NCBI GenBank assembly: GCA_041568755.1
Contig: JBFFZF010000001.1
Span: 1,033-65,032 of the forward strand
DNA from: Longimicrobiales bacterium
GTDB taxonomy: Bacteria; Gemmatimonadota; Gemmatimonadetes; Longimicrobiales; RSA9
DNA: 64,000 nucleotides
Direction of reading: 5' to 3'
Shown here: positions 1-64,000 of the stretch, in pieces
Position numbering within the stretch: the first letter of the stretch is position 1
Layout of the letters: every line of letters begins with the position of its first letter
Notes under the pieces: generated by a model
What the model saw: only the letters and a program-made list of their open reading frames with translations
What the model was told of the DNA's origin: nothing
The model's database searches: none
Translations under genes and position numbers: made by a program

Positions 1-210
1 GTGCGCGCGTTGCGCGCCGTGACGAGCGTGCCGATCGCCGTCGGCTTCGGCATCTCGACGCCGCAACAGGCCGCGCGCGTCGCAGCAGCCGCGGACGGCG
101 TCGTCGTGGGCAGTGCGCTCATCGATGCGATCGAGCGCGGTGGCCCGGCGGAGGCCGGCCGTCTGCTGCGCGAGATGCGCGCCGCGCTGGACGCAGCACC
201 CGCGAGCTGA
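1..210 (+). CDS. trpA: tryptophan synthase alpha subunit, C-terminal 69 codons (5' end lies outside the window)
   Basis: ORF runs in from the window edge. '[15 protein letters not shown]...GVVVGSALI' matches the conserved TrpA C-terminal region. TGA at 208-210. Confidence 0.85.
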
Positions 211-230
211 CGGGCGCCCCGCCGCGCCCA

Positions 231-1880
231 TCAGTCCGTGCCGGTCTCCGCCTCGTCGTCCCCGTCTGCGCGCAGGCGATCGAGCAGGCCGGCGTCCGGC
301 GCGACGAAGACGGTACGCGCCCGTTCGATCATCACCAGGCCGGGCGGAGATTTGCGCGGCTTGCGCACGTACTTGCGGCGCGTCCAGTCCACGGGGACGG
401 TGCCGGACGTGCGCGCGCGGCTGTGCAGCGCCGCCAGGTTGGCAGCTTCGCGCAGATCGGCGGCGGGCGGGTTGGCGTCGCGCGATGGCCAGCGCAGCAC
501 GACGTGAGCGCCGCCGGCATCGCGCGCATGCAGCCAGATGTCGTCGGGCGACGAGTGGTGGAACGTGAGATCGTCGTTGGCCCGTGCGTTCCTGCCGATG
601 CGAACCTCGAGCCCGCCCGTCGTCCGGAAGCGGTGGTAGGGAAGCGGCCCGCTGCGCCGGCGCGGCCGGGCCTGCGCAGCGGGCCGTTCCACCACGATCG
701 CCTCGCCCCGCTCCGCGCGCGCCTGCAGGTCGCTGGCGCGGGCGAGTTCCTTCTCCGCACGGCGCAGCATTGCGGGCAACCTGGCCGCGGCGCGATCGCG
801 CCGCTTCGCTTCGGCATAGAGGCGGGCAGCCTGCTCGGCCGGCCGGATCGCCGGGTCCAGCTCGACGGTGATCCGGCCGCCGGCGAAGTCATCCAGCTCG
901 ATCGACGTCGCACCGCGCGGAACGCGGTCCAGCTGGGCGAGCAGCAGGTCGGCGTTGCGCCGCAGCTCGGCCGCCTGCCCGGGTGCGCCCTCCGCCTGCT
1001 GGCGCAGCCTCTCGATGCGACGCGTGATGCGCGCACGCCGTGCGCGCCAGTGCGCAGCCGCTTCCCCGGCGGGTCCCTGCCCGGCGGGCGCGGGCACGGC
1101 AGCGAAAGCCGCCAGCAGGTCGGGCACGGTCTCGCACCGCCAGCCGGGCAGCGCCACGGGATACGGCTGCACGTGGCCGTCCCTGCGCAGAACACACGCC
1201 TCCGATCGTTCGCTCCATGCGATGTGCACGTACCGCTCCCACGCTTCACCGAGCGCGTCGCTGTCGTCGTTCGCCGTCGCGCGGCCGAGGACGGCCTGCG
1301 CGTTGATGCTGCTCGTCCACGCCACGTGCGCGATGAGCGTTGCGCCGCGTGCCCCGGGCTCGACCGGCTGGAGCAGCGCACGGAACGACGGCTCGTCGAG
1401 CGGTGCCTCGACGCCCAGCCGCAACGTCGGGTCAGGTGGCGCCCAGCTGGAGCCGGGCAACCGTGCGGCGCGGCCGCGACCCTTCGGAAACAGGGCGGCG
1501 CGGATGCGGTCATCGGCGCCGAGCAGCACCGCGTTGTGGCGGTGCGGCAGCAGCTCGAGCACCAGGCGGAGCTCGCCCGCATCCGGCGCGAGGAAGGTCC
1601 AGGTCAGGAGGCGATCATCGGGAACGGCCGCGACCCCGGCAACCGTGCAGCCGGCCGGCAGCAGGGAAGGGGCGCGCGGCAGGCGCTCGCGGAGGCGGAC
1701 GATCCGGAGGTCGCGCCGGCTGAGGTGCAGGCGCAACGCGCCCGTCGGCTGCAGCGCGAGGACGACGTCGCCGTCGCCATCGCCGCCGAGCGCGAGCGAC
1801 CGGACATGCCGACCGGTCAGGACGGCGTCGAGCGCGTCGGCCAGGCCGCGGACCAGCAGGGCATCGAACCGGATCGTCAT
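231..1880 (-). CDS. NFACT/RqcH-like protein (FbpA-type N-terminus plus DUF814)
   Basis: Track ORF 231..2039 trimmed to the ATG at 1880 ('MTIRFDALLVRGLADAL', a typical NFACT N-terminus). The C-terminal 'GLEVRIGRNARANDDLTFHHSSPDDIWLHARDAGGAHVVL' is the DUF814 signature. Confidence 0.8.
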   Translation of the reverse strand: MTIRFDALLVRGLADALDAVLTGRHVRSLALGGDGDGDVVLALQPTGALRLHLSRRDLRIVRLRERLPRAPSLLPAGCTVAGVAAVPDDRLLTWTFLAPDAGELRLVLELLPHRHNAVLLGADDRIRAALFPKGRGRAARLPGSSWAPPDPTLRLGVEAPLDEPSFRALLQPVEPGARGATLIAHVAWTSSINAQAVLGRATANDDSDALGEAWERYVHIAWSERSEACVLRRDGHVQPYPVALPGWRCETVPDLLAAFAAVPAPAGQGPAGEAAAHWRARRARITRRIERLRQQAEGAPGQAAELRRNADLLLAQLDRVPRGATSIELDDFAGGRITVELDPAIRPAEQAARLYAEAKRRDRAAARLPAMLRRAEKELARASDLQARAERGEAIVVERPAAQARPRRRSGPLPYHRFRTTGGLEVRIGRNARANDDLTFHHSSPDDIWLHARDAGGAHVVLRWPSRDANPPAADLREAANLAALHSRARTSGTVPVDWTRRKYVRKPRKSPPGLVMIERARTVFVAPDAGLLDRLRADGDDEAETGTD

Positions 1881-1930
1881 GCCGCGAACTTGGACCGCGC
1901 CAGAGGAGAGGTCAACGCCGCACGATTGCT

Positions 1931-1959
1931 TTGACACCATCGTGGGCCGGCGGTAGCTT
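1931..1959 (+). promoter_or_regulatory. candidate sigma70-type promoter TTGACA-N17-TAGCTT directly upstream of panB
   Basis: TTGACA at 1931-1936, a 17-nt spacer, then TAGCTT at 1954-1959. The panB GTG at 1966 lies 7 nt after the -10 element, implying a leaderless or near-leaderless mRNA. Confidence 0.4.
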
Positions 1960-1965
1960 CGATCC

Positions 1966-2775
1966 GTGACCGAGCGCAACGTGACCGTCCGCCACCTGTG
2001 GGAGATGAAGCAGCGCGGCGAGAAGATCGTCGCGCTCACGGCCTACGATTTCCTGTTCGCACGGCTCGTCGACGCGTGCGGCGTCGACATCGTCCTCGTC
2101 GGTGACTCCGTCGGTCAGGTCTTCTCCGGATACGACACGACCATCCCCGTCACGCTGGACGAGATGATCTACCACGCGCGCGCCGTACGCCGGGCTGTCC
2201 GGCACGGGCTCATCGTGGTCGACATGCCGTTCCTGTCGTTTCACATCTCACCGGCAGAAACCGTGCGCAACGCGGGCCGGGTGCTCAAGGAGACGGGCGC
2301 GCAGGCGGTCAAGATCGAGGGCGGGAGTGCGCTGGCGGCCGAACACGTGCACGCGCTGACGGGTGCAGGAATCGCCGTCATGGGACACATCGGGCTGACA
2401 CCGCAGTCCGTACACGCCATGGGCGGATACCGCGTGCAGGGTCGCGACGAGGATGCGGCGGCCAGGCTGCAGGCCGATGCGGCGCGTCTCCAGTCGGCTG
2501 GCGCGTTTGCCATGGTTCTCGAGTTGACGCCGGCGACGCTCGCGGGCGGCATCAGCCGCTCCCTCGACATACCGACCATCGGTATCGGCGCCGGTCCGGA
2601 AACGGACGGCCAGGTGCTGGTGCTGTACGACGTGCTCGGTCTGAACGAAGCCTTCCGGCCGAAGTTCCTGCGCCGTTTCGCCGGCCTGGCCGACGCGGCG
2701 CGCGACGGCATCCGCGCGTACGCCGACGCTGTGCGCTCCGGCGCCTACCCGGACGCAGAGCACTCCTTCGAGTGA
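1966..2775 (+). CDS. panB: 3-methyl-2-oxobutanoate hydroxymethyltransferase
   Basis: 269 aa with a GTG start. 'KIVALTAYDFLFARLVDACGVDIVLVGDSVGQV' is the PanB N-terminal signature. Overlaps panC by GTGA. Confidence 0.95.
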   Translation: MTERNVTVRHLWEMKQRGEKIVALTAYDFLFARLVDACGVDIVLVGDSVGQVFSGYDTTIPVTLDEMIYHARAVRRAVRHGLIVVDMPFLSFHISPAETVRNAGRVLKETGAQAVKIEGGSALAAEHVHALTGAGIAVMGHIGLTPQSVHAMGGYRVQGRDEDAAARLQADAARLQSAGAFAMVLELTPATLAGGISRSLDIPTIGIGAGPETDGQVLVLYDVLGLNEAFRPKFLRRFAGLADAARDGIRAYADAVRSGAYPDAEHSFE

Positions 2776-3617
2776 TCCGGGCCGGCACGCGCGACGAGCT
2801 GCAGCCTGTGCTGGCGGCCGCCCGCGCCGCCGGCCGGCGCATCGCCCTGGTGCCGACCATGGGCGCCCTGCACGAGGGACACCTCTCCCTGATCGACCGT
2901 GCGCGGCGGGCCGCCGACTTCATCGTGATGTCCGTCTTCGTCAATCCGCTGCAGTTCGGCCCCGGCGAGGACTACGCACAGTACCCCCGTGACGTGGAGC
3001 GGGACGCGACACTGGCAGCGGCACGCGGTGTCGACCTGCTGTTCGCTCCGGACCGCTCGATCATGTATCCGTACGGCGACCCGGCGGCGCTCATCGCTGC
3101 CCCGGGCCTGGACAGCCGGCTGTGCGGCGCGTTCCGACCGGGCCACTTCCGCGGCGTGCTCACCGTCGTAGCCAAGCTGTTCCACGTGACAGGCGCGGAC
3201 GTGGCCGTGTTCGGCCGCAAGGACCTGCAGCAGCTCGTCATGATCCGGGCGATGGTGCGCGATCTGGATTTCCCCGTCGAGATCCTCGATGCACCGATCG
3301 TCCGCGAAGCCGACGGCCTGGCGCTCAGCTCACGCAACGCCTACCTGTCGACCGAAGAGCGGCCCCAGGCTGCACGCCTGCATCAGTCGCTCGAGCGGGC
3401 CCAGGCCGCATTCAGCGGAGGCGAGGTTGCCGCTGCAGGCCTCATCGCGCACGTGACGGCCGTCCTGTCCGGCGGAAACCTGGTGCGGCCGCAGTACGTG
3501 GATGTCGTGGATGCCACGACGCTGTCCGGTGTCGAGCGCGCACGCCCCGGCGATGTGATCGCCGTTGCGGCGCACGTCGGCTCGACCCGCCTCATCGACA
3601 ACCACACGCTGACATGA
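2772..3617 (+). CDS. panC: pantoate--beta-alanine ligase
   Basis: 281 aa. 'ALVPTMGALHEGHLSLI' is the HIGH-type PanC motif. Coupled to panB. Confidence 0.95.
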   Translation: MIRAGTRDELQPVLAAARAAGRRIALVPTMGALHEGHLSLIDRARRAADFIVMSVFVNPLQFGPGEDYAQYPRDVERDATLAAARGVDLLFAPDRSIMYPYGDPAALIAAPGLDSRLCGAFRPGHFRGVLTVVAKLFHVTGADVAVFGRKDLQQLVMIRAMVRDLDFPVEILDAPIVREADGLALSSRNAYLSTEERPQAARLHQSLERAQAAFSGGEVAAAGLIAHVTAVLSGGNLVRPQYVDVVDATTLSGVERARPGDVIAVAAHVGSTRLIDNHTLT

Positions 3618-4216
3618 GCCGACGCGGGCAGAAACTGCTGGAGCGAGCCTCGCGCGGCATCCTGCCGCGCTGGATGGAGGCGGGCCGGAAGCGGCGCGAG
3701 CATATGGAGCGCGTCGCCACCGTGCTCGGAGAGTGGGCCGATCAGCTCGGCCTGGCCGGGGCCGATCGCATCCGGTGGGTGGCGACCGGCTGGCTGCACG
3801 ACATGCTGCGCGACGCGACCGCCTCGCAGATGCGACCGTGGCTCGAGGACCGGTTCAGGGCACTGCCCGAATCGTTCTGGCACGGGCCGGTCACCGCCGT
3901 GCGGCTGGCCGAGGAGGGCGTCGATGACGACGAGGTGCTCGACGCGATCCGCTACCACACGCTGGGCCACCCGGACCTCGGACAGCTCGGGCGCGCCCTC
4001 ATCGCGGCCGACTTTCTCGAGCCCGGGCGCAAGGAACGGGTGGGGTGGAACGCCGGTCGGCGCCGGCATGCGCCCGGGCAGATGGACGTGGTCGTGCGCG
4101 ATGTGATCCGCGCCAAGCTCGAGCGCGCCCTCAAGCGCAAACAGCCGATCCGCCCCGAGATGGTGGCGATGTGGAACGCCGTGTGTTCGACGCGGGCCCC
4201 GCAGGAGCGGCCGTGA
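3614..4216 (+). CDS. HD-domain phosphohydrolase (YqeK-like)
   Basis: Track ORF 3122..4216 trimmed to the ATG at 3614, which overlaps the panC stop (ATGA). 'WLHDMLRD' is an HD motif, and 'HTLGHPDLGQLGRALIAADFLEPGR' is also present. Confidence 0.7.
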   Translation: MSRRGQKLLERASRGILPRWMEAGRKRREHMERVATVLGEWADQLGLAGADRIRWVATGWLHDMLRDATASQMRPWLEDRFRALPESFWHGPVTAVRLAEEGVDDDEVLDAIRYHTLGHPDLGQLGRALIAADFLEPGRKERVGWNAGRRRHAPGQMDVVVRDVIRAKLERALKRKQPIRPEMVAMWNAVCSTRAPQERP

Positions 4217-4668
4217 GTTCGTCGCTCCGTGACGTCGCGCAGCTGACGCTGCTGGTACTCGTGTTCGCTGCGGCGGCCTCGTTTGTCGTTTCATTCGCAC
4301 GCGGACTCGGCGGCTTCCGCGGCGCGCCCGAGCCGCCCCCCGCTCCCACGCAGTGGTCCGCGCCCGCCAACATCGATGGACGCGTCGTGGGCCGCGTCGA
4401 AGTGTTCAACAGCGCCGGGCGCTCCGGCCTGGCCCGCGAGGCGACCGGGCTCCTCAGGGATGCCGGGTTCGATGTCGTCTTCTACGGGAACGGCAGCCGG
4501 GCCGACTCGTCCGTCGTCCTGCAGCGCAACACCAATCCCGGTGTGGCGCGCTCGGCCGCCGACGCACTCGGCATCCGCAGCGTGATCGTGCGGGAGGACG
4601 CATCGCTGCTCGTCGATGCGACCGTCATCCTGGGCGCCGACTGGCAGCAGCGCGCCCGGCGCGACTGA
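4213..4668 (+). CDS. LytR_C-domain membrane-anchored protein
   Basis: The GTG at 4213 overlaps the upstream stop (GTGA). One N-terminal TM helix ('LTLLVLVFAAAASFVVSF') is followed by 'RVEVFNSAGRSGLAREATGLLRDAGFDVV...TVILGADW', typical of the LytR C-terminal domain. Confidence 0.7.
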   Translation: MSSSLRDVAQLTLLVLVFAAAASFVVSFARGLGGFRGAPEPPPAPTQWSAPANIDGRVVGRVEVFNSAGRSGLAREATGLLRDAGFDVVFYGNGSRADSSVVLQRNTNPGVARSAADALGIRSVIVREDASLLVDATVILGADWQQRARRD

Positions 4669-4682
4669 GGCTGGCGCCGGAG

Positions 4683-5804
4683 TCAGCTTCCGGAAGACGG
4701 TGCCGCGGCCTGCGTCAGCTGGACGTAGGGGCGGGGCGGATGGACGGCGTGCTCCGCGCGCAGCTGCCCGCACGCGGCGGCGATATCCAGGCCTCGCGCC
4801 TCCCGGACCGTGGCATTCACGCCCTCGCCCTGCAGCGTCGCGGCGAAAGCGCGCTGCGCAGCCGGTGTCGGAGGGCGCCAGGCGGGCCCGGGAATCGGGT
4901 TGTACGGGATCAGGTTGACGTGCGCGCGAAACTCCCGGATCAGCGCCGCCAGGGCGCGCGCATGCCGGGGTTCGTCGTTCAACCCGGCGATCAGGATGTA
5001 CTCGAACGTGATGCGCCGCCCTCCGGCGGCATCGAACGCACGCAGCGCGTCCAACAACTCGGGCAGCGGGTACTTCTTCTCGAGCGGGACGAGGCGCGCG
5101 CGCAGCGCGGAGTCCGGCGCGTGCAGCGAGACGGCCAGGCGGAACTGCTCGGGTCGCGCGGCCAGCTCGAGGATGCCGGGCACCACACCCACCGTCGAAA
5201 CGGTCACGCGGCGTGCGCCGACGCCGTACGCTCCGTTGAGCAGCGTCAGCGCCGGCATGACCGCCTGCCGGTTGGCGAGCGGCTCGCCCATGCCCATGAA
5301 GACGATGTTCGTAATCTCGCCCGCTCCGTGCGCGCGCGCCCAGCGTCGCGCGCCGCGGAACTGACCGACGATCTCACCGGGCGTGAGCTGGCGCCGGTAG
5401 CCGGACCAGCCTGTCGCGCAGAAGACGCACGCCATGGCGCAGCCGGCCTGGGAGGACAGGCACAAGGTGAGGCGCGAGCCGGCCGGGATGAGCACCGATT
5501 CGATGAGTTCGCCATCCGCCAGACGCCAGAGGTGCTTGACCGTCCCGTCCTGCGAGCGCGACACCGTCGCCTCGACAGGCGCGCCGAGGACGAACCGGTC
5601 GGCCAGCGCAGCGCGTTCCGGCGCGGGGAGATCCGTCCATTCCTCGAAACGGACGCTATCGCGATCGTACAGCCAGGCGAGCGCCTGTCCTGTCCGGTAG
5701 CCGGGCTGCCCGCGCGCCCGGAAGTGCGTGGCCAGGCTGTCCTCCGCACGCTCGCGTCCGAGGTCGAGCAGCGCGGGCGCGTCGGTGCCGGACGACGCAG
5801 CCAT
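4683..5804 (-). CDS. rlmN: 23S rRNA/tRNA (adenine-C2)-methyltransferase, radical SAM
   Basis: Track ORF trimmed to the ATG at 5804 ('MAASSGTDAPALLDL'), which overlaps the upstream stop (ATGA). Contains the 'CLSSQAGCAMACVFCATG' radical-SAM cluster and 'GMGEPLAN'. Confidence 0.93.
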   Translation of the reverse strand: MAASSGTDAPALLDLGRERAEDSLATHFRARGQPGYRTGQALAWLYDRDSVRFEEWTDLPAPERAALADRFVLGAPVEATVSRSQDGTVKHLWRLADGELIESVLIPAGSRLTLCLSSQAGCAMACVFCATGWSGYRRQLTPGEIVGQFRGARRWARAHGAGEITNIVFMGMGEPLANRQAVMPALTLLNGAYGVGARRVTVSTVGVVPGILELAARPEQFRLAVSLHAPDSALRARLVPLEKKYPLPELLDALRAFDAAGGRRITFEYILIAGLNDEPRHARALAALIREFRAHVNLIPYNPIPGPAWRPPTPAAQRAFAATLQGEGVNATVREARGLDIAAACGQLRAEHAVHPPRPYVQLTQAAAPSSGS

Positions 5805-6703
5805 CAGAAGGTCACGCTGAGCCGGAACGCGTGGACCGCGCCCGACGCGTTGGGCAGTTCTTCGCGCAGCGCCGAGACGGTGTAGCGCGTGAGGCGCAGG
5901 CTGACGCTGGCCAGTGGATCCCACGTCCGGCCGTCGGCCCCCGGCTCGCCGCCCATGCCCGCGCTCACGACGACGTGGTCCGCCCAGTGCGCCACGCCCG
6001 CCCAGCGGAGTGAGACGCCGTGGAAGCGAGGCGACCCGCCCGCCCCGCCCGCGGCGCGGAACAACCAGCCCCCGGCTCGCAGCGCCGCCGGCGCCAGTTC
6101 GATCCCCGCCGTCCAGGTCGCGCCCTCGTCGTCCAACCGCACGGCACCGCCGATGCGCGGCGCGAGGGGCAAGGAGGGCTCGACCAGGGCGCCAGCGCCG
6201 ATCTCGACCACGTCCTGGCCGCCCAGCGCGTCCGCCGCGCGGGCGTACTGCACACCGGCGCCGATCGCGACGCGCGTCCCGGCCCTGCGCGTCGCGGCGA
6301 CCGCAAGCACGTTCTCGCCGATCTCAATGAGCGAAGCACCGCCGGCCGGTGGCAGGGGCGAAGTCGTCGTTTCCTCGATGTCGTCGATGCCGACGTGCTG
6401 ATAGCCCAGCGCGATCGTCGTCCGTTCATCGAGGCGCCACGTGCCGGCCAGGGCGAACGCGCCCAGCCCGGTTTCGGTCGGACCCCGCACGTCCATCACC
6501 ACGACCTCGCCACGCATGGCCGATGCGGCCGTCGCCGGATTCCAGAACACGGCGATCGGGCCGGTCATGAGCGCATCCGGCCCGGCGGACATGCGGACCG
6601 GCAGATCGAGCACGCGCTGGGCCTGCGCCGCGCCGGGCAGCGCGGCGAGGAGAAGGGCGAGCCGGGCCGCGCCCGCGCACCTGACCCGTTGATGGTGTTC
6701 CAT
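5804..6703 (-). CDS. putative outer-membrane beta-barrel protein with signal peptide
   Basis: Start at ATG 6703 ('MEHHQRVRCAGAARLALLLAALPGAAQAQ' is a signal peptide). The sequence has an alternating beta-strand pattern and a C-terminal 'RLSVTF' ending in Phe. The family (PorV/PorP-like 'FWNPA') is not established. Confidence 0.6.
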   Translation of the reverse strand: MEHHQRVRCAGAARLALLLAALPGAAQAQRVLDLPVRMSAGPDALMTGPIAVFWNPATAASAMRGEVVVMDVRGPTETGLGAFALAGTWRLDERTTIALGYQHVGIDDIEETTTSPLPPAGGASLIEIGENVLAVAATRRAGTRVAIGAGVQYARAADALGGQDVVEIGAGALVEPSLPLAPRIGGAVRLDDEGATWTAGIELAPAALRAGGWLFRAAGGAGGSPRFHGVSLRWAGVAHWADHVVVSAGMGGEPGADGRTWDPLASVSLRLTRYTVSALREELPNASGAVHAFRLSVTF

Positions 6704-6773
6704 GCGTACCTTAACTTTACCCGACTCGGACCCGAGCGAAAACCCCCGTACAGCTGGCGTCGAGGTGTTCCTC

Positions 6774-7229
6774 GTGCAACTGACCGACCTGTTGACGATC
6801 GATCGGATTCGTATTCCGCTGAAGGCGGATACGAAGGAGGATCTGCTGCGCGAGCTCGTGTCCATCGTGGCGGCTGCGGATGGCATCGATGACCAGGAAG
6901 CCGTCCTGCGTGCCGTCAAGGAACGGGAATCCATCCTGTCCACCGGCATTGGCCACGGCGTCGCGATCCCGCACGGCAAGTCGCCCTCGGTGCCCGAGTT
7001 GCGCATGGCGGCGGGGCGGGCGGCGAATCCGGTCGACTTCGATGCGCTCGACGGCCAGCCCGTCGCGCTCTTTTTCCTGCTCGTCGGACCGGAATCGGCC
7101 GCGGGTCCCCACATCAAGGCGCTCAGCAGGATCTCGCGCATCGTGCGCCGCGATGACGTGCGCGACCGGCTGATCGCGGCGCGGTCGGCCGACGAGTTTC
7201 TGCGAACGCTTCAGGACGCCGAAGCCTGA
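6774..7229 (+). CDS. ptsN: PTS EIIA(Ntr)-type nitrogen regulatory protein
   Basis: 'ESILSTGIGHGVAIPHGK' carries the phospho-His motif, and 'DGQPVALFFLLVGPE' is also conserved. The start is uncertain: GTG 6774 is chosen, but the track start at 6702 is possible. Confidence 0.85.
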   Translation: MQLTDLLTIDRIRIPLKADTKEDLLRELVSIVAAADGIDDQEAVLRAVKERESILSTGIGHGVAIPHGKSPSVPELRMAAGRAANPVDFDALDGQPVALFFLLVGPESAAGPHIKALSRISRIVRRDDVRDRLIAARSADEFLRTLQDAEA

Positions 7230-7276
7230 GCCCGCCTGTCCGCACCGTCCCGCCCCTCGCGGACGGCGTTCGCCGG

Positions 7277-7651
7277 TCAGTCCACCGCTTCGTCGCCCGC
7301 GGCCTGGTTTCTCTGCCGCGCCGACATCGTGATGCGGCGACGCTCGACGTCGAGCATGTGCGTCAGGTTGCCGACGCCGTCCCGCAGCATGCGGACCTTG
7401 GCGCCGATGGGCATGCCGCGGCGTGCGGTCAGCTCGAGCGTGCTGCACTGGATGGCCATCGTATCGAAGCCCGCGCCGGTGAGCTGGAGCTTGAACTGAT
7501 TGAACGCGCGCCGGCACTGTCCGGCCAGCGCTTCGGGGTCGCCTCTCTCGACGGCGAGTCGCTCGACGAGCCCGCGCAGATGGTGCAGGCGAGTGGTGAA
7601 CGATTCCAGCGTCTGGAGCCGGTCACGGTCGGCGGGGGAAATGGAGGACAC
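7277..7651 (-). CDS. hypothetical helical protein (124 aa), possibly Hpt-like
   Basis: This is the 3' portion of the spurious 881-aa track ORF. The GTG at 7651 is preceded by GGAGG with a 2-nt gap. Contains 'RLHHLRG', resembling the Hpt H-x-L-K-G motif. No firm family assignment. Confidence 0.5.
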   Translation of the reverse strand: MSSISPADRDRLQTLESFTTRLHHLRGLVERLAVERGDPEALAGQCRRAFNQFKLQLTGAGFDTMAIQCSTLELTARRGMPIGAKVRMLRDGVGNLTHMLDVERRRITMSARQRNQAAGDEAVD

Positions 7652-7704
7652 GGCCTCCAACCTACCGGGTCGGGGGGCCGGCCGCGAGCCCCCGGGCCGG
7701 CCGG

Positions 7705-8070
7705 GTGCCGGCCGTGAGATGGCTGGCGTACGGGCCCGCAGTCCTCTGGGCGGCCTTTCTCCTGTACATTGGACAGCTCGAATTCGGCCCGGGGAGCAGC
7801 GGCTGGGTTCCGCCCGACAAGCTGGTGCATGGGGTCCTGTACGGGATCCTTGGCGGACTGCTCGCCGCGGGACGGCGGCGGGCGGGTGCGCGTCCCGGCC
7901 CCGGGCTGCTCCTCCTGGCAGGGGCCCTCGTCGGCCTGGTCGACGAGTGGTCGCAGCAGTTCGTCCCGACCCGGTCGTCCGATCCGCTGGACTGGATCGC
8001 GGACCTGGCCGGAGTCCTGACGGGGTTCCTCCTGGTCGCCGCGCTGGGTCGGCGCCGGGCGGGCCCATGA
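7705..8070 (+). CDS. VanZ-like family membrane protein
   Basis: 121 aa with 4 TM segments. 'DKLVHGVLYGILG' and 'DEWSQQFVPTRSSDPLDWIADLAGV' fit the VanZ pattern. Confidence 0.7.
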   Translation: MPAVRWLAYGPAVLWAAFLLYIGQLEFGPGSSGWVPPDKLVHGVLYGILGGLLAAGRRRAGARPGPGLLLLAGALVGLVDEWSQQFVPTRSSDPLDWIADLAGVLTGFLLVAALGRRRAGP

Positions 8071-8086
8071 ACCCGTGACGTACGTG

Positions 8087-9967
8087 ATGCGAACGAGTTA
8101 CCGGTCCGGTCCGGTGGGAATGTTGCGTGGCGATTCGGCCGGGCAGCGCATCCGCGTGGCCGGCTGGGTCCACCGGCGCCGCGACCTGGGCGGGCTGATC
8201 TTTCTGGACCTGCGTGACCGGACCGGCCGGCTGCAGCTTTCGCTGGGGCCGGCCTGGACGCCGCCCGCGGTGCTCGAACGGGCGCGGCGCGTGGGTGCAG
8301 AGTGGGTCATTGCGGCCGAGGGCATGCTGGAACGGCGACCGGCGGAAGCCGTGAATCCGGAGTTGGCAACCGGCGAGGTCGAATTGCACGTGGAGTCGCT
8401 CGACGTGCTGTCCGAGGCCGAGACGCCGCCCATCCCGATCGCTCTCGGTGCCGGCGACGAACTGCCCGCGGAGGAGTTGCGGCTGCGCTACCGCTATCTG
8501 GATCTGCGCCGGGAAGAACTCCTGCGCAACCTCACGTTGCGCCACCGGCTCCTGCAATCCGTGCGGCGCAGCCTGTCCGATCAGGGGTTCCTGGAAATCG
8601 AGACGCCGATGCTGACGCGGCGGACACCCGAGGGGGCGCGCGATTACCTCGTGCCCAGCCGGGTCCATCCGGGGGAGTTCTACGCCCTGCCGCAGTCGCC
8701 CCAGCTCTACAAGCAGCTGCTCATGGTCGCCGGCTACGACCGGTACTTCCAGATCGCGCGCTGTCTGCGTGACGAGGACCTGCGCGCCGATCGACAACCG
8801 GAGTTCACGCAGATCGACGCCGAGATGTCGTTCGTCGACGAGAACGACGTCTTCGCGGCGGCCGAAGGCATGCTGGCCGCGGTGTGGCGCGAGCTGCTGG
8901 GCGTGGAGCTCGCCGTGCCGTTCCCGCGCATCCGTTACGAGGATGCCATGGCACGCTACGGGACGGACAAGCCCGACCTGCGTTTCGACCTGGCGTTCGC
9001 CGACTGGACCGCGCTGCTGCAGCAGGCCGATTTCCGGCTCTTCCAGGCGACGCGCGATTCGGGCCACCGCATCCGCGGATTCGTCGTGCCCGGCGGTGCG
9101 GCACTGTCCCGCCGCGAACTCGATGAACTCACCGTCGTGGCAAAGTCGGCAGGCGCGGCCGGGGCCCTGTGGTGCCGGCACGCCGAGGACGGGCTGGCCG
9201 GGCCGTTCGCACGCGCGCTCGAAGGCGGACTGGGCGAACGGTTCAAGGAGGAAGCCGGTCTCTCTGCGGGATCGCTGGCCGTGCTCGTCATGGGTCCGTT
9301 CCATGGCCAGGCGGCGGACGGCGCGGCGCCGGTGGCAACCGTCGATGGCGCGCTCGATGCGCTGCGCCGCCACCTGGCTGGCCGGCTGGAGCTGCGCAAG
9401 CCGGGGTCGCACGCCTGGGCGTGGATCACCGAGTTCCCGCTGTTCGACTGGGACGCCGAGGCCGGCCGTCTGGTCGCGATGCACCACCCGTTCACGGCGC
9501 CGCACCCCGACGACACCGCGACGCTGATGGAGGCGGCGGCCCGCGTCGTCGACGTCGAGGCCGGCCAGCGCCTGTACGCAGCCGGGCTCCGTTCCCGTGC
9601 GTACGATGCGGTGTATAACGGCCATGAGATGGCCAGCGGCTCGATCCGGATCCACGATCGTGCGTTGCAGCGGGCCGTGTTCCGCGCGCTCGGCATCGGC
9701 GAGCAGGAGGCGGAGGCCAAGTTCGGCTTCCTGCTCGAAGCGTTCCGCCACGGCGCGCCGCCGCACGGCGGATTCGCGTTCGGCTTCGACCGCCTGGCGA
9801 TGCTGATGGTCGGCGGCGGCAGCCTGCGCGACGTGATCGCTTTTCCCAAGACGACGCAGGCCCGGGCCCTCTTCGAGGGTGCCCCCTCCGCTGTCGATGC
9901 GGCCGACCTGGCGGACCTGCACATCCGCAGCACAGCCGATTCCGGAGGAACCCGACCCCGTGGATAG
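8087..9967 (+). CDS. aspS: aspartate--tRNA ligase
   Basis: 'VAGWVHRRRDLGGLIFLDLRDRTGRLQ' is the OB-fold region. 'FYALPQSPQLYKQLLMVAG' and 'DRYFQIARCLRDEDLRADRQPEFTQID' are class II motifs. Start is ATG 8087, with GTG 8075 as an alternative. Confidence 0.95.
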   Translation: MRTSYRSGPVGMLRGDSAGQRIRVAGWVHRRRDLGGLIFLDLRDRTGRLQLSLGPAWTPPAVLERARRVGAEWVIAAEGMLERRPAEAVNPELATGEVELHVESLDVLSEAETPPIPIALGAGDELPAEELRLRYRYLDLRREELLRNLTLRHRLLQSVRRSLSDQGFLEIETPMLTRRTPEGARDYLVPSRVHPGEFYALPQSPQLYKQLLMVAGYDRYFQIARCLRDEDLRADRQPEFTQIDAEMSFVDENDVFAAAEGMLAAVWRELLGVELAVPFPRIRYEDAMARYGTDKPDLRFDLAFADWTALLQQADFRLFQATRDSGHRIRGFVVPGGAALSRRELDELTVVAKSAGAAGALWCRHAEDGLAGPFARALEGGLGERFKEEAGLSAGSLAVLVMGPFHGQAADGAAPVATVDGALDALRRHLAGRLELRKPGSHAWAWITEFPLFDWDAEAGRLVAMHHPFTAPHPDDTATLMEAAARVVDVEAGQRLYAAGLRSRAYDAVYNGHEMASGSIRIHDRALQRAVFRALGIGEQEAEAKFGFLLEAFRHGAPPHGGFAFGFDRLAMLMVGGGSLRDVIAFPKTTQARALFEGAPSAVDAADLADLHIRSTADSGGTRPRG

Positions 9968-10928
9968 CTCGACCGTCGAACACCGTCTGACGACCGAAGG
10001 CGCCGACTACCTGCTCCTGGCGGGCGTCAACGACCGCAACCTGCAGGAGCTGGCCCAGCTGTCCGGCTGCCGTGTCGTCCTGCGCGGCGATCACCTCATC
10101 CTGTCGGGCGCACTCGGCAACGTGGAACGCCTGGTGCCGGTGGCCGAGCACCTGATCCGTCAGGCACGCATGGCCAAGCCTGTCGGACCCGAAGAGATCC
10201 GGCGCGTCTTCGATGCGGCGCCGGAACGACGCGAGACCGGCAACGGCGCCGCGCAGCGGGCCGACGTCGAGGTCGTTTTCGCCGGATTGCGCAAGCTCAT
10301 CGGTGCCAAGTCGGAGGGGCAGCGCACCTACATGGAGGCCATCGCCAGTGCCGAGATCGTCGTGGCCATCGGTCCGGCAGGCACGGGCAAGACGTACCTG
10401 GCAGTGGCCGCGGCCATCGACGCGCTGCGCAAGAACCGGGTCAAACGCATCATCCTGGCGCGTCCCGCCGTCGAGGCGGGCGAGAACCTGGGGTTCCTGC
10501 CCGGCGACATGCAGGAGAAGGTCGACCCGTATCTGCGTCCGCTCTACGATGCGCTGGATGACATCATGCCGTCCGACTGGGTGCGCCGTGCCATCGAATC
10601 GCGCACCATCGAGATCGCGCCGCTGGCCTACATGCGCGGGCGGACGCTGTCGGACGCTTTCGTCATCCTGGACGAGGCACAGAATGCGACGCGTGCCCAG
10701 ATGAAGATGTTCCTGACGCGGCTGGGCCTGAACTCGCGCGTCGTCGTGACCGGAGACAAGACCCAGATCGATCTGCCCCGGCGGGAGGATTCGGGGCTGC
10801 TCCAGGTCGAGCGGATCCTGCACAGCATCGAGGGCATCCGCATACTCTATCTCGACGAGGCCGACGTGGTCCGCCACAGGCTCGTGACGAGCATCATCCG
10901 GGCCTACGAGGACGACCAGGCGGAGTGA
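9960..10928 (+). CDS. phoH: PhoH-family ATPase
   Basis: The GTG at 9960 is in frame and overlaps the aspS end. Walker A 'GPAGTGKTYLAVA' and 'ILDEAQN' are present, and the length (322 aa) is typical. Confidence 0.88.
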   Translation: MDSSTVEHRLTTEGADYLLLAGVNDRNLQELAQLSGCRVVLRGDHLILSGALGNVERLVPVAEHLIRQARMAKPVGPEEIRRVFDAAPERRETGNGAAQRADVEVVFAGLRKLIGAKSEGQRTYMEAIASAEIVVAIGPAGTGKTYLAVAAAIDALRKNRVKRIILARPAVEAGENLGFLPGDMQEKVDPYLRPLYDALDDIMPSDWVRRAIESRTIEIAPLAYMRGRTLSDAFVILDEAQNATRAQMKMFLTRLGLNSRVVVTGDKTQIDLPRREDSGLLQVERILHSIEGIRILYLDEADVVRHRLVTSIIRAYEDDQAE

Positions 10929-10932
10929 GGCC

Positions 10933-13224
10933 GTGTCTGACCATCCCCTCTGGCGCTTCTTCGATACGCTGAGCACCCCGCCCGCGCGGGGCTGGCCGGA
11001 CGGCGTGCAGCATCATGGCGCGCGCGTCGCGCTGCTGGTCGCGCTCGCCGTGATCACGACCTCGCTGTTTCCGGTGGCCGTCGTCCCCGATTTCCCTGCC
11101 GTGGAAGCGGGCCTCGTGATGGACCGGGACCTGATCGCGGAAATCGGGTTCGGTGTGCCCAAGCCGGAAATCGAGCTGACCCGCGAGCGGGACCAGGCGG
11201 CCGCCGCCGTCGCGGCCATGTTCGCCTACGATTCCGCAGCCGTCGACAGCATGCGCACGAAGGTGGCACGCTTCCTCGATCAGCTGGACGACGCGTTCGC
11301 CAACGGCATCAGTGCGGCGGAAACCGAACGCCGGCTGCGCGCCACGCTGTCCGCATACTCGCTGCCCACGCGGCCCGATGTGATTGCGCTGCTTCGCCAG
11401 CGCAATAACGTGGTGGCGCTGCGCCGCTCGCTCACCACGATCATCGAGCGGGACATGGTTGCCGGTGTCGCGCAGAACAGCGACCTCGGGTCCAGCCGGG
11501 CGCCGAATGTGCGCGTCCTGCGCAACGGCACCGATCAGCTGACCCCGCGGGACGCCGTGACGACCGAACTGGACCTGCACGAGAGCGCCGCGCGCAACCT
11601 GCCGCTCGATGCGCCCGCCGGGCTGGCCGAGTTCCAGAGGCTCGTCCTGTTCTCGCTGTTCGTTCCGACGCTGCGCTTCGATCGATCGACGACGCAGGCG
11701 GCCCGTGATGCTGCCCGTCTCGCCGTGCCCACGCTGAAGCAGGAAGTCGTGGCGGGCGAGCGCATCATCGGGGCGCACGAACGCATCGAGACCGATGACC
11801 TGGAGCGCATCGACGCGTACCGCACCGCGCTGGCCGAGCTGGGCCGGCTCGAACCGGAGCGCGGTCGCTGGATCCGCGTCGCCGGCATGACCCTGCTCAA
11901 CACGCTCATGCTCGCAGTGCTCGGCATCCTGCTGTACCTGTACCGCAGGCCCGTTTACGAGAGCTTGCGCGCCGTGCTGCTGCTCGCCGTACTCATGGGA
12001 CTGGTCGTGGCCGCCGGCGCGCTGCTGGCGCGCGGCGGGGCGCCGCCCGCGCTCGTGCCGATCGCGTTCCCCGCGCTGGTCGCAGCCGTCCTCTGGGACG
12101 GCCGGCTGGCGCTGACATTCGCGCTCGTCGCAGCGATCCTGCTCACGATGCAGTCGCCGCTGGGCGAACTGTCCCCGCGCATCCTGCTCGTGACGGGCGG
12201 CGCTGCCGCAGCCCTCAGCGTGCGCGTCGTGCGCCGGCGGGCGCACGGCCTGATCCTGGGCGCCGTGGTCGGCAGTGCCTACGTGCTGGCGGCGCTGGCG
12301 CTGGGCATGCTGCTGTCGTGGGATGCGGGCACGGTCATGTCGACGGCCGCCCTGGGCTCGGCCAACGGCGTCGCGTGCGCCCTCATCGCGATGGGCGTCA
12401 TGCCGGTGTTCGAAGCGTGGACCGGCATCACGACGGAACAGACCCTGCTCGAACTGAGCGATCTCAACGGCCCCTTGCTCAAGCGGCTGTCGATCGAGGC
12501 GAGCGGGACGTACGCGCACTCGATCAACGTCGCGAACCTGGCCGAGGCTGCCGCGCGCGCGATCGATGCGAATCCGCTGCTGACCCGCGTCGGAGCGTAC
12601 TACCACGACATCGGCAAGATGGCGGCGCCCCAGTTCTTCGTGGAGAACCAGCCGCCCGGCCGCAACCCGCACGACCGGATGGATCCGGCCACGTCGGCGG
12701 CCGTGGTCCGCAACCACGTGCTGGAAGGCATGCGCATGGCCGAGCAGGCCAAACTCCCGGCCGTCGTGAAAGCCTTCATCCCCGAACACCACGGCACCCA
12801 GGTCATCGGCTATTTCCTCGAGCGGGCCCGCGAGCGGGATGGCGCGGAGGAGATCGACCAGGCGGCGTTCTCGTACCCGGGCCCGCTGCCGACCTCGCGC
12901 GAAACCGCGATCCTGATGCTGGCCGACTCCGTCGAGTCCGCCACGAAGGTCATCGAGGAGCCGACCCCCGAGAAGATCCGCGATGTGGTCGACCGCATCG
13001 TGCAGGCCAAGCTGGAGTGGGGGCAGCTCGATGAAGCGCCGCTCACCCTGCAGGACCTGACGCTCATCAAGCAGCAGTTCGTCACGCTGCTGAGTGGCAT
13101 GTACCACCACCGGCTCGACTATCCTGCCAGCGTGGGGATCAGCCGGGACACGGTGCCCGGCGCGGAGAAGGAGGCGGCGGAGCCCGGCGGGACCGGCGCC
13201 GGTCGCCCCGTGCCCCGGCGCTGA
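10933..13224 (+). CDS. 7TM-HD membrane phosphohydrolase (PgpH/YqfF-like)
   Basis: 763 aa with a central 7-TM block, followed by 'HSINVANLAEAAA...GAYYHDIGKM...PEHHGT' (HD/HDIG domain). Sits in the conserved phoH-ybeY neighbourhood. Confidence 0.85.
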   Translation: MSDHPLWRFFDTLSTPPARGWPDGVQHHGARVALLVALAVITTSLFPVAVVPDFPAVEAGLVMDRDLIAEIGFGVPKPEIELTRERDQAAAAVAAMFAYDSAAVDSMRTKVARFLDQLDDAFANGISAAETERRLRATLSAYSLPTRPDVIALLRQRNNVVALRRSLTTIIERDMVAGVAQNSDLGSSRAPNVRVLRNGTDQLTPRDAVTTELDLHESAARNLPLDAPAGLAEFQRLVLFSLFVPTLRFDRSTTQAARDAARLAVPTLKQEVVAGERIIGAHERIETDDLERIDAYRTALAELGRLEPERGRWIRVAGMTLLNTLMLAVLGILLYLYRRPVYESLRAVLLLAVLMGLVVAAGALLARGGAPPALVPIAFPALVAAVLWDGRLALTFALVAAILLTMQSPLGELSPRILLVTGGAAAALSVRVVRRRAHGLILGAVVGSAYVLAALALGMLLSWDAGTVMSTAALGSANGVACALIAMGVMPVFEAWTGITTEQTLLELSDLNGPLLKRLSIEASGTYAHSINVANLAEAAARAIDANPLLTRVGAYYHDIGKMAAPQFFVENQPPGRNPHDRMDPATSAAVVRNHVLEGMRMAEQAKLPAVVKAFIPEHHGTQVIGYFLERARERDGAEEIDQAAFSYPGPLPTSRETAILMLADSVESATKVIEEPTPEKIRDVVDRIVQAKLEWGQLDEAPLTLQDLTLIKQQFVTLLSGMYHHRLDYPASVGISRDTVPGAEKEAAEPGGTGAGRPVPRR

Positions 13225-13691
13225 TGCGCGGTCGTGTCGCCGTGCAGGTCGCGGAGGACATCGACATGCGGCGGGTCGCTCCGGGCGTGGGCGGCCGGCG
13301 CGGTGTGCGTGCGCTCGTGCGCCGCGCAACGCTCGCCACGCTCCGCCACACGGCAGACGCCGCGGCCGACATCAGCGTGACCCTGCTGGACGACGCGGCG
13401 ATCGCCGTTCTGCACCTCCGCTATCTGGGCCGGCCGGGCCCGACCGATGTGCTGGCCTTCGCGCTGCACGACGACGGGGACCCCGCGCATGGCGATGTGT
13501 ACATCGGGCTGGAGCAGGCTCGCCGCCAGGCCGATCGGCTGGGCGTCGGGCTGGGTGAGGAAATCGCGCGGCTCGCGGTCCACGGTACGCTGCACGTCCT
13601 GGGCTGGGAGCACCCCGAGGGGTCGGGCCGCGAACGCAGTCCCATGTGGCAGCTGCAAGAAGCCATTCTGCTTGAGGTGAGCGACGTATGA
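13224..13691 (+). CDS. ybeY: rRNA maturation endoribonuclease YbeY
   Basis: 'PTDVLAF...HGTLHVLGWEH' is the zinc-binding H-x-x-x-H-x-x-x-x-x-H motif. Confidence 0.9.
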   Translation: MRGRVAVQVAEDIDMRRVAPGVGGRRGVRALVRRATLATLRHTADAAADISVTLLDDAAIAVLHLRYLGRPGPTDVLAFALHDDGDPAHGDVYIGLEQARRQADRLGVGLGEEIARLAVHGTLHVLGWEHPEGSGRERSPMWQLQEAILLEVSDV

Positions 13692-14383
13692 AGTGGCGCA
13701 GCGTGTTCCGCCGCCGGCTGATCTCCGGCGTCGTCGTGATCCTGCCGGTGACCGCCACGCTTTTCGTCCTGTGGTGGATCTTCCGCCTTCTGGACGGACT
13801 GCTGGGCCGGTTCCTCTATCCGTGGCTGTCGAGCTTCATCCCGTGGATCGAGCTGCTGCCGGGGCTCGGCGTCGTCGTGCTCATCGCGCTGCTGGTCGGC
13901 ATGGGCTGGATCACCGAACGCGCCGTCGGCAAGCAGGTCGTGGAGGCCTGGCACCGGCTGCTCGACCGGCTGCCGCTCATCCGGCGCATCTATGCGGCGG
14001 CCCGGCGCATTGTCGGTACCGTCGTGGGCAAGGACCGACGGCCGTTCAACACGGTCGTGCTCATCGAGTATCCCTCGGACGGTCGCTGGTCGCTCGGCTT
14101 CCTCGCCGCGGACGCGCCGGCCGTGATCCAGGAGGTCGTGCCGGACAGCGTCTCCGTGTTCATCCCCTCCACGCCCAACCCGACGACGGGCTGGCTGGTG
14201 GTGCTGCCGCGCAGCCGTGTGCACGAGCTGGCGCTGACCGTCGATGAGGCGTTCACCCTCATCCTCTCCGGTGGCGCTGCCACCCCGGATCAGCTGGCCG
14301 ACGCGCGCGCCACCGATCACGGGGCGCCCGCGTCCGATGTCGGTAGCCTGTCCCCGGCCGCGGCGCACGGCGCGAGCGCATGA
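13688..14383 (+). CDS. DUF502-domain membrane protein
   Basis: ATGA overlap with ybeY. 'RRRLISGVVVILPVTATLFVLWWIFRLLDGLL' and 'IPSTPNPTTGWLVVLPR' are typical of DUF502. Confidence 0.75.
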   Translation: MKWRSVFRRRLISGVVVILPVTATLFVLWWIFRLLDGLLGRFLYPWLSSFIPWIELLPGLGVVVLIALLVGMGWITERAVGKQVVEAWHRLLDRLPLIRRIYAAARRIVGTVVGKDRRPFNTVVLIEYPSDGRWSLGFLAADAPAVIQEVVPDSVSVFIPSTPNPTTGWLVVLPRSRVHELALTVDEAFTLILSGGAATPDQLADARATDHGAPASDVGSLSPAAAHGASA

Positions 14384-16032
14384 GGCGGTGGCGCCGCGGC
14401 TTCGTCATCATCGCCCGGCTGGCGCCCTACATCCTCGCGTTTGTCCGTGACCGCCGCCGCTGGCTGCTGTTCGGCGATCCGGCCCGCCGGACCCCTGCGC
14501 ACCACGCGCGCCGCGCGGAAGCGCTGGTGCGCACGATCGCGGGACTGGGACCGACCTTCATCAAGCTGGCCCAGGTGTTCGCCGCGCGGGCGGACATCCT
14601 GCCGGAACCCTACCTCTCCCGCGTGGGCGAACTGCAGGACCGCGTGCCGCCGGACCCGTACGAGGACATCGAACGGGTCATCGTGGCCGAGCTGGGACGC
14701 CCGCCGGCGGAGCTGTTCGACGCCTTCGAGGCCGAGCCGGTCGCGGCGGCCAGCCTGGGCCAGGTCCACCGCGCCCGGCTGGGCAGCGATGAACTCGCCG
14801 TGAAGGTGCTGCGACCCGGCGTCGAGGAGCTGGTCGCAGTCGATCTCGAGATCTCGTTCCGGCTGCTGTTCCTGCTGAACGTGCTGTTCCGCAACCACCA
14901 CGTGCGCGCGCTCACGAACGTCATCCGTGAGTTCAGCGTGCGCGTCCGCGAGGAAATGGACTTCCGTTCCGAGGCGGCCAACATCGACCGGTTCCACCGC
15001 TACTTCACCGGCGAACGACGCGTGCGGGCGCCTGCCGTGCATGCGCAGTTCACGCGGCGCCGTGTGCTCGTCATGGAATGGATCGACGGCGATCGTGTGG
15101 ATCGTCTCGAGCCGCGCATCGACAAGGGCGACCTGGACCCGCGTGTCCTCATGGCGACGCTGGTCGAAACGTACCTGCGCATGATGCTCGTGGACGGGTT
15201 CCTGCACGCGGATCCGCACGCCGGCAACATCCTGGTCGAAGCCGATGGGACCATCGTTTTCCTGGACTGGGGCATGGTCCTGCAGCTGGACCGGTCGGCC
15301 CGGGACGCCATGCTGCGCACGGCGTTGGCGCTGGGCCGCAACGACCTCGATGGCATGATCAACGGCATGCACGCGCTGGGCATGATCGACCCGGCCATAT
15401 CGCGCTCGGAGATCCGCGACGCGGCGGTCGAGATCCTCGAGATCGTCGAGCGCATGCGCGAACTGGGTGTGCAGCGCGCGCAGCGCCTGGTCCACGAAAT
15501 CATGGACACGTTCTACACCTGGCCTCTCATCCTGCCGCGCGAGCTGGTCTACTTCTTCCGCGCAGCCGTCCTGCTCGAAGGCATAGGCATCCATTACGAC
15601 GCTGCATTCGATGGCCTGGCGACAGTCCGGCCGGTCATCCGGCGCATGCGCGGCGACCTGCTGCAGGTCACGGCGCGAGCACCGCGCGAGATCGCGCTCG
15701 GTGTGGTCGACGAGGTGCGCACCGGCTTTGCCGCGATCCGTGATGTCATCGCACGCGCCGAGCGGGAGGAGTTCCGCGTGCGCATCCACCCGCGGGACGT
15801 GCTGCACGGCCAGCGTTTCATCCTGCTCCAGGTCCGCCGGATCCTGCTCAGTCTGTTCGCGGTGACCATTGCGCTGATCACCTCCATCACGTTCATCACA
15901 CTGCGCAATTACTGGCTGCTCGTTGCCGGCCTCGTCATTGCCCTGATCATGTTCGTGATCGTGCTCTTCCTGCCCACGCACCTGCTCGAGAACCCGCTCC
16001 GCCATGCCCGTGGTCTGCGACCGGAACGCTGA
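14380..16032 (+). CDS. ABC1/UbiB-family atypical kinase
   Basis: 'GPTFIKLAQVFAARADILPEPY', 'AAASLGQVHRARL' and 'LHADPHAGNILV' are ABC1 kinase motifs. The C-terminus has TM helices. Confidence 0.88.
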   Translation: MRRWRRGFVIIARLAPYILAFVRDRRRWLLFGDPARRTPAHHARRAEALVRTIAGLGPTFIKLAQVFAARADILPEPYLSRVGELQDRVPPDPYEDIERVIVAELGRPPAELFDAFEAEPVAAASLGQVHRARLGSDELAVKVLRPGVEELVAVDLEISFRLLFLLNVLFRNHHVRALTNVIREFSVRVREEMDFRSEAANIDRFHRYFTGERRVRAPAVHAQFTRRRVLVMEWIDGDRVDRLEPRIDKGDLDPRVLMATLVETYLRMMLVDGFLHADPHAGNILVEADGTIVFLDWGMVLQLDRSARDAMLRTALALGRNDLDGMINGMHALGMIDPAISRSEIRDAAVEILEIVERMRELGVQRAQRLVHEIMDTFYTWPLILPRELVYFFRAAVLLEGIGIHYDAAFDGLATVRPVIRRMRGDLLQVTARAPREIALGVVDEVRTGFAAIRDVIARAEREEFRVRIHPRDVLHGQRFILLQVRRILLSLFAVTIALITSITFITLRNYWLLVAGLVIALIMFVIVLFLPTHLLENPLRHARGLRPER

Positions 16033-16073
16033 GGCCGTTGACACCGGCGCACGCGCACCCAGATCTTTGCGCC

Positions 16074-17180
16074 ATGGCTGACCCCGCACCGGAAAGCGCC
16101 GCATCCGCGCCGCCGGAACTCATCGGCCGCTTCCGGGCCGGCCAGCGCGCGGCGCTGGCCCGCATCATCTCCGTGGTCGAGAACCAGGGCACCGGCTTCC
16201 GCGCGCTGCTGCACGAGCTGCACGGCGCGACCGGGCGCGCGCACCGCCTCGGCATCACGGGTCCGCCCGGCGCCGGCAAGTCCACGCTCATCGCTGCGCT
16301 CATCGCGCACTGGCGCACCCGCGGGCAGACCGTTGGCGTCATCGCCGTCGATCCGACATCGCCGTTCACCGGCGGGGCGCTGCTGGGGGATCGCATCCGC
16401 ATGAACGACGTCGCGCTGGACGGCGGCGTCTTCATCCGCTCCATGGCCACGCGCGGCTCCCTGGGCGGACTCGCCCTGGCCACCCGAGAGGTCGCCGACG
16501 TGATGGATGCCTTCGGGTTCGATCGCGTGCTCGTCGAGACGGTGGGCGTCGGCCAGACCGAGCTGGACATCGCGGCCGCGGCGGACAGCACGGTCGTCGT
16601 GCTCGTGCCCGAGTCCGGGGACGGCATCCAGGCGATGAAGGCCGGCCTGATGGAGGTCGCCGACCTGTTCGTCATCAACAAGGCGGACCGGCCGGGCGCG
16701 GATCGCATGGTGCGGGACGTGTCCATGATGCTGCACCTGCGCATGGGCCAGGCGCTGCGCAACGTGCCCGCGCACCACGGCGTCGATCACGCGCGCGCCG
16801 CGCGGCGCGCCGGGGAGCCCGCACCGCCGGAGCAGCCGTCCGGCTGGGAGATCCCGGTCCTGCGCACCATTGCGCACGAAGGAGAGGGCGTCGACATGCT
16901 GGCGGCGACGCTCGATGAGCACCGCGCCTGGCTGGAGACCTCGGGTGAAGGCGATGAGCGTCGACGCGGGCGGTTGCGTCAGCGTGTCCGCGACGAGGTG
17001 GACCGGCGCCTGCGCGACCGGGTCTGGCGCGACAGCCCGGCGGCGCTCCTGCTGGACCAGGCGCTGCCCGATCTGGAAACCGGGGCGCGCACCCCGTACG
17101 CCGTGGCGGACGACATCCTGCAGCGCGTGCTGGGCCACGCCGCTGCCGGTCCGCCACGGGAACAGCCGATCCTTCCATGA
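16074..17180 (+). CDS. meaB: methylmalonyl-CoA mutase-associated G-protein chaperone
   Basis: 'GITGPPGAGKSTLIAAL', 'VDPTSPFTGGALLGDRIRM' and 'INKADR' are present. Start taken at ATG 16074. Confidence 0.9.
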   Translation: MADPAPESAASAPPELIGRFRAGQRAALARIISVVENQGTGFRALLHELHGATGRAHRLGITGPPGAGKSTLIAALIAHWRTRGQTVGVIAVDPTSPFTGGALLGDRIRMNDVALDGGVFIRSMATRGSLGGLALATREVADVMDAFGFDRVLVETVGVGQTELDIAAAADSTVVVLVPESGDGIQAMKAGLMEVADLFVINKADRPGADRMVRDVSMMLHLRMGQALRNVPAHHGVDHARAARRAGEPAPPEQPSGWEIPVLRTIAHEGEGVDMLAATLDEHRAWLETSGEGDERRRGRLRQRVRDEVDRRLRDRVWRDSPAALLLDQALPDLETGARTPYAVADDILQRVLGHAAAGPPREQPILP

Positions 17181-17258
17181 GTTGCGCGGGTCGAATCGCA
17201 CCGGCCCGTGCGGGGTAGCACAGCGGAGCCGCCCACCAGGGACAAGTACGAGACGAAC

Positions 17259-18989
17259 ATGAGCCTGATGAATCCGGGAGCCACCACCCGTTCCGCGGAC
17301 GCCGACGTCGCCGCGCGACTGGAGCGCCAGGAAGAGGAGCTGCGCGAACTGCGCGCCCGCCTGGCCGAATGGGAAGCGGCCTTCGACCGCCAGGAACGCA
17401 GACTCGCCGCCTTCGAGACCGTGTCCGGTGTACCCGTCGCGCCGCTGCACACGCCCGCAGACATCGCGGGCTGGGATTACCTGGATCGGCTCGGGTTCCC
17501 GGGTGAGTACCCGTTCACACGCGGACCGTACACATCGATGTACCGAACCCGGCTCTGGACCATGCGGCAGTTCGCCGGCTTCGGGACCGCGGAGGAGACC
17601 AACCAGCGGTACAAGTACCTGCTCGATCACGGGCAGACCGGACTGAGCGTCGCGTTCGACTTCCCCACGCTCATGGGCTACGATTCGGACCACCCGCGTT
17701 CGCTGGGCGAGGTGGGCAAATGCGGTGTGGCGATCTCGAGTCTGGCCGACATGGAGACGCTGTTCGACGGGATCCCGCTCGACCAGGTGTCCGTTTCCAT
17801 GACGATCAACGGACCCGCCATCATGCTGTTCTGTTTCTACGTGGTCGCGGCCGAGAAGCAGGGCGTGATGCCGGACCGGCTGCGCGGCACCGTGCAGAAC
17901 GACATCCTCAAGGAATACATGGCGCAGCACGCCTGGATCTATCCGGTCGAACCGGCGCTGAGTCTGATCGTCGACATGTTCGAGTGGTGCAGCCGTCACG
18001 CCCCCCGCTACAACCCGATCTCGATCAGCGGCTACCACATCCGGGAGGCCGGAGCCACGGCGGCGCAGGAGCTCGCGTTCACGCTGCGCAACGGATTCGA
18101 GTACGTCGAGCGGGGCATCGCGCGCGGTCTGGATGTCGACGACTTCGCACCCCGTCTGTCCTTCTTCTTCGACGTCCACAACGACCTCTTCGAGGAGATC
18201 GCGAAGTTCCGGGCGGCCCGCCGCATCTGGGCGCGGCACATGCGCGACGTCTACGGCGCGCAGCGGGACGAGTCGTGCCGCCTCCGCACGCACGCGCAGA
18301 CGGCGGGCGTGAGCCTCGTCGCCCAGCAGCCCGAGAACAACATCGTGCGTGTGGCCTACCAGGCGCTCGCCGCCGCGCTGGGCGGGACGCAGTCGCTGCA
18401 CACCAACTCGATGGATGAGACGCTGGCGCTGCCCACGGAGAAAGCTGTCCGCATCGCGCTCCGGACCCAGCAGATCCTGGCGTTCGAGACCGGTGTGGCG
18501 AACGTGATCGATCCGCTGGCTGGCTCCTTCTACGTGGAGTCGCTGACCGACAGGCTGGAGCAGGAGGCCGAGGAGATCTTCGCGGAGATCGAACGCTTCG
18601 GTGGTGTGGTGCAGGGGCTCGAGTCCGGCTACTTCCAGCAGGAGATCGCGCTCAGCGCACAGCGCCAGCAGCAGGCCATCGAGACGGGCGCGCAGACCGT
18701 CGTGGGCGTGAACGCGTTCACCGAGGGCAACGAGGACGCCGACATCGACATCCTGCGCATCGATGATGCGCCGGAACGGCGCCAGCGCGAGCGGCTGGCC
18801 GAACTGCGCGGCCGGCGCGATGCCGGCCGCGTGGAACGCGCGCTGACGACGCTGGAGAGCACGGCCCGCGACAGCGGCAACGTCATCGAGCCGATGCTGG
18901 AGTGCGTGCGCGCCTACTGCACGCTATTCGAGATCCGCTACGCGCTCGAGAAGGTGCATGGCGCGTACCGCGAGCCCATCTACTTCTGA
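17259..18989 (+). CDS. methylmalonyl-CoA mutase, catalytic (N-terminal) subunit without a B12 domain
   Basis: 'YPFTRGPYTSMYRTRLWTMRQFAGFGTAEETNQRYKYLL..GQTGLSVAFDFPT' is the MCM TIM-barrel signature. The protein ends before any B12-binding domain. Confidence 0.92.
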   Translation: MSLMNPGATTRSADADVAARLERQEEELRELRARLAEWEAAFDRQERRLAAFETVSGVPVAPLHTPADIAGWDYLDRLGFPGEYPFTRGPYTSMYRTRLWTMRQFAGFGTAEETNQRYKYLLDHGQTGLSVAFDFPTLMGYDSDHPRSLGEVGKCGVAISSLADMETLFDGIPLDQVSVSMTINGPAIMLFCFYVVAAEKQGVMPDRLRGTVQNDILKEYMAQHAWIYPVEPALSLIVDMFEWCSRHAPRYNPISISGYHIREAGATAAQELAFTLRNGFEYVERGIARGLDVDDFAPRLSFFFDVHNDLFEEIAKFRAARRIWARHMRDVYGAQRDESCRLRTHAQTAGVSLVAQQPENNIVRVAYQALAAALGGTQSLHTNSMDETLALPTEKAVRIALRTQQILAFETGVANVIDPLAGSFYVESLTDRLEQEAEEIFAEIERFGGVVQGLESGYFQQEIALSAQRQQQAIETGAQTVVGVNAFTEGNEDADIDILRIDDAPERRQRERLAELRGRRDAGRVERALTTLESTARDSGNVIEPMLECVRAYCTLFEIRYALEKVHGAYREPIYF

Positions 18990-19049
18990 TGGTCGTGACA
19001 TCGCAGCACGGGTCAGTCACGATCCCGTCCCGCCCTTCATCCTGACGAA

Positions 19050-20408
19050 ATGCACGAGGTCGCTTCCGAACCCGTATTGAGCCTGGTCAGCGTCCTGTGG
19101 CGGCTGGGGCTGGCTCTGTTTCTGGTGCTGGCCAACGCCTTCTTCGTGGCCGCGGAGTTCGCGCTGGTCGGAGCGCGGCGGACTCGGATCGATGCGCTGG
19201 CGCGGGCCGGCAACCGGCGCGCCCGCCACGTGGCCGCCGCGATCAGGCGCATGGACCATTACATCTCCGGAACCCAGCTGGGCATCACACTCGCATCGCT
19301 GGGACTGGGCTGGGTCGGCGAGTCGACCATCGCCGCCCTGATCATCGGCCTGTTCCAGGGCGTGCCGGCGCCGTGGGACATCATCAGCACGCACCTGGTC
19401 GCTGGTACGATCGCCTTCGCGTTCATCACGTTTCTGCACATCGTGCTGGGTGAGCTGGCGCCCAAGTCGGTCGCCCTGCTGTATCCCGAGTCGACCAGCA
19501 TGTGGCTCGCCGGCCCGCTCATCATCTTCTCGAAGGTCTTCACGCCGTTCATCCTGGTACTCAACGGCACCGCCAACCGCCTCCTGCGTGCCCTCGGCCT
19601 GCGCGCCCCCACCGAGAAGGAACGGGTCCACAGGCCGGAGGAGATCGAGATCCTGCTCAAGCAGAGTTACGAGCACGGCCTGCTCAGCGAGGAGCCGGTC
19701 GAAATGATCCGCAGCGTGTTCCATCTGTCCGAGACCAGCGCCGCAGAGGTGATGACCCCGCGCACCGAAGTCCTCGCGCTGCCCGTGGAATCAGACATGG
19801 ACAGCGCGGTGGATTTCATTCTGTCGATGGGCCACTCGCGTTACCCGGTCTACGAGGGGACGATCGACCGCATCGTGGGTGTCGTCCTGGCCCGCGACGT
19901 GTGGAAGGCGCAGCGGGAGGGCGTGACCGACCTGCGCCGCATCGTCCGCGACGTACCGTTCGTGCCGGACACCAAGTCGATCGAGCAGCTGCTCCGCGAC
20001 ATGCGCGAGGAGCAGACCCACATAGCGGTCCTGATCGACGAATTCGGCGGAACCGCGGGTATCGTCACCATCGAGGACATCGTCGAAGAGATCGTCGGCG
20101 AGATCGACGATGAGCTGGATGAAGCGGCGCCCGAGCCCATCGACCTGGAGGGCGGACGCCTCGGTCTCCATGGCAAGATGACGATCTCCGAACTCAACGA
20201 GCAGTTCGGCCTGAAACTGCCCGACGAGGACTACACGACGGTGGGCGGCTTCGTGCTGGGCCGGCTGGGCCGCGTCGCGAAGGTCGGTGACGTGATCACG
20301 ATGCCGGACGGTATTCTCAAAGTCCTGTCCATGAAAGGGCGGCGCGTCGACCGCCTGGAGCTCACCCTCAAGCGCGAGCCGCGCACGCTGCGGGCGGAAG
20401 AAGATTGA
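19050..20408 (+). CDS. CNNM/HlyC/CorC-family transporter (DUF21 + CBS pair + CorC_HlyC)
   Basis: N-terminal 4-TM DUF21 region, 'VMTPRTEV' entering the CBS pair, and 'VLIDEFGGTAGIVTIEDIVEEIVGEI'. Confidence 0.88.
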   Translation: MHEVASEPVLSLVSVLWRLGLALFLVLANAFFVAAEFALVGARRTRIDALARAGNRRARHVAAAIRRMDHYISGTQLGITLASLGLGWVGESTIAALIIGLFQGVPAPWDIISTHLVAGTIAFAFITFLHIVLGELAPKSVALLYPESTSMWLAGPLIIFSKVFTPFILVLNGTANRLLRALGLRAPTEKERVHRPEEIEILLKQSYEHGLLSEEPVEMIRSVFHLSETSAAEVMTPRTEVLALPVESDMDSAVDFILSMGHSRYPVYEGTIDRIVGVVLARDVWKAQREGVTDLRRIVRDVPFVPDTKSIEQLLRDMREEQTHIAVLIDEFGGTAGIVTIEDIVEEIVGEIDDELDEAAPEPIDLEGGRLGLHGKMTISELNEQFGLKLPDEDYTTVGGFVLGRLGRVAKVGDVITMPDGILKVLSMKGRRVDRLELTLKREPRTLRAEED

Positions 20409-21187
20409 GGTCACGCAGCGCGCCGGACGCGCCGTGGTGGCGCACCTATTTCGACGACGACTTCCTCGCCCTCCACGAGCCCCTGTTCAGCGAAGCGGAC
20501 AGCCGCAGTGAAGTGGCCGCGCTCATCGAGTTCATGGGCCTGCCCCTGGGCGCCCGCGTGCTGGACGTGCCCTGTGGCTGGGGCCGCCACACCCGCCTGC
20601 TGCGCGAAGCCGGGTTCCGGGTGACGGGGGCGGACCTGTCGCCGGCCTTGCTGACACGGGCGGCCGGCCTCGATCCGGCGGGGCCGTGGATCGCAGCCGA
20701 CGTGCGCGGCCTGCCGTTGCCGGACGCCTCCTTCGACGCCGTGATCGACGTGTGCACGAGCATCGGCCTGTTCGCCTCGGACAGGGACGAGTTGCGGGCC
20801 CTGCGCGAGCTGCGTCGCGTGCTCCCGGACGATGGGGTCCTCGTGCTCGAGTCCATGCACCGGGACGACATCGTGGCCGGGTACCGGGAGCGGGACGCCT
20901 GGTCGCTGCCGGATGGGACCCGTGTCGAGGCGGAGCGCCGGTTCGATCCGGTGACGGGGCTGAGCACGGAGGACTGGCGCTGGCACCGCGGCGGAGAGCA
21001 GGGCAGCCGATCCCACGTGTTGCGCCTGCGCACAGCCACGGAGATCGCGTCTCTGCTGCGCCGTGCCGCGTTCCGCGTCGAGCAGATCTGGGGCGACTGG
21101 GACGGCGCGCCGTTCACGCATCGTTCGCCGCGCATGATCGTGCGGGCCGCGGCGCGTCGACTTGCCAGCCGGCGTACGGCAGGGTAA
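20405..21187 (+). CDS. class I SAM-dependent methyltransferase
   Basis: 'VLDVPCGWGRHTRLL' (motif I) and 'FDAVIDVCTSIG' are present. The TTG start overlapping the upstream stop is uncertain. Confidence 0.7.
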   Translation: MRSRSAPDAPWWRTYFDDDFLALHEPLFSEADSRSEVAALIEFMGLPLGARVLDVPCGWGRHTRLLREAGFRVTGADLSPALLTRAAGLDPAGPWIAADVRGLPLPDASFDAVIDVCTSIGLFASDRDELRALRELRRVLPDDGVLVLESMHRDDIVAGYRERDAWSLPDGTRVEAERRFDPVTGLSTEDWRWHRGGEQGSRSHVLRLRTATEIASLLRRAAFRVEQIWGDWDGAPFTHRSPRMIVRAAARRLASRRTAG

Positions 21188-21240
21188 CCTGATGCTGCGC
21201 AGGACCGTTCCATCGACTCTGATCAGCACGTGACTCCCGC

Positions 21241-21669
21241 ATGAGCGAACGCAAGATCCGCATCCTCGTCGCAAAGCCGGGGCTGGACGGCCACGATCGC
21301 GGCGCCAAGGTCATCGCCAGTGCATTCCGCGACGCGGGGTTCGAGGTCATCTACACGGGGCTGCACCAGACGCCGGAGATGATCGTGAGCGCGGCGCTGC
21401 AGGAGGATGTCGATGTCGTGGCGCTGTCCATCCTGTCCGGTGCCCACATGACGCTGTTCCCGCGCGTCCTCGACCTGCTGCGTGCTGAGGGGCTGGGGCA
21501 CGTGCTGGTCATGGGCGGCGGGATCCTGCCCGAGGAAGACATCGCCGCGCTCGAAGCGGCCGGCGTCGCCAAGCTTTTCGGGCCGGGCACGCCCACCGGC
21601 GAGCCCATCGAGTTCATCCGCGAGCACTTCGCGGCCCGCGCCGACGGGCCGGCGGCACCCCGGGCCTGA
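21241..21669 (+). CDS. methylmalonyl-CoA mutase B12-binding subunit
   Basis: '[34 protein letters not shown]' carries the DxHxxG cobalamin-binding motif. Confidence 0.92.
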
Positions 21670-21680
21670 ACGGGCGACGC

Positions 21681-23315
21681 ATGCGACTCGCGCAGCTGAC
21701 CGCCGAGTACCGCACGCTCGAAGCCCGGCTCCAGGAGGGCGGCGGGTCTGCGCGCATCGAACGCCAGCACCAGCAGGGCAAGCTCACCGCACGCGAACGC
21801 ATCCGGCTGCTCGTGGATCCCGACGGCAGCTTTCTCGAAATCGGCCTGCTCGTGGCCTGGGATCAGTACGACGGCCAGGCGCCGGCCGCCGGTGTCGTCA
21901 CGGGCATCGGCACGGTGGCCGGTCGCCCCGTGGTCATCGTGGCCAACGACGCGACGGTCAAGGCCGGCTCGTGGTGGCCTGAGACGATCCGCAAGATGCT
22001 GCGCGCGCAGGAAATCGCCATGCGCTGTCGCGTGCCTATCGTGTACCTCGTCGACTCGGCCGGCGTCAACCTTCCGTACCAGGGCGGCGTGTTTCCGGGA
22101 CAGTACGGCGCCAGCCGGATCTTCTACTACAACTCGATCATGCGCCGGTACCTCGGCGTGCCGCAGATCGCGGCCGTCATGGGACCGTGCATCGCCGGCG
22201 GCGCGTACCTGCCCGCGTTGTCCGACGTGATCCTCATGGTCGAGGGCACCAGCTTCATGGGGCTGGGCGGGCCCAACCTGGTGAAGGGCGCGACCGGCCA
22301 GACGGTCGAGGCCGAGGATCTGGGCGGCGCGCACGTCCACACTGCGATCAGCGGCGTGGCCCACTACCGCGTTGCTGACGATCCGACGTGCATCGCGCGC
22401 ATCCGCGAGCTCGTGAGTGAGCTGCCCGGCAATCCCTTCCAGACGTCCGCGCCCGACAGCGCCCCGGGACGGCCGCCGGAAGATCTGTACACGCTCCTGC
22501 CGGACGATCACCGCCAGCCGTACGATGTGCGCGCGGTGCTCGCCACGATCCTGGACGACGGTCACCTGGACGAGTTCCAGGCGGACTTCGCCCGGGAGAT
22601 GCTGTGCGCGACCGCACGACTCGACGGCATCACGGTGGGCGTCATCGCGAACGAACGCGGTCTGTTCAAGGATCCGCAGGGCGGCCCGCCGCGCTTCGGT
22701 GGCATCGTGTATGCCGACAGCGCCGAGAAGACCGCCTACTTCATCGACACGATGAACCGGCACCGGACGCCGCTCCTGTTCGTGCAGGACGTGAGCGGCT
22801 TCATGGTCGGACCCGCCGCGGAGCACGCCGGCATCATCCGCGCCGGCGCCCGCTTCGTCGAGGCCATGGCCACGGCGACCGTGCCCAAGATCGTGCTCAC
22901 CGTGAACCACGCGTCAGGCGCCGGCTACTACGCGATGGCGGGACAGGGCTTCGATCCCGACTTCATCTTCACCTGGCCGACCGGCCGCATGGGCGTGATG
23001 GAAGGCGACAGCGCCGTGATGGCCCTCTTCGGTCCGCAGCTCGATGACGCGCGCAAGGCCGGCGGTGAACCCGACGGCGCGCTCCAGGAAAAGGTCGACG
23101 CAGTGCGCGCGGACTACGAAGCCCAGCTCGATGCGCGATTCGCTGCCGCGCGCGGCTTCGTCGATGCAATTCTCATCCCCGAACAGACACGCCCGGCACT
23201 CTCGCTGGCGCTGCGCACTGCGCTCAGTTACTCCGGCCCGCACCTGGGACCATGGGGCGCGTTGGCGGCAGATCCGGGCCGCAGGAACGGCGGGCAGGAG
23301 GATGGGGGGCTGTGA
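21681..23315 (+). CDS. acyl-CoA carboxylase carboxyltransferase (beta) subunit, MccB/AtuC-like
   Basis: 'GKLTARERI', 'DATVKAGSWWPETIRKMLRAQEIA' and 'VYLVDSAGVNLPYQ..FP' resemble the methylcrotonyl-/geranyl-CoA carboxylase beta type. The last ~6 codons lie in repeat-derived sequence. Confidence 0.88.
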   Translation: MRLAQLTAEYRTLEARLQEGGGSARIERQHQQGKLTARERIRLLVDPDGSFLEIGLLVAWDQYDGQAPAAGVVTGIGTVAGRPVVIVANDATVKAGSWWPETIRKMLRAQEIAMRCRVPIVYLVDSAGVNLPYQGGVFPGQYGASRIFYYNSIMRRYLGVPQIAAVMGPCIAGGAYLPALSDVILMVEGTSFMGLGGPNLVKGATGQTVEAEDLGGAHVHTAISGVAHYRVADDPTCIARIRELVSELPGNPFQTSAPDSAPGRPPEDLYTLLPDDHRQPYDVRAVLATILDDGHLDEFQADFAREMLCATARLDGITVGVIANERGLFKDPQGGPPRFGGIVYADSAEKTAYFIDTMNRHRTPLLFVQDVSGFMVGPAAEHAGIIRAGARFVEAMATATVPKIVLTVNHASGAGYYAMAGQGFDPDFIFTWPTGRMGVMEGDSAVMALFGPQLDDARKAGGEPDGALQEKVDAVRADYEAQLDARFAAARGFVDAILIPEQTRPALSLALRTALSYSGPHLGPWGALAADPGRRNGGQEDGGL

Positions 23316-23331
23316 TGAGGGATGGGGTTGC
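23297..23331 (+). repeat. inverted, imperfect copy of the 42-bp C-rich repeat unit (G-rich on the + strand)
   Basis: GGAGGATGGGGG (23297-23308) is the exact reverse complement of CCCCCATCCTCC at 23426-23437. GAGGGATGGGGTTG (23318-23331) is the reverse complement of the CAACCCCCATCCC part, minus one C. Confidence 0.7.
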
Positions 23332-23416
23332 ACGGATCACGGAATGCGGCGTGAAGGACGGCGCGCGCTGCGTTGACCGGCGGGGTGGCCGCGCTGCGGC
23401 ACCCGGACCCGTCCCG

Positions 23417-23511
23417 ACCCGCCGTCCCCCATCCTCCATCCCCAACCCCCATCCCGCTACCCGCCGTCCCCCATCCTGCATCCCCAACCTCCATCCCGCT
23501 ACCCGCCGTCC
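23417..23511 (+). repeat. 42-bp tandem direct repeat, about 2.3 copies, C-rich (CCCCATCC sub-motif)
   Basis: Unit 1 (23417-23458) and unit 2 (23459-23500) differ at 2 positions. A partial third unit occupies 23501-23511. Intergenic, between the carboxyltransferase gene and atuA-like gene. Confidence 0.9.
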
Positions 23512-23523
23512 AACGGCACCCGG

Positions 23524-24903
23524 GTGCCCCGGCAGGTCGCATTGATCCGCATTGCGTCCGGCCAGGGCTTCTGGGGCGACCTGCTGCGCGCGCCTGTCGA
23601 CCAGGTGCGCCGTGGACCCATCGACTACCTGATGCTCGACTACCTGGCCGAAGTCACGATGTCGATCCTGCAGAAGCAGCGCTCGCGCGATCCGGCGCAG
23701 GGTTACGCGCGCGACTTCGTGCCGCTCATGGGCGAGATCCTGCCCGACTGTGTCGAGAAGAACATCCGTGTGATCGCGAACGCGGGCGGCGTCAACATCG
23801 CCGGCTGTCGCGATGCCGTGCTGGCCGCGGCCCGCGCTGCGGGGCTGGGCGGCCGCGCCCGGGTAGCGGTCGTATCGGGCGATGACATCCTGGAGCGACT
23901 GGCGCAGCTGACCGCGGCCGGACATACACTCGAGAACATGGACACCGGCGAGCCGCTCGACAGCGTGCTGGACCGTGTGCTCAGCGCGAACGCCTACATC
24001 GGTGCGCGGCCCATCATCGAGGGTCTTGCGCGGGGCGCGCACGCCGTGATCACCGGGCGCTCTACCGACACCGCGCTGACCTACGCCGCCATGATCCACG
24101 CCTTCGGCTGGGCCGAGGACGACTGGGACCGGCTGGCCGCCGGCGTCGTCGCCGGCCACATCAACGAATGCGGCGCGCAGTGCACGGGCGGCAACTCGCT
24201 GGTCGGCTGGGGCAGCATCGACGATCTGGAGGATGTCGGCTTCCCGATCATCGAGGCACACGCGGACGGCACGTTCGTCGTCACCAAGCACGACGGCACG
24301 GGCGGGCGCGTGGCGCCCGCGATCGTGGCCGAGCAGATCCTGTACGAGATGGGTGATCCGTCGACGTACATCACGCCCGACGTGATCGCGGACTTCACGA
24401 CGATCCGGCTCGAGGAGGCCGGTTCGGATCGCGTACGCGTCACGGGCGTGCGCGGCCGGCCGCGCACGGAGAGCCTGAAGGTGTCCATCTCGTATCACGC
24501 GGGGTACAAGGCGGTGGGTACGCTGGTCTACAGCTGGCCGGACGCCGTGGCCAAGGCGCGCGAAGCGGATCGCGTGCTGCGCGCACGGCTGGATCGGTTG
24601 GGCCTCGCGTTCGATGAGATCCGCACGGAGTACGTCGGCTGGAACGCGACGCACGGACCCCTCGCGGGACCGCCGCCCGATCTGCCCGAGGTCGAGTGGC
24701 GCATCGGCGTGCGCAGCACCAACCGCGCCGCGGTCGAGGCCTTCACACGCGAGATCGCACCGCTCGTGCTGACCGGCCCGCCGAGTGTCACGGGTTTCGC
24801 CGGCGGCCGGTCGCGCGTGCAGGACATCGTGGCCTACTGGCCCGCGCTCATCGATCGTGACCAGATCGAACCGCACCTGCGCGTGGAAGTGACCACCGCA
24901 TGA
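23524..24903 (+). CDS. AtuA-family (DUF1446) acyclic-terpene-utilisation protein
   Basis: '[40 protein letters not shown]' is the AtuA N-terminal pattern. GTG start; a later TTG is possible. Confidence 0.8.
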
Positions 24904-24913
24904 GGAACGCCGC

Positions 24914-25264
24914 ATGACGAAGGTCCGCCTGTACGACCTGGCGCACGGCCGCTCCGGTGACAAGGGCGACACCGTGAACGTGGGCGTGATCGCGCGCGAT
25001 CCCGCGTTCTGGCCAGTGCTGCGCGATCAGCTGACCACGGCGCGTGTCGCCGCCCACTTCGCCGGCATGATCGCCGGCACGGTCGAGCGCTTCGAGCTGC
25101 CCAACCTGCATGCGCTCAACTTCCTGCTGCACGGCGCGCTGGATGGCGGCGGTACGGTTTCACTGATGACGGATGCACAGGGCAAGACCTTCTCGACCGC
25201 GCTGCTGCGTCTCGTGCTGGATGTGCCCGACGAGATCGCGGCCCGGGTGGAGCACCACCGGTGA
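24914..25264 (+). CDS. small AtuA-partner protein (DUF4387-like)
   Basis: GAGGAA lies 6 nt upstream of the ATG. 'YDLAHGRSGDKGDTVNVGV' corresponds to the C-terminal module that is fused to AtuA in Pseudomonas. The family name is from memory. Confidence 0.65.
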   Translation: MTKVRLYDLAHGRSGDKGDTVNVGVIARDPAFWPVLRDQLTTARVAAHFAGMIAGTVERFELPNLHALNFLLHGALDGGGTVSLMTDAQGKTFSTALLRLVLDVPDEIAARVEHHR

Positions 25265-26043
25265 ACGGTCCGGACGCGGAACGCGTTCGCACGGAGATCG
25301 ACGGCCACGTCGCCGTCCTGTCCCTCAACCGGCCGGAGAAGCGCAACGCGCTCGATGCCGCCACGATCGGTGCGCTCAAGGCGGCCATCGCGCGGTGCGA
25401 TGCCGATCCGGTCGTGCGCGTGATGCTGCTGCGCGGCGAGGGCCGGGACTTCTGCGCCGGAGCGGACCTCGAGCAGCTCGAGCGCATCGCGGCCGGTGCG
25501 AGTCGCGAGGAGAACGTCGCGGATGCCATGACGCTGGGCGGGCTCTTCATCGACATGCGCAGCGCGAGGAAACCCATCATCGCCGCCGTAAACGGCCACG
25601 CCCTCGCAGGCGGCGCGGGCCTGGCGACCGCAGCCGACCTGATCGTTGCCGCCGAGACCGCGATCTTCGGGTATCCGGAGATCCATCTCGGGTTCGTCCC
25701 CGCCATGGTGACCGCGCTGCTGAGGCGCGCGATCGGCGAGAAGGCGACGTTCGAGAAGATCGTTCTTGGCGAGCGCTTCTCCGCTGCCGACGCCGCCCGC
25801 ATCGGACTCGTCTGCCGGGTGCTGCCCGCCGCGACGTTCGACAAGGATGCCCTGGCGTTCGCCCAGGAGCTTGCAAAGCGTTCGGCGGACGCGCTGGCCC
25901 TGTGCAAGCAACTGCTTTACGGCACCGAGGGAATGAGCTTCGAGGAGGCGATCCGGCGGGGCGCAGAGATCAACGCGATCGCGCGCGAGTCGGAGGACTG
26001 TCTGGCCGGCGTGCGCGCGTTCCTGGCGCGCAAGAGCACGTGA
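25261..26043 (+). CDS. enoyl-CoA hydratase/isomerase family protein
   Basis: 'LNRPEKRNAL', 'FCAGADL', 'IAAVNGHALAGGAGLATAADLIVA' and 'GYPEIHLGF' are crotonase motifs. Confidence 0.9.
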   Translation: MNGPDAERVRTEIDGHVAVLSLNRPEKRNALDAATIGALKAAIARCDADPVVRVMLLRGEGRDFCAGADLEQLERIAAGASREENVADAMTLGGLFIDMRSARKPIIAAVNGHALAGGAGLATAADLIVAAETAIFGYPEIHLGFVPAMVTALLRRAIGEKATFEKIVLGERFSAADAARIGLVCRVLPAATFDKDALAFAQELAKRSADALALCKQLLYGTEGMSFEEAIRRGAEINAIARESEDCLAGVRAFLARKST

Positions 26044-26077
26044 AGCCGGACCGGCGGCCGGCGCCGGACCGGCACGC

Positions 26078-26335
26078 GTGCCGCAACGAAAAGGCGCAGC
26101 CAATGCGCCGCGGCGAACGATGCTGAGACCCGATCGCCGTCGGCGAGGACCGGACCCGACACTGCAGCTGCGCATGGCGATGTTCGTGCTGGGCGCGGTT
26201 GCCGGACTGACCGGGATGGCTCTCGATCAGCTCTGGCTGGTCACGATGGGCACGATCTTTCTGGCCATCGGACTGGTCATCGCGATGATCGAGCACCGGA
26301 AGCGCGAGCGGGCGCACCGCGACGCGGAGGAGTGA
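26078..26335 (+). CDS. small hypothetical 2-TM membrane protein
   Basis: Two hydrophobic helices ('MAMFVLGAVAGLTGMAL', 'LVTMGTIFLAIGLVIAMI'). No clear RBS and an uncertain start (26078, 26120 or 26174). Confidence 0.35.
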   Translation: MPQRKGAANAPRRTMLRPDRRRRGPDPTLQLRMAMFVLGAVAGLTGMALDQLWLVTMGTIFLAIGLVIAMIEHRKRERAHRDAEE

Positions 26336-26417
26336 GGCTTTTCGGCGCCGATCGGCCTCCGCCCCGCCCGTCGCGCCCCGCCATGGTTTCGCCCCGCCTT
26401 CGCCGACAGCTTCGCGC

Positions 26418-27971
26418 ATGCTTCCGACCGATGGGCTGGAGCGCGCGCGCCAGCTGCTGAAGCGACATTTCGGCTACGCTGCTTTCCGCGGCGCGCAGGA
26501 GGCGGCGGTCGAGGCGGTGCTGCGTGGCCGCGATGTCCTCGTGCTCATGCCGACGGGCGGCGGCAAGAGCCTGTGCTACCAGATTCCTGCGCTCGTGCTG
26601 GACGGCGTCACACTGGTCGTCAGCCCGCTCATCTCGCTGATGAAGGACCAGGTCGACACGCTCACGGGTCGCGGCATTCCGGCCACGTTCATCAACTCGA
26701 CGTTGCCGCCCGGGGAAGCGGGCGCGCGCCTGGAGGCGGCCGCCCGTGGCGAAGTGAAGCTGCTGTACATCGCACCGGAGCGGTTCGACGCGGATACGTT
26801 CCGGCGCGCGTGCATGCGCCTGAACGTGCGCCTGCTCGCCGTCGATGAGGCGCACTGCATCAGCGAGTGGGGCCACGGGTTCCGGCCCAGCTACCTCAGG
26901 CTGGGGCGCGTGCGCGAGATGTTGCGCTGCCCGGTCATCGCCCTGACGGCAACCGCGACGCCGGACGTGCGCGACGACATCGTCGCGCAGCTGGCGCTGC
27001 GCCGGCCGCTGATCCTGGCGCGCGGCTTCGACCGCCCCAATCTGGGCTGGCACGTCGTCGCGGCCCGCGACGCTGCGGCGAAGGACCGGTTCATGATCCG
27101 CGCGTTGCGCGAGCGGCCGGACGGCGCGGCCATCGTCTACGCACCGACCCGCAAGTCCGTCGATGCGATCGCGGACATGCTCAACCATGCGGGCGTGCCC
27201 GCCGCCGCATACCACGGCGGCGCCTCACCGGCGGATCGCCAGCGCATCCAGGAGGAGTTCATCGCGACCGGGCACAGCGTCATCATCGCGACCAGCGCGT
27301 TCGGCATGGGCATCGACAAGCCGGATGTCCGGCTCGTGCTGCACTTCGCGATGCCCGCCAGCCTCGAGTCGTACTACCAGGAAGCCGGCCGGGCAGGCCG
27401 CGATGGCGGCCGCGCGCGCTGCGTCCTGCTGCACGCGTACGCGGACCGGTTCACGCACGAGTTCCTGATCGACCAGGCGCACCCGGACACGCACGCGATC
27501 CGCTCCGTGTGGGCCGCGCTGGCCCCGAGAAATGCCGCCGGCGGTCTGGTGCGTTGCACGCTCGCGGAACTGGCTGCCCGGGCCGGCCTCGACGGCGGGC
27601 CGCGCCAGGCGCACGCCGTACTGCGCGTGCTGGCCGGCGCGGGCGTGATCCACGCCGACGAGCGGCCCGCCCCGGGCGGTGCCCCGGGCATGTACCACAT
27701 CCGGCCGACCGTGGATGCGCCGGTGGATCGCCTGCCCGTGCCTGTGCGCAACTTGTCCCGCCTGCGGGAGCGCGAGTACGCCCGCCTGGCTTCCATGCAG
27801 CGCTACGCGTACGCAGCGGGCTGCCGGCGTGCGTTCATCCTGCGTTACTTCGGAGAGACCGGCGTTCCGCACCGCTGCACAGACTGCGATCGGTGCAGCG
27901 CAACTCCGGAACGTGCCGGTCGGGCGCCGCGCGGACTGCGGCACATCGTCGACCGTTGGCGGCGTGCTTGA
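26418..27971 (+). CDS. recQ: RecQ-family ATP-dependent DNA helicase
   Basis: 'FRGAQEAAVEAVL.GRDVLVLMPTGGGKSLCYQIPAL', 'DEAHCISEWGHGFRPSY' and 'ATSAFGMGIDKPDVR' are present, plus a C-terminal Zn-finger-like 'CRRAFILRYFGE...CTDCDRC'. Confidence 0.93.
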   Translation: MLPTDGLERARQLLKRHFGYAAFRGAQEAAVEAVLRGRDVLVLMPTGGGKSLCYQIPALVLDGVTLVVSPLISLMKDQVDTLTGRGIPATFINSTLPPGEAGARLEAAARGEVKLLYIAPERFDADTFRRACMRLNVRLLAVDEAHCISEWGHGFRPSYLRLGRVREMLRCPVIALTATATPDVRDDIVAQLALRRPLILARGFDRPNLGWHVVAARDAAAKDRFMIRALRERPDGAAIVYAPTRKSVDAIADMLNHAGVPAAAYHGGASPADRQRIQEEFIATGHSVIIATSAFGMGIDKPDVRLVLHFAMPASLESYYQEAGRAGRDGGRARCVLLHAYADRFTHEFLIDQAHPDTHAIRSVWAALAPRNAAGGLVRCTLAELAARAGLDGGPRQAHAVLRVLAGAGVIHADERPAPGGAPGMYHIRPTVDAPVDRLPVPVRNLSRLREREYARLASMQRYAYAAGCRRAFILRYFGETGVPHRCTDCDRCSATPERAGRAPRGLRHIVDRWRRA

Positions 27972-28025
27972 TCGCGTCCGGGCCGGCAGCCCGGGGAGCC
28001 GGACCCGGTTCGGAATGGGACGGGT

Positions 28026-28460
28026 TCAACCGCCCGGCTTCTCCCCGGTACAATTCGCGGAGAAACTGATGTCCTTCGCCATCGCGTCATCGGCCGTGAC
28101 CACGCGCCCTGCGCCGATGAACCTGCCCTCGTTCGAGCCGGTGCCGGGGTCGAACGGGGCGGTGTACTCGCGCCCTTCCAGCTTGAGGACGAGCATCATG
28201 CTCCCGCGCTGTCGTGGCGTGGGCCAGAGGTTGAACTCCACCCCGGATGAACCTCTCGTGAGAAAGCCCAGCTCCGGCTTCTCCCGGTCCGCGCACAGCA
28301 CGCGCAGCGTGTCCCCTCTGATGGGCGACGAGTAGACGACCACCCAGCCCGGTACCGCAGGTTTGAAGTCGGGGGGAGGGGCCGTGCCTCGTTGTGCCGC
28401 CAACCCGGCGGGGAAAGTGAGTCCCATCAGAACGGCAACCGCCGCAATCTGCATCTTCAT
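28026..28460 (-). CDS. secreted hypothetical protein (144 aa)
   Basis: GGAGGAG lies upstream of the ATG at 28460. Signal peptide 'MKMQIAAVAVLMGLTFPAGLAAQ'. No family recognised. Confidence 0.6.
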   Translation of the reverse strand: MKMQIAAVAVLMGLTFPAGLAAQRGTAPPPDFKPAVPGWVVVYSSPIRGDTLRVLCADREKPELGFLTRGSSGVEFNLWPTPRQRGSMMLVLKLEGREYTAPFDPGTGSNEGRFIGAGRVVTADDAMAKDISFSANCTGEKPGG

Positions 28461-28632
28461 CGATCTCCTCCCCGTCGCTCTTTGTCTTCCACCATTGTTC
28501 GACAGGTGTCCATGCGGCGCAACGCCGGGCCCGGGCCAGGTGTATCGAAGCGGGGTGCTACGCCGGAAGCGCCGATTGCCGTCGCGCCCTCAGGCGGCCC
28601 GCCCGGCGGGTCGGCAGCCCGCGAAGGAGGCC

Positions 28633-30417
28633 ATGTTGCGCGTTCCACACGTGATCCTTGCGGCCCTGGTCGGCCTGGCGCTGCTCACGCCATCGCGTGG
28701 CGCAGCCCAGGCCCACGCGACCTCGTCCGCGGATGCGGCCCGACTGCTCGAGGAAGCGCGCGACCGCCAGGAGGAGTTCGAGCGATACCGCGTGAGTCGC
28801 ATCCCGGTCACGCGGGAGCGGTCCGATCCGACCTGCGATGAACGAATCGGGCGCATCTGCATCTGGTTCGGCGGCGAGGGTGAAGCCAACTTCCCGCGCG
28901 AGCTGGCCGAGGTCGGCGAGGCGCGCGCCGAGCTCATTGCACTCCTGACCGATGCGATGGCACGCGCGCCCCACCGGTGGCTGATCGGCCATCTGGTCTA
29001 CTACCTGATCGAGCAGCGTGATGTCGACGCCGCCACGCGCGTGGCGACAACGTGCGGCATTCCCGTAGTCTGGTGGTGTGCCGCGCTGCGCGGGTACATC
29101 CTGCACCTGACGCGCAACACCGTGGAGTCGGAGGCGGCGTTCCGGGAGGCGCTGGCATCCATGCCGTCCGCCGAGCGCGAGCGCTGGACCTCACTCCGCT
29201 TCGTGCTGACGGCGGACGGCCAGAAACTGTTCGAGGGCATGGAGCCGGCAGAACGCGACCGCCGCCGGGAGCTGTTCTGGCGGCTCTCGGACCCGCTCTT
29301 CCTCATGCAGGGCAACGATCGCCTGACTGATCACTGGGCACGCCTGGTCGAGGTGCTGAACTGGGAACATGCGGCGAACCCGATGCAGCTGCCCTGGGAC
29401 CCGGACATGGAGGCGACGCTGATCCGCTACGGGCGGAACATTGGCTACAGTCGAACGTTCGACCCCGTCGCCACGCTGAACCGGCGGGAAGACACGCGGC
29501 GCGTGCAGGGACACCATCACCCGAAGAGCCGCGGCTACCTCTTCCCCGAGCAGTTCCTCGCCTCGCCCTCGGACGTACCACCGGAGAGCTGGATCACGGC
29601 GCCGCGCGAGGCACGCACCTGGTACGCGCCGCTGTACGCCCCGGAGATGCGCGCGCTGGAGACCCAGGTCGGACGATTCCGGCGTGACGCGCAGATGCTC
29701 GTCGTCGGCGCGTACCGCCCCGTCCCGCCGGAGCCGGATTCGACCGCCGCCGACCCGACAGGAGCCGGCGCGCAGCCTGCGCGCGCGTTCGGGATCCGCG
29801 GCGAGCCGCACGCCGCGCTCTTCCTGATTCCGGAGGACGGATCGGAGCCGGCCTTCGTCCGTGGCAGCGATCCGGAGGGAGTACTGACGATCCACGCGCC
29901 GCCCGGCCGATACGTGAGCGGCCTGGAAGTCGTCGATCTGCAGGGCAGGCAGGCGTGGCGTGCGCGGCAGGGTGTGGCGCAACGCGTGCTCGAACCCGGA
30001 CTCCTCGACGTGTCGGATCTGTTGATCCTGAAAGAGGGCACGCCCCTGCCGGCGAACCTCGAGGAAGCGATCCCGAACGTCCGGCCGGGCGTGCGCATCC
30101 GGAGGGGCGAGCGTTTCCCCGTCGTGTGGGAAGCCTACGGGTTGCGGGTCGATGAGCCGGTGCGGATCACCCTGGGTTTCACGCGCGGCCGACCGGGCTT
30201 CCTCACACGCGTCGGCGAGTTCCTCGGTGTCCTCGAACCAGACCGCCCGGTGGAAGTCATCTTCGAGGACCGCGGCCCGGAGTCCGTGCAGACCGCGTTC
30301 CGCGCGCTCGAGTTCCAGCTGCCGGACCTCGATCCGGGCGCGTACACGCTGCACCTCAGACTCGAACTGCCCGGTCGCGAACCCGTCGTGACCAGCCGGC
30401 CGATCATCGTGGAGTAG
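28633..30417 (+). CDS. secreted hypothetical protein (594 aa), possibly a degenerate GWxTD-like domain
   Basis: Track ORF trimmed to the ATG at 28633, preceded by AAGGAGG. Signal peptide 'MLRVPHVILAALVGLALLTPSRGAAQA'. 'ELFWRLSDP...PWDPDMEATLIRYG' loosely recalls GWxTD-domain proteins, which is unverified. Confidence 0.6.
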   Translation: MLRVPHVILAALVGLALLTPSRGAAQAHATSSADAARLLEEARDRQEEFERYRVSRIPVTRERSDPTCDERIGRICIWFGGEGEANFPRELAEVGEARAELIALLTDAMARAPHRWLIGHLVYYLIEQRDVDAATRVATTCGIPVVWWCAALRGYILHLTRNTVESEAAFREALASMPSAERERWTSLRFVLTADGQKLFEGMEPAERDRRRELFWRLSDPLFLMQGNDRLTDHWARLVEVLNWEHAANPMQLPWDPDMEATLIRYGRNIGYSRTFDPVATLNRREDTRRVQGHHHPKSRGYLFPEQFLASPSDVPPESWITAPREARTWYAPLYAPEMRALETQVGRFRRDAQMLVVGAYRPVPPEPDSTAADPTGAGAQPARAFGIRGEPHAALFLIPEDGSEPAFVRGSDPEGVLTIHAPPGRYVSGLEVVDLQGRQAWRARQGVAQRVLEPGLLDVSDLLILKEGTPLPANLEEAIPNVRPGVRIRRGERFPVVWEAYGLRVDEPVRITLGFTRGRPGFLTRVGEFLGVLEPDRPVEVIFEDRGPESVQTAFRALEFQLPDLDPGAYTLHLRLELPGREPVVTSRPIIVE

Positions 30418-30423
30418 TCGCGC

Positions 30424-31029
30424 TCAGCGTCGTGTGACGCTGTCCGCGACGAACCGGTCACGCGCCGGCATCTGCACCGCCAGCAGCGACGCGGCGTCCA
30501 GCTCGGCGTCCTGCGCGACGATGCCGTTTCTCGACAGCAGCCACGCCGTGACGGCGTAGACCTCGTCGTCGGACAGCGAGCCGGGCCGGTCGTGCGGCAT
30601 CGCGCGCCGCACGTAGTCGAACACGGTCGTCGCGTACGGCCAGTAGTTGCCGATCACGCGATTCGTGCCTGGCGAAGGATCGTCGCCCCAGTTGAAGGCC
30701 GGGACCGGATCCGCCACGAGCGCGGCCCACGGCCCCTCGAAACCCGTCGGACCGTGGCACACGCTGCAACGCGCGGCGTACACGCGCCCGCCCTCCGCCA
30801 CCGAGCCGCGCCCCGCCGGAAGTCCCGTGCCGTCCGGCATGATGTCGACGTCGAGCGCGGCGATGTCCGCGGCCGTTGCGGGCCGGCCCAGTCCGAAGCG
30901 ATCCGGCCTCGTGGCATCACTCACACCAGTGCCGTCGCCGGTACGCTCGGCGCCACCCGCGCACGCGAGTGAGCCGGCCAGCGCGAGCGCCGCGCCCCCG
31001 ATCCATGCATGACGGCCGCGCGCGCTCAC
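30424..31029 (-). CDS. c-type cytochrome subunit of sulfite dehydrogenase (SorB/SoxD-like)
   Basis: 'CSVCHG' haem-binding motif, an N-terminal signal sequence, and a GTGA overlap with the upstream molybdoenzyme gene. Confidence 0.8.
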   Translation of the reverse strand: MSARGRHAWIGGAALALAGSLACAGGAERTGDGTGVSDATRPDRFGLGRPATAADIAALDVDIMPDGTGLPAGRGSVAEGGRVYAARCSVCHGPTGFEGPWAALVADPVPAFNWGDDPSPGTNRVIGNYWPYATTVFDYVRRAMPHDRPGSLSDDEVYAVTAWLLSRNGIVAQDAELDAASLLAVQMPARDRFVADSVTRR

Positions 31030-32348
31030 GCGTCATCCTCCAGGCCGAACACGACACGCCCGGTGGACTCGACCTTCCAGGCGCGGATGTGATGGATGTG
31101 GTACGACGTGCCGGGGCCGCGCGCGTCGCGCAACGCGGCGAGCGTCGGCTGCACCGCGCCGCTCTCGTCGGTCGCGCGGCTCATCAGCAGCGACTCGCGG
31201 CCGTCCCACTGCCAGCCGTGACGGAAGCGCGTGTGACACTTCGGCAGCACCGGTTCCTCGAGTCGCGCGGGCGACCACGTCGTGCCGCCGTCCGTGCTGA
31301 TCTCGACGCCGCGCACGCGGCCGCGCCCGCTCCACGCGATCCCGTTGATCTCGTACCAGCCGGGACCCGGCAGCACGGCCGGGAAGGCCGGCGAGGTGAT
31401 GATCGACTTGACGTCCATGAGGAAGCTGAACTGGCGCGCGACGCCGTTCTTCGTCGGGTCGGTGTATTTGCTCGTCTCGTCACGCGTCATGAACGGCCGG
31501 TCGGACAGCTCGATGCGGCGCAACCACTTCACGCTCGTGCTGCCCTCCCAGCCAGGCAGAAACAGGCGGGCCGGATAGCCCTGTTCCGGACGCAGCGGCT
31601 CGCCGTTCTGACCCCACGCGATGAGCGCGTCGTCCCACGCCTTCTCCACGGGAATGCTGCGCGAGTAAAGCACGGCATCGGCACTCTCGGCCAGGAACCA
31701 GCGCGCCTCCGGCAGGACGCCCACCTCGCGGAACACCGCCTCCAGCGGCACGCCCGTCCACTCGCTCGTGCTGGTCAGCCCGTCGATCTGCTGGGGCGTA
31801 CGATCCGGACGCATGCCGCGGAAGCTGGATGCGCCATTGCCCGAGCACTCCAGGAAATGCAGCCGCGAGCTGCGCGGGAAGCGTTGCAGATCGTCCAGCG
31901 TGAACACGGTGGGCCGCTCCACCATCCCATGGATGAGCAAGGTGTAGGCGGCCGGATCCAGGTCGGGGACGCCGCCGTGATGGCGTTCGAAGTGGAGGTC
32001 CGACGGTGTGACGATGCCGTCCAGGTCCTGGAGCGGCGTGACCGAACTGCCGTCCACGACGGGCCGCTGCACCAGGCGTCGCGGGCTCACGTGCGGTGAG
32101 CGTCCGCCCACCGGCGACGGCATGGGCCCGGGCGTCCGCCCCGTTGTGGCCGGAGCGCCGTCCTGCGCCTTTCCCGCGTCGAGGGCGCCGGCGCCGAGCG
32201 TCGCCGCGGCGCCCGCCAGCAGCGCCCGCCTCGAGATCCGCGCGCCCCGGTCGCCCGGGTCCGCTCCGGGCCCCGCTGCCCGAGCCGCCTCCGCCGCCTG
32301 GCCGGCGCCGGCCTGATCACGCTCGTGCCCGTCCGTCCGTCCCCGCAT
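31026..32348 (-). CDS. sulfite-oxidase-family molybdopterin oxidoreductase (SorA/SoxC-like), Tat-exported
   Basis: 'ISRRALLAGAAATLGAGAL' is a Tat signal. 'TPSDLHFERHHGGVPDLDP..YTLLIHGMVERPTVFTLDDL' and 'LECSGNG' are present. Start is uncertain among 32348 (GGGAGAG upstream), 32360 and 32387. Confidence 0.85.
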   Translation of the reverse strand: MRGRTDGHERDQAGAGQAAEAARAAGPGADPGDRGARISRRALLAGAAATLGAGALDAGKAQDGAPATTGRTPGPMPSPVGGRSPHVSPRRLVQRPVVDGSSVTPLQDLDGIVTPSDLHFERHHGGVPDLDPAAYTLLIHGMVERPTVFTLDDLQRFPRSSRLHFLECSGNGASSFRGMRPDRTPQQIDGLTSTSEWTGVPLEAVFREVGVLPEARWFLAESADAVLYSRSIPVEKAWDDALIAWGQNGEPLRPEQGYPARLFLPGWEGSTSVKWLRRIELSDRPFMTRDETSKYTDPTKNGVARQFSFLMDVKSIITSPAFPAVLPGPGWYEINGIAWSGRGRVRGVEISTDGGTTWSPARLEEPVLPKCHTRFRHGWQWDGRESLLMSRATDESGAVQPTLAALRDARGPGTSYHIHHIRAWKVESTGRVVFGLEDDA

Positions 32349-32507
32349 GCGCTCTCCCATCGGAAGGTCCGGTACGGGTCGCAACATGCGCCGAGGGGCG
32401 GCGAACAGCAACGGCGCCGGGGCGCGCCGCGGCCTTCCCCCTAGACCGGCGCCGGGCGTCACCTTAACTTCCACCACTGGATTGACTTACCGTCGGAGGA
32501 CACGCCG

Positions 32508-33713
32508 CTGTTCGAAGCCCGTCACGAGGAATTGCGCCAGGAGGTCCGCGCCTTCGCAGAAGCGGAGGTCGCACCGATCGCCCGGCGTTACGATGAAGAG
32601 AGCCGTTTTCCGTGGGACACGGTCAGCCGGATGGCCGCACGCGGCTATCTGGGGATCGACGTGCCCGAGCGGTATGGTGGCCGCGGCCTCGACTCGGTCA
32701 GCTACCTGATCGCCATCGAGGAGATGGCGCGCGTCGATGTCAGTCACGCCATCACGATCAGCGCGCACTCCACGCTGGGCGCATCACCCATCCTGAACTT
32801 CGGGACCCAGGCCCAGAAGGACCGGTACCTGCCGTACCTGTCCGGGGGGCGCGTGCTGGGCGGGTTCGGGCTGACCGAGCCGGCCGCGGGCTCCGACGCT
32901 GGCGCCACCCGCACGACCGCGGTCCGCAAGAACGGCGGCTACCGGCTGAACGGCAGCAAGATCTTCATCACGCACGCCGGCGTCGGCGAGATCTTCGTTG
33001 TCACCGCCGTGACCGAGCCGGGTGCAGGCACCAGCGGGATCACCAGCTTCATCGTCACGAAAGAAACCGTCGAGCGGGCCGAAGCCGAGCGCGTGGGGTT
33101 CGGCCATGCCCCCGAACTCGAACCGTTCACACCCGGTGTGCGCGCGGGCAAGAAGGAAGACAAGATGGGCTGGCGCGCGTCGGATACGCGCGAGCTCATC
33201 CTGGAAGATGCAGAAGTCCCCGCGGAGCAGCGCCTCGGTGACGAGGGCGAAGGCTTCCGCAACTTCATGAAGACACTCGATACCGGCAGGATCGGCATTG
33301 CCGCGCTCGCGCTGGGGCTGGCGCGCGGCGCCTTCGACACCGTGGTCGACTGGGTGCGGCGCGAACGGCGCACGGCTTCACCGAAGGACCGCCAGGCCAT
33401 CCGCTTCGCCCTGGCCGACATGGCCACGGAGATCGAGGCGGCCCGGCACCTCGTGTACGGCGCCGCCGCGCTCCGACAGCGCGGCGAGTCCTTCACGCGG
33501 GCCGCCGCCATGGCGAAACTGTACACCAGCGAATTGTGCATGCGCACGACGACCCGGGCCGTGCAGCTGCTCGGGCCCGACGGCTACGCCGCGGAGTATC
33601 CTGTCGAGCGCATGATGAGAGACGCAAAAATCTGCGAGATCGGCGAAGGCACCAGCGAGGTGCAGCGCATGGTCATCGCGAGGGGCTTCCTGGACGAGGG
33701 CTCCGGACGCTAG
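32508..33713 (+). CDS. acyl-CoA dehydrogenase (probable CTG start)
   Basis: 'GLTEPAAGSDAGA', 'ITHAGVGEIFVV', 'ARLGIAALALGLARGA' and 'CEIGEGTSEVQRMVIAR' are present. Homology extends upstream of the track's TTG (32532). A GGAGG at 32495-32499 lies 8 nt before the CTG at 32508. Confidence 0.9.
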   Translation: MFEARHEELRQEVRAFAEAEVAPIARRYDEESRFPWDTVSRMAARGYLGIDVPERYGGRGLDSVSYLIAIEEMARVDVSHAITISAHSTLGASPILNFGTQAQKDRYLPYLSGGRVLGGFGLTEPAAGSDAGATRTTAVRKNGGYRLNGSKIFITHAGVGEIFVVTAVTEPGAGTSGITSFIVTKETVERAEAERVGFGHAPELEPFTPGVRAGKKEDKMGWRASDTRELILEDAEVPAEQRLGDEGEGFRNFMKTLDTGRIGIAALALGLARGAFDTVVDWVRRERRTASPKDRQAIRFALADMATEIEAARHLVYGAAALRQRGESFTRAAAMAKLYTSELCMRTTTRAVQLLGPDGYAAEYPVERMMRDAKICEIGEGTSEVQRMVIARGFLDEGSGR

Positions 33714-33740
33714 CGTTCGTCGAGCCCGTATTCGTACAAA

Positions 33741-35288
33741 ATGAAACGCGAGATCCTCATCTCGGCTACGCCGCAGGAAACGCGCGTGGCCATCCTCGAG
33801 GACAACATCCTCGTGGAGTTCATGGTCGACCAGGCGGAAAGCGAGCGCATGGTCGGCGATGTCTATCTCGGCCACGTGCAGGCCGTCCTGCCCGGCATCC
33901 AGGCCGCCTTCGTCGACATCGGCATGGAAAAGGCCGCGTTCCTGCACGTCTCGGACGTCAGCCAGGACGACGAGGACGACGAGGACGGCAACGGCAACGG
34001 CGGCGGCAACGGCGGCGGTAACGGTGCCCGTTCGCGCCGCTACCCGCCCATCCAGGACCTGGTGCAGAAGGGCCAGCGCCTGATGGTCCAGGCCACCAAG
34101 GAGCCGATCGGCACCAAGGGACCGCGCGTCACCACGCACATCTCCCTGCCGGGCCGGTTCCTGGTCTTCATGCCCGACTCCAGCCACATCGGCGTGAGCC
34201 GGAAGATCGAGACGCGCGACGAGCGCAGCCGCCTGCGCGCGATCGCCAAGGAAGTCGTGCCCAGAAACGGCGGCGGCGGCGTGATCATCCGCACGGCCGG
34301 CGAGGAGCTCACACGCGAAGTCTTCGAGCGCGAGTACCGCATGCTGGCCGACACCTGGGCCAGGATCGAGAAACGTGCAAAGGGCGCACGGCCACCCGCG
34401 CTCATCCACCGCGAGGCCAAACTCACCGGCGGCATCATCCGCGACGTGTTCACCCAGAAGGTCGATGGCCTGATCTGCGACAGCAGGCAGGTCCACAACG
34501 AGGTCGCCAACTACCTCAAGGGCATCGATCCGGCCATGCTGGAACGGCTCCACCTCTACACCGATCCGGTGCCGCTCTTCGACAAGTACGGCATCGAGGA
34601 CGCCATCCGCGAGGCCTTCCAGCGCCGCGTCGACCTGCCCTCCGGCGGCTACATCATCATCGAGCCGACCGAGGCGCTCGTCTCCATCGACGTCAACACC
34701 GGCCGCTACACCGGTCGCAAGGACCCCGAAAAGACCATCCTGAAGACCAACCTGGACGCGGCCCGTGAGATCGCCCGCCAGCTCCGCCTGCGCGATGTCG
34801 GCGGCATCATCGTCGCCGATTTCATTGACATGGAAACGCGCAGCAACCAGGAGCGCGTGCTCCAGGAGCTGCGCACCTACCTGAACCGGGACCGCGCCCG
34901 CACGCGCGCCTTCCAGGTCTCCGAGCTCGGCCTGGTCGAGATGACGCGCCAGCGCGTGCGCGCCTCCCTCTGGCATTCGCTCACCGAGGGGTGCTCACAC
35001 TGCGGCGGCACCGGCCGCGTGTTCCGGCCCGATACCGTGCTCCGCCGCATCGAACGGGCCGCCCGCCGGATCTCCGTCCAGCAGGCCGCCCGCGACCTCA
35101 CGATCCGGGTCCACCCGGAAGTCGCCCTCTACCTCATCGAATCCGAGCCCGACTTCCTGCGCCGCCTGCGCTCGTCCCTCCACCTTACCATCGACCTGCG
35201 CGACGATCCGCTCATGCGCCAGGACGAGTTCCGACTCCTGGCCGGCGCGGCCGAGGCCGACATCACCGGCAAGTACGCCATCGGCTGA
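33741..35288 (+). CDS. rng: ribonuclease E/G family endoribonuclease
   Basis: 'MKREILISATPQETRVAILEDN', the S1 region 'VGDVYLGHVQAVLPGIQAAFVDIG', and 'EPTEALVSIDVNTG..TG' are present. Confidence 0.9.
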   Translation: MKREILISATPQETRVAILEDNILVEFMVDQAESERMVGDVYLGHVQAVLPGIQAAFVDIGMEKAAFLHVSDVSQDDEDDEDGNGNGGGNGGGNGARSRRYPPIQDLVQKGQRLMVQATKEPIGTKGPRVTTHISLPGRFLVFMPDSSHIGVSRKIETRDERSRLRAIAKEVVPRNGGGGVIIRTAGEELTREVFEREYRMLADTWARIEKRAKGARPPALIHREAKLTGGIIRDVFTQKVDGLICDSRQVHNEVANYLKGIDPAMLERLHLYTDPVPLFDKYGIEDAIREAFQRRVDLPSGGYIIIEPTEALVSIDVNTGRYTGRKDPEKTILKTNLDAAREIARQLRLRDVGGIIVADFIDMETRSNQERVLQELRTYLNRDRARTRAFQVSELGLVEMTRQRVRASLWHSLTEGCSHCGGTGRVFRPDTVLRRIERAARRISVQQAARDLTIRVHPEVALYLIESEPDFLRRLRSSLHLTIDLRDDPLMRQDEFRLLAGAAEADITGKYAIG

Positions 35289-35362
35289 AGCGCGCCCACC
35301 CGCCGGGATTGACAGACCGGCGGGAAGGCGAGAAATTCACGATCTGTCTATAACCTGCAGGC

Positions 35363-35683
35363 ATGCGCATGTACGCGATCATCCGAAGCGGTGACAAACA
35401 GTTCCGGGCCGAGCCCGGCGGCACGGTCCGGATCCCGAGCCTGGACGGCGAGGTCGGTCAGACCGTGACGTTCGACGAGGTCCTGCTGGCCAGTGACGGC
35501 ACGGCCGTGACCGTCGGGTCGCCGACCGTCGCGGGCGCCTCCGTCGTCGGCGAGATCGTCGCCCACGGCCGGGGCAGGAAGATCATCATCTTCAAGTGGA
35601 AGCGCCGGAAGGACTACCGGCGCAAGCAGGGCCATCGGCAGGGGTACACGGACGTGCGGATCGACGAGATCCGCGTCGGCTAG
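35363..35683 (+). CDS. rplU: 50S ribosomal protein L21
   Basis: '[17 protein letters not shown]...[17 protein letters not shown]'. The start is ATG 35363 or ATG 35369. Confidence 0.95.
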
Positions 35684-35698
35684 TTCCGGGGAGGCGGT

Positions 35699-35956
35699 AT
35701 GGCACACAAGAAAGGCGTAGGCTCCAGCAAGAACGGCCGGGACTCGAACCCGCAGTACCTGGGCGTGAAGGTGTACGGCGGTGAATTCGTGCCGGCCGGC
35801 GGCATCATCGTGCGCCAGCGAGGCACGAAGTTCCATCCGGGCCGCAACGTCTCGCGCGGCCGGGACGACACGCTGTTTTCGCTGATCGACGGGGTCGTGA
35901 CGTTCGAGCGGCGCGACCGCCAACGGCAGCGCATCTCCGTCTATCCCGTCGAGTGA
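35699..35956 (+). CDS. rpmA: 50S ribosomal protein L27
   Basis: '[44 protein letters not shown]'. Confidence 0.97.
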
Positions 35957-35991
35957 TTACCGCCTGAACGGGCGACACGACTGATGGGGAT

Positions 35992-36030
35992 CCGGGCCCC
36001 GGCGTGACTGCCGGGGCCCGGGTGTATTCT
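35992..36030 (+). terminator. intrinsic terminator candidate after rplU-rpmA
   Basis: Perfect 12-bp stem, CCGGGCCCCGGC (35992-36003) paired with GCCGGGGCCCGG (36010-36021), with a 6-nt loop. It is followed by GTGTATTCT. Confidence 0.7.
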
Positions 36031-36088
36031 ACCGGAATGCGCCACCCGGGTTGGGGGTGGGGGACCATCAGCCGCCGGAGGGTCGACC

Positions 36089-37522
36089 GTGATCCTCAGC
36101 CTGCATCGGAACCGGGTCATGCGGGGGCTGGTCGTCATCATTGGCGGCATGGTCCTGCTGGATGTGCTCATCGACGTGCTCCAGTTCGGCTTCGGGCATG
36201 CATCGCTGGGCGGTCTGCAGCCGCTGTTCGATGTGGGTGACGAAGGGACGATTCCGACGTGGTTCGCAGCGGTCCAGCTGCTGGGCGCCAGTGCACTGCT
36301 CGCCCTGATCGCCACTGTCGAGCAACGGTGCGGGCGCGGGGCGATGCCATGGTGGGTCCTCGCTGTCGGCTTTCTCTACCTCTCCTTCGATGAGGCGGCG
36401 GAAGTTCACGAGCAGGCGGGGCTGCTCCTGCGCGGCATCGTGAAGAGGGATGGCATCTTCTACTTCCGCTGGGTCGTCATCGCCGTGCCCCTGTGTATCG
36501 CGTTGTACCTGCTGTTCCGCGGTTTCCTTCGGCGCCTGCCGGCGGGTACGCGCCGCGGGACGCTGCTGGGTGGCGCACTCTTCCTCGGCGGTGCGGTCGG
36601 CATGGAGATGGTGAGCGGCTGGCTCATCTCCCGCGGCCTGTCGGGGGATCTGGGGAACGGACTGCTGAACGGGCTCGAGAACGCGCTGGAACTGGCCGGC
36701 ATAGCCGTCTTCGTCGGTGCGCTGTTCGCACACATCGAGGGTCTCGAGCCGACGCCGGATTCCACGGGCCACCCGCCGGCAACAGCCGCGGCGCACAACC
36801 GGGTTCAGCCGATCGATCTGCGTCTGAGGCCGGAGCGCTGGGGGCGCGGCCTCGTGGTTGCCGCGATCGCCATCCTGCTCGCCACGGCGCTGGCTGTCGC
36901 CTACCGCTTCGGGCCTGCCGCCGGGAAGTTGGGGCTCCTGACCTCGCTTCTCGACCCGACCCGGAACCGGAGCCTGCCGGTCTGGGGCGTCTCCATGCTT
37001 GCGGCCCTGGCGGCGAGTTTGAGCCTGTTCGCGCGACCCGGAGACAGAACGGGCACGGCCGGGGAGCGCGTCCGCTTCGGCCTCGTGCTCGGCCTGGTTG
37101 CTCTTTCGGTCGATCAGGCCATGGGGTTCCCCGGGCACGGCGCACCGATCTTCCCGCTGGCGGCGCTGGTGCCCGGCCGCCTCGCGTCCGTCTGGCAGGT
37201 GACGGGTACCCTCCTGCTGTGCGTGTTGCTGCTGTCGATGTTCGTTGCGACCCGGAGCCTGCGTGGACCCATCCGCCGGACGTGGTCGGCGTCAGGCGTG
37301 CTCCTCGCACTGGGGTGGGCCGGAACGCCGCTGCTGCTCTCCCGGGTTGCGCCAAGAAATCCGGCGGCCGGCGTCATCGGCGGCGCGGGGGTAGCCGTGC
37401 TTCTCGCGGGTCTGATCCTGTTCGTCTCCGCCGTGCCGATGGTGATGGCCAGGGGCGAACCGATCCTCGAAGCCGATCCCGGAGCGCGCGTCGAGCCGCT
37501 CGCTTCGTCCGGCCATTCCTGA
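36089..37522 (+). CDS. hypothetical polytopic membrane protein (477 aa)
   Basis: Long ORF at native high GC with many hydrophobic helices. No family recognised. GTG start; an ATG at 36119 is possible. Confidence 0.6.
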   Translation: MILSLHRNRVMRGLVVIIGGMVLLDVLIDVLQFGFGHASLGGLQPLFDVGDEGTIPTWFAAVQLLGASALLALIATVEQRCGRGAMPWWVLAVGFLYLSFDEAAEVHEQAGLLLRGIVKRDGIFYFRWVVIAVPLCIALYLLFRGFLRRLPAGTRRGTLLGGALFLGGAVGMEMVSGWLISRGLSGDLGNGLLNGLENALELAGIAVFVGALFAHIEGLEPTPDSTGHPPATAAAHNRVQPIDLRLRPERWGRGLVVAAIAILLATALAVAYRFGPAAGKLGLLTSLLDPTRNRSLPVWGVSMLAALAASLSLFARPGDRTGTAGERVRFGLVLGLVALSVDQAMGFPGHGAPIFPLAALVPGRLASVWQVTGTLLLCVLLLSMFVATRSLRGPIRRTWSASGVLLALGWAGTPLLLSRVAPRNPAAGVIGGAGVAVLLAGLILFVSAVPMVMARGEPILEADPGARVEPLASSGHS

Positions 37523-37534
37523 GCCGGCGCGCGA

Positions 37535-37690
37535 TCAGGCGGCGGAGGATGCAGCGCCCTCCGGCGCCATTTCACCCGACGCCGCGTGGGTGTGAGCGGG
37601 CGCCTGCGCGCGCGTCAGCAGGCTGACGGTGATCAGAGCGATGATGTTCACGAGCGCAATTCGGTCTATCCAGCTTGGTGTGGCAGACCC
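37535..37690 (-). pseudogene. orphan 3' fragment of a sodium:solute symporter gene (last TM helix plus tail)
   Basis: Minus-frame translation gives '..PSWIDRIALVNIIALITVSLLTRAQAPAH..*'. It aligns with the end of the intact SSS protein, 'GVIVNIAVLVVVSLLTK' (9/17 identical). An in-frame stop lies upstream at 37742-37744 and no start is available. Confidence 0.65.
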
Positions 37691-37704
37691 TCGCTCGCTG
37701 GATC

Positions 37705-37741
37705 GGGAGCGGGCACCGGCGAACCGTCGGTGTCCGCTCCC
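37705..37741 (-). terminator. GC-rich hairpin downstream of the 62-codon ORF, at the left junction of the islet
   Basis: On the minus strand: GGGAGCGGACACCG, a 9-nt loop, then CGGTGCCCGCTCCC (14-bp stem with 1 mismatch). It begins 13 nt after the ORF stop. No U-tract. Confidence 0.4.
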
Positions 37742-37754
37742 TCAGCAGCTCCAC

Positions 37755-37943
37755 TCAGTAGCAATCCGTCCCTCTGAGGATCTTCTGCCAGCGCTTATCC
37801 CAGTCGACCTCAGTCTGGCAGCTCTGCGGGGGCTCGTCGTCGGTCCACGCCTGGATGAAGGTCACAACCAAGACAAATCTCGGCTCGGCGCTCCGATCCA
37901 ACACGGCCACGCGACTTGGTGCGGCGGCGGCGGCTCTGGCCAT
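37755..37943 (-). CDS. hypothetical 62-aa protein (ORFan)
   Basis: The ATG at 37943 is preceded by AGGAGG with a 4-nt spacer. Sequence: 'MARAAAAAPSRVAVLDRSAEPRFVLVVTFIQAWTDDEPPQSCQTEVDWDKRWQKILRGTDCY'. The 90-aa track version lacks an RBS. Confidence 0.5.
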   Translation of the reverse strand: MARAAAAAPSRVAVLDRSAEPRFVLVVTFIQAWTDDEPPQSCQTEVDWDKRWQKILRGTDCY

Positions 37944-37971
37944 GATGCCTCCTAGGCCTGGGTGGTGTGTC

Positions 37972-38000
37972 ATGCTAGTATCCATGGTATCTTTTCGCAA
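37972..38000 (-). promoter_or_regulatory. candidate promoter TTGCGA-N17-TAGCAT for the 62-codon ORF
   Basis: Read on the minus strand: TTGCGA (38000-37995), a 17-nt spacer, then TAGCAT (37977-37972). It lies 28 nt upstream of the ATG at 37943. Confidence 0.45.
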
Positions 38001-38020
38001 GATCATGTTCTCGCACTGTG

Positions 38021-38059
38021 TTGACATCTGGCCACACCTGCGATAGCATGCCTATGCTA
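38021..38059 (+). promoter_or_regulatory. candidate promoter TTGACA-N17-TAGCAT with an overlapping palindromic operator, TAGCAT-GCCT-ATGCTA
   Basis: TTGACA at 38021-38026, a 17-nt spacer, then TAGCAT at 38044-38049. Its inverted partner ATGCTA lies at 38054-38059. Confidence 0.55.
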
Positions 38060-38174
38060 ATTATGACGTCCTGTAGCCAATGAGACCCTTTCGGCTGCCA
38101 ACGGCATCGCCTGGTCGCCGGTTTCTTTGAGTTCTCGGATGGGCCCGAGCGTCTCAGCACAAGGCGGTGAGGAA

Positions 38175-39347
38175 ATGGAAGAGTTGAGGGCGAGGAAGCG
38201 GCTGGATGCACGCGAAAAGATTGATATGGTCATGAAGCGTTTTGGTCCGCTCCGCCAAGGCAAGAGAATGCCAACGCTGCAGCAGCTCAAGTCGCTCTAT
38301 TTTCCGGAGCGTGACCCCTCAGTAATCTCTCGTGCGATAACGAGCGCGTTCAAAGAAGGTCTCGTCGCCGTTGTGGAAGTTCGCCAGCCATCCGCATCGC
38401 TGCCCGTTAGAAAGCCGCTGCTGGAGAAGGCCCTCCTTAAGATCTACAGGGATCTACACGGCGCCATCGTGATCGATGACGATGACGATTCCCTTGGGCA
38501 ACGCGAAGCCGGCGATCGACTTCACGAGAAATTGGGCTTAGCGATGGCGGAAGCGCTGTCGAGTGGGTCTATGTTCAGGGATGGAGACGTCATCGGCCTT
38601 GGCAGCGGCCGGGGCGTGTATTATACCGTGGCGGCGTTGGAGTCGCTAACACGTGTCGACAAACTCAGAACGCAGTCCCTCACTCTCGTATCTTTGACCG
38701 GAGACATGCACGTTCGCGATCATAGCAAGCAGCTGAATTTTGTCATGGATGCAAACGACCACATCAGCATCCTTGGGAGATGTTTCGGTCCCCCAATCGG
38801 CCTGCACAAGGTTTATAGCCGGGGTGTTTTCGACCCACAGGGCGCGTTCACTGGTCCAGTGCCCGACATCGCCCTCGTTGGTGTAGGCGCTTTGGTAGAA
38901 GGCCATCGGTTGTTCGATTTTGAGCCGACCGACCGCGACGATCCGCTTTTCGATGAGCGGCGTGACATTCAAGAGCTCGTTCGACTCTCTTCTCGTCTTA
39001 CTGAACTATACGGCGGCGAGTACTGTCCAGTTGGAGATATTTCCAATTACCTGTTCTACGTCCCGCCACCACGAGGACGAAACGACGTGGATGAGGGCAT
39101 TCGTGACCAACTGGTGAGCGAATTGAAGAAATACATCAAGCGACTGAACAAGAAACTCGTCACGATTCAGGAAGACCAGCTTGCAGACGTCAACACGATC
39201 ATTCTGGTAGCGGGCACTGCCTGGAAACGACAGGCGATCCATTCTTTGTTGACGGGCGGCGCGGACGGCGAGATGATTCGGACGCGAATACGGCATTTGT
39301 GCACCGATCGAACAACAGCAGAAGAGCTCATTGACATGAACGGCTGA
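38175..39347 (+). CDS. atypical SorC/CggR-like protein (HTH plus sugar-phosphate-binding-like domain), 390 aa
   Basis: 'DPSVISRAITSAFKEGLVAVVEV' is HTH-like. 'DVIGLGSGRGVYYTVAAL' and 'IILVAGTAWKRQAIHSLLTGG...HLCTDRTTAEELI' follow the SorC effector-domain pattern. Low GC. Start ATG 38175 follows GGTGAGG; alternatives are 38127 and 38139. Confidence 0.6.
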   Translation: MEELRARKRLDAREKIDMVMKRFGPLRQGKRMPTLQQLKSLYFPERDPSVISRAITSAFKEGLVAVVEVRQPSASLPVRKPLLEKALLKIYRDLHGAIVIDDDDDSLGQREAGDRLHEKLGLAMAEALSSGSMFRDGDVIGLGSGRGVYYTVAALESLTRVDKLRTQSLTLVSLTGDMHVRDHSKQLNFVMDANDHISILGRCFGPPIGLHKVYSRGVFDPQGAFTGPVPDIALVGVGALVEGHRLFDFEPTDRDDPLFDERRDIQELVRLSSRLTELYGGEYCPVGDISNYLFYVPPPRGRNDVDEGIRDQLVSELKKYIKRLNKKLVTIQEDQLADVNTIILVAGTAWKRQAIHSLLTGGADGEMIRTRIRHLCTDRTTAEELIDMNG

Positions 39348-39419
39348 ATCTGGCTGGGCGGTCGTTGCAACAGAATCAAGTGACGTAGTGATGATTGACT
39401 GCCAGCTTCCACAGTGCCA

Positions 39420-40886
39420 CTAACTGGGCTCCTCGACGAACGCCGCGACGTGTCGCGAAGTCTGCTGCTTCGTAAGCAGGCTCACCACCACGAGCACGGC
39501 GATGTTCACGATCACGCCCAGAATGCCCTCGTGGATCTCGTATGGCCGGAGGTCCGGCTTCCACAGGAAGAAGATGGTCGTTGCGGAACCGGCGATGAGG
39601 CCGGACAGCACGCCCGGCGTGGTGGCGCGCCGCCAGTAGAGTGCCGCGTACACGGGCGGGGCGATCTGGTCGATCAGGCCGTACGAGGTGAGCAGCAGCC
39701 AGACCAGGTTGGGCTGCGCGACGACGGCCAGATAGTAGGCGATCGCGCCGACCGAGAGCACGAGCCCCTGCATGATGTGCCGGCGCCGCTGTTCGTCGAC
39801 CTTGAAGAAGGGCGCGATGCCGTCCTCGATCGCGATCGAGGCGGCCGCATGCAGCAACCCGTCGCCCGTCGACATGGAAGCGGCCAGCGCCCCCGCGCAG
39901 AACAGCCCGACGATGATCGCCGGCATGCCGGTCTCGAGCAGCAGGTGGGGCAGGATGTGGTCCGGGTTGTCCGGCGCGCTGGCGAACAGCACGCCCGCGA
40001 ATCCGACGAGCAGCAGCGGGATGAGGAAGAGCTGGAACGTCGGATACAGCACGACGCTGCGGCGCAGTGTGCGCTCGTCACGGGCCGTGAACGCCTTCAT
40101 GAAGATGTGCGGCCACATCGCGATGTCGATCGCGGACGACAGGATGGCGGTCGAGTAGCCGCCCCAGCTCCAGCGGGTCCCGTCCGCGCGCAGCCCGGGC
40201 AGCTCGAGCAGTTCCGGTCGCGCCGCAGCGATGCTCTCGAACATCGGGCCGATGCCGCCGTACAGCAGGTGCGGGATGTACAGGCCGACGCCCCACGCCA
40301 CCGCCACCATCACGAAGCCCTGGAACACGTTGGTCCAGCCGACCGCGGTGGCGCCGCCCAGCAGGACGTAGACGATGACCACGCCGTACGCCAGCGCCGC
40401 GCCCAGCCAGAACGGCACGTGTCCTTCCGTCACGGTAGTGAAGACGATGCCGGCCCCGCTCATCTGCAGCATCACATAGGGCACGAACGCGGCCACCGAG
40501 ATGACGGCGAGGAGCACGGACAGCGTGCGGGCAGGGAAACGGCCGGTGACCAGCTGCGCCTGCGTCACGTAGCCGTGCGACCGTCCGAGCCGGGCGGCGC
40601 GCGCCCCGACGAAATACCACGGGGCCATGCCGAGCACCCCGTAGCCCAGGATGTAGAGCGCAGCGACACCGCGCGAGTAGGCCCAGCCCGGTCCGCCCAG
40701 GAAGGCGAAGGCGCTGAACACGGTGCCGCCGATGATGAAGTAGAGCGGCAGCAGCCCGAACTGGCGATCCGCGGCGACGTAGCCGGTGACGTTGTGGCTG
40801 GCGCGCCGCCCGGACACGAGGCCGACGACGAGCGTGAAGACGAGATAGGCGGAGACGATGGCGGTGACGATGTGCCAGCGCTCCAT
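39420..40886 (-). CDS. sodium:solute symporter (SSS) family transporter
   Basis: 488 aa and polytopic. 'YVAADRQFGLLPLYFIIGGTVFSAFAFLGGPGWAYSRG' is typical of the SSS family. Confidence 0.88.
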   Translation of the reverse strand: MERWHIVTAIVSAYLVFTLVVGLVSGRRASHNVTGYVAADRQFGLLPLYFIIGGTVFSAFAFLGGPGWAYSRGVAALYILGYGVLGMAPWYFVGARAARLGRSHGYVTQAQLVTGRFPARTLSVLLAVISVAAFVPYVMLQMSGAGIVFTTVTEGHVPFWLGAALAYGVVIVYVLLGGATAVGWTNVFQGFVMVAVAWGVGLYIPHLLYGGIGPMFESIAAARPELLELPGLRADGTRWSWGGYSTAILSSAIDIAMWPHIFMKAFTARDERTLRRSVVLYPTFQLFLIPLLLVGFAGVLFASAPDNPDHILPHLLLETGMPAIIVGLFCAGALAASMSTGDGLLHAAASIAIEDGIAPFFKVDEQRRRHIMQGLVLSVGAIAYYLAVVAQPNLVWLLLTSYGLIDQIAPPVYAALYWRRATTPGVLSGLIAGSATTIFFLWKPDLRPYEIHEGILGVIVNIAVLVVVSLLTKQQTSRHVAAFVEEPS

Positions 40887-40888
40887 GG

Positions 40889-41131
40889 TCAGGCGCCTCC
40901 CGTCCCGCGTCCGCTGCCGCTGCGGTCTTCCTCACGCGTGATCGCGCGCTCGAGGATAAGCAGGAAAACGGCGCCGATCGCCACCCACAGCGCGGACCAG
41001 AACAGCGCGAACGGCAGGCCCAGCACGAGCGGACGTACGCGGTTGAAGGGCAGGACGCCCGGCCAGGTCAGGGCGATGGTGAGCGCGACCAGGTAGACGA
41101 TGACGAGCGTGCGGGCCGCGCGTACGGACAT
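40889..41131 (-). CDS. small 2-TM accessory membrane protein (DUF3311-like)
   Basis: Start at ATG 41131. Two TM helices. Sits immediately upstream of the SSS gene, as DUF3311 genes usually do. Confidence 0.6.
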   Translation of the reverse strand: MSVRAARTLVIVYLVALTIALTWPGVLPFNRVRPLVLGLPFALFWSALWVAIGAVFLLILERAITREEDRSGSGRGTGGA

Positions 41132-41132
41132 C

Positions 41133-41372
41133 TCAGGACTTCTCGCGCAGGGCGCGGGCGGCCGCATCGAGCGCGGCCGTGAGTTCGTCGATCAGCTCGC
41201 GGGTGGCGGACAGCGTCAGACCCTCGGCGCCCATCTGGGTGCGCAGCCCACGGATCTTGCGCGCCGCGTTCTCGATGCGCGAAACCGGATCTCCGGCGCC
41301 CGACAGGTCGTCCCCGAACGGATTCGTGCGGGGCCGGCTCTCGTCGTCATCGCCAAACGGGTTCCTGGTCAT
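41133..41372 (-). CDS. hypothetical 79-aa protein with two NPFGDD repeats
   Basis: The ATG at 41372 is preceded by AGGGAG. 'MTRNPFGDDDESRPRTNPFGDDLSG...' is followed by a helical tail. Its stop lies 1 nt from the next start. Confidence 0.55.
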   Translation of the reverse strand: MTRNPFGDDDESRPRTNPFGDDLSGAGDPVSRIENAARKIRGLRTQMGAEGLTLSATRELIDELTAALDAAARALREKS

Positions 41373-41385
41373 GACGGCTCCCTTG

Positions 41386-42165
41386 TCAGCGGCCGGTGAA
41401 GCGCGCGTCCCGCTTCTCCAGGAAGGCACGCACGCCTTCGACGCGGTCTTCGCTCGCGAACGCGGTGATGAAGAGGTCCCGCTCATGCGCCAGGCCGGCG
41501 GCCAGCGGCGCTTCCAGCGCGGCGCGGACGGCAGCCTTGGCCAGCGCGAGCGCGACCGGTGACGAGGCGGCCAGCCCGCGCGCGATCTCGAGCGTCCGGT
41601 CGCGCAGCTCGGCGTCTTCGAAGACCCAGTCGACGAGTCCGATGCGTTCAGCCTCGGTCGCGTCGATCAGTTCGCCGGTCAGGATCATGCGCAGGGCGCG
41701 GCCGGTGCCCACCAGCCGGGGCAGCCGCTGCGTGCCACCGCCGCCGGGCAGCAGGCCCAGCCGGATCTCGGGCTGGCCCAGTCGCGCGGAGCGGGCCGCG
41801 ATGCGCAGGTCGCAGGCCAGCGCGATCTCGCAGCCGCCGCCCAGCGCGTAGCCGTTGATCATGGCCAGGGTCGGTTTCTCGAATGCGGCGATCTCGTCGA
41901 ACGGACGGCGGCCGCTCATGGCCACGCGCTGCTCGACAGGCGAGCGCTCGGCGAACTCCGCGATATCCGCACCGGCGATGAACGCGCGGTCGCCGGCGCC
42001 GGTGAAGAGGACGACGCGCACATCATCGTCGGCACGAAGCTGGTCTAGCGCGGCGATCAGCTCCTTCCGGACCGTCGCATTGAGGGCATTGCGCTTCTCC
42101 GGCCGGTTGATGACGACCGTGGCGATGTGATCCTCGATTTCGACGAGCAGTGTTTCCCAGCTCAT
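41386..42165 (-). CDS. enoyl-CoA hydratase (crotonase)
   Basis: 'INRPEKRNALN', 'AFIAGADI', 'TLAMINGYALGGGCEIALACDLRIA' and 'GQPEIRLGLLPGGGGTQRL'. Confidence 0.92.
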   Translation of the reverse strand: MSWETLLVEIEDHIATVVINRPEKRNALNATVRKELIAALDQLRADDDVRVVLFTGAGDRAFIAGADIAEFAERSPVEQRVAMSGRRPFDEIAAFEKPTLAMINGYALGGGCEIALACDLRIAARSARLGQPEIRLGLLPGGGGTQRLPRLVGTGRALRMILTGELIDATEAERIGLVDWVFEDAELRDRTLEIARGLAASSPVALALAKAAVRAALEAPLAAGLAHERDLFITAFASEDRVEGVRAFLEKRDARFTGR

Positions 42166-43031
42166 GCGCCTTCACCATCGGTCCAGGTATAGAAGCCATG
42201 GCCGGTCTTCCGGCCGAGCCGGCCCTCGGCGACCATGCGCTCCAGGATCGCCGGCGGCTTGAACGCATCCGACGCGAGTTCCGCGTGCAGGTAGCGCGCG
42301 ATGTCGAGCCGCACATCCAGTCCCACCAGGTCCGTCAGCCGCAGCGGTCCCATCGGATGCCGGTAGCCCAGCTCCATGGCCTTGTCGATGTCTTCGGCGC
42401 TGGCCACACCCTGCTCGAGCATGCGCATCGCTTCGAGTCCGAGCAGGACGCCGAGGCGTGAAGTCGCGAAACCGGGTGCGTCGCGCACCACGACCGGTTC
42501 TTTCCCCGCGGCACGCACGAACGCGAGCGAGGCCTCGACGACCGCCGTCTGCGTGTCTTTGCCGCGCACGACCTCGACGAGCCGGTTGATGTGGACCGGA
42601 TTGAAGAAGTGCAGGCCGATCACGCGACCCGGCTGCACTGTGGCACGCTGCAGCGCCGTGATGCTCAGGCTGGATGTATTGCTGGCCAGGATCGCGGCCG
42701 CGTCGACGCTCTGGTCGAGCGTGCGCAGTATCGCGGCTTTCAGCTCCATCTTCTCCGGCACGGCTTCAATGACGAGCTGCGCACCGGCGGCGCCGCGCGC
42801 GATGTCATCGGCGACGGCGATACGCTCCAGGATCACGTCCTTCTGCGCCGGCTCGAGCTTGCCGCGCGCGATGGCGCCGTCGAGGTTGACGGCGACGCGT
42901 GCGATGCCCGCCTCCGCGAGGTCGCGCGTCGCGTCGATCAGGGTCACGCGGTACCCGGCCGCGGCCGCGACCTGTGCGATGCCGTGTCCCATGGTGCCGG
43001 CACCGACGACGGCAACGCGGGTGATCGCCAT
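42162..43031 (-). CDS. hbd: 3-hydroxyacyl-CoA (3-hydroxybutyryl-CoA) dehydrogenase
   Basis: Start at ATG 43031. 'VAVVGAGTMGHGIAQVAA' is the Rossmann motif; 'SNTSSLSIT' and 'GLHFFNPV' are also present. Confidence 0.92.
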   Translation of the reverse strand: MAITRVAVVGAGTMGHGIAQVAAAAGYRVTLIDATRDLAEAGIARVAVNLDGAIARGKLEPAQKDVILERIAVADDIARGAAGAQLVIEAVPEKMELKAAILRTLDQSVDAAAILASNTSSLSITALQRATVQPGRVIGLHFFNPVHINRLVEVVRGKDTQTAVVEASLAFVRAAGKEPVVVRDAPGFATSRLGVLLGLEAMRMLEQGVASAEDIDKAMELGYRHPMGPLRLTDLVGLDVRLDIARYLHAELASDAFKPPAILERMVAEGRLGRKTGHGFYTWTDGEGA

Positions 43032-43839
43032 CAGTCGGAGCGCGCGTCCCTGGTGCGATTGAAGCGCGGGGCGCGCTTCTCCAGGAACGCGCCGATGCCC
43101 TCGCGGAAATCGGGAGAGCGGAAGGCGCGCAGCTGGGCCTCGACTTCCATCTCCAGGATGTCGGCAAGCGGCGCATGCATGGCGCGCCGCAGCGAGCGCT
43201 TGGCATCCGCGATGATGGCCGCCGGTCCTGCGGCGATCTGGCCGGCCACGCCGCGCGCCGCCGTCTCCAGCTCGGCGGCCGGCACGACGCGATTGAACAG
43301 ACCCAGCCGCTCCGCCCGCTCGGCGTTGATCATGCCGCCCGTGTAGACCGCCTCCGAGGCGACAGCCAGCCCGACGAGCCGGGGCAGGAAGAAGCTGCCG
43401 CCCCAGTCCGGGTGCAGGCCGACGCGCAGGAACGCGAAGCCGATGGAGGCCGTCTCGCTGGCGATGCGCAGGTCGCACGCCAGCGCCAGGCATGCGCCCG
43501 CGCCCGCGGCCGGACCGTTGACGGCCGCGACGACCGGCTTCTTCATCTCATCGATGACCGCAACGACACGCGCGCCGGTGCGGACGAGGGCCTCGAAAGC
43601 CGCAATGTCCTGCTGTTCGATCAGCTGGCTCATGACACCGATGTCGCCGCCCGTGGAGAACGCCCGGCCCACGCCGGTCACAATGACGCAGCGGACGTCG
43701 TCGTTGTCATCGAGCTGACGCAGGCCGTCCTCGATGCGGTTGCGCATGTCGCCAGAGAACGCGTTGAGCCGCTCCGGCCGGCTGATGCGGATCCAACCGG
43801 CCGGACCGTCGATCTCGACGCGGATCTCATCGCCTTTCT

Positions 43840-43843
<4 letters not shown>
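43031..43843 (-). CDS. enoyl-CoA hydratase/isomerase family protein
   Basis: Start at ATG 43843. 'ISRPERLNAF', 'AFSTGGDI' and 'VVAAVNGPAAGAGACLALACDLRIA'. Confidence 0.88.
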
Positions 43844-45039
<1,196 letters not shown>

Positions 45040-45147
45040 GAACCACCGCCTTCCCGACGCGATCCGTGCCGGTCATTCGTTGCCCCGGCCACCGGGGTCC
45101 GCGCCGGCCGGACACACGTTGTTCCGTTGAGATCGACCGTCGACCGC

Positions 45148-45969
45148 TCAGCGACCCTTGAACGACGCTTTCCGCTTCTCGACGTACGCCGCCAGCCCTT
45201 CCTTCGCGTCGCTGCTCTGGAACAGCAGCTGCTGGAGCTCGCGTTCGACCGCGAGCGCGTCCTGGTAGGGCAGTTCGGCGCCGGTCTGCACGGAGCGCTT
45301 GATGTTGCCGATCGCTTTGGCCGCCATGTTGGGCGGCGTGAAGCGCCGGGCGTATTCCATAACCTTGTCCAGGAACTCGTCTCGGCTCGCGGCCTCCCAG
45401 ACTTCGTTCACGATGCCGAGCTCGCGGGCTTCCTCGAAATCGAAGGTGCGGCCCGTGACCATGAGTTCGATCGCGCGCGTCTTGCCGACCAGCCGGGCAA
45501 GCCGCTGCGTGCCTCCCGTCCCGGGCAGCACACCCAGGTTGACTTCGGGCAGGCCGATCTTGCCCGCGCCGGCCCGGGCGATGCGCAGGTCGGCGGCCAT
45601 GGCGATCTCCAGCCCGCCGCCGACGGTGTGCCCGCTGAGCGCCGCGATCACGAGCTTGGGCGTCTGCTCGAACCGGTTCAGCGTCTCGTTGGCGTGGAGA
45701 CAGAAGTAATACTTGAACTGGGGCGTAACGGTGTTGAGCATCTGGATGTTGGCGCCGGCACAGAAGAACTTCTCGCCGGCCCCGACCAGCACGATGACGT
45801 ACACGTCATCGTCCATCCGGGCCCGGAGGATCGCGGAATCCAGGGCCTGCATCATCTCGTAGGTGTAGGTGTTCGCCGGCGGGTCGTCGAGCGTGAGGAT
45901 GGCGACGCCGTCCTGCATCTCGTACGACACGAGCGGCTTGGTCTGCTGCTCTTCCATGACTCTGGTCAT
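45148..45969 (-). CDS. enoyl-CoA hydratase/isomerase family protein
   Basis: The ATG at 45969 is preceded by GGAGG at 6 nt. 'FFCAGANI', 'VIAALSGHTVGGGLEIAMAADLRIA' and 'GLPEVNLGVLPGTGGTQRL'. Confidence 0.9.
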   Translation of the reverse strand: MTRVMEEQQTKPLVSYEMQDGVAILTLDDPPANTYTYEMMQALDSAILRARMDDDVYVIVLVGAGEKFFCAGANIQMLNTVTPQFKYYFCLHANETLNRFEQTPKLVIAALSGHTVGGGLEIAMAADLRIARAGAGKIGLPEVNLGVLPGTGGTQRLARLVGKTRAIELMVTGRTFDFEEARELGIVNEVWEAASRDEFLDKVMEYARRFTPPNMAAKAIGNIKRSVQTGAELPYQDALAVERELQQLLFQSSDAKEGLAAYVEKRKASFKGR

Positions 45970-46189
45970 CGGAGTCCTCCATGTGCGTTGCGGTGGTGCG
46001 GCTGGCAATCTGGACCGGGCCGCGGAACGGGTCAAGCGCGCTTGGCGCCGCCGCTTGCACAGCCGCCCGGGGCGCGCGTAGCTTCCTGTGTATCCTGCCT
46101 CGACCGGCCGTGCAGGCCGGGCCGGCCCGGGCGCGCGGTGGCGCCGCCCGGAACCGGAACCGGAACGACCCTGGCCGGTAGGATCTCAC

Positions 46190-47569
46190 ATGACAAAGAG
46201 CCTTCGAACAACTCTGCTGAGCGGCGCCGTCGTGCTGGGCGTCGCAGGCGTCATCGCCGGTGCGCGCGGCGCGCTGGTCTTCGGCCAGGAGCCCGCGTCC
46301 GCGCAGGCCGAGGTTTTCCGGATCCCCGTGCAGGGCGTCATCGAACGCGGACTGGCGCCGTTCGTCGCACGCAGCCTGCGCGAGGCGCACCGGGCCGGCG
46401 CCCGCGCAGCGATTCTGGACATCGAGACGCCGGGCGGCCGCGTCGACGCCGCGCAGTACATCGTAGACGCAATCAAGGACTCACCGGTTCCCGTTTACGC
46501 GTACATCAACCGCCGCGCTTTCTCCGCGGGCGCGCTCATCGCGCTGGCCACGCAGGAGATCTGGATGCGGCCGGGCAGCGTGATCGGGGCCGTGACGCCC
46601 GTGACCGGCGAGGGGCAGAAGGCGCCGGAGAAGATCGTCAGCGCCATGCGCAGCGAGATGCGCGCCCTGGCCGAGGACCGCGGTCTGGATCCGCGCATCG
46701 CCGAAGCGATGGTCGACGAGGATGTCGTCATCGAGGGCGTGGTCGAGCAGGGCAAGCTGCTCACGCTGACGACGGAAGAGGCGGTGGAACTGGGCTACGC
46801 GCAGGAAGTCGAGGACTGGGACGCGCTGCTCGGCCGGCTCGAGCTGGAGGGCGCCGCCGTGCAGGACACGCGCGTCAACTGGGCCGAGTCGATCGTCCGC
46901 TTCCTCACGCACCCCGCGGTCGCACCGCTGCTCCTGTCGATCGGGATGCTGGGCGTGATCATAGAGATCAAGACGCCCGCGTTCGGGCTGGCGGGGCTGA
47001 CCGGCATGGGTGCGCTGGCCCTCTTCTTCGGCGGACACTGGCTCGTGGGTCTGGCCGGGCTGGAGGAGCTGCTGCTCCTCGCGGCCGGGCTCGGTCTGCT
47101 GGCGGTCGAGGCCTTCGTCCTGCCGGGATTCGGCATCGCCGGGATCGCCGGCCTCGTGGCCGTCGGTTCGAGTTTCTACCTGAGCATGGTGTCGAGTCTG
47201 TCCACCGTCGCCGACCTCAACCTGGCGGCCGGCGTGCTTGCCCTCGCCGGGATCGTCGTCGTCGTGGCCGGCTGGGCCCTCATCCGGGCCATCCCCGGGA
47301 GCGGACGATTCGCCCGCTCCGGCCTGCTGCTCCAGGACGCAACGGCCACGGAGGACGGCTACCGGTCCAGCGTGGCCCGGGCCGAGCTGATGGGCGCGGT
47401 GGGTGAAGCCGTGACCGATCTGCGTCCGTCCGGGACCGTGCAAGTGGGCGAGGACCTCATCGACGTCGTGGCCGAGTCGAGCTTCATCAGCGCGGGGACC
47501 TCCGTCCGCGTGCTGCGCTACGATGGCGCGAGCTACGTCGTGCGGGCGGTCCAGCCCGCCAGCGAGTAG
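46190..47569 (+). CDS. NfeD-family membrane-bound ClpP-class serine protease
   Basis: Start at ATG 46190. Signal/TM segment, 'ILDIETPGGRVDAA' and 'AFSAGALIALA' (ClpP-like), a central TM block, and a C-terminal OB-like NfeD domain. Confidence 0.85.
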   Translation: MTKSLRTTLLSGAVVLGVAGVIAGARGALVFGQEPASAQAEVFRIPVQGVIERGLAPFVARSLREAHRAGARAAILDIETPGGRVDAAQYIVDAIKDSPVPVYAYINRRAFSAGALIALATQEIWMRPGSVIGAVTPVTGEGQKAPEKIVSAMRSEMRALAEDRGLDPRIAEAMVDEDVVIEGVVEQGKLLTLTTEEAVELGYAQEVEDWDALLGRLELEGAAVQDTRVNWAESIVRFLTHPAVAPLLLSIGMLGVIIEIKTPAFGLAGLTGMGALALFFGGHWLVGLAGLEELLLLAAGLGLLAVEAFVLPGFGIAGIAGLVAVGSSFYLSMVSSLSTVADLNLAAGVLALAGIVVVVAGWALIRAIPGSGRFARSGLLLQDATATEDGYRSSVARAELMGAVGEAVTDLRPSGTVQVGEDLIDVVAESSFISAGTSVRVLRYDGASYVVRAVQPASE

Positions 47570-47602
47570 TCGTTCGCGCCTCACCTCAACGAGAACACCG
47601 AT

Positions 47603-48589
47603 ATGACCGAGTTCACGCTTCTTCCCGTTTTCGTGCTGGTCGCGTTCATCTTCGGGCTCATGATCCTCAACTGGGCGATTCCGGTCCGGCTGTGGATCGA
47701 GGCGGTGTTCGCCGGTGTGAAGGTGAGCATCCCCGAACTCATCGGCATGCGCCTGCGCAAGGTCAACCCCGCGGGCGTCGTCCGGCCCCTCATCGCCGCC
47801 ACCAAGGCCGGGCTCAACCTCAACACGCGGCAGCTCGAGGCGCATTACCTGGCCGGCGGACACGTCGACCGCGTCGTGACGGCGCTGATCAGCGCCGACA
47901 AGGCAACGCTCGGGCTGGGCTTCGAGCAGGCCGCCGCCATCGACCTGGCCGGCCGTGACGTGCTCGAGGCCGTCAAGGTGTCGGTGAATCCCAAAGTCAT
48001 CGATACACCGCGCGTGGCCGCCATGGCGAAGGATGGGATCCAGCTGATCGCGATCGCGCGCGTCACGATCCGCGCCAACATCAACCGGCTGGTGGGTGGC
48101 GCGGGCGAGGACACGATCCTGGCCCGCGTGGGCGAGGGCATCGTTTCCACGATCGGTTCGTCCGCTTCGCACAAAGCCGTGCTGGAGAATCCCGACAACA
48201 TCTCGAAGACGGTACTGGCCAAGGGACTCGATGCGGGAACGGCGTTCGAGATCCTCTCCATCGACATCGCGGACGTGGATGTCGGCAAGAACATCGGCGC
48301 CGAACTGCAGACGGATCAGGCCGAGGCCGACAAGCGGATCGCGCAGGCCAAGGCCGAGGAGCGGCGCGCCATGGCCATCGCGGCCGAGCAGGAGATGCGC
48401 GCGAAAGTGCAGGAGATGCGGGCCCACGTCGTCGAGGCCGAGGCGCAGGTGCCGCTGGCGATGGCGGAGGCCTTCCGCACGGGCAACCTGGGCATAATGG
48501 ACTACGCCCGCTATCGCAATGTCACGGCCGACACCGACATGCGGCGCGCGATCGCGGGTCCGGACGACGGCCGGCGCGGAGAGCAGTAG
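47603..48589 (+). CDS. floA: flotillin-like protein FloA (UPF0365/YqfA family)
   Basis: '[32 protein letters not shown]' and '[22 protein letters not shown]' are typical FloA sequences. Confidence 0.9.
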
Positions 48590-49273
48590 ATGGAAGACCT
48601 CTTCTGGGTGATCGTCATCATCTTTTTCGTGGTGGGGCCGGTCATCGAGAAGGTGCTGAAGGGCGGGCGCGGCGCGCAGCCGCCCGCGCGCGGTCGCGCG
48701 CAGCGCCAGCCGCCGCAGCGTCGCATGCCCGCACAACGTCCTGCGGATCGCGATGGCATCACGCGAGCCGGGTCCCGGCGCCCGGAAACGCCCGCGCGGC
48801 CCAGGCGCGTCGAGCCGTCATCGAGCGGCGCGCAGGACCTGCTGCCCGCCGAGTTGTGGGAGGTGCTGACCGGCCAGCGGCCGATGCCGCGGCCACCGGA
48901 ACCGGTCGAGGCGCCGGAGTTCGAAGTCGAAGAGGCTCGCCCCGAAATCCCGCCCGCCCGGGTTCCGGCGCGCAGCGAAGACGCGGAGGCCGGCGATCTG
49001 ATGCGCCGCCGCCAGCGCGAGCGCATGGCGGCCCGTTGGGTCGAACACAAACCGCCCGCCGTCGTGTCGATGGAGTCCGAGCCGCTGGAGGCGGAGGCGA
49101 GGCACGAGGCGTTCCACAGGAAGATCGACGCTTCCGCAGCCGCCGCGCAGCCTGCCGTTCCGGCCGCGGTCGCGTCGGCCATCGCACCGCTGCTGCGCAA
49201 CGCCGGCCGTGACGAGATCCGCCGGGCCATCCTGATGCAGGAAGTACTGGGCCGGCCGCGGGGACTGGAGTAG
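48590..49273 (+). CDS. hypothetical membrane-anchored Arg/Pro-rich protein (227 aa)
   Basis: The ATG abuts the floA stop. N-terminal TM 'LFWVIVIIFFVVGPVI' is followed by low-complexity R/P/A-rich sequence and a conserved-looking tail, 'EIRRAILMQEVLGRP'. Confidence 0.55.
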   Translation: MEDLFWVIVIIFFVVGPVIEKVLKGGRGAQPPARGRAQRQPPQRRMPAQRPADRDGITRAGSRRPETPARPRRVEPSSSGAQDLLPAELWEVLTGQRPMPRPPEPVEAPEFEVEEARPEIPPARVPARSEDAEAGDLMRRRQRERMAARWVEHKPPAVVSMESEPLEAEARHEAFHRKIDASAAAAQPAVPAAVASAIAPLLRNAGRDEIRRAILMQEVLGRPRGLE

Positions 49274-49305
49274 CCCGGCGCCCCCCGTTAGCTTTCCGCC
49301 CGCCC

Positions 49306-49388
49306 GCCCGGGTGGCGAAATGGCAAACGCAGCGGACTCAAAATCCGCCGGGGGCAACCCCTTGAGAGTTCGAGTCTCTCCCCGGGCA
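49306..49388 (+). tRNA. tRNA-Leu (anticodon CAA), type II with a long variable arm; CCA not encoded
   Basis: Acceptor GCCCGGG pairs with CCCGGGC. Anticodon arm GCGGA-CTCAAAA-TCCGC. T arm GAGAG-TTCGAGT-CTCTC. Discriminator A at 49388. Confidence 0.93.
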
Positions 49389-49463
49389 TGCGTTTCATCC
49401 CGCCGCCTGCATCGGTCCCGCCACGACAGCCCGTCCACCGTTTCTCGAAGCTGAACGCAGCGC

Positions 49464-50603
49464 TCATGATGGCTCCGGGAGGTCCTGGAGCGGCCGCGGG
49501 GGCAGCGCATCGCGCACTTCGTCGAACACCCGCTCGTACGCCTCCACCATGCCGGCCAGCGAGAAGTCGCGCACCGCGCGCTGGCGCGCGCCGGCCGCCA
49601 GGCGGCGTCGTTCACCGGCGTCGTCCCGCAAACGACGGATGGCGCCGGCCACCTCGCGCGCGTCGCCGGGCGTGACCAGCAGCCCGTGCACGCCATCCCC
49701 GATCTGCTCCGGGTGACTGGACGCGCGCGATGCGATGACGGGGAGACCGCACGCCATGGCTTCGATCACGGCGTTGGAAAAGCCCTCTGCCGAGGACAGG
49801 TGCACGCCGGCATCGGCGGCCGCGAGGACGTCGGCGATGTCGGATCGCGTGCCGGTGAAGCGCGCCTCGATGCCGCGCGCGGCGGCCGTCTCGCGCAATG
49901 CCGCCTGCGCCGGCCCATCGCCCACGATCAGCGCGTGCACGCCGGCCTCGCTTCCCAGTTCGGCCAGCGCCTCCAGCAGGACATCCACGTTCTTGCGGGG
50001 CTGCAGGATCCCGTGGTAACAGACGACGAAGGCATCCCGGGGCAGGTGGAACTCCGCACGCATCCGGTCGCGCACTTCGGGCAGCGGCCGGAACTCATCC
50101 GGGTCCTTGCCGTTGTGGATCACGCGGATGCCGACGGCCTCGAGCCAAGGCGTCGTGCGCAGGAGGCCAGCCTGCATGGCCCTGGAATTGACGACCACGC
50201 GCTGGACCCGCTGCCACAGGATCCGGTACGTGACGCTGTTACGCAGCACGCTGGGCGCGCCGTGCCGGTGGATGATGGGCAACCGCCGGCCGTGCGGCGT
50301 GAGCGCGCGCGCCGCGACGCTGAACTTGATGTCCTTGCGCCGGTCTGCGAGGAGCACGTCGGGTCGAACCCTGTGGATGACGCCCGCGAGCTGGACGGCG
50401 CGCACCAGATTCAACTCGGCGCCCAGCCCGAGTGGTCTGATCTGCACGAGCGGATCGGCCTGTAGCCTGTGCTCGAGTGCGCCGCCCGGCCGGACCACGA
50501 CGGTCATGTCGTGCCCGCGCTCGGCCAGCCCGCCGGCGAGTTCCCGCGCGGCGGTGACCCCGCCGCCGAGCGGGCGCGCCGAGTTGACGAAGAGGATGCG
50601 CAT
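49464..50603 (-). CDS. glycosyltransferase family 4 (GT-B, GT1 clan)
   Basis: 'MRILFVNSARPLGGG' at the N-terminus, 'SSAEGFSNAVIEAMACGLPVIASR' as the EX7E region; 379 aa. Confidence 0.85.
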   Translation of the reverse strand: MRILFVNSARPLGGGVTAARELAGGLAERGHDMTVVVRPGGALEHRLQADPLVQIRPLGLGAELNLVRAVQLAGVIHRVRPDVLLADRRKDIKFSVAARALTPHGRRLPIIHRHGAPSVLRNSVTYRILWQRVQRVVVNSRAMQAGLLRTTPWLEAVGIRVIHNGKDPDEFRPLPEVRDRMRAEFHLPRDAFVVCYHGILQPRKNVDVLLEALAELGSEAGVHALIVGDGPAQAALRETAAARGIEARFTGTRSDIADVLAAADAGVHLSSAEGFSNAVIEAMACGLPVIASRASSHPEQIGDGVHGLLVTPGDAREVAGAIRRLRDDAGERRRLAAGARQRAVRDFSLAGMVEAYERVFDEVRDALPPRPLQDLPEPS

Positions 50604-50715
50604 GCGCTCAGGCGCGGCGCCTGACGGGCGCGTCGTGCATTGATCCCGGGGGCAGGGACCCGTTACATTTGAAGTTTGCCAAAATCATTGTACTCAAAGG
50701 CTTTCGGGGTCGTCC

Positions 50716-52515
50716 GTGCGACTGGAACACATACGCAACTTCTGCATCGTCGCCCACATCGACCACGGGAAATCCACGCTCGCCGACCGGCTGCTCGAGG
50801 CGACCGGCACGCTCACGCACCGTGAGATGGACACGCAGGTCCTCGACAGCCTGGACCTGGAACGCGAGCGCGGGATCACGATCAAGCTGCATGCCGTACG
50901 CATGCGTCACACGGCGGCCGACGGCCAGGTCTACCAGCTCAACCTGATCGATACGCCCGGCCACGTCGACTTCACCTACGAAGTGTCGCGCTCGCTGCAG
51001 GCCTGCGAGGGCGCCATCCTCGTCGTGGATGCCACGCAGGGCGTCCAGGCGCAGACCCTGTCCAACCTGTTCCTGGCCCTCGACGCAGGGCTGGAGATCG
51101 TGCCCGTCCTCAACAAGATCGACCTGCCCAGCGCGGAGCCCGAGCGGCGCAAGGCCGAGCTGGTCGATCTGCTGGGTGTCGACGCGGACAATATCCTGGT
51201 CGTTTCTGCGAAGGAAGGGCTCGGCGTCGACGCGCTGCTCGACGCGATCGTGGCGCGGGTCCCGTGCCCACGGGGCGATCCGGATGCTCCGCTGCGGGCG
51301 CTGATCTTCGATTCGTACTACGACCGGTACCAGGGCGGCGTGCCGATGGTACGGGTCGTGGACGGGCGGGTACGTCCGGGCATGCGCATCACGTTCGGCG
51401 CGACGGAGAGCGTGTATCCGGTCGACGAAGTCGGTTACATGCGGCTGGGCCGGTTCGCCCAGCCCGAGCTGGGCCCCGGCGAGGTGGGCTACATCCTTGC
51501 CGGGATCAAGCGCGTGGCGGACACGCGCGTCGGCGATACGCTGCTCGACGCGGACAACCGGGCCGCAGAGCTGTTGCCCGGATATCGCGAGATCAAGCCG
51601 ATGGTGTTCAGCGGGCTGTACCCCTCGAACTCCGAGGACTACGAGCAGCTCCGTGACGCGCTCGAGAAGCTGAAGCTGAACGACGCCAGCCTGTTCTACG
51701 AGCCGGAGACCTCGACCGCGCTGGGTTTCGGGTTCCGCTGCGGTTTTCTCGGGCTGCTGCACATGGAGATCGTGCAGGAGCGACTGGAGCGCGAGTTCGA
51801 CGTCGATCTCGTGACCACGGTGCCCAACGTCGAGTACCACGTCGTTCTGACGGATGGCAGCGCACGCGACATCGAGAACCCCAGCCTCATGCCGGACCGA
51901 TCCAGCATCGACCGCATCGAGGAACCGTACGTTCGCGCGCGTATCGTCTGTCCCGCAGAATACATCGGCAACGTGCAGAAGCTGTGCCATGAGCGGCGCG
52001 GTGAGTTCCGTGAGATGCACTACCTGGATCCGGCGCGCGTCGAGTTCGTCTACGAACTGCCGCTGGCCGAGATCGTGCTCGATTTCTACGATCGCCTGAA
52101 GGGGTCTACACGGGGCTACGCCAGTCTCGACTGGGAGATGCTGGAGTACCGGCCCAACGAGCTCGTCCGGCTGGACATGCTCGTCAACGGCGATCCGGTC
52201 GATGCCTTCAGCGTGATCATCCACCGCGACAAGGCCTACGACTACGGGCGGGCCATGGCAGCGAAGTTGCGTCAGCTCATACCCAGGCAGCTCTTCGAGG
52301 TCGCCATCCAGGCCTCGATTTCCGGCCGGATCATCGCGCGCGAGTCGATCAAGGCCCTGCGCAAGAATGTGACGGCCAAGTGCTACGGCGGAGACATCAC
52401 ACGCAAGCGCAAGCTGCTCGAGAAACAGCGTGAAGGGAAGCGGCGTATGAAACAGGTCGGCACCGTCGAGATCCCGCAGGAAGCGTTTCTCGCCGTGCTC
52501 CAGGTCGGGGATTGA
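50716..52515 (+). CDS. lepA: elongation factor 4
   Basis: '[23 protein letters not shown]', '[10 protein letters not shown]' and a C-terminal '[24 protein letters not shown]'. GTG start. Confidence 0.97.
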
Positions 52516-53501
52516 GCGGCGGGCTCATCCTGCGAACGCCGAGCCATCTCGGCGATCTCGTCATGTCCCTGCCCGCTCTGATCGCCGCCCGGCCGGACGC
52601 GGTCGTCGTTCCGCACCACCTGGCCGACCTGGTACCGCTGGCCGGCGTGACGGGCAAGGTGATCCCGCTGCAACCCGGGACGCGGGGGCTGCGCGCGGCG
52701 AGACCCGTGATCCGGCGCGGCCGCTACGAGCGCGGCGTTCTGCTGGCACCGTCGTTCTCCAGTGCACTCCTCTTCCGGACCGCTCGCGTACGCAGCATCC
52801 GCGGGGCGGACTCGGACCGGCGCGCGTTTCTCCTGCACGACATCGTACGGCGGGACGGCCTCGCGGGCCTGCACCGTGCAGAGCAGTACATGGTTCTGGC
52901 GACGGGCGAGCGACCGGCCGTCCCGCCGCAGCCGCGTGTGCAGTTGCCGGAGCCGCTGCTGCACCGGTGGCGTCGGCTCTTCGAGGCGAGGGACGCTCGC
53001 GTCGCAGGCATCTTCCCCGGGACGCGCGCGCCGGCCCGGCGCTGGGAGCCGCTGCGTTTTGCCTCCGTCGTCCGCCGCCTGGCCGCGCAGGGCACCCGTG
53101 TGATCGTCTTCGGCGATCCGTCGGAGACGGAACTGACCCGCGCCGTCGCCGGCGAATGGGGCTTCGATGCGGGCGGCCGCACCGACATCGCACTGCTGGC
53201 GGCCGGGCTGCACACGTGCCACATTCTCGTGTCGAATGACACGGGGCCGATGCACCTCGCGGCAGCGGTCGGGACGCCCACGGTTTCGCTGTGGGGCGCA
53301 GGCGATCCGGGCGTCACCGGGCTGACCGGACCGGAGCACACGATCATCCGGCGCACCGATCTGCCCTGCGTGCCCTGCGTGCGCAACGAGTGTCCGCGCC
53401 AGGGCCCGGGGACGGTCCTTCCCGAGGCCCACCGCGAGTGCATGAACCTGATCGAGGTCGAGGATGTGATGCGTGCGATTGACGCGAGCATGAACCGATG
53501 A
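52512..53501 (+). CDS. glycosyltransferase family 9 (heptosyltransferase-like)
   Basis: '[16 protein letters not shown]' and '[24 protein letters not shown]'. The TTG start overlaps the lepA stop. Confidence 0.8.
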
Positions 53502-54508
53502 CGGCCGCGTCCGCCGACAGGCGCTGGATCATCGGCGTCGACCTGGGCGGCACCAACATCGTCGTAGGCGTGCTGCCCATGGATGGCGGCAACGGCGACG
53601 TCATCGCCCGGCGCACGGTCGCCACGGAAGCGCAGCGTGGCGCGAAGTACGTGGTGGACAGGATCGTCGGGCTCATCGGCGAGGCGCAGGAGGAGGTCGT
53701 GTCGCGGTTCGGCGGGACGGACGCCGATTTCGCCGGCATCGGCATCGGCTCGCCGGGTCCGCTCAATCGCAGCACCGGCACGGTCATCAATACGCCCAAC
53801 CTGGGCTGGCGCAATTTCCCGCTGCGCGACCTGATCTCGCGCGCCATCGGACTGCCGGCCACGCTGGACAACGATGCGAACTGCGCGACGTACGGCGAGT
53901 GGTGGCTGGGCGCGGGCCGCAACGTGAATACCCTGATCGGGCTGACGCTCGGGACCGGGATCGGCGGCGGGATCGTGCTGAACGGCGAGATCTTCCACGG
54001 CGTCAGCGACGCGGCCGGCGAGATCGGCCACATGACCATCGATTCGACGGGCCGGCGCTGCAAATGCGGCAACTACGGCTGCCTCGAGGCGTACGCCTCC
54101 GGCCCGGCCATCGCGCAGCGCACGATCGAGGGGATCGAGACCGGCGCGCAATCGCTGCTGCCGGGCCTCGTCGACGGCAAACTGGAGAACATCACGGCCG
54201 CCACCGTCTACGAGGCGGTCGTGCTGGGCGATCCCTACGCCAATGAAGTGATGCGGGAGACGGCCAAATTTCTGGGTGCCGGCGTCGCCAACCTGATCAA
54301 CATCCTGAATCCGGACATGATCGTGATCGCGGGCGGCGTCACGCGGGCGGGCGAGCACCTGTTCGTGCCCCTGCGTGCGGAAGTGCGCCGGCGCGCGTTC
54401 CGCGTTGCCGAGGAAGCCTGCCAGATCGTATCCGGTCAGCTCACGGGCACGGCCGGCCTCATCGGCGCGGTGGCCGTGTTCAAGAAAGAGACGTACGGTA
54501 CGGTCTGA
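53498..54508 (+). CDS. ROK-family sugar kinase (glucokinase-like)
   Basis: 'IGVDLGGTNIVVGV', 'LDNDANCATYGEWWLGAG' and 'CKCGNYGCLEAYASG' (Zn motif). Confidence 0.9.
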   Translation: MTAASADRRWIIGVDLGGTNIVVGVLPMDGGNGDVIARRTVATEAQRGAKYVVDRIVGLIGEAQEEVVSRFGGTDADFAGIGIGSPGPLNRSTGTVINTPNLGWRNFPLRDLISRAIGLPATLDNDANCATYGEWWLGAGRNVNTLIGLTLGTGIGGGIVLNGEIFHGVSDAAGEIGHMTIDSTGRRCKCGNYGCLEAYASGPAIAQRTIEGIETGAQSLLPGLVDGKLENITAATVYEAVVLGDPYANEVMRETAKFLGAGVANLINILNPDMIVIAGGVTRAGEHLFVPLRAEVRRRAFRVAEEACQIVSGQLTGTAGLIGAVAVFKKETYGTV

Positions 54509-54515
54509 GGCGGGG

Positions 54516-55487
54516 ATGCGGCTGGGTGTGATCGGGACGATGGTCTGGGACCGGATCGAGGCGCGTGACGCGGGCGCGCCCGTCATCGAGGAGTGGGGCG
54601 GCATCGCCTACGCGCTCGCCGCCGCTGCCGCGGCGCGACCGGACGGCTGGGACATCGTGCCCATCATGAAGGTCGGGAACGACCTGGCCGAGCAGGCCGT
54701 GCTTTTCTGCGCCGGTCTGCCCGGGCTGGATGTCGGGACCGGGATCCGCCGCGTCGCGGAGCGCAACAACCGGGTCGAGCTCCGCTACCGCGATCTGGAG
54801 CGCCGCTGTGAACGGATGTCGGGCGGCGTACCCCCGTGGACGTGGCCGGAACTCGAGCCCATCGTCCGCGGGACGGACGCGCTCTACATCAACTTCATTT
54901 CGGGGTTCGAGCTGGACCTGGAAACGGCCACGGCCCTGCGCGCGGCATATGACGGGCCCATCTACTGCGATCTGCACTCGATCTTCCTCGGCATCGAGGC
55001 GTCCGGACTGCGCACGCCGCGCGCACTGCCGGCGTGGGCCGACTGGCTGCGCTGCTTCGACTTCGTCCAGATGAACGAGGAGGAACTCACGCTGCTGTCT
55101 TCGTCCTGGCCGGATCCGTGGCGCTTCGCCGCGAACGTGGTCGGTCCGGACCTGCGCGCCCTGCTCGTGACGCTCGGGTCGCGCGGCGCCTGTTACGTCG
55201 CGGCCAGCGGGGTCGCGCCGTCGCCGCTCGACCTGCGCGAGCGGAGCGCACACATCGTTTCACCCGGGGGCGTGACCTCACGCAAGCTCAGCGCAGCCGC
55301 CGGCCCGCAGACGGGCGACCCGACCGGCTGCGGGGATGTGTTCGGCGCGACGTGCTTCTGTGCGCTGCTCGCGGGCGCATCGCTCGATGACGCGCTGCAG
55401 CGCGCGCTCGACGCGGCGGCCATCAACGTGCTGCACCGCGGCGCCACCGGGCTCCATGACCGGCTGCGCGGGTCTCCGCTGTCATGA
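54516..55487 (+). CDS. PfkB-family carbohydrate kinase
   Basis: Track ORF trimmed to ATG 54516. 'DPTGCGDVFGA' is the PfkB signature 2. The substrate is unknown. Confidence 0.75.
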   Translation: MRLGVIGTMVWDRIEARDAGAPVIEEWGGIAYALAAAAAARPDGWDIVPIMKVGNDLAEQAVLFCAGLPGLDVGTGIRRVAERNNRVELRYRDLERRCERMSGGVPPWTWPELEPIVRGTDALYINFISGFELDLETATALRAAYDGPIYCDLHSIFLGIEASGLRTPRALPAWADWLRCFDFVQMNEEELTLLSSSWPDPWRFAANVVGPDLRALLVTLGSRGACYVAASGVAPSPLDLRERSAHIVSPGGVTSRKLSAAAGPQTGDPTGCGDVFGATCFCALLAGASLDDALQRALDAAAINVLHRGATGLHDRLRGSPLS

Positions 55488-56410
55488 AAGTCGTCACTCT
55501 GCCGGCGCGGCTCGAAGAGCGGACGTTCGACCAGGTCGTGCGCGGACTGGAGGGCGATGCGGGCGAACGACGCCTGTTCGACGCCCGGGCAGTCCGCTGG
55601 GTCGACCCGTTCGGGATGCTGGGCCTGCTGGCCGTCGGCACGGTGGCCTGCCGCACCGCCGACCCGCCCATCCTGCAGCTGCCCGAGGCGCCCGAGGTGG
55701 TCAGCTACCTGATGCGCATGGGGTTCTTCACGCACGCCGCCGATCGTTTCGAGATCCATGGCGCTCCCCGGCGGCCGCGCACGGACGGGCCGTCCGATGT
55801 GCTGCTCGAGATCATGCCCGTGAACACGCACGCCGATGTGCACGCGGTGGTCGACCTCGTGAACGAACGCGGCGTGCGCATGCTGACCAACCAGCTCGGC
55901 TACCCCGGCCACGAGGCATTCCAGTTCAGCGTCGTGCTGTCGGAAGTGTGCCAGAACATCGTCGAGCACGCGGAGGCCGGCGGCTGGGTGGCCACACAGT
56001 CCTACAACTGGTCGCGCAGGCTCGGCCGCCAGGTCGTCGCGATCGCGGTTCTGGATGTAGGGATCGGCTTCGCCGCCTCGCTGGCCCCGGCGCACGCGGC
56101 CCGACACGGCGGCCAGTGGACGGACGCGGCGGCCCTCGAAGCGGGGTTCCTGCACGGCATGACGCGCTTTCACGATCCCGGCCGGGGGCAGGGTCTGCAG
56201 CAGATCCGCAAGCGCGTGGGCCGTTGGGATGGTCGCATCTCGATCCGCAGTGGCACCGCGCGCATCGCCGATGTGCCCGCCTGGGATGACGCGCCGCCGC
56301 TGGAGGAGGGGCTGCCATTTCTCGCGGGGGCTCAGATCGGTATCGTACTTCCGGCCCGGGCGGACGAGGCAGCGCCGGGCACGCCGTCGAAGAGGAGGAG
56401 CGGTTCGTGA
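55484..56410 (+). CDS. GHKL/HATPase-like ATP-binding protein with an N-terminal STAS-like region (RsbW-type kinase-like)
   Basis: ATGA overlap with the pfkB-like gene. 'EVCQNIVEHA' (N box), 'LDVGIGF' (G1) and 'GRGQGLQQI' (G2). N-terminal 'FDARAVRWVDPFGMLGLLAVG...YLMRMGFF'. Confidence 0.65.
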   Translation: MKVVTLPARLEERTFDQVVRGLEGDAGERRLFDARAVRWVDPFGMLGLLAVGTVACRTADPPILQLPEAPEVVSYLMRMGFFTHAADRFEIHGAPRRPRTDGPSDVLLEIMPVNTHADVHAVVDLVNERGVRMLTNQLGYPGHEAFQFSVVLSEVCQNIVEHAEAGGWVATQSYNWSRRLGRQVVAIAVLDVGIGFAASLAPAHAARHGGQWTDAAALEAGFLHGMTRFHDPGRGQGLQQIRKRVGRWDGRISIRSGTARIADVPAWDDAPPLEEGLPFLAGAQIGIVLPARADEAAPGTPSKRRSGS

Positions 56411-57000
56411 GGCATCCGTCGCGCAAGGTGATCCCGTTTTCGTTCGATCTGTCCTCGCTCGCGCCCCGGACGGTGGCCAGCCTGTACTCGCACCTGGTGA
56501 CGCGACCCACGGGTCGCGCACTGCGGCTCGGCATCGAGAGCCAGATCGGCGACATCGGCGGGCGCTGCCTGTCCATCCTCGACTTCACACAGGTCGTGGT
56601 CCTCGACTACAGCTGCGCCGACGAGGCGGTGGCCAAGCTGCTGCAGCGCTACGGGACGGCGGACCGGCCGGCGGACGTGTACTTCGTCGCTCGCGGTCTT
56701 GGAGAGCGGCACCGCGAGCCGCTCGAGGCGGTGCTGGTGCGGCAGAATCTGGCGCTGGTCGCGGAGATCGAAACGCGCGGGTTCGAACTGCTCGGCGCGG
56801 CCGGCGACGGCGAGCGCGCAACCTGGGCCGCGCTGGAGCAGGCGCGGGCTGCCGGGCTGGGTGAGATCGCGGCATTCGCGGGCATTCCGGCTGCCGAGGT
56901 GCGCGATACGCTGGACAGGCTGGTCGATCGGCGGCTGGCGGTGCGACCTGCGGCCGGTTTCTACTGGGCGCTGAGCGGGATGCTCGATCTCAGCGTGTGA
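56407..57000 (+). CDS. STAS-like (DUF4325-type) domain fused to a C-terminal winged-helix domain
   Basis: GTGA overlap with the upstream gene. 'SLYSHLVTRPTGRALRLGIE...LSILDFTQVVVLDYSCADEAVAKLL' follows the DUF4325 pattern. 'LGEIAAFAGIPAAEVRDTLDRLVDRRLAV' is wHTH-like. Confidence 0.6.
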   Translation: MRHPSRKVIPFSFDLSSLAPRTVASLYSHLVTRPTGRALRLGIESQIGDIGGRCLSILDFTQVVVLDYSCADEAVAKLLQRYGTADRPADVYFVARGLGERHREPLEAVLVRQNLALVAEIETRGFELLGAAGDGERATWAALEQARAAGLGEIAAFAGIPAAEVRDTLDRLVDRRLAVRPAAGFYWALSGMLDLSV

Positions 57001-57700
57001 AACGGGGTGCCCGGGCCCGTTCGACTCGCCCGTTCAGCACGAACCACAGAATGCGGTTGACGGCCTTCAGCGTGGCCAGGGCCGCGGCACTCTCCGAGCC
57101 GTCCTCCAGCGGGTGTGCACCCACCACGCGCTCGGACCGGCGGCCCAGGCGCAGGGAAGCGACCGTCGCGGCAACCAGCACGTAATTCGTATCGTGCGCC
57201 ACAACGGGCGTGGCGAATTCCAGACTGAAGCGCACCGCCGCCCCGGTCATGCGGTTGATCGCCGCGAGTACGGCTCCGGCCGCGGCCCGGCTGCGGCCCG
57301 CCTCCGATTCCAGTTCCGTCGCCTCGCCTTCGTAGCCTTCCGTGTCGAGCATGAGCCGGGTCCGGACGGTGATGCGTCCGCCCGCGCTGGACGTCTCGAC
57401 GTGCTCGAGCCGGACCCGTTCCGCGACGGCGGCGGTCCCCGTTCCTGCGGGCAGCGTGGTTTCCTGGGCCTCGTCGATCTGTGCGATGCTGATGATGCGC
57501 TGGTCGATGGGAATGCGCAGCCGGTCCTCGAGCAGCGACTTCACGTGGGCGGCGAACTCGCGCGGCCGGGGACCCGGCCCGATCAGCAGATGGATCTCCC
57601 GCGGTCGACCGAACGCGTCCGGCTGCACGAACACACCCACGACGGCGGGCTCGTCGCGGAGAACCGATTCGGCGGCGGCTTTCAGATCCTGCTTTTCCAT
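56990..57700 (-). CDS. hypothetical protein (236 aa)
   Basis: Track ORF trimmed to ATG 57700 ('MEKQDLKAAAESVL'). Codon usage looks native. The 3' end overlaps the convergent gene by 11 nt. No family recognised. Confidence 0.5.
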   Translation of the reverse strand: MEKQDLKAAAESVLRDEPAVVGVFVQPDAFGRPREIHLLIGPGPRPREFAAHVKSLLEDRLRIPIDQRIISIAQIDEAQETTLPAGTGTAAVAERVRLEHVETSSAGGRITVRTRLMLDTEGYEGEATELESEAGRSRAAAGAVLAAINRMTGAAVRFSLEFATPVVAHDTNYVLVAATVASLRLGRRSERVVGAHPLEDGSESAAALATLKAVNRILWFVLNGRVERARAPRFTR

Positions 57701-57897
57701 GCTCCGGGGGTCGGGTGTGGCACGTGTCGTACCCGGCGGGACGCGCAGGAGAATGCGCGGCACCCGGGGGCTGGTCAAGTGCTGCGGGACAGACCCGCCG
57801 CCGGCCGGCCGTTTGCCCGCGCCCGCCGCCACTCGTAGGTTGCGCGTCACGCGAACGCGTAGACCCGGCACCGCCGTACGTTTTCCGCAGGACAGCC

Positions 57898-60405
57898 ATG
57901 AAAGGTGTCATCATGGCGGGTGGCTTCGGCACCCGCCTGAAGCCGCTGACCATCAGCAGGCCGAAACCCATGGTGCCCGTCGCCAACCGGCCGATGATGG
58001 AGCACATCGTCGAGCTGCTCAAGCGGCACGGCATCACGGACCTGATCTCGATTCTGTACTATCAGCCCGAACAGATCACCTCGCACTTCGGGGATGGCGC
58101 GGCCTTCGGCGTCTCGATGCAATACGTGACGGCAGAGGCCGACTTCGGGACGGCCGGCGCGGTGAGAAACGCTGCCGACCTGATCGGTGACTCGCCGTGC
58201 ATCATCATCAGCGGCGATGTCCTGACGGACTTCGACCTGGGCGCGGCCATGACGGAGCACAGCGCGCGCGGCGCCGAGGCCACGATCGCCCTGACCATGG
58301 TCGAGAACCCGCTGGCCTACGGCATCGTCATCGTGAACCAGGAAACCGGCCGCATCGAGCGTTTCCTGGAGAAGCCGACGTGGGGCCAGGTCTTCAGCGA
58401 TACGATCAACACGGGCATCTACCTTCTCGAGCCTGCAGCCCTGGCGCGCGTTCCCGTCGCCACGAACTACGATTTCTCCAAGGACCTGTTTCCATCCATG
58501 CTGCGTGCGGGCGCGGCGCTGTATGGACACATCGCGCACGGCTACTGGCGCGACGTCGGGAATATCGAGGAGTACCGCCGGGCGAACGAGGACGCTCTGG
58601 CCGGCCGCGTGCATGTGCTGCCGCGCGGCACGGCCCGTCAGGAAAGCCAGGCGACGATTCACGGCGAACACGGCGCCGTCGTCGGGCGCGAGGTCCGCAT
58701 CACCGGGTCCGTGGTGCTGGGCCGTTCGAGCACGATCGGCGCGCGTGCATCGCTCGAGAACGTCATCGTGGGTGCCGGCTGCGAGATCGGCGAGGGTGCG
58801 GAACTGCGTGATGTCGTGCTGTGGGAGGACTGCCACGTCGGGAAGAATGCGCGCGTGTACGAGACCGTGTGTGCCGCCCGTGTCCGCATCGGCGAAGGCG
58901 GACTGGTGCGCGAGAAGTGCATCCTCTCCGACGACGCGAACGTGGGCGCGTACAGCGTCGTCGGTCCCAACGTCAAGGTATGGCCGGGCAAAGTCGTCGA
59001 GGATCGCGCGGTCCTGGCCCACTCGCTCATCTGGGGCGAGGCGTGGGAACGCAATCTGTTCAACAACGCGCGGGTCAGCGGCATCCCAAATTTCGAGATG
59101 ACGCCGGAAATCGCCGCCCGTCTGGGCGGGGCGTACGGCTCGATGCTGGGGCCGGGGGCCTTCGTCGCGATCTCCCGGGACGCAGACCGCGCATCGCGCA
59201 TGGTCAGTCGGGCGCTCGTCGCGGGCTTCGTATCGGCCGGCGTGCACGTAGAGGATCTGCAGGAGATGCCGATTCCCGTGCTGCGCCACGTCGTGCATCA
59301 CGGCCGCGAGGCCGGTGGCATCCACGTGCGCCGGTCACCGTTCGACAGCAAGGTCATCGACATTCTGTTCATCGACACGGACGGACGCGACCTGGCGCCC
59401 GGCAAGACCCAGTCGATCGAGCGGCTGTTCGCCCGCGAGGACTTCTCGCGCGCAGGCCCGGAGGGGACGGGCGATCTGTACTTCCCTACGCGCATCGTGG
59501 AAGGCTACTCGGAACACTTCCTGACTGAGATCGCCCGCGAGCTCATCACGAGCCGGCATTTCAGTCTGGTGGTCGATTTCGCCTACGGATCCACTGCCGG
59601 CGTTTTCCCGCGGCTGCTGGGCGCGCTGGGCATCGACATGGTGAGTCTGGATGCCTACGCGGCGCCCGGCCGCCTCACGCGCAGCGATGACGAGTTCCAG
59701 GAGAGTCAGCGTCGGCTGGGCGGCATTGTGCAGTCCGTGCGCGGACAGCTGGGTCTGTGGCTGGACCCGGGCGGCGAGGTGATCTACCTGGTCGACGATC
59801 AGGGGCGGCCGCTGTCCGGCGAGCAGACGCAGGCCATCTTCGTACAGCTGGCACTCCGGCATCTGGGCGTGCACCGCGTCGCCGTGCCGGTCACGAGTCC
59901 GTGCGCCGTAGTGCGCGCGATCCAGGAGGCCGGTGCCGAGCTGCTTTGGACCAAGACCGAGCATCACGCAATGATGGGGTCGGCGACGGATGCCGACTTC
60001 GTTGCCGGAACACGCGGCGAGTTCATCTTTCCGCAGTTCCTTCCCGCGTACGACGGCATGTTCGCCTCGGTGCGGTTCCTCGAAGGCATCGCCCGGTGTG
60101 ACGCGGCGCTGCACGAGCTCGTCGACCAGCTGCCGCCGATCCACGTGCTGCAGGAGCGCGTGGCATGCCCGTGGGGCCGGCGCGGCGCCATCATGCGGCG
60201 TCTGGTCGAGTTCACCGAGACGCAGCGCCGCGATCTGGTCGACGGCGTGAAGGTCTGGACCGCGGACGACGACTGGGCGCTGCTCATACCGCACTCGCAC
60301 CGTCCGTATTTCGTCGTCACGGTCGAAGGACCGGGTGAGGCCGCCGCCGCCGCCCGGCTGGACGAGTGGACGCGTCGTCTGGAACGCTGGCGGGACGAAG
60401 CCTGA
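57898..60405 (+). CDS. sugar-phosphate nucleotidyltransferase fused to a left-handed beta-helix and a phosphohexomutase-like domain (835 aa)
   Basis: Start at ATG 57898. 'MKGVIMAGGFGTRLKPLT..PKPMVP' is the NTP-transferase motif, followed by hexapeptide repeats. The C-terminal PGM/PMM-like part has degenerate motifs ('RRSPFD', 'DPGGEV'). Confidence 0.8.
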   Translation: MKGVIMAGGFGTRLKPLTISRPKPMVPVANRPMMEHIVELLKRHGITDLISILYYQPEQITSHFGDGAAFGVSMQYVTAEADFGTAGAVRNAADLIGDSPCIIISGDVLTDFDLGAAMTEHSARGAEATIALTMVENPLAYGIVIVNQETGRIERFLEKPTWGQVFSDTINTGIYLLEPAALARVPVATNYDFSKDLFPSMLRAGAALYGHIAHGYWRDVGNIEEYRRANEDALAGRVHVLPRGTARQESQATIHGEHGAVVGREVRITGSVVLGRSSTIGARASLENVIVGAGCEIGEGAELRDVVLWEDCHVGKNARVYETVCAARVRIGEGGLVREKCILSDDANVGAYSVVGPNVKVWPGKVVEDRAVLAHSLIWGEAWERNLFNNARVSGIPNFEMTPEIAARLGGAYGSMLGPGAFVAISRDADRASRMVSRALVAGFVSAGVHVEDLQEMPIPVLRHVVHHGREAGGIHVRRSPFDSKVIDILFIDTDGRDLAPGKTQSIERLFAREDFSRAGPEGTGDLYFPTRIVEGYSEHFLTEIARELITSRHFSLVVDFAYGSTAGVFPRLLGALGIDMVSLDAYAAPGRLTRSDDEFQESQRRLGGIVQSVRGQLGLWLDPGGEVIYLVDDQGRPLSGEQTQAIFVQLALRHLGVHRVAVPVTSPCAVVRAIQEAGAELLWTKTEHHAMMGSATDADFVAGTRGEFIFPQFLPAYDGMFASVRFLEGIARCDAALHELVDQLPPIHVLQERVACPWGRRGAIMRRLVEFTETQRRDLVDGVKVWTADDDWALLIPHSHRPYFVVTVEGPGEAAAAARLDEWTRRLERWRDEA

Positions 60406-60412
60406 GCGGGAC

Positions 60413-62725
60413 ATGAAGCGCCGGATCGGGATCACGCTGATCGTCGTCCTGGGCAGCGCGCTGGTCGCGCTCATCGGCGCGTCGCTGTACGTACGCACCG
60501 CGCGCACGGCCGTGGCTGGAGAGCGCGTCGTGCCGGGGCTTTCACAGACCGTCGAGATCTGGCGCGACTCGCTCGGCGTCCCGCACGTCTTCGCGGACGC
60601 GGAGCTGGACCTGTTCTTCGCGCAGGGCTGGCTGCACGCGCAGGACCGGCTGTGGCAGATGGAGCTGTTCCGGCGCGTCGCAGCGGGACGCCTCGCGGAG
60701 ATCCTCGGCCCGGACCTCATCGAATCGGATCGGTTCCTGCGAACCGTGGGCGCGTGGCGTGCCGCGCGCGCCCAGGAAGCCGCCATGGGCGATGCGACGC
60801 GTGCCCGGCTGCAGGCCTACGTGGAGGGCGTGAACGCGTGGATCGCCGGGCACCGCGGCGCACTGCCGCCGGAGTTCCTGGCGCTGCGCTTCCGACCGGA
60901 GCCGTGGACGGTCGCGCACTCGCTGGCCATCGAGAAGGTCATGGCGTGGGATCTGTCGGCCTGGGGTTCGGCGGTCTCGGCAGCGCGCGCCGCCCGTCTC
61001 GATCCGGAGCGGGCGCGCTGGCTCGACGTGGAGTGGCCCGCATGGGCGCCGGACATCCTCGATCCGCCCGCCGTCGACGCGCCGGCGCTGGCCCTGCAGC
61101 TGCTCGATGCGGTGAGCATCGCACGCGCCTCCAACGCGTGGGTGATCGGCGGCGAACGGACGCGCTCGGGCCGACCCATCCTGGCCAACGACATGCACCT
61201 CGCGCTGCGGGCGCCGTCGATCTGGTATCTGATGGCGCTGCATGGTGGCCTGTGGAATGTCACCGGCATGAGTCTGCCCGGTGTGCCGTTCATCGTCGCA
61301 GGCCACAACGACGCGGTGGCCTGGGGCTTTACCAATGCGATGCTCGACGATATCGATCTGTTCCTCGAACGCGTCGATCCGGCCGATTCGACGCGTTACC
61401 TCGTCCCGGGCGGCAGCGAGCCGTTCGAGATCGTTGCGGAAACGATCGAAGTGCGCGGCGCAGCGGCCGTGTCTTTCGAGATCCGGCTGACCCGGCACGG
61501 CCCGATTCTGGAAACCATCGGCGATCCGGCCGGGCGGGACCTGGTTGCGCTCCGCTGGGCCGCACAGGATCCGTCACGCACGCTCGATGCCGTGCCCGCG
61601 CTCAACCTGGCGCGCGACGCGCTCGATGTGGTCACCGCCGTACGGCTCTTCGAGAACCCGCACCAGAACGTGGTCTATGCCGACACGGCCGGGAACTTCG
61701 GCTACGTGATGGGCGGAAGGATCCCGCGGCGAGGCGAGGGGCGGCCGCCGCCCGACGCACCGGTGCCGGGCTGGACCGGAGAATGGGACTGGAACGGCTG
61801 GCTCCCGTTCGAAGCGCACCCGCAGGCGCACAACCCCGCGGCGGGTTACGTGGTGACGGCGAATCATCGGCAGGTCGCAGGCGAGGCCGGTGCGCTCGTC
61901 TCGCGGCACTGGGAACCGCCGTTCCGGGCGGCGCGCATCCGCGCCATGATCGAGGCCGCTGCCGAGCTGGACGCCGACGCGGTTCACGCCATGCAAATGG
62001 ACGTGCGGGATGCACTCGCCGAGCGGTTCCGGGATCTGGCCGTGACTGCGGCGCGCGAAGCCGGCAACGCGTCCGGCGCCGCTGTGCTGGCCGGCTGGGA
62101 TCTCGAAGCGCGCGCGGATTCCCGGGGCGCAGGACTCTTCTACATCTGGTACGAACGGTTGCGCCGCGGCGTCCGGGACCACCTGTGGGGCGGCCGGGAC
62201 GGGCCGCTGCCGACGGACGCGTACATCGATATCCTCGACCGACAGGCGCTGCCCTGGGATGCGGAGCCCGACGAGGCCTTCCGCGCGCTCGCCGTGCGCG
62301 CGGCGATCGAGGCGGATTCGCTCGCCGGCGGACGTGACTGGGGCGAACTGCACACGGTGCGTTCGGCCCACGCCCTTTCGTCGTCCCCGCTGCTCGAACG
62401 TATGCTTGGCCTGGATGTCGGTGGCGTGCCCGCAGGTGGATCGCCGACGACGGTCAACGTCTCCCAGTACGATGGCGGCACGACACCGATCCGCGCGGCG
62501 TACGGGCCCAGCCAGCGCCACGTGGTAGACCTGGGCGATGTGGATGGTGCAGGCGGCTTCATTCTGCCGACGGGCCAGTCCGGGCTGCCGTTCGACCGGC
62601 ACTATCGCGACCAGTGGTCGCGCTGGCTGGCGGGCGGGCTGTGGCGGATCCCGCTGGACCCGTCCGAGGCGAGCCCCCGTGCCGTGCACCGTCTGCTGCT
62701 GCGGCCCGCACAATCCGGACGATGA
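60413..62725 (+). CDS. penicillin acylase (S45 Ntn-hydrolase) family protein
   Basis: Start at ATG 60413, with a signal/TM segment. 'GWLHAQDRLWQMEL' and 'ASNAWVIGGERTRSGRPILANDMHL' (nucleophile Ser-Asn) are present. Confidence 0.88.
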   Translation: MKRRIGITLIVVLGSALVALIGASLYVRTARTAVAGERVVPGLSQTVEIWRDSLGVPHVFADAELDLFFAQGWLHAQDRLWQMELFRRVAAGRLAEILGPDLIESDRFLRTVGAWRAARAQEAAMGDATRARLQAYVEGVNAWIAGHRGALPPEFLALRFRPEPWTVAHSLAIEKVMAWDLSAWGSAVSAARAARLDPERARWLDVEWPAWAPDILDPPAVDAPALALQLLDAVSIARASNAWVIGGERTRSGRPILANDMHLALRAPSIWYLMALHGGLWNVTGMSLPGVPFIVAGHNDAVAWGFTNAMLDDIDLFLERVDPADSTRYLVPGGSEPFEIVAETIEVRGAAAVSFEIRLTRHGPILETIGDPAGRDLVALRWAAQDPSRTLDAVPALNLARDALDVVTAVRLFENPHQNVVYADTAGNFGYVMGGRIPRRGEGRPPPDAPVPGWTGEWDWNGWLPFEAHPQAHNPAAGYVVTANHRQVAGEAGALVSRHWEPPFRAARIRAMIEAAAELDADAVHAMQMDVRDALAERFRDLAVTAAREAGNASGAAVLAGWDLEARADSRGAGLFYIWYERLRRGVRDHLWGGRDGPLPTDAYIDILDRQALPWDAEPDEAFRALAVRAAIEADSLAGGRDWGELHTVRSAHALSSSPLLERMLGLDVGGVPAGGSPTTVNVSQYDGGTTPIRAAYGPSQRHVVDLGDVDGAGGFILPTGQSGLPFDRHYRDQWSRWLAGGLWRIPLDPSEASPRAVHRLLLRPAQSGR

Positions 62726-63717
62726 CGACCGACGCGCCGCAAGATCCGGTCGCGCTGGCCGTCGTCGGCGCCGGCCCGTGCGGCATCGCCGTGGGGATCG
62801 CTGCGCGCGAGGCGGGCCTCTCCTGCGTACTCATCGACAAGGGCTGCGTTGCCGGCTCGATCGGCCGATACCCGACGTGGCTCACGTTCTTCAGCACGGC
62901 CGAACGACTCGAGATCGGCGGTGTCCCGTTCACGATCGCCGGTGACAAGCCGACACGACGCGAGGCGCTGCGCTACTATCAGCGACTTGCCCGCGAGTTC
63001 GATCTCGACGTGCTGCAGTATCACGAAGTGACGGCCATCGAAGGTCGGCCTGGCGACTTCCGCCTGCGCATCCGGCCGGTCCACGGCGGGGAGCGCGTCC
63101 TGCGGGCACGCAGCGTCGTCATCGCGACCGGCTATTTCGATCAACCCAACCGCCTGGGCGTGCCCGGCGCTGATCTGGCCAAAGTCTCGTACGGTTACCG
63201 GGAGGCCTATCCGTATTTCCGCCAGGACTGCATCGTCGTCGGTGGCGGCAACTCGGCAGTGGATGCCGCACTCGAACTGCACCGGTGGAACGCGCGGGTC
63301 ACGCTCGTGCACTTCGAGGCCGGCCTCGACGCGGGCGTGAAGCCGTGGGTGCTCCCCGACATCACGGCCCGGCTGAATGCGGGCGATATAGCCAGCCGGT
63401 TCCGCGTGCGCGTGGCGGAGATCCTGGCCGACCATGTCGTGCTGCGGCACGAAGACACGGGCGTCCTCGAGACGCTGCCCAACGACTGGGTCCTGGCCAT
63501 GACCGGCTACATGCCGGACCGGACACTGCTGCGCGGGCTGGGTGTCCGCTTCGACAGGGACACGGGTAAGCCGGTGCACGACCCGGCCACCATGCAGACG
63601 CACGTCGAAGGCGTGTTCATCGCCGGCGTCATCGCCGCCGGCAACAACGCCAACAAGGTCTTCATCGAGAACGGCCGCGACCACGGCCGGCAGATCGTAG
63701 CCGAACTCGCACGCTGA
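62722..63717 (+). CDS. ypdA: YpdA-family pyridine-nucleotide disulfide oxidoreductase (putative bacillithiol disulfide reductase)
   Basis: The ATG at 62722 overlaps the upstream stop. 'VVGAGPCGIAVGIAA', 'YPTWLTFFS', 'VVGGGNSAVDAALEL' and 'VFIAGV' are present. Confidence 0.75.
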   Translation: MTTDAPQDPVALAVVGAGPCGIAVGIAAREAGLSCVLIDKGCVAGSIGRYPTWLTFFSTAERLEIGGVPFTIAGDKPTRREALRYYQRLAREFDLDVLQYHEVTAIEGRPGDFRLRIRPVHGGERVLRARSVVIATGYFDQPNRLGVPGADLAKVSYGYREAYPYFRQDCIVVGGGNSAVDAALELHRWNARVTLVHFEAGLDAGVKPWVLPDITARLNAGDIASRFRVRVAEILADHVVLRHEDTGVLETLPNDWVLAMTGYMPDRTLLRGLGVRFDRDTGKPVHDPATMQTHVEGVFIAGVIAAGNNANKVFIENGRDHGRQIVAELAR

Positions 63718-63718
63718 G

Positions 63719-63748
63719 TTGACATTGCCGAGCCGGCCGCGCTAGACT
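63719..63748 (+). promoter_or_regulatory. candidate promoter TTGACA-N18-TAGACT upstream of pruA
   Basis: TTGACA at 63719-63724, an 18-nt spacer, then TAGACT at 63743-63748. A ~90-nt leader with GACCGG/CCGGTC complementary segments precedes the ATG at 63839. Confidence 0.4.
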
Positions 63749-63838
63749 GCCGCCGAAAAACAGCGACCGGTGCGACGACCGGAACGGCCGGTCACGGTCG
63801 ATCATGGATTCACCCGCCAACGATACGTGAGGCCAGCA

Positions 63839-64000
63839 ATGCTGCCCGAGTTCAAGAATCTGCCGCTGCTCGATTTCAAGGATCCGGAGAACGCCCGCCA
63901 GATGGAGGAGGCGCTGGCCCGCGTCCGTTCCGGCCTGGGCCGGAAGTGGCCGCTGGTGATCGGCGAGCGCGAGATCCACGAGGGCGAGATGGACACGTCC
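63839..64000 (+). CDS. pruA: L-glutamate gamma-semialdehyde (1-pyrroline-5-carboxylate) dehydrogenase, N-terminal 54 codons (continues beyond the window)
   Basis: Not in the ORF track. GTGAGG lies upstream of the ATG at 63839. 'MLPEFKNLPLLDFKDPENARQMEEALARVRSGLGRKWPLVIGEREI' matches the RocA/PruA N-terminal pattern. Confidence 0.6.
   Translation, partial: MLPEFKNLPLLDFKDPENARQMEEALARVRSGLGRKWPLVIGEREIHEGEMDTS

Follow-up and report, generated by a model that had tools for sequence, protein, structure and literature searches.

An orphan symporter 3' end beside a strain-variable islet in a Longimicrobiales genome

Gene order around the symporter

Here we describe a stretch of 64,000 nucleotides, referred to throughout as the window, from a metagenome-assembled contig of a Longimicrobiales bacterium (Gemmatimonadota) with about 70% GC. 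Its + strand carries, in order, genes for an acyl-CoA dehydrogenase, RNase E/G and the ribosomal proteins L21 (rplU) and L27 (rpmA). The terminator-like hairpin after rpmA is followed by a membrane-protein gene (+), an orphan 3' end of a sodium:solute symporter (SSS) gene (-), a low-GC islet and an intact SSS gene (-), beyond which lie DUF3311 and then a beta-oxidation-like operon. Measured over 300-nt intervals, the GC content of the islet is about 0.51-0.59, versus about 0.70 for the host. The orphan 3' end is called the stub in what follows. The features that frame it are:

35699-35956, + strand: rpmA (L27)
35992-36021: terminator-like hairpin 3' of rpmA; the same hairpin is found in L001, 8 nt past the SSS stop
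36089-37522, + strand: membrane-protein gene, 477 aa, with two repeats of about 230 aa (E=0.001)
37523-37534: 12-nt spacer between the convergent stops of the membrane-protein gene and the stub
37535-37657, - strand: orphan SSS 3' stub, 40 codons (ALVNIIALITVSLLTRAQAPAHTHAASGEMAPEGAASSAA) plus a TGA stop
37643-37653, - strand: 11-nt exact match TCGTGAACATC, found also at 39501-39511
39420-40886, - strand: intact SSS symporter gene, 488 aa

The family of the membrane protein is very large and uncharacterised, with 7403 representative clusters at E<=1e-3 and both one-unit and two-unit forms. Pfam, NCBIfam and PADLOC contain no model that matches the protein. In a word-index homology search it found only itself, and a metagenome scan yielded one distant locus.

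Sequence and limits of the stub

Translation of the minus strand over 37535-37780 gives ...GSATPSWIDRIALVNIIALITVSLLTRAQAPAHTHAASGEMAPEGAASSAA*. Translation confirmed both the stub stop (37535-37537) and the upstream in-frame stop (37742-37744) that had been reported in a preliminary description made from the sequence alone, and the 12-nt gap between the stub and the membrane-gene stop was confirmed as well. A recount agreed with its figures of 9 identical residues out of 17 in the helix and 31 matching nucleotides out of 48 between 37613-37660 and 39471-39518. The similarity of the fragment to SSS proteins thus stood, but the upstream edge, which had been put at about 37690, had to be corrected to about 37657; also, the intact SSS protein, said to end in ...TSRH*, in fact ends in ...TSRHVAAFVEEPS*, with a TAG stop at 39420-39422.

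The SSS homology of the stub runs from about 37654-37657 (LVN) to the stop codon, with none upstream. We place its edge at about 37657 because the near-invariant EIHEGILG motif is absent just upstream of the stub. The counterpart in the intact gene is the last 33 codons or so (39420-39518). The stub reads LVNIIALITVSLLTRAQAPAH..., then 18 residues and the TGA, and comprises the last transmembrane (TM) helix, the family motif SLLT[RK]xQxxxH, a tail and the stop codon. The whole subfamily signature, VN...VSLLT[RK]xQxxxH followed by tail and stop, is therefore present, and VN rather than VH at its start places the stub in the Longimicrobiales subclade. The conserved F/Y of the ...AAFV motif is missing. 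The 11-mer TCGTGAACATC, which codes for the conserved VNI, marks the upstream edge of the homology; it is the longest exact match between the two SSS ends and occurs only twice in the 64 kb.

No start codon in the stub would give a product of at least 40 aa, and the 68-aa frame that contains it found no match in Pfam. Nor is there a complete translatable transporter at this position, EIHEGILG being missing and the frame interrupted by the stop at 37742-37744. Because it has no usable start codon, the stub is judged from its sequence to be dead and non-functional. It is nevertheless kept in the conspecific contigs L063-L066 with one mismatch in 126 nt. A role as terminator of the membrane-protein gene was considered and rejected, as the stub folds no better than shuffled sequences (z=-1.2).

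Significance of the symporter match

Local alignment of the stub with the intact SSS protein gave a BLOSUM62 score of 57, compared with 29.8 +/- 4.3 for shuffled sequences, none of which reached 57 in 2000 trials; the similarity first seen by eye is thus significant against shuffled controls. Within the whole 488-aa protein, the best match of the stub is the C-terminal helix. We also built an SSS family HMM from 119 homologues, excluding the window's own SSS protein. Among 1097 six-frame segments of the window the stub was the second-best match (E=0.015, model positions 459-488) and the next had E=3.2, so that the stub is the sole extra SSS match; in 8084 segments from 21 related GC-rich loci, the same model found no extra match at E<=1. 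The stub thereby matches the C-terminal segment (last TM helix) of the sodium:solute symporter family (PF00474). It is a real orphan SSS 3' end. Chance likeness of a short hydrophobic stretch to a TM helix, in GC-rich DNA with all frames open, or a chimera in a metagenome-assembled contig, is effectively refuted already by the profile and shuffle statistics, by the succession of helix, family-specific motif, tail of typical length and stop codon, and by the independent assembly of the same structure in several MAGs.

Gene content of the islet

The islet and its edges contain the following features:

37657-39407: strain-variable segment (the islet), 1751 nt; GC 0.56 over 37659-39407
37705-37741, - strand: GC-rich hairpin just 3' of the small islet gene (z=-3.2; 0 of 200 shuffles fold as well)
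37755-37943, - strand: small islet gene, 62 aa from an ATG at 37943, with AGGAGG (a strong Shine-Dalgarno) upstream
38175-39347, + strand: divergent SorC/LsrR/DeoR-like regulator gene, 390 aa; ORF open from 38127
39393-39408, - strand: motif AAGCTGGCAGTCAATC at the right end of the islet; in L063 a single copy, AAGCTGGCAGTCGATC, adjoins the stub
39408-39419, - strand: the 12 nt after the SSS stop, TGGCACTGTGGA, present in both haplotypes; right edge of the variable segment

The 62-aa protein has no family match, and the hairpin that follows its gene is probably its terminator. A relationship between this left-hand hairpin of the islet and the rpmA hairpin was tried and set aside, the likeness being at chance level and the islet hairpin single-copy in the window. 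The SorC-like gene is preceded by a promoter-like (sigma-70-like) site at 38021-38049. Besides itself, the regulator has 30 homologues among 5.8 billion proteins, all at 40% identity or less. The homologues in L051, L053, L054 and L056 are single genes from other phyla in unrelated contexts; their GC content is below the locus average in both loci measured (L051 and L053), and in L053 the gene sits among mobile-element genes, beside RadC, HicA and DUF2958. The SorC-like gene behaves like mobile cargo without a recognisable vehicle. No integrase or recombinase was found among the islet ORFs with Pfam and NCBIfam, and the islet genes had no match in PADLOC, viral contigs or a plasmid collection. 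Searching 35900-39600 with Rfam revealed no credible RNA family, the one lncRNA match being sub-threshold (13.9 bits, with a gathering threshold of 70). Two further candidates were discarded: a conserved small partner gene of the SorC-like protein is unsupported (E=0.17), and the 86-aa 'Sugar-bind' gene calls in conspecific contigs, considered as frameshifts, are contig-end artefacts.

An islet-free haplotype in conspecific contigs

Clustering at 90% identity gave three further sequences each for the SSS and membrane proteins and none for the islet protein. The conspecific contigs are 99.6-99.8% identical to the window. The islet is present in eight assemblies (the window and seven others), and two contigs break exactly at its edges, L059 at 39408 and L065 at 37643. 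L063, which is 99.8% identical to the window, does not carry the islet; the intact SSS 3' end and the stub are nevertheless both present in it, with 88 nt between them. Its path runs from the SSS end (...FVEEPS*, TAG) through the 12 nt TGGCACTGTGGA and 76 nt absent from the window, which stand in place of the islet at L063 2756-2831, to the stub, taken up from 37656 with one mismatch. The left edge of the variable segment coincides, within one codon, with the start of the SSS homology.

The preliminary description had proposed that the islet recombined into the SSS gene, brought in the 3' end seen today and pushed the resident end aside. The arrangement on which this was based, two SSS ends in the same orientation with acquired DNA between them, is indeed seen in the window. 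However, L063 keeps both ends without the islet, and hence the islet did not create the duplication. It had also been anticipated that in an islet-free relative the stub would be contiguous with the SSS body; in L063 the two are instead separated by the 88 nt, and in the more distant islet-free relative L002 the contiguous SSS end is clade-typical rather than stub-like. We conclude that the islet is a strain-variable cassette in an older junction, and that it arrived later. Among the regions compared in conspecific contigs, its SNP density of 1.3/kb is the second lowest (L21-L27 is lower still, at 0.56/kb, and most flanking regions have 2-3.7/kb), which is weakly consistent with later arrival.

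Neither haplotype can be derived from the other by a simple insertion or deletion. The motif AAGCTGGCAGTC(A/G)ATC adjoins the SSS stop in the window and the stub in L063, and CCAAGCTGG recurs at the left end of the islet (37670-37678). The 59-nt segment X of L063 occurs nowhere else, and its candidacy as an SSS tail homologue was rejected because the likeness is at chance level. As a separate observation, the L063 stub is in frame with the SSS ORF, 29 codons past the TAG (L063 2741-2954), a state that has a 1-in-3 chance; read-through of the TAG would append a linker and one more TM helix to the symporter.

The gap between the symporter and rpmA in relatives

Synteny in which SSS faces rpmA-rplU-rng is conserved across Gemmatimonadota. 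In both the nearest relative, L001 (SSS 86% identical), and L003 (SSS 77% identical), the SSS stop directly faces rpmA, which implies that about 36022-39419, including the membrane-protein gene and the stub, is extra in the window. The rpmA hairpin forms the left edge of all the sequence that is extra relative to L001. This hairpin (L001 ~3577-3605) is GC-rich and conserved despite saturated synonymous sites, and its position 8 nt from the SSS stop of L001 suggests a shared bidirectional terminator.

A third relative, L002 (SSS 85% identical), has no islet, and the stop of its intact SSS gene lies 13 nt from that of a convergent membrane-gene homologue, as compared with the 12 nt that separate the stub from the membrane gene in the window. 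The stub therefore sits where an SSS gene would terminate, as had been surmised in the preliminary description. The L002 membrane gene, at the same spot, encodes a protein 43-46% identical to that of the window and among its nearest relatives out of about 7400 representatives; L001 and L003 have no such gene there. Within the species, the membrane protein changes about three times faster than SSS (4-6 versus 1-2 substitutions), and the SNP density of its gene, 6.3/kb, is 2-3 times that of its flanks. Synonymous-site identity was discarded as a clock for this gene, being saturated in all comparisons.

A second SSS gene or fragment was found in none of 21 related loci. The alternative first offered, a decayed second SSS paralogue, is dropped because no second SSS gene exists among the genomes sampled. 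The interval 36021-36088 was searched for a remnant of a native SSS tail and gave chance-level matches only. In more distant Gemmatimonadota, a chorismate-mutase-like ORF, a lytic-transglycosylase-like gene or both occupy the gap (L004 ~9636-9800, L005 ~9500-9800; also the gaps of L005, L008 and L018), whose content is lineage-specific.

The current 3' end looks native and the stub is the outlier

The 3' end now carried by the intact SSS gene has a host-like GC3 of 0.87. Identity of the gene to L001 and L002 falls in the last 50 codons no more than L001 and L002 differ from each other there, and a sliding comparison along the gene revealed no breakpoint apart from the overall fall in identity over the variable tail. 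The tail matches that of L001 at 19 of 22 nt, a value reached in 0 of 500 shuffles. In a 22-residue end block the current end shares 15 residues with each of the two nearest orthologues, P0002 and P0003, exactly as many as these share with each other. The window SSS protein is 12-13 residues shorter than those of L001 and L002. The current 3' end is clade-native, most likely the resident gene's own vertically inherited end, and its supply by the islet, as had been proposed, is not supported.

The stub presents a different picture. Its end block shares 11/22 residues with P0002, 9/22 with P0003 and 11/22 with the current end; the mean over 117 unrelated family members is 10.6/22, so that its similarity to the two orthologues is no higher than to the family at large. 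The best matches of the stub, at 15/22, are to SSS proteins only about 70% identical to the resident SSS, and the closest C-termini are those of the Longimicrobiales SSS proteins P0108 and P0052 (67-72% identical to the resident). With the family HMM the stub obtains 11.4 bits, a score in the range that functional members give (16.7 +/- 4.5). We simulated neutral decay starting from the current end, or from that of L001 or L002, until identity had fallen to 10-12/22; scores then averaged 0.4 bits, and the probability of reaching at least 11.4 was 0.001. This argues that the stub is not a decayed local copy and that it diverged under selection in a working SSS gene. Furthermore, since the window is saturated at synonymous sites in comparison with every non-conspecific relative, any neutral relic must be much younger than the split of the window's lineage from L001 and L002.

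We defined a statistic, T, as the similarity of the stub to the native clade minus its similarity to the 117 other family members. The stub has T = -0.25. Clade ends allowed to decay at up to 30% of residues gave T = +2.2 to +3.2 (P(T <= observed) <= 0.002), and non-clade ends gave T = +0.4 to +0.55 (sd ~1.1; P = 0.29). By the local density ratio, an origin of the stub outside the clade is favoured by about 15-150 to 1, on a comparison block of 22 residues (66 nt) and a native clade of three sequences. The stub, then, is not clade-like, and it is the stub and not the current end that is the outlier. Nucleotide counts cannot separate the models: over 42 nt, the stub agrees with L001 and L002 at 25-26 positions, the current end at 33-34. 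Nucleotide identity over blocks of 42, 63 or 66 nt was accordingly rejected as a means of picking the native copy, as it has too little power. Within the 22-residue block, how closely a sequence agrees with the current end bears no relation to its overall relatedness (Spearman ~0).

Origin of the stub

The explanation that we favour, with about as much confidence as doubt, is that the stub is xenologous and was carried along when the membrane-protein gene was acquired from another Longimicrobiales lineage by one-sided illegitimate recombination. The donor would have been a lineage with the gene order of L002, in which SSS is followed after 12-13 nt by the membrane gene, and the block transferred would have consisted of the membrane gene together with the last 120 nt or so of its SSS neighbour. 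The block would have been inserted with the rpmA terminator on one side of it and the resident SSS stop on the other, through homologous pairing at the well-conserved rplU/rpmA side and an illegitimate join at the poorly conserved SSS-3' side, that is, by homology-facilitated illegitimate recombination (HFIR). In such an event the resident SSS gene would have retained its own end, and the 1.75-kb islet would be a separate cassette that now occupies the junction. Co-transfer of the membrane gene and the mechanism of recombination are what we infer from the arrangement. No donor with a near-identical stub and membrane gene was found, and no microhomology could be assigned at the junction, where the two haplotypes carry different sequences.

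HFIR is an established, experimentally documented route for the one-sided capture of foreign DNA (PMC3240628; PMC5361080, which cites de Vries & Wackernagel 2002 and Prudhomme et al. 2002), and it has been invoked for the orphan 3' regions of Rhs, CDI and T6SS loci (PMC3240628; PMC5361080). A homologous anchor is combined with an illegitimate junction that has 3-10 nt of microhomology; DNA without homology is taken up in this way, and partial copies of genes can be left behind. The locus described here resembles it in having one conserved anchor, plausibly rplU/rpmA, and one illegitimate junction; it differs in that the process is deduced from the end product alone, the junction having since been remodelled into two haplotypes.

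In Rhs, CDI and T6SS effector loci, orphan 3' fragments are left by C-terminal displacement (Kirchberger et al. 2017, PMC5361080; Jackson et al. 2009, PMC2935791, as cited in PMC5361080). The likeness to our locus lies in a truncated 3' end downstream of an intact gene, in the same orientation and with foreign DNA between, and in HFIR as the proposed mechanism. Here, however, the gene is a housekeeping-type transporter without a polymorphic toxin domain or an immunity gene, there is a single stub, and the evidence makes the stub rather than the expressed end the foreign copy, which is the reverse polarity.

Displacement of this kind, with the stub as the original 3' end of the resident gene, is the strongest of the alternatives and still an unlikely one. 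DNA from a related strain would have paired in or upstream of SSS and supplied the present end together with downstream DNA, the join being illegitimate and about 120 nt before the resident stop. Such a history would account for the position of the stub 12 nt from the membrane-gene stop, like that of the intact SSS gene in L002 (13 nt), and for the stop context GCCTGATCGC common to the stub and L002, but the shared context is not significant when unanchored (38 of 500 shuffles). The membrane gene might in that case be ancestral: it is near to being the closest relative of the L002 gene, and given its fast evolution the 43-46% identity could reflect vertical descent, which would put the stub at the ancestral resident position. 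Loss of the F/Y of ...AAFV is what one would expect in a relic, and the current protein falls short of those of L001 and L002 by 12-13 residues. Were the replacement end essential, a haplotype with both ends and no islet would be expected under displacement too. Against displacement, the stub has no excess similarity to the native clade (P<=0.002), and the current end is clade-like in both protein and nucleotides, with host GC3. Its drop in identity is no greater than that of L001 versus L002 in the same region, and the flanks on either side are equally related to L001 and L003, without phylogenetic discordance.

That the second end arose in situ, by tandem duplication of the SSS 3' end or as a decayed tandem full-length paralogue that then diverged, we regard as improbable. 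The two copies are adjacent and in the same orientation, and the L063 stub is in frame with the SSS ORF, 29 codons after the TAG, but the in-frame state has a 1-in-3 chance. Neutral decay to the divergence observed destroys the family likeness (P=0.001); with synonymous sites saturated against even the nearest relatives, an old neutral copy would be unrecognisable. Moreover, 0 of 21 related loci have a second SSS gene or fragment.

It is similarly improbable, in our estimation, that a site dedicated to cassette exchange is bounded by the 12 nt past the SSS stop and by the stub's 5' edge. Equally doubtful is the corresponding exchange, in which the 76 nt and the 1751 nt (with its rare SorC-like regulator) would have been swapped via AAGCTGGCAGTC by a recombinase encoded elsewhere. 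If this were true, the stub would be part of the architecture of the site and not a passive scar.

In E. coli, e14 and phage 21 integrate in the 3' end of icd and leave a displaced icd 3' pseudogene. We give very little credence to an islet of this type, the remnant of an element whose recombinase integrated at the SSS 3'-end core TCGTGAACATC, which bore a mimic 3' end and whose integrase has, with most of the element, since been lost or swapped. As with icd, a duplicate 3' end flanks inserted DNA and the gene is still functional. Moreover, the 11-nt core lies at the upstream homology edge and at only two places in the 64 kb, the strain-variable segment starts within one codon of that edge, and short AAGCTGG... 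repeats stand at both ends of the islet. Yet the 11-mer encodes the conserved VNI, and a run of this length is not rare in a 63-nt alignment of 60% identity (estimated at ~0.08); apart from it, the repeat is only about 60% identical. No integrase or recombinase family is matched by the islet ORFs (Pfam, NCBIfam), and the islet genes are unmatched in PADLOC, viral contigs and plasmids. The expressed end, supposedly brought by the element, is native-like, and the islet-free haplotype is not a restored contiguous gene: no empty site with such a gene was found.

The stub is a known kind of scar, an ordinary one, of past gene transfer, and the slot between SSS and rpmA, two strongly syntenic core genes in Gemmatimonadota, has been refilled several times. 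From orphan 3' stubs of this sort one can read at which point and in what manner a chromosome took in foreign DNA. That a stub and an islet are neighbours does not mean that the islet made the stub, and claims of this kind can be tested directly with contigs from populations of the same environment. As far as can be predicted from the sequence, there should be no wider biological consequence, since the symporter is intact and the stub would not be expressed as protein.

Other repeats in the window

Upstream of the membrane-protein gene, a TGGGGG repeat (36050-36064; L064 ~9957-9977) is present in two versus three copies among strains. The high SNP density of the spacer between rpmA and the membrane gene reflects a change in the number of a 6-nt repeat. 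On the far side of the intact SSS gene, two enoyl-CoA hydratase paralogues share a stretch of about 140 nt that is 76% identical (41706-41841 versus 45483-45621), a case of ordinary paralogy.

Follow-up and report, generated by a model that had tools for sequence, protein, structure and literature searches.

Within a 64,000-nucleotide stretch of a Longimicrobiales contig from the Gemmatimonadota (hereafter, the window), one short segment stands apart from its surroundings. A preliminary description had singled it out as the only compositional anomaly, a low-GC islet carrying a divergent pair of open reading frames (ORFs) and possibly foreign DNA. This raised the question of whether the segment was acquired, how it is distributed among close relatives, and what its genes are likely to do there.

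Composition of the segment

In 1-kb bins across the 64-kb window, GC content ranged from 0.66 to 0.75 except at positions 38001-39000 (0.561) and 39001-40000 (0.614). At finer scale, ~37800-39600 had values of about 0.51 to 0.59 in 300-bp windows, compared to ~0.70 elsewhere. In 1,750-bp windows the median GC was 0.698 and the minimum, at 37851, was 0.561 (robust z = -9.5); the lowest value outside the islet was 0.647 (z = -3.6). Tetranucleotide distance peaked at 37751 (z = 14.7). GC at third codon positions (GC3) was 0.62 in the larger, SorC-like gene and 0.79 in the 62-codon ORF, compared to 0.84 to 0.94 in seven host genes, and the codons AAA, TTA, ATA, TTT, ATT, and TCT were enriched ~5- to 10-fold or more in the SorC-like gene; TTA and TCT were absent from the host gene set. 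Sliding-window GC, GC3, and tetranucleotide analyses thus made the shift highly significant, bearing out the preliminary description's picture of a sole low-GC islet with an excess of AT-rich codons. The compositional anomaly at 37657-39392 is real.

Presence and absence among close relatives

Synteny was read from the contigs of sister MAGs and from a single related genome, L046. Eight near-identical sister MAGs (99.5 to 99.8%) carried the islet (contigs L006 to L009, L011 to L013, L042, and L043, at 99.5 to 99.8% identity), and one sister contig, L014, was empty. In L014, whose flanks are 99.8% identical to ours, window position 37656 is joined to 39408: its positions 1-2755 correspond to window positions 42162..39408 and its positions 2832-2957 to 37656..37531, with 76 unrelated bp in between. 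Two further contigs, L010 and L041, end at or near the junctions (39408 and 37643). The comparison of filled and empty alleles places the islet boundaries at 37657 on the left and at 39392 or 39407 on the right. The limits given earlier, 37691-39419, therefore did locate the islet, but its exact ends lie at these indel edges. The features of the locus are as follows.

37657..39392 (no strand): strain-variable low-GC segment (the islet), filled in the window and in eight sister MAGs, missing from L014
39393..39408 (no strand): right-junction 16-mer GATTGACTGCCAGCTT, identical at 15 of 16 positions to GATCGACTGCCAGCTT of the islet-free allele
37531..37656 (minus strand): remnant of the 3' end of a second sodium:solute symporter gene, in the left flank outside the islet, present in filled and empty alleles

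The related genome has the gene order L21, L27, phosphoesterase, a 15-bp gap, and an orthologous symporter gene, with no islet. That symporter gene is 72% identical to its orthologue in the window and directly convergent with its neighbor, which is the arrangement the preliminary description had proposed looking for, and L014 is likewise empty. A search of species-representative genome contigs with the SorC-like protein and the neighboring membrane protein recovered no relatives. The islet is a presence/absence polymorphism among sister strains and is missing from the related genome. Since L014 and L046 both lack it, we therefore regard it as a strain-variable acquisition. It has the two marks of a horizontally acquired island that concern content: a composition unlike that of the host (in GC, tetranucleotides, and GC3) and variability among close relatives (L014 and L046 empty, eight MAGs filled). 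The composition statistics and the two empty loci together sustain the earlier characterization of the islet as foreign and compositionally distinct.

Two further observations concern the direction of the event. Among the sisters, we counted 1.29 mismatches per kb within the islet (6 in 4,643 aligned bp), compared to 3.88 in the left flank and 2.76 in the right flank; this lower density (P ~0.01 by our own Poisson estimate) fits a younger common ancestry for the islet. In addition, 59 bp of the empty allele have no counterpart in the filled one; simple deletion from the filled allele therefore does not account for it. Hidden homology between these 59 bp and the left end of the islet was considered and set aside (P = 0.08, not significant). 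The event was probably a gain and not a loss. With eight MAGs filled and a single contig empty, an older gain followed by loss in one strain is also conceivable.

Junctions and signs of mobility

The last 7 bp of the right-junction 16-mer, CCAGCTT, recur near the left end of the islet, forming a direct repeat (37670-37676 and 39402-39408), and the empty allele and the right end of the islet have GAT(C/T)GACTGCCAGCTT in common. The symporter remnant beside the left junction matched the neighboring symporter by tblastn with 50% identity over 24 amino acids (E = 0.002, computed for a small search space) and is 99.2% identical in L014. The junctions are complex, combining the 7-bp CCAGCTT repeat, the shared 16-mer, and the 59 bp private to the empty allele, and no clean mechanism fits them.

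Neither the ORF list nor Pfam revealed an integrase, transposase, or recombinase in the islet, the annotated flanks (26 to 51 kb) held no mobility genes, and the nearest tRNA lies at 49306. The islet's ends align no better than shuffled sequence (best end-to-end score of 12 versus a shuffle mean of 12.6), as would be expected from the earlier statement that integrases, transposases, tRNAs, and terminal inverted repeats are all missing. The traits of an insertion sequence or MITE are likewise absent, there being no terminal inverted repeats and no clean target-site duplication in the flanking copies. The mobility hallmarks of a genomic island are also lacking: there is no integrase, transposase, or tRNA target, and the flanking repeat is only 7 bp.

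PADLOC and PHROGs profiles run on both ORFs at E values up to 1 gave no matches, nor did tblastn of the regulator against plasmid and phage records and IMG/VR. On the strength of these empty searches we rejected a defense or phage origin, and the earlier view that nothing here resembles a defense, toxin, or mobility enzyme stands. A literature search for SorC genes carried by genomic islands turned up nothing relevant.

A SorC/DeoR-type regulator

The islet's coding and control features are listed below.

38175..39347 (plus strand): SorC/DeoR-type transcription regulator, 390 amino acids, of a rare, enlarged clade; Pfam PF04198
38202..38360 (plus strand): N-terminal helical DNA-binding domain (~residues 10-62), from model helices and conserved columns
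38412..39344 (plus strand): effector-binding domain of NagB/RpiA-like fold (~residues 80-390), from Foldseek, profile, and alignment
37944..38174 (no strand): divergent control region, 231 bp, from orf62 to the SorC-like gene
38021..38049 (plus strand): sigma-70-like promoter, TTGACA-17 nt-TAGCAT, matching 10 of 12 consensus positions and facing the SorC-like gene
38044..38059 (no strand): perfect palindrome TAGCAT-GCCT-ATGCTA, candidate operator, overlapping the -10 hexamer
37972..37977 (no strand): extra half-site ATGCTA, possible second half-operator; the right arm of the palindrome lies 82 bp downstream
37755..37943 (minus strand): orf62, 62-codon ORFan; an AGGAGG ribosome-binding site precedes its ATG by 5 nt
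37705..37741 (no strand): GC-rich hairpin, candidate terminator, just 3' of orf62, with 17-nt arms and a 3-nt loop

The larger ORF, which could alternatively start at a TTG at 38127 to give 406 amino acids, matched Pfam PF04198 at 43.4 bits (cutoff 27, E = 3e-11), and a profile search of the PDB aligned it with DeoR (8r7y, E = 8e-11) from residue 6 to the C terminus. Its AlphaFold model (pLDDT 87.7) was most similar by Foldseek to SorC (2w48), LsrR (4go1), DeoR (4oqq), and CggR (8r3g), with E values of 1e-14 to 1e-10 and target-normalized TM-scores of 0.6 to 0.75 for the effector domain. More distant matches were glucosamine-6-phosphate deaminases and 6-phosphogluconolactonases, as expected of a NagB/RpiA-like fold. 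In the modeled N-terminal domain, helices span residues 12-28, 35-42, and 48-60 (pLDDT mostly 86 to 96), and the presumed recognition helix, RDPSVISRAITSAF, is conserved. Sequence-level helix-turn-helix matches in Pfam were weak and confined to few family members, and full-length structural alignments to 2w48 and 4go1 covered about 390 columns. The effector domain carries the family motifs GLGSGRGVY, LDADxH, GVGxLxxGHR, and YCPVGD, and the invariant polar residues H117, R146, D192/D194, H244, D288, N325, and K351 align with the ligand-loop region. The gene is intact in every sister contig and varies at two synonymous sites and through one substitution, M191L.

SorC family proteins combine a C-terminal PF04198 "Sugar-bind" effector domain, which 22 of 23 members of our family match, with an N-terminal helix-turn-helix (DeoR subclass) or winged-helix (CggR subclass) domain, which the model and the alignments to 2w48, 4go1, and DeoR place in this protein too. 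Members of the SorC family also act as oligomers on bipartite operators, palindromic or directly repeated, close to or at the promoter under control, and a phosphorylated sugar lifts the repression. Adjacency to the carbohydrate operon under control is a usual, though not strictly defining, feature of the SorC family. No carbohydrate-metabolism operon adjoins the gene here, the islet consisting of orf62 and the regulator only. From its sequence and predicted structure, we assign the large ORF with confidence to the SorC/DeoR-type transcription factors. The statement that no function could be assigned was therefore too pessimistic, whereas the SorC-like label for the 390-codon ORF was confirmed (PF04198, PDB profile); orf62 had no match.

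The control region and orf62

The spacer between the two genes had been described as structured. Its predicted RNA fold was not unusually stable relative to shuffles (z = +0.46), and Rfam returned only the distant tRNA at gathering thresholds and nothing better than E = 1.2 when hits up to E = 10 were allowed. We therefore dismissed a structured RNA; what the region does contain is a promoter-like site and a palindrome. Promoter-like sites numbered 4, compared to 0.5 expected. The palindrome occurs once in the 64-kb window with up to 2 mismatches allowed, leaving no further regulon sites there, and the half-site at 37972..37977 is not statistically significant alone.

Taken by itself, the palindrome is unexceptional against shuffles (P = 0.33). 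Its arms recur, among 50 loci, upstream of the two closest homologues only (L015 and L026). The motif is thus found in 3 of 22 upstream regions, compared to a shuffle mean of 0.028, and when any 5-mer arm was allowed, 1 of 100 shuffles reached 3 upstream regions. Given how close L015 and L026 are to one another, the recurrence amounts to about two independent lineages. An out-of-sample homologue, P0015 (L047), shares the RDPAVISRAI helix and has no TAGCA...TGCTA palindrome upstream. Family-wide, exact k-mer counts in upstream regions did not exceed shuffles, and palindromes as such were not enriched. The recurrence of the arms in L015 and L026 suggests autorepression, with the palindrome at 38044..38059 as the candidate operator; the regulator would then repress its own gene and might also control orf62.

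As the preliminary description had anticipated, the small ORF is an ORFan: 5.8 billion proteins searched at E values up to 10 yielded no homologue, and Pfam, NCBIfam, PADLOC, and PHROGs placed it in no family. A single-sequence AlphaFold model gave a 4-strand beta meander of modest confidence (pLDDT 71.6) that resembled no PDB fold significantly (best E = 0.16). The promoter scan of the region found no site serving it. The arms of the downstream hairpin are 88% complementary, it has no U-tract, and a terminator scan did not call it. orf62 is thus a putative gene, and two NCBI assemblies annotate it as one.

The regulator's relatives and their loci

At E < 1e-30, a search of 1.84 billion representatives put the clade at about 316 clusters. 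It is rare, its genes are low in GC relative to their flanks (20 of 22 loci), and their neighbors are not conserved. Across 26 family loci we found no conserved neighbors, and in an all-against-all BLASTP of 169 flanking ORFs, sharing was limited to near-duplicate loci and one pair (L025/L036). Genes overlapping the regulator's stop codon were considered as a shared partner and discarded, those of L001 (NTP_transf_2) and L025 being unrelated. Three lineages carry a divergent Gfo/Idh/MocA-like (oxidoreductase-like) partner gene, which fits a sugar-linked role. Most clade loci lie amid housekeeping genes, and some adjoin integrase, transposase, restriction-modification, or helicase genes.

In the closest homologues, too, a small divergent ORF with a strong ribosome-binding site lies about as far from the regulator gene. 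Together with orf62, these ORFs have no common sequence, and they include a soluble beta protein, a membrane peptide, and a secreted protein. Of the earlier idea of a divergent cassette, then, the opposed 62- and 390-codon ORFs are there, but a conserved two-gene unit is not, because orf62 lacks homologues and family neighbors are not conserved.

Low gene GC, the mostly missing conserved partner, strain variability, and a ligand-loop signature unlike that of characterized members also led us to a more speculative reading of the clade. It might be a self-contained sensor-regulator of one gene that moves horizontally together with its own operator region and plugs into unrelated genomes, or a NagB-like domain with an activity in addition to ligand sensing and the small ORFs as cargo or effectors. 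We consider this a long shot.

Origin and function of the islet

We conclude, with a probability of roughly 60%, that 37657-39392 is a recently acquired, strain-variable islet with an autorepressing SorC/DeoR-type regulator in a Gemmatimonadota population. The segment would have entered a nonessential spacer of two convergent genes, beside a decayed symporter remnant, and the junctions point to illegitimate or short-homology recombination, not to a transposase or a self-encoded integrase. Its functional cargo would be one intact SorC/DeoR-type factor with a helix-turn-helix and a NagB-like effector domain. By analogy with DeoR, CggR, and LsrR, an oligomer of the regulator would sit on TAGCAT-N4-ATGCTA over its own -10 element, repressing itself and possibly the divergent orf62. 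A phosphorylated sugar-like metabolite, the effector that these relatives suggest, would bind the effector domain and release the protein from DNA. Against this reading weigh the lack of a sugar-catabolic target gene in the islet, a phosphate-loop motif unlike that of DeoR, an orf62 with neither promoter-like site nor homologue, the missing palindrome of P0015, and the value of P = 0.33 for the palindrome alone.

It is unlikely, though it merits serious thought, that the islet is instead ancestral to the species, with L014 a recent one-strain deletion and the low GC left from an older acquisition or imposed by functional constraint. That 8 of 9 informative sister MAGs are filled agrees with such a history, as do an intact SorC-like gene varying mostly at synonymous sites and the low GC of clade genes relative to flanks almost everywhere, which could make low GC a property of the family. 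However, simple deletion would not produce the 59 bp private to the empty allele, the GC3 of 0.62 against 0.84 to 0.94 reveals no adaptation to host composition, mismatch density is lower inside the islet than outside, and L046 is empty. An assembly or binning chimera, in which the low-GC segment was wrongly joined to a Gemmatimonadota contig, is exceedingly improbable. The eight sister contigs reaching into the islet all stop within it (at 37826, 38366, 38696, 38719, 38724, 38879, 39104, and 39269), a sign that assemblers struggle there. Yet independent assemblies, made from different samples, agree on every base of both junctions (L042 crosses the left one; L008, L009, L011 to L013, and L043 cross the right one), and the window's own contig covers the entire islet.

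The islet could also be an integrative element of small size, or what is left of one, that a recombinase encoded outside it inserted site specifically, with CCAGCTT as the core. The junctions would then read TCTAT-CCAGCTT-GGTGTGG on the left and GATTGACTG-CCAGCTT-CCACAG on the right, and the model predicts an empty site CAATTCGGTCTATCCAGCTTCCACAGTGCC and a circular junction GATTGACTGCCAGCTTGGTGTGGCAG. We find this improbable: the observed empty allele differs from the predicted GGTCTAT-CCAGCTT-CCACAG, the islet and its immediate surroundings contain no recombinase, transposase, or tRNA, terminal inverted repeats are lacking, and the regulator is unmatched in plasmid, phage, and IMG/VR collections. 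The CCAGCTT repeat at 37670-37676 and 39402-39408 speaks for an element, although 7 bp is weak evidence, as do the GAT(C/T)GACTGCCAGCTT shared with the empty allele and the clade gene's movement among unrelated contexts, sometimes adjoining integrase, transposase, or restriction-modification genes. Very doubtful, in our judgment, is a selfish or defensive two-gene module, in which a repressor and a small effector form a toxin-antitoxin or cI/cro-like pair and not a metabolic regulator. A divergent small ORF, a ~230-bp region whose promoter is overlain by a palindrome, and a repressor-type gene would suit such a pair. So would the similarly spaced small ORFs with strong ribosome-binding sites in the closest homologues, the accessory and strain-variable status of the regulator, and the restriction-modification or helicase genes next to some clade loci. 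But PADLOC and PHROGs are empty, the small ORFs differ in character and share no sequence, most clade loci have housekeeping surroundings, and three lineages have the oxidoreductase-like partner instead.

The islet is probably an ordinary horizontal gene gain, and the regulator is a further member of a known family; neither points to a new mechanism, defense system, or mobile element. In an uncultured Gemmatimonadota population, the locus offers a clean, base-resolved case of microdiversity in gene content: strains that are 99.7% identical differ by the gain or loss of a single regulator gene. A rare, uncharacterized SorC branch is flagged as well, by its signatures GSGRGVY, LDADxH, and YCPVGDICN, and the candidate operator and the oxidoreductase-like partner in some lineages make this branch accessible to simple biochemistry.

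Comparison with known systems

The islet regulator has the same domain order as the DeoR subclass (Bacillus subtilis DeoR, 8r7y and 4oqq), SorC of Klebsiella pneumoniae (2w48), and LsrR of Escherichia coli (4go1), and its fold matches theirs along the whole chain (E = 1e-12 to 1e-14). DeoR operators are palindromes that overlap the promoter (PMC11229326), and the palindrome of the islet, a candidate operator, overlaps its predicted promoter. Sequence identity to solved SorC members is only 15 to 18%, and the islet regulator is ~80 residues longer, owing in the model to helical insertions around residues 240-280 and 307-325. The phosphate-loop motif differs as well, with GSGRGVY and an invariant Arg in place of DeoR's SWGTTMY. 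Unlike the characterized DeoR, SorC, and LsrR, it has no adjacent sugar-catabolic operon and resides on a strain-variable islet.

[quoted passage not shown] CggR is autoregulated and is released from DNA by phosphorylated sugars; its DNA-binding domain is a winged helix of ~100 residues, and its tandem operators lie downstream of where transcription starts (PMC11229326). In contrast, the N-terminal domain of the islet regulator is short, and its candidate operator lies over the -10 element.

Unlike typical genomic islets, ours is only 1.7 kb, has no integrase, tRNA target, or long direct repeats, and carries a single regulator in place of a functional gene cluster. It nevertheless resembles small genomic islets in its atypical composition, its presence or absence in near-identical strains, and its position between convergent genes.

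A strain-variable segment of foreign composition

The preliminary description had pointed to a low-GC islet as the only compositional anomaly in the window and its best candidate for foreign DNA, and windowed statistics bore out the anomaly. GC content was 0.66 to 0.75 in all 1-kb bins except 38001-39000 (0.561) and 39001-40000 (0.614), and 300-bp windows placed the drop at ~37800-39600, where values of 0.51 to 0.59 were bordered by ~0.70 on either side. The lowest 1750-bp window had a GC content of 0.561 at 37851 (median, 0.698; robust z = -9.5), the second-lowest region outside the islet reached 0.647 (z = -3.6), and the tetranucleotide distance to the window average peaked at 37751 (z = 14.7). 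GC3 was 0.62 in the large ORF of the islet and 0.79 in the small one, compared to 0.84 to 0.94 in seven host genes. The AT-rich codons to which the description had drawn attention (aaa, tta, ata, and ttt) were ~5 to 10 times or more enriched relative to the host gene set, which contained no TTA and no TCT codons. GC was also slightly reduced at 51.6-52.4 kb, inside a 599-aa ORF; since the counterpart of this ORF in L008, a sister contig, has GTP_EFTU and LepA_C domains, the dip is not an anomaly. The ORFs lie as first described, in the following layout.

Features of the islet and its left border
37531-37656, - strand: apparent symporter 3' remnant, 24 aa that match the C-terminal end of the intact symporter (39420-40886) at 50% identity; LVNIIALITVSLLTRAQ...
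37755-37943, - strand: orf62, 62 codons, AGGAGG 5 nt before the ATG
231 bp: spacer between orf62 and the regulator
38021-38049: predicted sigma-70-like promoter, TTGACA-17 nt-TAGCAT, facing the regulator
38044-38059: perfect palindrome TAGCAT-GCCT-ATGCTA, overlapping the -10 hexamer of the predicted promoter
38175-39347, + strand: regulator ORF, 390 codons, with an in-frame TTG upstream at 38127

The window's exact proteins are recorded in NCBI assemblies, and close copies occur in a series of sister MAGs. We aligned the contigs of sister MAGs that carry such copies to the window, with which they share 99.5 to 99.8% identity. The left junction is crossed by L042 and the right junction by L008, L009, L011 to L013, and L043. 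These are independent assemblies, so the join is not a chimera. A further sister contig, L014 (GCA_041606175.1), lacks the islet: its positions 1-2755 correspond to window positions 42162..39408 and its positions 2832-2957 to 37656..37531, with 76 bp absent from the window between the two blocks. Nor was the islet found in L046, a related genome on a 1.9-Mb contig, where the order is L21, L27, phosphoesterase, a 15-bp gap, the orthologous symporter (72% identical), and DUF3311. Segment 37657-39392 is thus accessory and strain variable, and its composition is still foreign; the comparison with relatives for which the description had called thus favors the foreign origin first proposed.

Mismatch density among the sister contigs was 1.29 per kb in the islet (6 mismatches over 4643 aligned bp) and 3.88 and 2.76 per kb in the left and right flanks, respectively. 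With ~14.6 islet mismatches expected (P ~0.01, Poisson estimate), this deficit is suggestive only, the contigs not being independent. Two contigs break off at a junction or close to one (L010 at 39408; L041 at 37643), and all eight sister contigs that enter the islet (from the set L007 to L013, L042, and L043) terminate within it at different positions (37826, 38366, 38696, 38719, 38724, 38879, 39104, and 39269), an indication that islet coverage is low or uneven, or that the islet is microdiverse, in those metagenomes.

The host belongs to the Gemmatimonadota. Its RNase G, encoded in the window, shares 90% identity with the counterpart in a 'Gemmatimonadetes bacterium' MAG, 82% with that of L046, and ~75% with Longimicrobiales proteins. 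In the sister contig L007 (7647-9194; window ~33741-35288), RNase G is called in two pieces of 322 and 152 aa and aligns to the window with six gap columns, a sign of a frameshift or of misassembly in GCA_041590535. In L046 (11542-19590), two insertion-sequence transposase genes (rve-type and IS1-like) lie between RNase G and L21/L27. The gene that follows L27 is a 927-aa phosphoesterase in L046 and a 477-aa multi-pass membrane protein in the window (36089-37522, + strand, adjoining the islet), so the L27-to-symporter stretch varies between genera. The membrane protein had no match in Pfam, NCBIfam, PADLOC, or PHROGs and no relatives in the species-representative genome collection. Downstream of the symporter, in a fatty-acid beta-oxidation-like cluster, two enoyl-CoA hydratase paralogues share a 140-bp stretch at ~76% identity (41706-41841 and 45483-45621); this is ordinary paralogy.

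Junctions and mode of entry

On the plus strand, the two alleles read as follows.

Empty: ...GTTCACGAGCG / A GATCGACTGCCAGCTT GGCGC...(59 bp)...GCGAC / TCCACAGTGCC...
Filled (window): ...GTTCACGAGCG / CAATTCGGTCTATCCAGCTTGGTGTGG...islet...GTGAT GATTGACTGCCAGCTT / CCACAGTGCC...

A 16-mer of the empty allele is retained at the right end of the islet (39393-39408; 15 of 16 positions identical), and 59 bp of the empty allele are missing from the filled one. Because these 59 bp are private to the empty allele, neither allele is a simple derivative of the other. By its translated similarity, the stretch at 37531-37656 seems to derive from the 3' end of another symporter gene; it is found in both alleles and therefore predates the islet polymorphism, and such a remnant would make the spacer a site of earlier decay. 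The islet may have entered this neutral spacer by illegitimate or short-homology recombination. A minor rival is a site-specific event at CCAGCTT, the final 7 bp of the 16-mer, by an enzyme encoded elsewhere: the motif recurs at 37670-37676, near the left end of the islet. The islet ends have no terminal inverted repeats and the junctions no clean target duplication, neither the islet nor its annotated flanks (26-51 kb) contain a recombinase gene, and no tRNA lies nearer than 10 kb. We favor illegitimate or short-homology recombination.

The islet carries a SorC/DeoR-type regulator

SorC-family proteins combine an N-terminal DNA-binding domain with a phosphosugar-binding effector domain and act as oligomeric repressors on palindromic or direct-repeat operators (PMC11229326). 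The large ORF had been called SorC-like, and domain and structure searches agree. It matched Pfam PF04198 (Sugar-bind) at 43.4 bits (cut-off, 27) and, weakly, the DeoR and LsrR models of NCBIfam. A confident AlphaFold model based on 23 homologues (pLDDT 87.7, pTM 0.79) retrieved only SorC-family structures at the top Foldseek ranks against PDB (SorC 2w48, LsrR 4go1/4l5i, DeoR 4oqq, and CggR 8r3g/3bxe; E-values of 4e-14 to 1e-8, several alignments full length), with glucosamine-6-phosphate deaminases and 6-phosphogluconolactonases, distant fold relatives, lower down. The family profile matched DeoR 8r7y from residue 6 to the C-terminus (E = 8e-11). As modeled, the 390-aa protein has the SorC-family architecture, and we place it in the DeoR-type subclass because its N-terminus is short and helical.

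Searching 5.8 billion proteins by word index returned only 30 relatives (29 to 40% identity), and a profile search of 1.84 billion representatives returned 316 clusters at E < 1e-30 and 675 at E < 1e-10; the clade, with proteins of 375 to 430 aa, is rare but real. Plasmid, phage, and IMG/VR collections contained no relative. We compared 26 metagenome loci and four further loci from look-ups. In 20 of the 22 loci with measurable flanks, the regulator gene had a lower GC content than the sequence around it. Flanking genes were not conserved: neighbors included housekeeping genes (valyl-tRNA synthetase, glutamine synthetase, G6PD, hydrogenase, and outer-membrane protein) and occasionally restriction-modification, helicase, transposase, or integrase genes.

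Three distant lineages share a divergent partner of 436 to 459 aa beside the regulator gene (28 to 31% mutual identity, E 1e-28 to 1e-57), which was not found in the window.

Divergent partner genes
L025, 3685-5064, - strand
L036, 4177-5535, - strand
L047 (lineage L047 to L050), 1384-2694, - strand

The N-terminus of the partner is of the Rossmann type, and the protein carries the motifs xKPxD and DHY(R/L)xK. It had no Pfam match, and its best PDB profile match was a Gfo/Idh/MocA-type oxidoreductase (E = 0.009), in keeping with a sugar-linked function of the clade. The partner may be an uncharacterized sugar dehydrogenase family controlled by the clade's regulators.

In a Pyrinomonadaceae MAG (L001), a PF01909 nucleotidyltransferase-domain gene (9236-9985, + strand) lies downstream of the SorC-like gene, its start overlapping the regulator stop codon by 4 bp; L025 also has an overlapping downstream gene, but an unrelated one. 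The deltaproteobacterial homologue (L004, 503-7679) sits in an island that also encodes SMC/AAA_23 and AAA_16 ATPases, a phage-type integrase, and an SNF2 helicase, and is followed by two proteins without a Pfam match, a context that looks mobile or defense-like, unlike most other clade loci.

Control region and orf62

The spacer had been described as a structured control region, which folding did not uphold (z = +0.46, not unusually structured; no Rfam match). Taken alone, its palindrome is not significant (P = 0.33). However, the closest two of the metagenome homologues, L015 (TAGCAT-GTCCCA-ATGCTA) and L026 (TAGCAA-TATGTC-TTGCTA), have similar arms 114 and 151 bp upstream, and the pattern is seen nowhere else in the window or in the 50 loci compared. 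Across 22 upstream regions, this makes 3 occurrences against a shuffle mean of 0.028; with any 5-mer arm permitted, 3 were reached in 1 of 100 shuffles. As an out-of-sample test, P0015, the homologue at L047, shares the RDPAVISRAI helix, but no palindrome was found upstream of it. Because that test failed and L015 and L026 are close relatives of one another, autorepression via the palindrome, confined to the sub-clade of the window, L015, and L026, is offered as a reasonable inference. The regulator is probably autoregulated, with a presumed phosphosugar-like effector.

Whether orf62 is a gene is doubtful. A strong ribosome-binding site precedes it, and two assemblies call it as a gene; no homologues, family match, or promoter-like site were found, and its single-sequence model, a beta meander of modest confidence, matched no fold. 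The closest regulator homologues have similarly placed small divergent ORFs encoding unrelated membrane or secreted peptides.

Comparison with known regulators

The observation and core interpretation of the preliminary description hold, including its statement that the islet resembles no mobility enzyme, defense system, or toxin; we found none of these in it, and no structured RNA. Nothing else in the window looks foreign. Its cargo is an intact SorC/DeoR-type regulator of a rare, horizontally scattered clade. That the clade is a mobile, self-contained sensor-regulator, or has some function besides regulation, is improbable; the points in its favor are limited to the low GC and the absence of a conserved partner. 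The cargo is not mysterious in kind, being a known regulator class beside a doubtful ORFan. The regulator differs from characterized SorC members, with which it is only 15 to 18% identical and than which it is ~80 residues longer, and the loop that reads SWGTTMY in DeoR aligns with GSGRGVY in the regulator, where the Arg is invariant.
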